Shown here: positions 1 to 17,940 of the stretch, piece by piece
Numbering within the stretch: the first letter of the stretch is position 1
How the letters are laid out: each line of letters starts with the position of its first letter
NCBI GenBank assembly: GCA_043816965.1
Contig: JBDRHK010000003.1
Coordinates: 1 to 17,940, forward strand
From: Candidatus Iainarchaeum sp.
GTDB taxonomy: Archaea; Iainarchaeota; Iainarchaeia; Iainarchaeales; JAFCCJ01
Length of the DNA stretch: 17,940 bases
Direction of reading: 5' to 3'
Program-made: the position numbers and the translations under genes
Notes under the pieces: generated by a model
What the model was told of the DNA's origin: nothing
Database searches by the model: none
Seen by the model: only the letters and a program-made list of their open reading frames with translations

Positions 1-764
1 AGAAGGAGCATTACCGCAGTCCTTGCATCACCAGATTCCTGTGCGGCAAGTGCTGCCGCCAGATTTATTGCCGATGACTGGACAGTTCTTGGCTTGAATG
101 CCATCTCTGCCCTCTGCTTCAAAATCTCCCTAAGCTCTTCCGCATTGTAAGGGGGAAAAACCATTTCCTGCTCGCACAAACTGCTTTTTGTTCTCGGGTC
201 CAGCCTGTCCTTGAACATCAAATTGTTTGAAATTCCAATGAGAGAAACACTCCCCTTATCAAGTTCATCATTTCCGCGTGTAAGTGAATAAATCAATTCA
301 TCCAAATCCTTAACCTTATCCACCTCATCAAGGACAACAACAAATTCCCTGCCCTTCCTCACATAATCCAGCAGTTTCTCGTAAACAAATGCCGCGCTGA
401 ACCCCAGAAAATTCTCTTCAGGGTACAAATCCTTAACAATCTTAATCAAAACCCTGTATTTGCTGTTATGGTTCCTGCAATTAACATAGCAGCCCTCAAC
501 ATCCAGATTCTGCTTCACGGAAAAATCCAGCAATTGCTGCACAACATGCTTGGCGACTGAAGTTTTGCCTGTCCCTGTCTTGCCATAAAGGAAAAGATTG
601 TCGGTTTTCTTCCCCTTGAGGGAAAAACCCAAAATATCGCCCATTTCATTTATCTGTGTCTCCCTGAAAGGAAGAATTGGGGGGGTGTAATGGGGTGTTA
701 CAAGGTTCCTGTCCTTAAAAACGGTTTCTTTTGCAAACTCCTTTTCGAATATGTTCTGCTGCAA
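1..764 (-). CDS. cdc6: Orc1/Cdc6 replication initiator (AAA+ ATPase), 3'-truncated by the window edge
   Basis: Not in the ORF track; translated by hand. TTG at 764 follows a GGGGG SD-like run and gives MQQNIFEKEFAKETVFKDRNLVTPHYTPPILPFRETQI... It contains Walker A LFLYGKTGTGKT, Walker B FVVVLDEVD, sensor region LIGISN, box VII DPRTKSSL, FPPYNAEELREIL and GDARTA. Confidence 0.96.
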   Translation of the reverse strand, partial: MQQNIFEKEFAKETVFKDRNLVTPHYTPPILPFRETQINEMGDILGFSLKGKKTDNLFLYGKTGTGKTSVAKHVVQQLLDFSVKQNLDVEGCYVNCRNHNSKYRVLIKIVKDLYPEENFLGFSAAFVYEKLLDYVRKGREFVVVLDEVDKVKDLDELIYSLTRGNDELDKGSVSLIGISNNLMFKDRLDPRTKSSLCEQEMVFPPYNAEELREILKQRAEMAFKPRTVQSSAINLAAALAAQESGDARTAVMLL

Positions 765-991
765 GAATCAGGCCCCCGCCTTAAATTTATTAGCATACCT
801 TATTTGGGGCAATTAGGTTAAAAGAAGCTTCAGTTGTGGAACTGAACCTCTTCCGGTAATGGGCTTTGCTTTTCTTACTGTTTGCGGAAAATAAAATTCC
901 CCGCAAAAAATCAATTTCCCAACAATAGAATATAAATAATGTTCGTAATGCCAATTAATATAACGTTTTTTCGCTACAGGGGTGATAAGAA
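765..991. promoter_or_regulatory. Divergent cdc6/sepF intergenic region, candidate replication origin
   Basis: 227-bp non-coding gap. Inverted repeats TTCAGTT-gtgg-AACTGAA (829-846) and TTTGCGG-N13-CCGCAAA (881-907); AT-rich tract about 905-970; TATA-like TATAAATA (931-938); SD AGGGGTGAT (978-986). The origin role is inferred from cdc6 adjacency. Confidence 0.5.
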
Positions 992-1351
992 TTGGCTTTT
1001 ATGGAAAAACTGATTGGTAAAAAAGATGAAATAGATATTGAGGAGTTCCTCAACAACCTTGATGTTGAAGAGGAGACAATGTATGAGGATGCCGACGCAT
1101 TTGTGAAGCCCATTTCCCTTCAGGGAGATGAGGACAGGGACCTAATTGTCGAGGAAATGAAGAAAGGTAACATAATCCTCGTTAATATTGCGGATCTTGC
1201 AAAAAGGAACGCAATAAGGCTCAGGGACCTTATAAATGGGATAAAGATAGAGGCAGACAAGATTGACGGTGACATAGCGAGGATTTCCACCGACAGGGTG
1301 CTGGTTACTCCCAGCAGGGTAAAAATAATAAAAAGAAGAGAATCTCGCTGA
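992..1351 (+). CDS. sepF: Cell division protein SepF (archaeal DUF552 type)
   Basis: Short amphipathic N-terminus (MAFMEKLIGKK), acidic linker, and SepF core GNIILVNI...IDGDIARISTDRVLVTPSRVKI. TTG start with a GGGGTGAT SD. Confidence 0.9.
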   Translation: MAFMEKLIGKKDEIDIEEFLNNLDVEEETMYEDADAFVKPISLQGDEDRDLIVEEMKKGNIILVNIADLAKRNAIRLRDLINGIKIEADKIDGDIARISTDRVLVTPSRVKIIKRRESR

Positions 1352-1370
1352 AATCAAGAGAGGGCCTTGA

Positions 1371-2177
1371 ATGCAGCTTGATAAGCCCTCATTTTCTATT
1401 TCTTTTACGCGTGAGCAGGCAGATGAACTTGTAGATAGCAGGGTTAGCGCAAAAGGCTGGAATCTCAACAAAGTTCTCCAGGTCAAATCTGTATATCATC
1501 CCTATATCCTGTTCAATTTCCATGGCTTCAGGAAATCAGGGGAGGAAAAGGGAGAGGGCGTAAAAGACGAGATTCAGGAGAAAATGGCCCTTGACGCACT
1601 TACTGATGAATTCAGCGATATGGCATCCAATCTTGGGGAAGAGAAACCAATTGAAAACCAAGTGATTAAGGATGAGGAAATCGAGGCCTTGAACCCCCTG
1701 ATTTTCGAGGAGGAGGCAAAGGAACTCCTTCCTTTAAAATTGTCAGCCAAATTCGATATTCCAAGGGGCAATGTTTTCATAACCGGAATGAGGATGGTTT
1801 ATGCCCCTGAATGGAAATACCTTGTCGAAGTTGACACCAAAACATATGATTTTACAATTGACGCGGTTAATGGTGGCTTGGAGGGGGATGAAAAAATACC
1901 TGTTAGGGATAAAGGCTGGAACGAGATTACAAAGGAAACAATAAGCGAACTTCAAAACCCGGGTGCGTGGGTGAAATATTCCGCCGCCACAGTAACCGGC
2001 ATTGCATCAATGATGGGGGGAACAGAAGAACAGGGCAGATCCAAAAAAGCAAAAGTAGCAACCCATGGAAAAAAATCCCTGCTGAAGGAACTGGCAACTA
2101 ACACAAGAACCCAGATAATAATTCTCGGCATTATTGCGGCAGTGGTAATAATTTTATTTTACTTTGGCCCGAAGTGA
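1371..2177 (+). CDS. Hypothetical protein with a single C-terminal transmembrane helix (tail-anchored)
   Basis: 268 aa, 19 bp after sepF. Acidic soluble body with a VYAPEW...FTIDAVNG beta motif, then a basic linker and hydrophobic IIILGIIAAVVIILFYF at the extreme C-terminus. Confidence 0.75.
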   Translation: MQLDKPSFSISFTREQADELVDSRVSAKGWNLNKVLQVKSVYHPYILFNFHGFRKSGEEKGEGVKDEIQEKMALDALTDEFSDMASNLGEEKPIENQVIKDEEIEALNPLIFEEEAKELLPLKLSAKFDIPRGNVFITGMRMVYAPEWKYLVEVDTKTYDFTIDAVNGGLEGDEKIPVRDKGWNEITKETISELQNPGAWVKYSAATVTGIASMMGGTEEQGRSKKAKVATHGKKSLLKELATNTRTQIIILGIIAAVVIILFYFGPK

Positions 2178-2178
2178 T

Positions 2179-5100
2179 TTACACAAACTGAAACAGGTTT
2201 TTCTGCTCCATCTTATCGTTTTGGAACACCGAATCAACTTCCTGTTCAATTAGTTTAATGCGCTGTTTAATGTAGTCGCTCAGCCCGTATTTAAGAATCA
2301 TCTCATTTGCAATTTTTAGGTATTTCCTTACAGAGCCCTGCGCAATGGTGAGGATTATATTGCCGCTGTCACCGCATTTCCAGCATTTCCCGCTTAACGG
2401 AATGCGCCTGTATTTTGTGTTGCATCTGGTGCAGCGGAAAGTCTGCCTTGAGAATGCCCTTGCGTTTCCTATAATGTCTGGGAGAAAGTGCGAAACCATA
2501 ACCCTCTCAAGAGCATCTTTTTTCTCAACAGCCCTAATTTTTCCCTGCAATTTGGCCTGGGCGTTTATTTTGGATTCCATTGAATCAAGTTGGACATATC
2601 TGGAAACTTTCGGGCCGCCATCAAATGTTGAGGTTGGATGGGTAAAGTTAATCCCGGTATATTGCTCCTTTGTGCCCAATTTGTTGAACACCCTTGGAAT
2701 GGAATCCAAATCAGGAGGGATGAGTTCAGAGCATTTTTCATACAGCTCCAATGGATAACGCTTACAGGTTTCAATCTCATATGCCTCATCATCAATTTCA
2801 GTCGGTTTCAGGGCAACGGTGAACACAAGAGGGGCGTCCATCCTCCCCCCACGCGTTGATGGGAGATAATGCTGGGAAAAGTTAAGCAGGCCATCCATCA
2901 GGAGCATTACTGAATCTTGGTCTCCGTCACAATCATAGATGGCAAGGTTTCCAAACCCACCTATGTATGTTTTGTTCCCTTCAACCATCAAATCATACAC
3001 GAATTTTTCCTTCGAATGAGCCTTTTTTATCTCCTTTATCTTGTCCAATGCAAATGAGCCGATCTTTTTAACTCTTTTAGATCTGAACACCTTGCTTTTT
3101 TTTATCCTGGCAAACCTTTTCCCCCTCCTGCCAAAAAGAAATTTTCCAATGGTTAATAAGTCTTCAGAATAAAGCCTAATCCCCCAGCTTTCCAAAGTCT
3201 TTATTTTGCCCTTCTTTTCATAGAATTCTTTAACTATGCCGGTATTAATTGTTCTTTTTTCATGAAACAGGTGCGGGAAACAACCAAGCATGCTGCACAC
3301 TAAACCAACTTCATTTATCAGGTTTTTGTTCACAGAGACTATCTTTATGCTATTTGAATCTATGTAGCCATCCCCGACAGCATAGCTCCCAACTAATGCG
3401 CCCTGACATTTTTTATCTGTGTTAAAGAAAACAGCAGGAACATGTTTGTTCTTTGCGTTGCTGCCTGTTTTCAGAATTTTTGTGAACAGTTCATAGTATA
3501 TTCTTCCGCTCAAGGTAATATAGTCCAAATTTTTTCTTTTGCTGGAAGATAACTTTCTATTAAACAACTCCGCTATATTCCTGCTAATTTTTTTTGAAAT
3601 TTCCCTTTCAGCGGATACAAAATTAATCTGGTAAACATACTTTTCCCTTTTTTTATTATCAGTTGTTCTCGCATACCCGTCAGCCAAAAAATAACCAATA
3701 ATCTCGGCAAATTCTTTATTTAACGGGATTGTTATCGGCAGAGTGCTTTTTTGTTTATTGTATCCGATTGTTGCATCCTTGAAGTGGCCGGCTTCCTTAC
3801 CCAGTTCCTTCATCATTATTTCAAATAGATCCAATGGAACAGAATCAAAGTCTATTGCAGTATGTATGGATTTTCCTTGTTTATAGTTGTTATTCAAATA
3901 TTTTCTGTATCCCGTCTTTTTAGCGAGTTTCCAGCAACCACCATATTTTTTGACCAATTTTTTAATATTTGGTTTTACATTATGCACTCTCAATTTTGCT
4001 TTTTTTCTCCGGCTATAATTCTGAATGAACCATTCAAGAACATTTATCTGTTTTAGTTTATTTACGGAACTGAACTTTGAAAGAGACAACAATGAATCGC
4101 CTTCCTGCAGCTTACTAACAGGTCTTTTAGCAATTCGCTTTCCATCAAATACCAATAGCTCATGGTTGCCTGTTGCCGTAATTTCCCTCCCGAACATTGT
4201 CCTGATTGCAAACATTGTTTTAGGAGACATCTGCTTTAACAGTGCCTTAACCTTCTCCTTTTTAATTAAGCCATTTTCATCAACCGTGTATGTAAGGATA
4301 TTTTGCAATGGGATAACCTCCCTTTCGGTCCCATCATCAAATGAATCAATAGGAACAATCTTCGTATGATTCGCGTTTTCAATTAATACCGGTGTTTTGC
4401 CGGTAAGGCAATTTCTTCTTTTAGTAAGGTGGAAGAAGGGATGGGCAAAACAAAGCCTTGCCTTGCTGAAACCTATTATCCTCCCGACGATGGCTGCAGA
4501 AGTATGCGGGGCCAGACCCATCACAAGCTCCCCCACCATATCCTGAGTTGAACCTTTTTTGTAATATGGCTCAAGGCCGTAGAACTTAACCAATAAATCA
4601 TCAACAAACTTTGTTACGCGGATGAAAAATTCAACAGAATCCTCATTGATTATAATGTCCTGAGGGAATATCTCGAGCAATTGCTCATCATTTTCCAATG
4701 GCTTTCCATCAACATCCTTCTCATATCCCAGTTCCTTCATCTTTGCTGGGCTTGTCCCAATTTCCCTTGGCTTGAAATGTGTCAGGGGGGCATTAAGCAT
4801 CTCAAATCTGATTGTTGCATCGCGGAATATGTTAAGGTTGCGGTTTGCCCTTAAAATCCCCTTTTCAAGTGGTTCGGCAATCTTGCTCTCATTTATCAGG
4901 CCTTTTACCCCCTTCAGCGTTTCCGGCATTTTCACCTTCAATGAAGTGATTGCTTTTAACAGCAATTCATCAATATTTACCTTTCTTTTGCTGAAGGCAT
5001 CAGCGTCAGCGGAACATTTGCTGCATTTTTTGGTTTCTGAGAGATTGCCACATCTCCCGCAAAGGTAAACCTTTGTTGCCCTTGCCCCGCACTCAGGGCA

Positions 5101-7095
5101 GTTTGCAAGCGGGACTGTTTTGCCACAATCAGGGCACTTGTAAAATGCCATCTCAACCTCAATCTCCCCCCTTCTCCCGCCCCTTAATTCAGATGTTTCA
5201 GAAGCCTTGTTTATTGAGCGTGTTGACCCCCCATAAATGCCTATTGGAAAAAGAACATGCGGGTTTCCAACCATCTTCCTTGGCCTTGCGGCCTCAGGCC
5301 TTCCCATTCTTGTTCCTATGAAAGTTCCGCACTTGTCCCTGATTTCCATCCCTGAAAGTTTTGAGAGAATCTCAAGAACACTTCCCTCTTCAGGAACTTT
5401 GCCGAGAGAAAGCCCGCCAAAAGTCTTGACAAAAGAATAGGCAAGATTCTTCCCAATAACAATTTTTCCCTCAATGATTTTGTGCGGAAGTCCGATAGTC
5501 TCAAGCAGATCCTTAAGATCTTCCGAATGTTCCATTTTCAGGGCAATAATTCTGTTTTCATCAAAAATTTTATTCCCCTTTCTAACCGCCCCAACCAGTT
5601 CAACAACATCCTTGTGTTTAAGGAGAGAGTAATAGTGTGTGAATTCCGGATGCAAGGGTATTTTGAGTTGCAGGGATAATTCTGCGGCGGTAAAGCCGTC
5701 AATCGCCTCAGGATTTTTTAAAATTTCATCAGTATCTATCCCCTCAATTTGCCTTCCCTTGTTCAGTGCCTTCTCAAGCTCCAGCACCCACCATTCCACA
5801 CAATAGCCGACAGGCATTAGAGGGTGCGCACTTTTCCTGAAATCCCCGTAAGAAATAAGCAAATCCCCCAAAAAGATAATTTCCTTAAGTTGGTTCTTTA
5901 TCTCCTGGGCCTCCTTTATTGAGGTTATTTTCCTCACCTCTCCGCTCAGGAGTTTCACTATCGGCCCCTCGATTGAATCGCAGGGGAATATCTCGGCGGA
6001 CTTCCCCGGCCTTTCAACCTTCATTTGCGTTCCTACTGCAATAAACTCATCAAGAACATACATTGTTGCAGGATGTATTGCCTTTCCCATTATGCCTGTA
6101 TTTCTGGAGCGGCCATACCTCAGCCTGAAACCGCCTGGTTTCATAGGGTATGAAAAAATAGGCCTGCCGGCGGCAATTCTTGTAAGGTAGGAAAAATTTT
6201 CCTTGATGGTCTTGTCTTTGTCCCCGCTCTTACTAACTTTGATTATTCCTTCCAGCCACTTCCAATCCAGTTTGAGCATATTTGCAAAGGTGAGTATTTT
6301 CATTGCCTTGAGTGCCACCCCCTCGCAGATAACAAGGCACATCCCTCCCCTAACCCTATTGGACGGAATCCTTTCCAAATCCTTAAATGCAGTGACTTCC
6401 CGTTCCTCAGTTGGTTCGCCATTTATGCAGACCGGGCAGCCCCTTATGATTTTCCTGACCTCCTCAGGATGCAGCTTGTACTGCCTTGTAAAAATATCGT
6501 CATAAATATTGGTTTCCTCAACATATCTCTCGATTTCTTCTTCAGTTGGTTTATATCTTTCCAGACCCATGAGTTTCCTTGCATAGTCCCCCAAAATCAG
6601 AGGAAATACTGTCGCAGTTCCCCCTGCAGCCCTAATAGGCCCTGCAAAGTAAATATCCACAAATTCAGAGCCATCGAAATTTTTGCTGATTTTTACAGAG
6701 GGCACCCCATCCAATGGGGCAACAACTACCCCTTCAGTAACAAGCACAAGGGAAGTCTTCACCGCCTGTTCCAGCCTTTTCTCCCTATCAGGAATATTTA
6801 CCCAAGGATTATTCTCAATTATTTCCTTGAAAATTTTGAAAATGGTCTTTGTCCTGTCCCCGTCCATCTCCTTGTAAATCTTCCTGTATCTTTCAGCAAT
6901 CCCAGGGGGGCCTGTAATTTTCTCGCACCTGTCAGCCAAATCAGTTGTTGGGGTGGTTTCAACTTCAAGGCTTACATCCTTTCCCTTAGCCCTTGCCTTT
7001 TTGGCTATGGCTAATTGCTCATTAACCTGTTTGGTTAATTTTTTGTAATAATTGACCACGTGTATAGGGGCATCAATTTTCAAATCAAATGACAT
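2179..7095 (-). CDS. polC: DNA polymerase D large subunit DP2, intein-containing precursor
   Basis: DP2 motifs TEGVVVAPLDG, YFAGPIRAAGGT, GGFRLRYGRSRNTG, GTRMGRPE, LAPHTSA and KRRN/CDGD; Cys-rich Zn modules; C-terminal PIP box QKNLFQFV. ATG 7095 is preferred over TTG 7110 because GAGGGGAGG precedes it. Confidence 0.98.
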   Translation of the reverse strand: MSFDLKIDAPIHVVNYYKKLTKQVNEQLAIAKKARAKGKDVSLEVETTPTTDLADRCEKITGPPGIAERYRKIYKEMDGDRTKTIFKIFKEIIENNPWVNIPDREKRLEQAVKTSLVLVTEGVVVAPLDGVPSVKISKNFDGSEFVDIYFAGPIRAAGGTATVFPLILGDYARKLMGLERYKPTEEEIERYVEETNIYDDIFTRQYKLHPEEVRKIIRGCPVCINGEPTEEREVTAFKDLERIPSNRVRGGMCLVICEGVALKAMKILTFANMLKLDWKWLEGIIKVSKSGDKDKTIKENFSYLTRIAAGRPIFSYPMKPGGFRLRYGRSRNTGIMGKAIHPATMYVLDEFIAVGTQMKVERPGKSAEIFPCDSIEGPIVKLLSGEVRKITSIKEAQEIKNQLKEIIFLGDLLISYGDFRKSAHPLMPVGYCVEWWVLELEKALNKGRQIEGIDTDEILKNPEAIDGFTAAELSLQLKIPLHPEFTHYYSLLKHKDVVELVGAVRKGNKIFDENRIIALKMEHSEDLKDLLETIGLPHKIIEGKIVIGKNLAYSFVKTFGGLSLGKVPEEGSVLEILSKLSGMEIRDKCGTFIGTRMGRPEAARPRKMVGNPHVLFPIGIYGGSTRSINKASETSELRGGRRGEIEVEMAFYKCPDCGKTVPLANCPECGARATKVYLCGRCGNLSETKKCSKCSADADAFSKRKVNIDELLLKAITSLKVKMPETLKGVKGLINESKIAEPLEKGILRANRNLNIFRDATIRFEMLNAPLTHFKPREIGTSPAKMKELGYEKDVDGKPLENDEQLLEIFPQDIIINEDSVEFFIRVTKFVDDLLVKFYGLEPYYKKGSTQDMVGELVMGLAPHTSAAIVGRIIGFSKARLCFAHPFFHLTKRRNCLTGKTPVLIENANHTKIVPIDSFDDGTEREVIPLQNILTYTVDENGLIKKEKVKALLKQMSPKTMFAIRTMFGREITATGNHELLVFDGKRIAKRPVSKLQEGDSLLSLSKFSSVNKLKQINVLEWFIQNYSRRKKAKLRVHNVKPNIKKLVKKYGGCWKLAKKTGYRKYLNNNYKQGKSIHTAIDFDSVPLDLFEIMMKELGKEAGHFKDATIGYNKQKSTLPITIPLNKEFAEIIGYFLADGYARTTDNKKREKYVYQINFVSAEREISKKISRNIAELFNRKLSSSKRKNLDYITLSGRIYYELFTKILKTGSNAKNKHVPAVFFNTDKKCQGALVGSYAVGDGYIDSNSIKIVSVNKNLINEVGLVCSMLGCFPHLFHEKRTINTGIVKEFYEKKGKIKTLESWGIRLYSEDLLTIGKFLFGRRGKRFARIKKSKVFRSKRVKKIGSFALDKIKEIKKAHSKEKFVYDLMVEGNKTYIGGFGNLAIYDCDGDQDSVMLLMDGLLNFSQHYLPSTRGGRMDAPLVFTVALKPTEIDDEAYEIETCKRYPLELYEKCSELIPPDLDSIPRVFNKLGTKEQYTGINFTHPTSTFDGGPKVSRYVQLDSMESKINAQAKLQGKIRAVEKKDALERVMVSHFLPDIIGNARAFSRQTFRCTRCNTKYRRIPLSGKCWKCGDSGNIILTIAQGSVRKYLKIANEMILKYGLSDYIKQRIKLIEQEVDSVFQNDKMEQKNLFQFV
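2932..4410 (-). mobile_element. Intein with LAGLIDADG homing endonuclease (493 aa) in DP2
   Basis: In-frame insertion splitting KRRN|CDGD. Block A CLTGKTPVLI, block B ITATGNHELL, LAGLIDADG blocks IIGYFLADGY and LVGSYAVGDGYI, block F FVYDLMVEG; it ends ...NLAIYD before the +1 Cys. Confidence 0.96.
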
Positions 7096-8617
7096 TTTTC
7101 CTCCCCTCAACGTAGAATTTGTTTTCCCTTATGTTTCTTGTTTTAAGTTCGAGTTCTGTCGCAATTCCCGGGGTAGGGACATGGCCAAGCTCAAGCTGGA
7201 AATCGGTTTGTGTCTGCCAGGTTCCGCAGTTTATTACGCTGCAGCCCTTGTACTGGGCATAACCTGTATGGTGCATGTCTCCCCCGAAATAAATATCTGG
7301 TTCCTCGCGTATAAGCATATAGTCCTTCTTCTCAGGAACATATGGCTGTCTCATTCCATAGCTTGGCATCAAATCCCTTCTCTTAAGCATTTCAATTATT
7401 GCCTTATGCGGTTCTCTTGCACTAAGAAAATTTACTGAGGAATATAAATCGTGCAGTGAAGCCCCGTGGTAAAACAGGCACTTTAAACCCTCAATCTCAA
7501 CCCAGCCAGGGGAGCCTATGAAATGGACATTGCCCCTTCCTGAAAGTTCATTCACAAATTCCTTAGGAATAGCTGGTTGGGGGTCGGCTCTCCTCACGGC
7601 ATCATGCTGCCCTGGGCAAATAATAATCTCAATATATTCCGGAACCTTTAGCATAAGCTGCGTGAATTTTTCATATTGCTTGTAAATATCCTTTATCGCC
7701 AGTTCATCAAATTGGTCAGGGTAAACTCCCACCCCGTCAATATTGTCGCCAACAACCGCCAGGTATTTTATCTTCCCTATCCTCTCAAGTTCCTTTTCCG
7801 AACTCGTATTCCCGTTCAGCCATGAAATGAAGTCATTGAATTCCTTCTCAATGAAAAGCTTGCTTCCTATATGGAGGTCGGAAATCGCCATAATGCTCAA
7901 ATCCCGTTCCACGCTTTTGATTGGCCTGTTTGGCAAATCAGGCAGGAAAATCTCCTTTGCAATCACCAAATCTTCTGAGAGTTTTGAGCCCTTTACCCCG
8001 ATAACATCGTCCATAATAACGCTTTGCGCAAACTCAAATAGCTGCTTCTCATTATTTGACGCAAGCACGATTATCTTCGAATCCAAATCCTCAACCTCAA
8101 ATGCAAGGTTCCCTTTCTTGCTCATCCATTTTCTGTTGACCATTCCGATAAACTCGACATCCCTGCCTTTGGTAGACCTTACTACTCTAGAAATCGCCCT
8201 TGGGTCAAAGCCCTGCCTCTGCCTCAGAACTGATGAAAGAAACTGGAATTTATCGCGAAACATACTTAAAAAATCTTTTATTTTGCCTTCGCTGTAGCTC
8301 TTTCCCGTAATATCATACTCCTCCATTATCCTCAATTTCGGGTCCAGATCCCTGGCTTCAGCATTGAAACCGCTTTTCCTTACAATAACAGTTTCCTCCA
8401 CCCCCTTGATTTTTGATTCCTTCCTGAGCAGAGATGCCTTAATCTTCTTATCATCAATAATCAGTTCGCCCTTCTCCAGAAATTCGTCAAGCAGCTCCCT
8501 GTAATCTTTCAGGGAGGAAAGCAGGGCAATTGCATTTGATTCAATAAGTAGCCCCTTCTCATCGGCGTACTCAATTACTTCCTTTTCAACAGGCCCTGTT
8601 ATCAAACTTTTCCCCAA
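7085..8617 (-). CDS. polB: DNA polymerase D small subunit DP1 (proofreading exonuclease)
   Basis: OB fold followed by calcineurin-like motifs SDLHIGS, GDNIDGVGVYPDQ, PGQHD, YHG, GDMH and GTWQTQTDFQ...PTPG. Its stop overlaps the DP2 start. The exact TTG start is uncertain. Confidence 0.96.
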   Translation of the reverse strand: MGKSLITGPVEKEVIEYADEKGLLIESNAIALLSSLKDYRELLDEFLEKGELIIDDKKIKASLLRKESKIKGVEETVIVRKSGFNAEARDLDPKLRIMEEYDITGKSYSEGKIKDFLSMFRDKFQFLSSVLRQRQGFDPRAISRVVRSTKGRDVEFIGMVNRKWMSKKGNLAFEVEDLDSKIIVLASNNEKQLFEFAQSVIMDDVIGVKGSKLSEDLVIAKEIFLPDLPNRPIKSVERDLSIMAISDLHIGSKLFIEKEFNDFISWLNGNTSSEKELERIGKIKYLAVVGDNIDGVGVYPDQFDELAIKDIYKQYEKFTQLMLKVPEYIEIIICPGQHDAVRRADPQPAIPKEFVNELSGRGNVHFIGSPGWVEIEGLKCLFYHGASLHDLYSSVNFLSAREPHKAIIEMLKRRDLMPSYGMRQPYVPEKKDYMLIREEPDIYFGGDMHHTGYAQYKGCSVINCGTWQTQTDFQLELGHVPTPGIATELELKTRNIRENKFYVEGRKNVI

Positions 8618-8626
8618 AAAAACCCC

Positions 8627-8884
8627 TTACTTGCTTTTTTCCCTCAATCTTTCAAGTTCGGAGATTATGGTCCAAATTTCGGTTCTGGTGTGGGATGGCA
8701 TGTTTATGTCATTGCTGATATCATCCAGGCAGTAGATTGCGGAGGTAATCCTGAGCCCAATCTCCTCCTTTGACATAATTTTCTGCTTGGCATCATCAAC
8801 TGATCTTCGGATATTCCTTGGGACAGTAGTATCCTCAATAACCTCCTCCATCAAATCAGCCACATCACTAAGTTCATTATCCAT
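8627..8884 (-). CDS. UPF0147 family protein
   Basis: Family signature DTTVPRNIRR...LDDISNDINMPSHTRTEIWTIISELE. ATG 8884 is preferred because the ORF-track GTG at 8893 lies inside the SD GGGGTGAT. Confidence 0.92.
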   Translation of the reverse strand: MDNELSDVADLMEEVIEDTTVPRNIRRSVDDAKQKIMSKEEIGLRITSAIYCLDDISNDINMPSHTRTEIWTIISELERLREKSK

Positions 8885-9043
8885 TCCAATCACCCCTTTG
8901 CCAGATGGCCTAATAAAAGGTCAGCTGTAAAAAACCGGATTCAATTCAAAAACAGTCATTTTTCCAATAACCCCCGAAAGTAGTTCAACTTTCTTATCGG
9001 TTAACTGAATAATATTAAATAGGAAATTAATTTAAATTAACTG

Positions 9044-9937
9044 TTATTTCGGCTTATTCCATTCATTCTTCAGCCCGCCCGATTTTGGGTTCTCAAAAAA
9101 CACATCTGCGATTACAAGATTCCGTTTTTTGAAGTCAGCATATTTTTTCCCCCTTAGCAAATAGTCATACATGAAAGCACGGCCGAGGTGAATATGCTGG
9201 TTGCGCCCTATTGGTTGGGCAACAAGCTCGCCAAAAGCATTCCAGGCGAAGGCTTCACCATCCCTAGGGTCATAATTGTGGGAAGCAGTATTCACCACAA
9301 TAATGCCGTCAACAGCAATAGATTTTCTACCGTTGCCATATTCCCGTGATATGCCCCCTAAATATGTCGGAATTCCCATAACAGAAATTTCCTTTCCAGC
9401 CGCATCCTTCATTCTTTTAAGATTTGGCTTATCTTTCCCAAATTTCGATTTCGGAAAAAATTCCTTGGGAATTGCTTTTTTAGAATAATTATTTCTCACG
9501 AAATCTACAATTTTTTTGTAACCGGTTAATCCAATCATTGCGCCCACTGCGTTGCTTCTTACCACCAAATCGCGGTCCAAAATAATTTTTTTTAATTCAG
9601 GTATTGTCTTGGATTGGATTAAATTTCGCAGTATAACTGAATGCTTACCTCTCCATTCAGGATCCGGGTGTTTTGATAAGAATTTTTTTGATAAGAGCAA
9701 TATTATTTCCTTTGCCACGCCACTTTTTTCACCAAAATTATTTTTCATCATATATACTGTGCCAACCAGATAACCAGCTGCCTGATCAAATTCACGAGGG
9801 TTTTTTGAGTTCAAACCATCAATCAGCTTTTGCATGTGTTCCCTTCTGCGCCCCATTTTTTGCATAAGCTTAGCTAGATTGGTAGTTCTTCCAATAGACC
9901 TCTTTTTTTTAGGTTCGGGCTTACCTTTCTGACGCAT
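9044..9937 (-). CDS. Hypothetical basic protein with possible HEAT-like repeats
   Basis: Long ORF filling the gap. K/R/P-rich N-terminus; HEAT-like segments LIDGLNSKNPREFDQAAGYL and LKKIILDRDLVVRSNAVGAM. ATG 9937 has TTTAAA 24-29 nt upstream and no SD, so it may be leaderless. Alternative start TTG 9943. Confidence 0.7.
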   Translation of the reverse strand: MRQKGKPEPKKKRSIGRTTNLAKLMQKMGRRREHMQKLIDGLNSKNPREFDQAAGYLVGTVYMMKNNFGEKSGVAKEIILLLSKKFLSKHPDPEWRGKHSVILRNLIQSKTIPELKKIILDRDLVVRSNAVGAMIGLTGYKKIVDFVRNNYSKKAIPKEFFPKSKFGKDKPNLKRMKDAAGKEISVMGIPTYLGGISREYGNGRKSIAVDGIIVVNTASHNYDPRDGEAFAWNAFGELVAQPIGRNQHIHLGRAFMYDYLLRGKKYADFKKRNLVIADVFFENPKSGGLKNEWNKPK

Positions 9938-9981
9938 GAACAAAATAGAGTTTAAAACAATTTAAATGATATTCCATCTTT

Positions 9982-10965
9982 TCATTTCCCCTTAAAATTC
10001 TCAACCGCTTCTTTCCCAAGAATCTCCCCAAGATCAGAATCAATTCCCTCCCCTGAAATAATCCCCTCAGTTTCCTTCCTCACATTTTCCATCTCTTTTT
10101 CGGTTGCAATATCCGCCTTATTAAACACAACAATAACCTTCTGCTTGAAAATCTTTCTCACCTCTTTCAAAAGATTCATCTGCTCCTTCAGCTGGTAACC
10201 GCACATTTCGGTTGGGTCAACCACAAAAACAATCACTTCCCCCAAATGCCTGAGGGCGGCAATCGCCCTCTTCTCAACATCATTTCTTTTGCTCATCTCC
10301 CTATCCAATAATCCCGGGGTATCCACCACCTGAATATCATGGTATTTATAAGAAAAATAACCGAACTTAACGCCTTGTGTTGTGAAGGGATAGGGCGCAA
10401 TTTTCGGCCTTGATGTTGTAAGGCGGGAAAGGATTGTGGTTTTCCCTGTGTTTGGAAACCCGGCAAGTATTACAGTTAAGCACTCAAGTTTCAGTTTCGG
10501 GAGCCTCCTTGCATTAATCACAGCCTCGCGGACAATTGAAAGGCTAGCTTCAGCATTTGAAACAATTGAATCAGCCCTTGCAAAAAACCTCTTCCTTTCG
10601 GAAATTATCTTTTCCTTATCATCATGCCTGAAAATTTTCCGAATAGTTTCAACCATCAGTTTCTTCAATAAGTTCGAACTTTTCTCCAGATGCGCAAGCG
10701 CCTGTTTCAATGAGTCCAAATCAACAAAGGAAGAAAGCAATTCAAGGTGAAATTTATGCATTTCCTCCAGATTGGGAAACAAAACAGAGACCGCATGCAA
10801 TTTTGCGGATAATTCCTTGCCCATAATCGCAACTTTCTTAGATTCCTTATTCTTAACCTGCCTTTCCTTATCCCTGGTTTTTTTCATTCCTGCGGCTACT
10901 TTCAGTGCCTTCTTTATGGAAGAATCCATTAAATCCCTTTTTGTCGGAACATTAGCCAAATTCAT
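9982..10965 (-). CDS. NOG1-family (Obg-like) GTPase
   Basis: N-terminal helical NOG1-type domain; G1 GFPNTGKT, G2 YPFTT, G3 DTPGLLDR, G4 NKAD; NOG1 motif RNDVEKRAIAALRHL. ATG 10965 follows GGGGT; alternative start GTG 10977. Confidence 0.92.
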   Translation of the reverse strand: MNLANVPTKRDLMDSSIKKALKVAAGMKKTRDKERQVKNKESKKVAIMGKELSAKLHAVSVLFPNLEEMHKFHLELLSSFVDLDSLKQALAHLEKSSNLLKKLMVETIRKIFRHDDKEKIISERKRFFARADSIVSNAEASLSIVREAVINARRLPKLKLECLTVILAGFPNTGKTTILSRLTTSRPKIAPYPFTTQGVKFGYFSYKYHDIQVVDTPGLLDREMSKRNDVEKRAIAALRHLGEVIVFVVDPTEMCGYQLKEQMNLLKEVRKIFKQKVIVVFNKADIATEKEMENVRKETEGIISGEGIDSDLGEILGKEAVENFKGK

Positions 10966-11088
10966 TGCAAACCCCACATAATATTTAAATCATTAGCTTC
11001 ATTAATTGTTAGGTAGTATCATTAATCAATATTACTGTAAATATGGCGGATATGCGCTTTTTTTGGTGTTTTGAAAGGATTGGTTCTA

Positions 11089-12168
11089 ATGTTCGACAAT
11101 CTGGCTAATAAACTTTATGGGGGAAATTACAGGAAATTGCTGATAATCCCGGCCATATTTTTTGTTGTTTTCCTTGTGGCAATATTCATTTTTCCAGGAA
11201 TTGAACAGGGTTTAGACCTTACAGGGGGAACAATGATAGTTGCCAGGGGCGACCTGCCCATGGATGCGGAAAGGATGGAAACCCTCCTTCTGGAAAAATA
11301 CCCCTTGCAGGAATTGCGCGTAAGTTCAGTTTCCTCGCCCACCGGCTATGGGGCAGTGATCCAGTACAGCAAAAATCAGGATTTGTTTGATGCTGAGGAA
11401 AGAATTGCCAATGCAAAATTCTTGCTTTCAAACAATCCAGAACAGGCAAAACAAGAGGCAATATCTGCAATGGCCCTTCTTAGTGATTACATATCCCCTC
11501 CATCAACAACCAACCTTACTCCTGAGCAGACAGTGGATGTTGCAACTGACACATTTATCAAGGCAAAGGAATTATTCGAACTTTCAATACAGAACCTGAT
11601 AAGTACTGAATTTAATCTGGGCGATAACGCAAAATTCCAAAAAACCGAGATTGGCCCCTCGCTGGGGGAAAGTTTCTGGGAAAGCGCCATAATGGTTGCG
11701 GCCATGGCATTTGTCTCGGTTGTAATAGTTATATTTATTTTTTTCAGGGAAATAATTCCTTCAGCCGCGGTTATTGGTGCAGCAATATTTGACATAGCAG
11801 GGGCGCTTGCACTTATGGCGATTTTTGGAATTCCGCTATCCCTTGCATCAATTCCAGCTCTTCTAATGCTGATTGGTTACAGTGTTGACACAGACATCAT
11901 GCTGACCACAAGGCTGCTTAAGAGGAAGGAAAGAAGCGCAAGGGAAAGGACAGTTGATTCAATGAAAACCGGGCTTACAATGACATTTACCACAATCGCG
12001 GCATTGACCTCGATGCTAATCCTCGCATACCTTGGGCAAATATTTATTATTTTCCAGATAGCGGCGGTATTGCTTTTCGGCCTTTTCGCGGACCTTATTT
12101 CAACCTGGTTCATGAATGCGCCTGTGCTTTTGTGGTATGTGGAATCAAAGAAGGGGGGAAATGAATGA
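11089..12168 (+). CDS. secF: Protein translocase subunit SecF
   Basis: GLDLTGGT after TM1, IGPSLG, and the archaeal signature LIGYSVDTDIMLTTR; six TM helices. Start is ATG 11089 or TTG 11071. Confidence 0.95.
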   Translation: MFDNLANKLYGGNYRKLLIIPAIFFVVFLVAIFIFPGIEQGLDLTGGTMIVARGDLPMDAERMETLLLEKYPLQELRVSSVSSPTGYGAVIQYSKNQDLFDAEERIANAKFLLSNNPEQAKQEAISAMALLSDYISPPSTTNLTPEQTVDVATDTFIKAKELFELSIQNLISTEFNLGDNAKFQKTEIGPSLGESFWESAIMVAAMAFVSVVIVIFIFFREIIPSAAVIGAAIFDIAGALALMAIFGIPLSLASIPALLMLIGYSVDTDIMLTTRLLKRKERSARERTVDSMKTGLTMTFTTIAALTSMLILAYLGQIFIIFQIAAVLLFGLFADLISTWFMNAPVLLWYVESKKGGNE

Positions 12169-13844
12169 GGGAACTCCTGAGCAACTGGAAAATTCTTCTT
12201 TTGATTTCAATGCTGATACTCTCATTAGGGCTGATTATGTTCAAGGGAATCTCCCTTGGAATTGATTTTAAGGGAGGAACCTTATTCCAGATAGAGCTGG
12301 AAAGGGAGGCAGAGAGTGTTGCCCAATTAAACGCTGTAAAGCAGACAATCCAGCAAAGAATGGACTGGACAGGATTAAGGGACACAATAGTCACAACTGC
12401 AGGGAACAAATATGTAATTGTGCAGATTGCGGAAACCGACCCTGAACAGGTTGAAAGGATGGAGGGATTGCTGAGAAGGCAGGGGAAATTTGAGGCAACT
12501 TTGGATGGAGAGGCCCTTTTCACAGGTTCTGACATAATCCAGATATACAAGGACAGCGCAAACGGTTATGGTGCCTTCCAGAAAGACACATTAGTTGGAT
12601 GGAGGCTGCCATTCCTCCTTAAGGAGGAGGCGGCCAAAAAGTTCACCAACGGAGTGTTCCATCGCTGCACACTTGACACATTCGACCCATTAGGGCAGGG
12701 AAGCCAGTATGATTGTGATGTCACATATTTCTTCATTGACAGGCCTGATAATGCAGTCCTTATCCTTAATCAGGACTTGTATGAGGCTGATAGGCAGCTT
12801 CTGCTGCAGGGAAATACATCCAATGACATTCCCGCAGACACCAGAATTGAGGACCTTTTTGAGAATGCCGCATTGCCACATATTCTGGTTGGCGATAATG
12901 GCCTGACCACTGAGCAGAAATCAGAATTGTCCTTGCTTGTATCAACCAATGGTACGGCAATAATACCCAAATACCTTTCCACAACTGTCCAGAATGATTT
13001 GGAGTCAATGGGCTTTAAGCTAAAAGAGGTGGACTCATCCACTGAGGGTTATCTCTTAAACCCGACTGAGTTTGGCACCCAGACATATGCCTCGCAACTG
13101 CCTGTGCCATGGGTATGGCAGGCAACAGGCGCAAGGCAGGTGATTGCATTAACCCCTGGAATTGCTAACCTTGAGCCATATGTTGGCGATGTTTCACAGG
13201 CGAAGATTTTCTCCAGGCTGTTTATTGAGGGAACAACCCAGACACAGGAAGCCGCCATCGAGAACCTCCAAAACCTTTCCATCATACTTGAATCAGGCTC
13301 ACTCCCTATTGGGGTGGAGAGCATTTCCAAGGAAACAATTTCCCCATTCCTTGGGCAGGAATTTTTGCAGAATGTCTTTTTCATTGGAATAGTTGCGCTG
13401 GTAGTTGTTGCATTGGTTATTTACATCCGTTACAGGAAATTGAGATTAACTGTCCCAATTCTATTTACCGGGATGAGTGAGGTCTTCATTATCCTTGGCT
13501 TTGCCGCTTTCATCAATTGGAACCTTGATTTGGCTGCGGTTGCAGGAATTCTTGCCGCGGTTGGAACAGGGGTTGATGACCAAATTGTCATTACTGATGA
13601 ACTTATGAAGGGCGAGATTTCCGCAGACACCTCCCTTTTGAGCAGGGTAAAGAGGGCATTCTTTATCATAATGGTGGCCGCTGCAACAACCATTGCAACA
13701 ATGTTGCCGATTGTTTTGTTCGGTTTTGGCCTTGGAAAATTGGTTGGATTTGCAATAATCACAATAACAGGGGTTTTGATAGGGGTTTTCATTGCAAGGC
13801 CGGCATATTCAGAGATTGCAAGGTACATCCTTTCCAAATACTGA
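12165..13844 (+). CDS. secD: Protein translocase subunit SecD
   Basis: LGIDFKGGT, QGKFEA, LESGSLP, ISPFLG and GTGVDDQIVITDE. ATGA overlap with the secF stop. Confidence 0.95.
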   Translation: MRELLSNWKILLLISMLILSLGLIMFKGISLGIDFKGGTLFQIELEREAESVAQLNAVKQTIQQRMDWTGLRDTIVTTAGNKYVIVQIAETDPEQVERMEGLLRRQGKFEATLDGEALFTGSDIIQIYKDSANGYGAFQKDTLVGWRLPFLLKEEAAKKFTNGVFHRCTLDTFDPLGQGSQYDCDVTYFFIDRPDNAVLILNQDLYEADRQLLLQGNTSNDIPADTRIEDLFENAALPHILVGDNGLTTEQKSELSLLVSTNGTAIIPKYLSTTVQNDLESMGFKLKEVDSSTEGYLLNPTEFGTQTYASQLPVPWVWQATGARQVIALTPGIANLEPYVGDVSQAKIFSRLFIEGTTQTQEAAIENLQNLSIILESGSLPIGVESISKETISPFLGQEFLQNVFFIGIVALVVVALVIYIRYRKLRLTVPILFTGMSEVFIILGFAAFINWNLDLAAVAGILAAVGTGVDDQIVITDELMKGEISADTSLLSRVKRAFFIIMVAAATTIATMLPIVLFGFGLGKLVGFAIITITGVLIGVFIARPAYSEIARYILSKY

Positions 13845-13845
13845 T

Positions 13846-14322
13846 TCATAAAAATCCGGAAAAATTAGTGATGCCTGTTATCCGCATTGTTAAGTAATAC
13901 CATAAAACAAGGATAAATGCAGTTGTTGCAAACCAGCTCAGAATATGCAAGGGTTCAACAATCCAGAATCCGAACAATTCCCCCCCCAGAATCACAAGAT
14001 AAATCCTGAAAAAGTTAAGCACAAGAAGGCTAACTGAACCTGCGAGGAAAATCCCGACCTTCTTTTTTATTTCCGGCTTCTTCAGCGAGAAAATTATTGC
14101 CGCAAGTATTATGCTGCTCACTAAGCCTGTGCAGGACGGGCTTATTTCAAAATTGCCGCCATCTGAAATGATAAGATTTCCCGCAACTTCAAGGCCCAGA
14201 AGCCCTGCCTCAATCGATGCAATTGGTTCCTGCAGCAATGGCAGGTTTGAACTGACCAATAATGCCTCAAGCACAAAAAATACCGCAAAAAATTTCAGAA
14301 CAAACCAGAATATGCCCTTCAA
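13846..14322 (-). CDS. Archaeosortase/exosortase family transpeptidase
   Basis: Small polytopic membrane protein with FEISPSCTG (catalytic Cys), LNFFRI (Arg) and EPLH (His), in the order typical of the exosortase family. Confidence 0.85.
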   Translation of the reverse strand: MKGIFWFVLKFFAVFFVLEALLVSSNLPLLQEPIASIEAGLLGLEVAGNLIISDGGNFEISPSCTGLVSSIILAAIIFSLKKPEIKKKVGIFLAGSVSLLVLNFFRIYLVILGGELFGFWIVEPLHILSWFATTAFILVLWYYLTMRITGITNFSGFL

Positions 14323-14323
14323 T

Positions 14324-14848
14324 CTACCACGGAACCTTTTTAAGTTTTATTTTGAATGCCAGATAATTCGTCATTTTGTGAATTATTATTGTGGCGGCAC
14401 CAATAAGCAGGGCCTCCCAGAATCCCGGGAGGTAATAAATGGTTCCCAAAATCATTCCCCCGATAACGAAGTCCAATTGGTCAAGGAATAAAACTTCAGT
14501 CCCCCTGGGGATATTGTTTCGCCTCTTGAAGAAGCTCCCTGCCATGTCACCGAGAATTGCGCCAATTGACAGTGCAAAGCCAAGCAGCAAAAAATGAGGG
14601 CTGATTCCGGCCGTAAGGGCGGGAAAGAAGTACTCGAGAAGAAAGGCGCTGGCAGTGCCCAAGCCGATTCCTATTGAGGTTCCCTTAAAGGTTTTTCCTG
14701 GTCCGAAGATTGGTTTTCCATCAATAAACTTGATGTTCAAATCAAAAGGGGTTTTCCCCCCGAAGAGCATTGCCCCTGAATTGGCAATATACATCGGAAT
14801 TATGTAAATCAATATTTTGATAAGGAAATCCAGCAAGAGAATCAACAC
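14324..14848 (-). CDS. carS: CDP-archaeol synthase (CDP-2,3-bis-O-geranylgeranyl-sn-glycerol synthase)
   Basis: PMYIANSGA, DGKPIFGPGKTFKG, GDMAGSFFKRR, LDQLDF and C-terminal KKVPW are CarS/DUF46 signatures. Confidence 0.95.
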   Translation of the reverse strand: MLILLLDFLIKILIYIIPMYIANSGAMLFGGKTPFDLNIKFIDGKPIFGPGKTFKGTSIGIGLGTASAFLLEYFFPALTAGISPHFLLLGFALSIGAILGDMAGSFFKRRNNIPRGTEVLFLDQLDFVIGGMILGTIYYLPGFWEALLIGAATIIIHKMTNYLAFKIKLKKVPW

Positions 14849-14932
14849 TTTCTAGTATTTTAAATCCACTAAAGATTATAAACAGGGGAACAAATAAAAT
14901 AACTATTGGTCATAGTTTTTGATGGTGATTCT

Positions 14933-15835
14933 GTGCGCAATCTCATAATCCTTTCACTGGTTTCCCTTGCGGCATTGGTGGTAATTGTGCTGGTTTTAAG
15001 TGTTGCAATCCCCGCTGCATTATTTTCAGGCCCGGCATTGTTTGAAAAAAGCATTGCCGTAATCCCCTTAAAGGGGGAAATATTCTCCTCCTCTGATGGC
15101 TATTCCAGGAATTACACCGCAGAGGAATTGGTTAAGGTAATAGATGAAGCCAGCAATGACCCTGCCATCGGGGTGATTTTCCTTGACATTGACAGCCCTG
15201 GAGGGGGGGTTGTTGCAACAAAGCAGATTGTTGCAAAAATTAGGGAAGTGGATAAGCCGGTTATTGCATATATAGGGGATGTGGGGGCGAGTGGTGGTTA
15301 TTATGTTGCGGCAGCGGCAGATGAAATAATTGCCGATGAGGATTCCCTTACAGGGAGCATAGGCGTAATTTCAATGGTATATAGCATGGTTGAGCTTTTG
15401 GACAATCTCGGGGTTGAGGTCACAACAGTAACCGCCGGAAAGAATAAGGATATCGGCAGCCCCTTTTCAGAACTAACTGAGGGGCAGAGGAAGATGCTGC
15501 AGGAAATTGTCGACCAGGCCATGGAAGGATTCAAGGGGGACATAATTGAATTCAGGGGGGATAAGCTGGATATGGCTGTTTTTGATGAACTCACTGACGG
15601 AAGAATACTTTCAGGAAGGCAGGCATGGAAGGCAGGTTTGATTGATGGCTTAGGGACAAAGGAATATGCATTTGAACGGGCGGCTGAATTGGGCGGGATT
15701 GAGGGCGAACCAATATTTGAGATTTATGGCAAGGGGGAATTAACTATTTTTGATATTTTTACCCAGGCAGGAAGTTCCTTTGGCAATGGCATAAGTTCGC
15801 GCATGCTTCCCTCAAATGAAGGCCTAAAGTCCTAA
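14933..15835 (+). CDS. sppA: Signal peptide peptidase SppA (peptidase S49, short form)
   Basis: N-terminal TM; IDSPGG, GASGGYY (catalytic Ser), TGSIGV, GKNKDIGSPF (Lys) and DGRILSGRQA. GTG 14933 follows GGTGAT; the ORF-track start is 14906. Confidence 0.94.
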   Translation: MRNLIILSLVSLAALVVIVLVLSVAIPAALFSGPALFEKSIAVIPLKGEIFSSSDGYSRNYTAEELVKVIDEASNDPAIGVIFLDIDSPGGGVVATKQIVAKIREVDKPVIAYIGDVGASGGYYVAAAADEIIADEDSLTGSIGVISMVYSMVELLDNLGVEVTTVTAGKNKDIGSPFSELTEGQRKMLQEIVDQAMEGFKGDIIEFRGDKLDMAVFDELTDGRILSGRQAWKAGLIDGLGTKEYAFERAAELGGIEGEPIFEIYGKGELTIFDIFTQAGSSFGNGISSRMLPSNEGLKS

Positions 15836-16540
15836 TAATGACCCAACCGCAACAATAAGTACCGCACTAATTCCGCCTGCAAGTGTTGCTAGGAAATTTA
15901 CCTGCATATTGTTCAAAAGCTTCTTTCTCTCAAAAACCGCACCAAGTAAACTGTCCACCAATGAGCCGATGATTCCAGCGGCCACAATTGCAATTGCCGG
16001 AAATAAATCCCTGACTGCGAGGAAATAAATTGCGCCTATCATCAGTGCCCCGGCAAAACTTGCCGCAAGACCAAGCCTGGTGATTCCCCCATCAGTTCCT
16101 GTTTCCACTCTCTTCAATGTTGTAATCAGCTTTGGCTTTTTGGGGGAAAGCATCCCGAATTCGGAGGAAACAGTATCTGCCAGTGCCGCAGATATTGCCC
16201 CGAAGAATGCAATCTGGTAACCAAATAGGATTGCAATAAGGGCCCCGCCGGAATTGCCGATTACATTGGCGCTGGTTCTCTTGCCATGCTCGCTGCCCAT
16301 TTTTTTTCTGGCATACCTTGTGGAGAGCTCAGCCACAACAAACATTACAACAAGGACAAAAAAATCAACAAGCCCCAATTCGCCCCCCCTGATAAAAATT
16401 GCAATTCCCACAATATTTGCGGCAATTACCCCCTTAAGGTCAAGGGCATTCCTCCAGAGGGAGATTAATGAGAAAAGAACCAGCACAATTACTACAATCG
16501 ACAATTCATATACGGGCGGAAAAAACGCCATTGCACTCAC
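15824..16540 (-). CDS. DUF92 (TIGR00297) integral membrane protein
   Basis: RTSANVIGN, ADTVSSEFG, GTDGGITRLG, DSLLGAVFE and NNMQVNFLAT. GTGA overlap with the rps3ae stop. Confidence 0.9.
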   Translation of the reverse strand: MSAMAFFPPVYELSIVVIVLVLFSLISLWRNALDLKGVIAANIVGIAIFIRGGELGLVDFFVLVVMFVVAELSTRYARKKMGSEHGKRTSANVIGNSGGALIAILFGYQIAFFGAISAALADTVSSEFGMLSPKKPKLITTLKRVETGTDGGITRLGLAASFAGALMIGAIYFLAVRDLFPAIAIVAAGIIGSLVDSLLGAVFERKKLLNNMQVNFLATLAGGISAVLIVAVGSLLGL

Positions 16541-17142
16541 TTCGATTTGGAAATACTTGATTTGACAATTTCAATCTTCTTTACAGGAGCAACTTTTTTA
16601 ACCTCTTTGAATATCCTTGCCTCAACATTCCCGAAAACAATATCGTAAACAAGTTTTTCAGAGCTCAGCTTTGAAATAAATTTCCTGATCTCTTCATCAA
16701 GAATCTTTCCCAAGGCAGTTTTCCTCTTTGCGGTTGTCTTTCTCGCGGTGATAATGACACTTTTTATCTTGGCATTTGCCCCGTCCTTAAGCTTAATGAC
16801 CTGCACCCTTTCAACCTTGCTGCTTCTTCTTCTTGACATTCTTTTAAGGTAGGAGCCCTTAATCTCGTGCCCCACTGCCTCAGTGTATGCCTTGTCGCCC
16901 TTAATCTCCGTAACCTTGAACTTTATGGAAATATGCTGCTTCTTTATCTGATTGGCAAGGTCCCTTAAGCTTGCAGATATCGTCCTCCCCTTCAGGGTCT
17001 CAGGCTTCTCTGAAACAGTCTCGCCCAAAATCTTCCTTTCGAATTCTGCCGGGGCATAAATCGTGAACCATGTCTTCTTCTTCCATTTGTCCACAGCCCT
17101 CTTTTTGGACTTCTGCTGCCTCACCTTTTTATCCTCAGCCAA
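16537..17142 (-). CDS. rps3ae: 30S ribosomal protein S3Ae (eS1)
   Basis: DKWKKKTWFTIYAP, GRTISASLRDL, YLKRMSRRRSSKV and KVAPVKKIEIVKS. TTG 17142 follows GGAGTGAT; the ORF-track GTG 17151 lies within that SD. Confidence 0.95.
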   Translation of the reverse strand: MAEDKKVRQQKSKKRAVDKWKKKTWFTIYAPAEFERKILGETVSEKPETLKGRTISASLRDLANQIKKQHISIKFKVTEIKGDKAYTEAVGHEIKGSYLKRMSRRRSSKVERVQVIKLKDGANAKIKSVIITARKTTAKRKTALGKILDEEIRKFISKLSSEKLVYDIVFGNVEARIFKEVKKVAPVKKIEIVKSSISKSK

Positions 17143-17147
17143 AATAA

Positions 17148-17252
17148 TCACTCCAAACCATCAATCAAACCATTTGTTTCTGAAACAATTTTTCCCAATT
17201 GCTTTTTCCCTTCTTCAACCATTTTCCCGTTAATTTTCAATGAATATTTCAT
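17148..17252 (-). CDS. Small 34-aa ORF, possibly a pcc1 remnant or a novel small protein
   Basis: Hand translation: MKYSLKINGKMVEEGKKQLGKIVSETNGLIDGLE*. It starts 8 nt after the rps15 stop with a GTGGT SD-like motif, and its stop lies inside the rps3ae SD. Confidence 0.5.
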   Translation of the reverse strand: MKYSLKINGKMVEEGKKQLGKIVSETNGLIDGLE

Positions 17253-17260
17253 AATAACCA

Positions 17261-17836
17261 CTACTTGACCAGCAATGCTGCCTCTTCAGGAGTGTATCTC
17301 CAGCCTTTTGGCAGCTTGCCTTTTGAAATATAATATGAAGCAAGCTTTCTTATCTTGCTTACTGCGAGAATATAGCCCCTTTTTGCGGTGTAATCATGGT
17401 GATTATCGGCCATGTGCTTCTGCAGCACAACAGATTTCCTTATAAGATTCAAAAGATCTCTTGGAACATCAGGAAGCAAACTATGTTCGGCGAGAATATC
17501 CTCAATTGTTCTCCCAGTAATCTGCTTGGTTTTTGGAACCCCGTATTGGTCCCTGAGCATCATTCCGATTTCAGATGCTGTATGGCCGGCATTTGCGAGA
17601 TTTACAACCACTTCCTCAATATCCTTCTTTCCGAATTCCACCCAGTCAGGCTTTTGCGATGAGCTCTTCTTGCCGGTTTTTGGCTTGGCCTTATGCGCAG
17701 AATCCTTCTTTTCAGAATTTTTTTCTTTTTCAGCGGTTTTTTCCGGGGCTTTTTCAGCCTTCTCAGAAGCAGTCTCTTCCTTCTTATCGCTAGCCTTTTC
17801 TTCAGCCTTTTTTTCCTTTTCCTTGGATTCAGCCAT
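17261..17836 (-). CDS. rps15: 30S ribosomal protein S15 (uS15) with a Lys/Glu-rich N-terminal extension
   Basis: KPDWV, SEIGMMLRDQYGVP, PRDLLNLIRK, SKIRKLASYY and LPKGWRY. Confidence 0.96.
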   Translation of the reverse strand: MAESKEKEKKAEEKASDKKEETASEKAEKAPEKTAEKEKNSEKKDSAHKAKPKTGKKSSSQKPDWVEFGKKDIEEVVVNLANAGHTASEIGMMLRDQYGVPKTKQITGRTIEDILAEHSLLPDVPRDLLNLIRKSVVLQKHMADNHHDYTAKRGYILAVSKIRKLASYYISKGKLPKGWRYTPEEAALLVK

Positions 17837-17940
17837 TTATAACCACTTTTGGAATAATTTAAAACCCTTTCAGGCCCCTTCCTGCTCTAACGAAACAGGA
17901 AAGCATACAAAAATTGCACTAATAATCTCTCCCTGGAAAG

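Follow-up and report, generated by a model that had tools for sequence, protein, structure and literature searches.

An intein that ends in Asp interrupts the gene for the large subunit (DP2) of PolD in the window, the 17,940-nucleotide stretch of archaeal DNA analysed here, and its position raises the question of whether and how an element with such an ending leaves its host protein. We consider it probable that the insert is a class 1 homing intein of the LAGLIDADG type, both functional and mobile, which belongs to an Asp-ending clade, occupies the standard PolII/DP2 site and is released by cyclisation of its terminal Asp to an anhydride.

The DP2 open reading frame in the program-made list starts with a TTG at 7110 and runs unbroken for 1643 codons, and the database copy of the precursor (P0002) has 1638 aa. 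The DP2 product matched the Pfam families PolC_DP2_N, PolC_DP2_central and PolC_DP2_cat (E 1e-95 to 2e-122) as well as the DP2 chains in the PDB (E 2e-292). An intact DP1 gene lies immediately upstream and overlaps the DP2 start. The intein boundaries were set by alignment to the intein-free DP2 chains of P. abyssi and T. kodakarensis. Residues 304-901 of P0001 matched intein-free DP2 up to KRRNC, and the match resumed at N-CDGD over residues 1393-1632, with the intein at residues 901-1393. On the minus strand, 2940-2920 reads ATC TAT GAT TGT GAC GGA GAC, that is, I-Y-D-C-D-G-D. A first-pass annotation had proposed an intein in DP2 with a Tyr-Asp end and no block F His, and both the alignment and the translated junction bear this out; the interval it gave, 2929-3000, runs from Cys+1 through block G and takes in almost the whole of block F as well. 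It had also placed the insertion one residue before the catalytic DGD, which proved accurate, the insertion lying between the N and the C of the NxDGD a-motif, both Asp residues of which are described as essential for catalysis (PMC7708050). The features are collected in Table 1.

Table 1. Coordinates of the DP2 intein, its sequence blocks and the PolD genes in the window
Feature	Position	Strand	Details
DP1 (PolD small subunit) gene	7085..8617	-	Pfam DNA_pol_E_B 6e-12, Metallophos 5e-8
DP2 (PolD large subunit) precursor gene	2179..7095	-	1638 aa from ATG at 7095-7093
Intein, 493 aa	2932..4410	-	Cys1 (4410-4408) to Asp493 (2934-2932); alignment to intein-free DP2
Block B, TGNHELL	4153..4173	-	Thr80 and His83 of the intein
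LAGLIDADG homing endonuclease core	3361..3702	-	Motifs IIGYFLADGYA (3702-3670) and LVGSYAVGDGYI (3396-3361)
Block F, FVYDLMVEGNKTYIGG	2956..3003	-	Asp473 2994-2992; Lys480 2973-2971 at the usual His position
Block G, GFGNLAIYD	2932..2958	-	Penultimate Tyr492 2937-2935; terminal Asp493, GAT, 2934-2932
C-extein start, CDGDQD	2914..2931	-	Cys+1 2931-2929 and the two catalytic a-motif Asp

The splicing domain matched Pfam Intein_splicing (PF14890) with 49.1 bits (cut-off 35.8) over profile positions 22-148 of 155, the match ending before the C-terminal end, and the endonuclease core matched LAGLIDADG_3 (PF14528) with 27.8 bits (cut-off 22.5). The intein has the class 1 nucleophiles, Cys at positions 1 and +1, and the Thr-x-x-His of class 1 in block B (TGNH, intein residues 80-83). 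It departs from the class in having Tyr-Asp for the His-Asn of block G and Lys for the His of block F, the Lys480 column being occupied by His in related Asn- or Gln-ending inteins. The first-pass annotation was right that the literature already describes PolII inteins that end in Gln and, as rarities, inteins that end in Asp (PMC4031507), and since the definition published in the same review accepts Gln, Asp and Glu as rare last residues, the intein is atypical but still admissible as class 1. Assignment to class 3 was excluded: that class lacks a nucleophile at position 1 and has a triplet of Trp in block B, Cys at block F position 4 and Thr at block G position 5, whereas here block F position 4 is Asp and position 1 is Cys. 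Two other junctions were rejected: one at the Asn of GFGN would make Leu the +1 residue and would use an Asn that is not conserved in the clade, and one moved by a single residue would take away the conserved a-motif Asn or Cys. Asn is the last residue of each of the nine other inteins in the same genome, which thus shows no general bias against an Asn ending.

We collected 70 distinct inteins at the DP2 site, with a sampling bias in favour of the query, and the last residue was Asp in 40, Arg in six and Asn or Gln in 24. All 40 Asp-ending inteins have Cys1 and Cys+1, the Thr of block B, the Asp of block F, a Lys in the column of the block F His, and Asp as the last residue; the block B His was found in 35, with Gln in the other five. 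Conservation of the Tyr-Asp pair among homologous DP2 inteins, a point raised by the first-pass annotation, thus held entirely for the Asp and partly for the Tyr, the penultimate residue being Tyr in 33, Ile in four, Val in two and Phe in one. In a tree of the splicing domain, from which the last two residues were left out, a branch with an SH-aLRT support of 95 set the 40 Asp rows apart, together with a single long-branch row ending in His-Asn; the window intein lay within an all-Asp subclade of 26 rows (SH-aLRT 95). Its nearest intein relative is only 55-56% identical. Two mini-inteins of 196 aa have lost the endonuclease and retain a Tyr-Asp or Phe-Asp end. On the evidence of these sequences, the window intein is a member of an old and widespread clade of Asp-ending DP2 inteins with at least 40 distinct members, and its ending is no singular oddity. 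No description of this clade was found in the literature searched, which took in few subscription journals and articles without their supplements; PMC4760082 counts 80 PolC/DP2 inteins, and its supplements may list their end residues. A co-variation of the Asp ending with the extein sequence CDGDQD was also considered and rejected: CDGDQD goes with the host lineage, since intein-less relatives have it too and the hosts of 14 of the 40 Asp-ending inteins read CDGDED.

The same comparison bears on whether the Asp is real and the gene alive. The GAT codon is one base away from AAT, no read lies over 2932-2934, and the genome encodes PolB in an intact-looking open frame of 812 aa, so that the Asp might be an assembly or sequencing error, or the intein might be dead in a DP2 pseudogene with PolB replicating the genome. 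No read run contained half or more of the words searched for, the best shares being 0.15, 0.09 and 0.07; the contigs of run X2 contained fragments identical to the DP2 gene, including 3402-3544 within the intein, and the contigs of four runs missed 2932-2934. However, the terminal Asp recurs in 40/40 distinct clade members from independent assemblies and is encoded by both of its codons (GAT 17 and GAC 10 in 27 loci, in which Lys is AAG 14 and AAA 13 and Tyr is TAT 16 and TAC 7), and an assembly error is therefore excluded. Against a dead DP2 stand the unbroken frame, the intact DP1, the retention of Asp in the endonuclease-free mini-inteins and the purifying selection seen in relatives. Among nine close pairs computed, dS was unsaturated in six for the splicing domain and in seven for the endonuclease, and dN/dS was 0.10-0.40 and 0.11-0.35, respectively; these values come from other clade members rather than from the window copy, given the distance of its nearest relative. 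As judged from the varying codons and these ratios, selection in the clade relatives is on the protein rather than on the DNA. A second intact DP2, which the first-pass annotation had brought up, was not found in the genome, which is 86% complete; at that completeness and with an intact-looking PolB, the organism might still have another DP2 that escaped notice or might rely on PolB. Taken together, the artefact or pseudogene reading is highly improbable and all but refuted.

A DNA pattern scan over GTDB species genomes returned 42 matches, comprising 26 genuine Asp-ending DP2 inteins and 16 chance matches. The hosts of the genuine matches carry DPANN, Asgard and euryarchaeal labels, namely Iainarchaeum/Diapherotrites, Micrarchaeota, Undinarchaeota, Hodarchaeota, Wukongarchaeum, Atabeyarchaeia, Promethearchaeota, Alkanophaga and Archaeoglobales. 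Within the phylum, the intein was present in 19/215 genomes and 16/79 genera, and a genome of the same genus gave no match. The DP2 allele of the same-genus species is intein-less with Ala at +1. By extein sequence, the closest relative is P0057, with 89% and 96% identity in the two exteins; it lacks an intein and reads KRRN-A-DGDQD. The G+C content was 36.2% in the intein and 44.4% and 44.6% in the exteins. The intein-less allele with Ala at +1 and an intein G+C 8 points below that of the exteins point to a mobile element. These sequence features, together with the patchy presence, are consistent with homing, by which the intein probably reached this genome, and the distribution fits a selfish homing element. 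Since it belongs to a conserved and mobile group of Asp-ending inserts, the window intein is most likely a working intein of a rare, little-studied kind.

The closest published systems are the PolII (DP2) inteins of P. abyssi, P. horikoshii and Methanoculleus marisnigri, which occupy the same host protein at the site KRRN / CDGD (PMC8175363, PMC7708050) and share with the window intein the class 1 layout, Cys1 and Cys+1, and a last residue other than Asn. They differ in their His-Gln ending and in having retained His in block F (PMC8229266), whereas the window intein has Tyr-Asp and Lys; the two Pyrococcus inteins are minis of 166 and 185 residues, whereas the window intein carries a LAGLIDADG endonuclease. 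The branch of support 95 separates it from both the Gln and the Asn groups. These relatives also suggest how an Asp ending might make splicing slow or dependent on pH, redox state or metal, so that the host would gate PolD activity through it, as in the second option of the first-pass annotation: splicing is slow in the PolII inteins of P. abyssi and M. marisnigri, which end in Gln, and speeds up with Asn in its place (PMC4031507), splicing of the P. abyssi intein requires reduction of a Cys1-Cys+1 disulfide (PMC8175363), and the precursor junction D-C-D-G-D looks like DxDGD, the motif whose three Asp residues bind metal in RNA polymerases (motif from PMC7708050), from which a link to regulation may be drawn. 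However, a beneficial regulator would be expected to be kept, and this intein is patchy, is absent from the same-genus species and has an intein-less nearest allele. A splicing rate is not readable from sequence, and we judge such gating decidedly unlikely.

For the preferred reading, that of a splicing intein, we infer a route in three steps. Step 1, the N-S acyl shift at Cys1, and step 2, the transfer to Cys+1, would both proceed on canonical residues, and all of these are present in the window intein (Asn-1, Cys1, the block B T-x-x-H, the block F Asp and Cys+1). In step 3, the carboxylate of the terminal Asp would attack its own backbone carbonyl, so that a cyclic anhydride forms and the intein is released, and the anhydride would then be hydrolysed to a C-terminal Asp. 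The active site would have been remodelled for a carboxylate instead of a carboxamide, with Lys replacing the block F His and Tyr, Ile, Val or Phe replacing the penultimate His. Such chemistry is already what the literature offers by default for Asp-ending inteins: step 3 is said to use Asp cyclisation, a listed option in a 2014 review (PMC4031507), and Asp-Xaa cleavage is described as passing through a cyclic anhydride (PMC7897204, PMC7078468).

Cyclisation of the last residue may nevertheless not be the only way out of this scaffold. In the Arg-ending sister group at the same DP2 site, 6/6 members align a Lys with the block F position; the alignment crosses an insertion of 3-4 residues there and is less certain. 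In the tree, this group falls with the Asn- and Gln-ending inteins (SH-aLRT 97), which means that on at least two occasions the Lys was gained as the terminal amide was lost. A word-based search with an Arg-ending mini-intein recovered only four proteins, and the family became visible through a DNA pattern scan of metagenomes, in which 17 of 18 matches were real Arg-ending DP2 inteins; Lys stood just before the last strand in all 16 of these metagenome inteins with a visible block F. Arg cannot form an anhydride, yet these inteins share the Lys, so the scaffold might permit a release in which the last residue does not cyclise. Moreover, according to Amitai et al. (2004), the Asp-ending intein of Carboxydothermus reportedly still cleaved at its C-terminus with Ala in place of the Asp, in which case cyclisation would not be the sole route. 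The window intein might then splice with the block F Lys, with or without water, resolving the branched intermediate in step 3, whether by catalysing hydrolysis, as a general acid or electrostatically, or by attacking the scissile carbonyl as a nucleophile, and the last residue would be chosen for fit and charge and not as a nucleophile. The distribution of the Lys agrees with this, as it occurs in all Asp-ending and all Arg-ending DP2 inteins and in none of the 24 Asn- or Gln-ending ones, which have His (18), Asn (five) or Thr (one) at the position. A distance of 3.4 A separates the block F His of the P. horikoshii PolII intein from the carbonyl of that intein's last residue (PMC8229266). On the other hand, just two independent origins permit no statistics, and the terminal Asp is invariant although both of its codons occur, which speaks for a role of the residue itself; we therefore regard release by the Lys in place of Asp cyclisation as unlikely.

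A further variant would combine the Lys with the anhydride. In the RTX self-processing module (FrpC 'clip-and-link'), an Asp side chain cuts the following bond and leaves a C-terminal Asp anhydride, which is opened by water or a Lys amine (PMC7078468). The block F Lys could similarly be a catalytic partner that opens the anhydride to give an internal Lys-Asp isopeptide, and Lys-dependent resolution would be common to Asp- and Arg-ending DP2 inteins, with the Lys gained independently. The RTX module has an unrelated fold, a Ca2+ trigger, an Asp-Pro bond and no extein ligation, so the likeness is a chemical analogy only, and we hold this variant to be quite unlikely.

Two further inteins place the release by Asp cyclisation that we favour in context. 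The closest solved structure by sequence is PI-PkoII, the T. kodakarensis Pol-2 intein (PDB 2cw7; E 4e-14), which has a LAGLIDADG domain like the window intein; both LAGLIDADG motifs of the latter (GYFLADGYA and YAVGDGYI) align to it with the acidic residues present. Its C-terminal block reads YVYDLSVEDNENFLVGFG and that of the window intein FVYDLMVEGNKTYIGGFG, and its host is a family B DNA polymerase, unlike that of the window intein. PI-PkoII also lacks the block F His and has Glu instead. It ends canonically in Asn (our alignment stops four residues before its end), and loss of the block F His may thus be less telling. The other is the ribonucleotide reductase (RIR1) intein of Carboxydothermus hydrogenoformans, a bacterial intein in another host protein, which has a natural C-terminal Asp and was reported by Amitai, Dassa and Pietrokovski in 2004 to splice; they are said to have described it as unique. 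The window intein has the same last residue, Asp, and would share its reported splicing competence.

As far as the literature searched goes, Asp-ending inteins had previously rested on one bacterial example, the release step of which had never been settled. The at least 40 diverged natural members found here form a ready comparative and mutational series for learning how a carboxylate replaces a carboxamide in release, one that includes 196-residue minis and in which Lys has taken the place of the block F His, and Tyr that of the penultimate His, as fixed partner changes. Protein engineering could benefit too from an intein whose C-terminus is left as a plain Asp or as a reactive anhydride. 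Because the clade sits in the catalytic loop of a replicase that is essential in the archaea tested so far, how efficiently it splices matters for the replication of DPANN and Asgard archaea.

The stop-free translation of the window's DP2 gene (DP2, also called PolII or PolC, is the large subunit of the family D DNA polymerase, PolD) contained three DP2 domains of this polymerase (E 1e-95 to 2e-122, Pfam), an intein splicing domain (49.1 bits against a cut-off of 35.8, Pfam) and a LAGLIDADG_3 domain (27.8 bits against a cut-off of 22.5, Pfam). The public copy (P0002, 1638 aa) starts at the ATG at 7095, five residues after the start of our translation (P0001). When P0001 was aligned with intein-free DP2 chains from the Protein Data Bank, the alignment stopped at KRRNC (residue 901) and restarted at 1393, and the intein was therefore assigned to this interval. 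The results confirmed, base for base on the minus strand, the junction and the GAT-encoded Asp ending described in the first-pass annotation; the block F His that it had reported missing was indeed absent, with Lys480 as the aligned residue, and the catalytic motif was interrupted as it had claimed, the site lying within the NxDGD a-motif. Asp493 was followed directly by Cys+1 of CDGDQD. The canonical splicing residues Asn-1, Cys1, block B T-G-N-H and block F Asp473 were present, and both LAGLIDADG motifs matched those of PI-PkoII with the acidic residues intact (PDB 2cw7, E 4e-14). The unspliced junction at 2920-2934 (minus strand) reads D-C-D-G-D, the same pattern as the three-Asp DxDGD motif, which is reported as a metal-binding motif of RNA polymerases and thaumarchaeal PolD (PMC7708050).

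Features of the DP2 locus, in window coordinates
Feature	Position	Strand	Description
DP2 precursor ORF	2179-7110	minus	stop-free translation, 1643 residues (P0001)
Intein, Cys1 to Asp493	4410-2932	minus	493 residues, P0001 901-1393; from intein-free DP2 alignment
Terminal Asp codon GAT	2934-2932	minus	junction ATC TAT GAT / TGT GAC GGA GAC
Block F, FVYDLMVEGNKTYIGG		minus	Lys480 at the position holding His in related inteins
DP1 (small PolD subunit)	7085-8617	minus	directly upstream of DP2, overlaps DP2 start
Cdc6/Orc1	3-764	minus	downstream of DP2
NOG1-type GTPase	9982-10977	minus	gene context
SecF/SecD pair	11071-13844	plus	gene context

A search with the intein region retrieved 23 DP2 proteins with homologous inteins (43-56% identity), and all of those with the C-terminal junction present ended in Tyr-Asp or Phe-Asp. 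Searching 1.84 billion representatives without filters gave 955 matches at E up to 0.001; they included further Asp-ending inteins whose DP2 hosts have a CDGDED extein, one labelled Lokiarchaeota. Additionally, DNA was scanned with the degenerate pattern G-x-G-x5-D/C-D-G-[DE]-[QE]-D (slash, junction), which matched once in the window, with no match expected by chance. The GTDB species genomes yielded 42 matches, comprising 26 true DP2 junctions and 16 chance matches (15 in bacterial genomes, one in a haloarchaeal genome). The true matches carried the labels Iainarchaeum/Diapherotrites, Micrarchaeota, Undinarchaeota, Nanobdellati, Hodarchaeota, Wukongarchaeum, Atabeyarchaeia, Promethearchaeota, Alkanophaga and Archaeoglobales. 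Two Iainarchaeum-like Asp-ending DP2 inteins lay in bins named Falkowbacteria bacterium (L019) and Thaumarchaeota archaeon (L050), and these contigs are probably mis-binned. Deduplication left 70 distinct inteins at the DP2 site; the last residue was Asp in 40 of them, Asn in 12, Gln in 12 and Arg in 6. These counts are not frequencies, as the sample is skewed to the query. The Asp ending of the window's intein is a clade trait and not an error. All 40 clade members aligned ended in Asp; Tyr was penultimate in 33, the others had Ile (4), Val (2) or Phe (1) there, and His occurred in none.

In a maximum-likelihood tree computed from the splicing domain (first 110 plus last 50 residues, final two excluded), the 40 Asp rows all fell to one side of a branch with SH-aLRT 95, accompanied by a single long-branch His-Asn row (P0200). 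The window's intein was placed within an all-Asp subclade of 26 rows (support 95). By sequence comparison, the Asp-ending DP2 inteins are of one origin and carry fixed partner changes. The block F His position held Lys in all 40 Asp-ending and all 6 Arg-ending inteins, and His in 11/12 Asn-ending and 7/12 Gln-ending ones. Block F position 4 was Asp in 40/40 Asp-ending and 10/12 Asn-ending inteins, Asn, Ser or Cys in the Gln-ending group and Cys in 6/6 Arg-ending inteins. Among the Asp-ending inteins, Asn-1, Cys1, block B Thr and Cys+1 were each present in 40/40, and the block B His was found in 35 and replaced by Gln in 5. These five (T-x-K-Q; L017, L052, P0014, P0021 and P0317) are without all three usual catalytic His. 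PI-PkoII, which ends in Asn, has Glu at the aligned block F position, in contrast to Lys480 of the window's intein; as it lacks the block F His, absence of this His is not in itself diagnostic.

We assessed selection from codon usage at 27 loci (26 genomes plus the window) and from Nei-Gojobori dN/dS. The conserved residues used both synonymous codons: Asp, GAT 17/GAC 10; Lys, AAG 14/AAA 13; Tyr, TAT 16/TAC 7; Cys+1, TGC 13/TGT 14. Nine pairs were compared, a tenth being dropped when one locus yielded no intein sequence. The dN/dS was 0.10-0.40 for the splicing domain (6 pairs with unsaturated dS) and 0.11-0.35 for the endonuclease (7 such pairs), values that refer to other clade members, since the closest relative of the window's intein is only 55-56% identical. 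Two 196-residue mini-inteins that have lost the endonuclease still end in Tyr-Asp or Phe-Asp.

For splicing steps 1 and 2, the window's intein would rely on its canonical residues. In step 3, the Asp493 carboxylate would most likely attack its own carbonyl to form a cyclic anhydride, which water would open. This route of post-Asp cleavage is established peptide chemistry (PMC7897204). It is likewise the reaction suggested for the self-processing module of RTX proteins, in which the anhydride can also be opened by a Lys amine (PMC7078468). Within P. horikoshii's PolII intein, the His of block F is reported to lie 3.4 A from the last residue's carbonyl (PMC8229266); by alignment, Lys480 should lie near that carbonyl too. 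Lys480 may pair with and orient the Asp carboxylate, or protonate the leaving amine, and Tyr492 may replace the penultimate His in hydrogen bonding; its hydroxyl is not essential, since Ile and Val variants occur. A 2014 review assigns inteins with a terminal Glu, Gln or Asp the same mechanism via cyclisation of that residue, adding that 'other mechanisms are possible' (PMC4031507).

Another clade of DP2 inteins, inserted at this same position, has Arg as its last residue (for example LWGNxLLQPR/CDGDQD and NNQILTIR/CDGDED) and is represented by P0078, P0090, P0149, P0152, P0222, P0313 and loci L054-L059 and L061-L071. Its inteins occur both at full length (about 510 aa) and as minis of 177-192 aa, and 17/18 matches of a metagenome pattern scan for its junctions were real DP2 junctions. 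The Arg N-epsilon would have a ring-closing distance equal to that of the Gln amide N, and one base change would convert Gln (CAR) to Arg (CGR). An anhydride is impossible here, yet the aligned block F position is again occupied by Lys, so that release may depend on this Lys. As the Arg clade groups with the Asn/Gln side in the tree (support 97), Lys arose at least twice, each time with loss of the terminal amide; however, these are just two gains, and the Arg-clade alignment spans a 3-4 residue insertion.

The source genome (G000; 1.34 Mb, 109 contigs) is 86% complete, and within it no second DP2 was found, both catalytic-domain matches being halves of one gene; it has one family B polymerase (open frame of 812 residues). 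The genome is rich in inteins: besides the DP2 one it has nine further intein C-termini. Asn is the last residue in every one of these (His-Asn in 7, Ser-Asn in 2), with the block F His in 8/9, and the DP2 intein is therefore the one to which the Asp ending is specific. The nine lie on contigs C4, C5, C9, C15, C40, C42 (two), C72 and C90; the C90 intein precedes TDGD, and the Ser-Asn inteins (C15, C42) each precede Cys. ORFs at 1371-2177 (plus) and 9044-9943 (minus) in the window had no Pfam match. P0057 (1145 aa), the closest relative by its exteins (identity 89% in the N-extein, 96% in the C-extein), is intein-less, its site reading KRRN-A-DGDQD. In the phylum, 19/215 genomes, 16/79 genera and 6/58 high-quality genomes had an intein match (E up to 1e-20), and the only other same-genus species had none at this threshold. 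G+C content was 36.2% in the intein versus 44.4% and 44.6% in the exteins. Taken together, the intein-less relative, patchy presence and G+C gap fit a homing element gained after the split from the sister species, or lost in the sister. Slow splicing that gates PolD activity is conceivable by analogy with Gln-ending PolII inteins, which are reported to splice slowly (PMC4031507), but it is unlikely, and the patchy distribution favours a selfish element.

The insertion flanks correspond to those reported for Pyrococcus PolII inteins, KRRN and CDGDED (PMC8175363), placing the window's intein at the standard DP2 site. Both Asp of the PolD a-motif, defined as NxDGD, are reported essential for catalysis, and its x position (Cys963) tolerates Ala (PMC7708050). 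Among 109 DP2 relatives without an intein-sized gap, the residue after KRRN was Ala in 31, Ile in 31, Cys in 16, Val in 14 and Phe in 1, with the motif unmatched in 16. The polymerase can thus do without the Cys of NCDGD, in agreement with the reported C963A result (PMC7708050). DP2 alleles without Cys, Ser or Thr there could not host a splicing intein, and may be immune to intein invasion. Some DP2 (P0017, P0018, P0152; loci L017, L057) read CDGEQD, with Glu for the second catalytic Asp, a residue reported essential in Thermococcus PolD (PMC7708050).

In the literature covered (main texts, few subscription journals), we found no description of the Asp-ending DP2 intein clade. Asp-ending inteins were reportedly already in print with Amitai et al. 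in 2004 (cited in PMC4031507). The window's intein is one more instance of this known, rare type, and what is of interest is the entire clade and the Lys and Tyr changes fixed within it.
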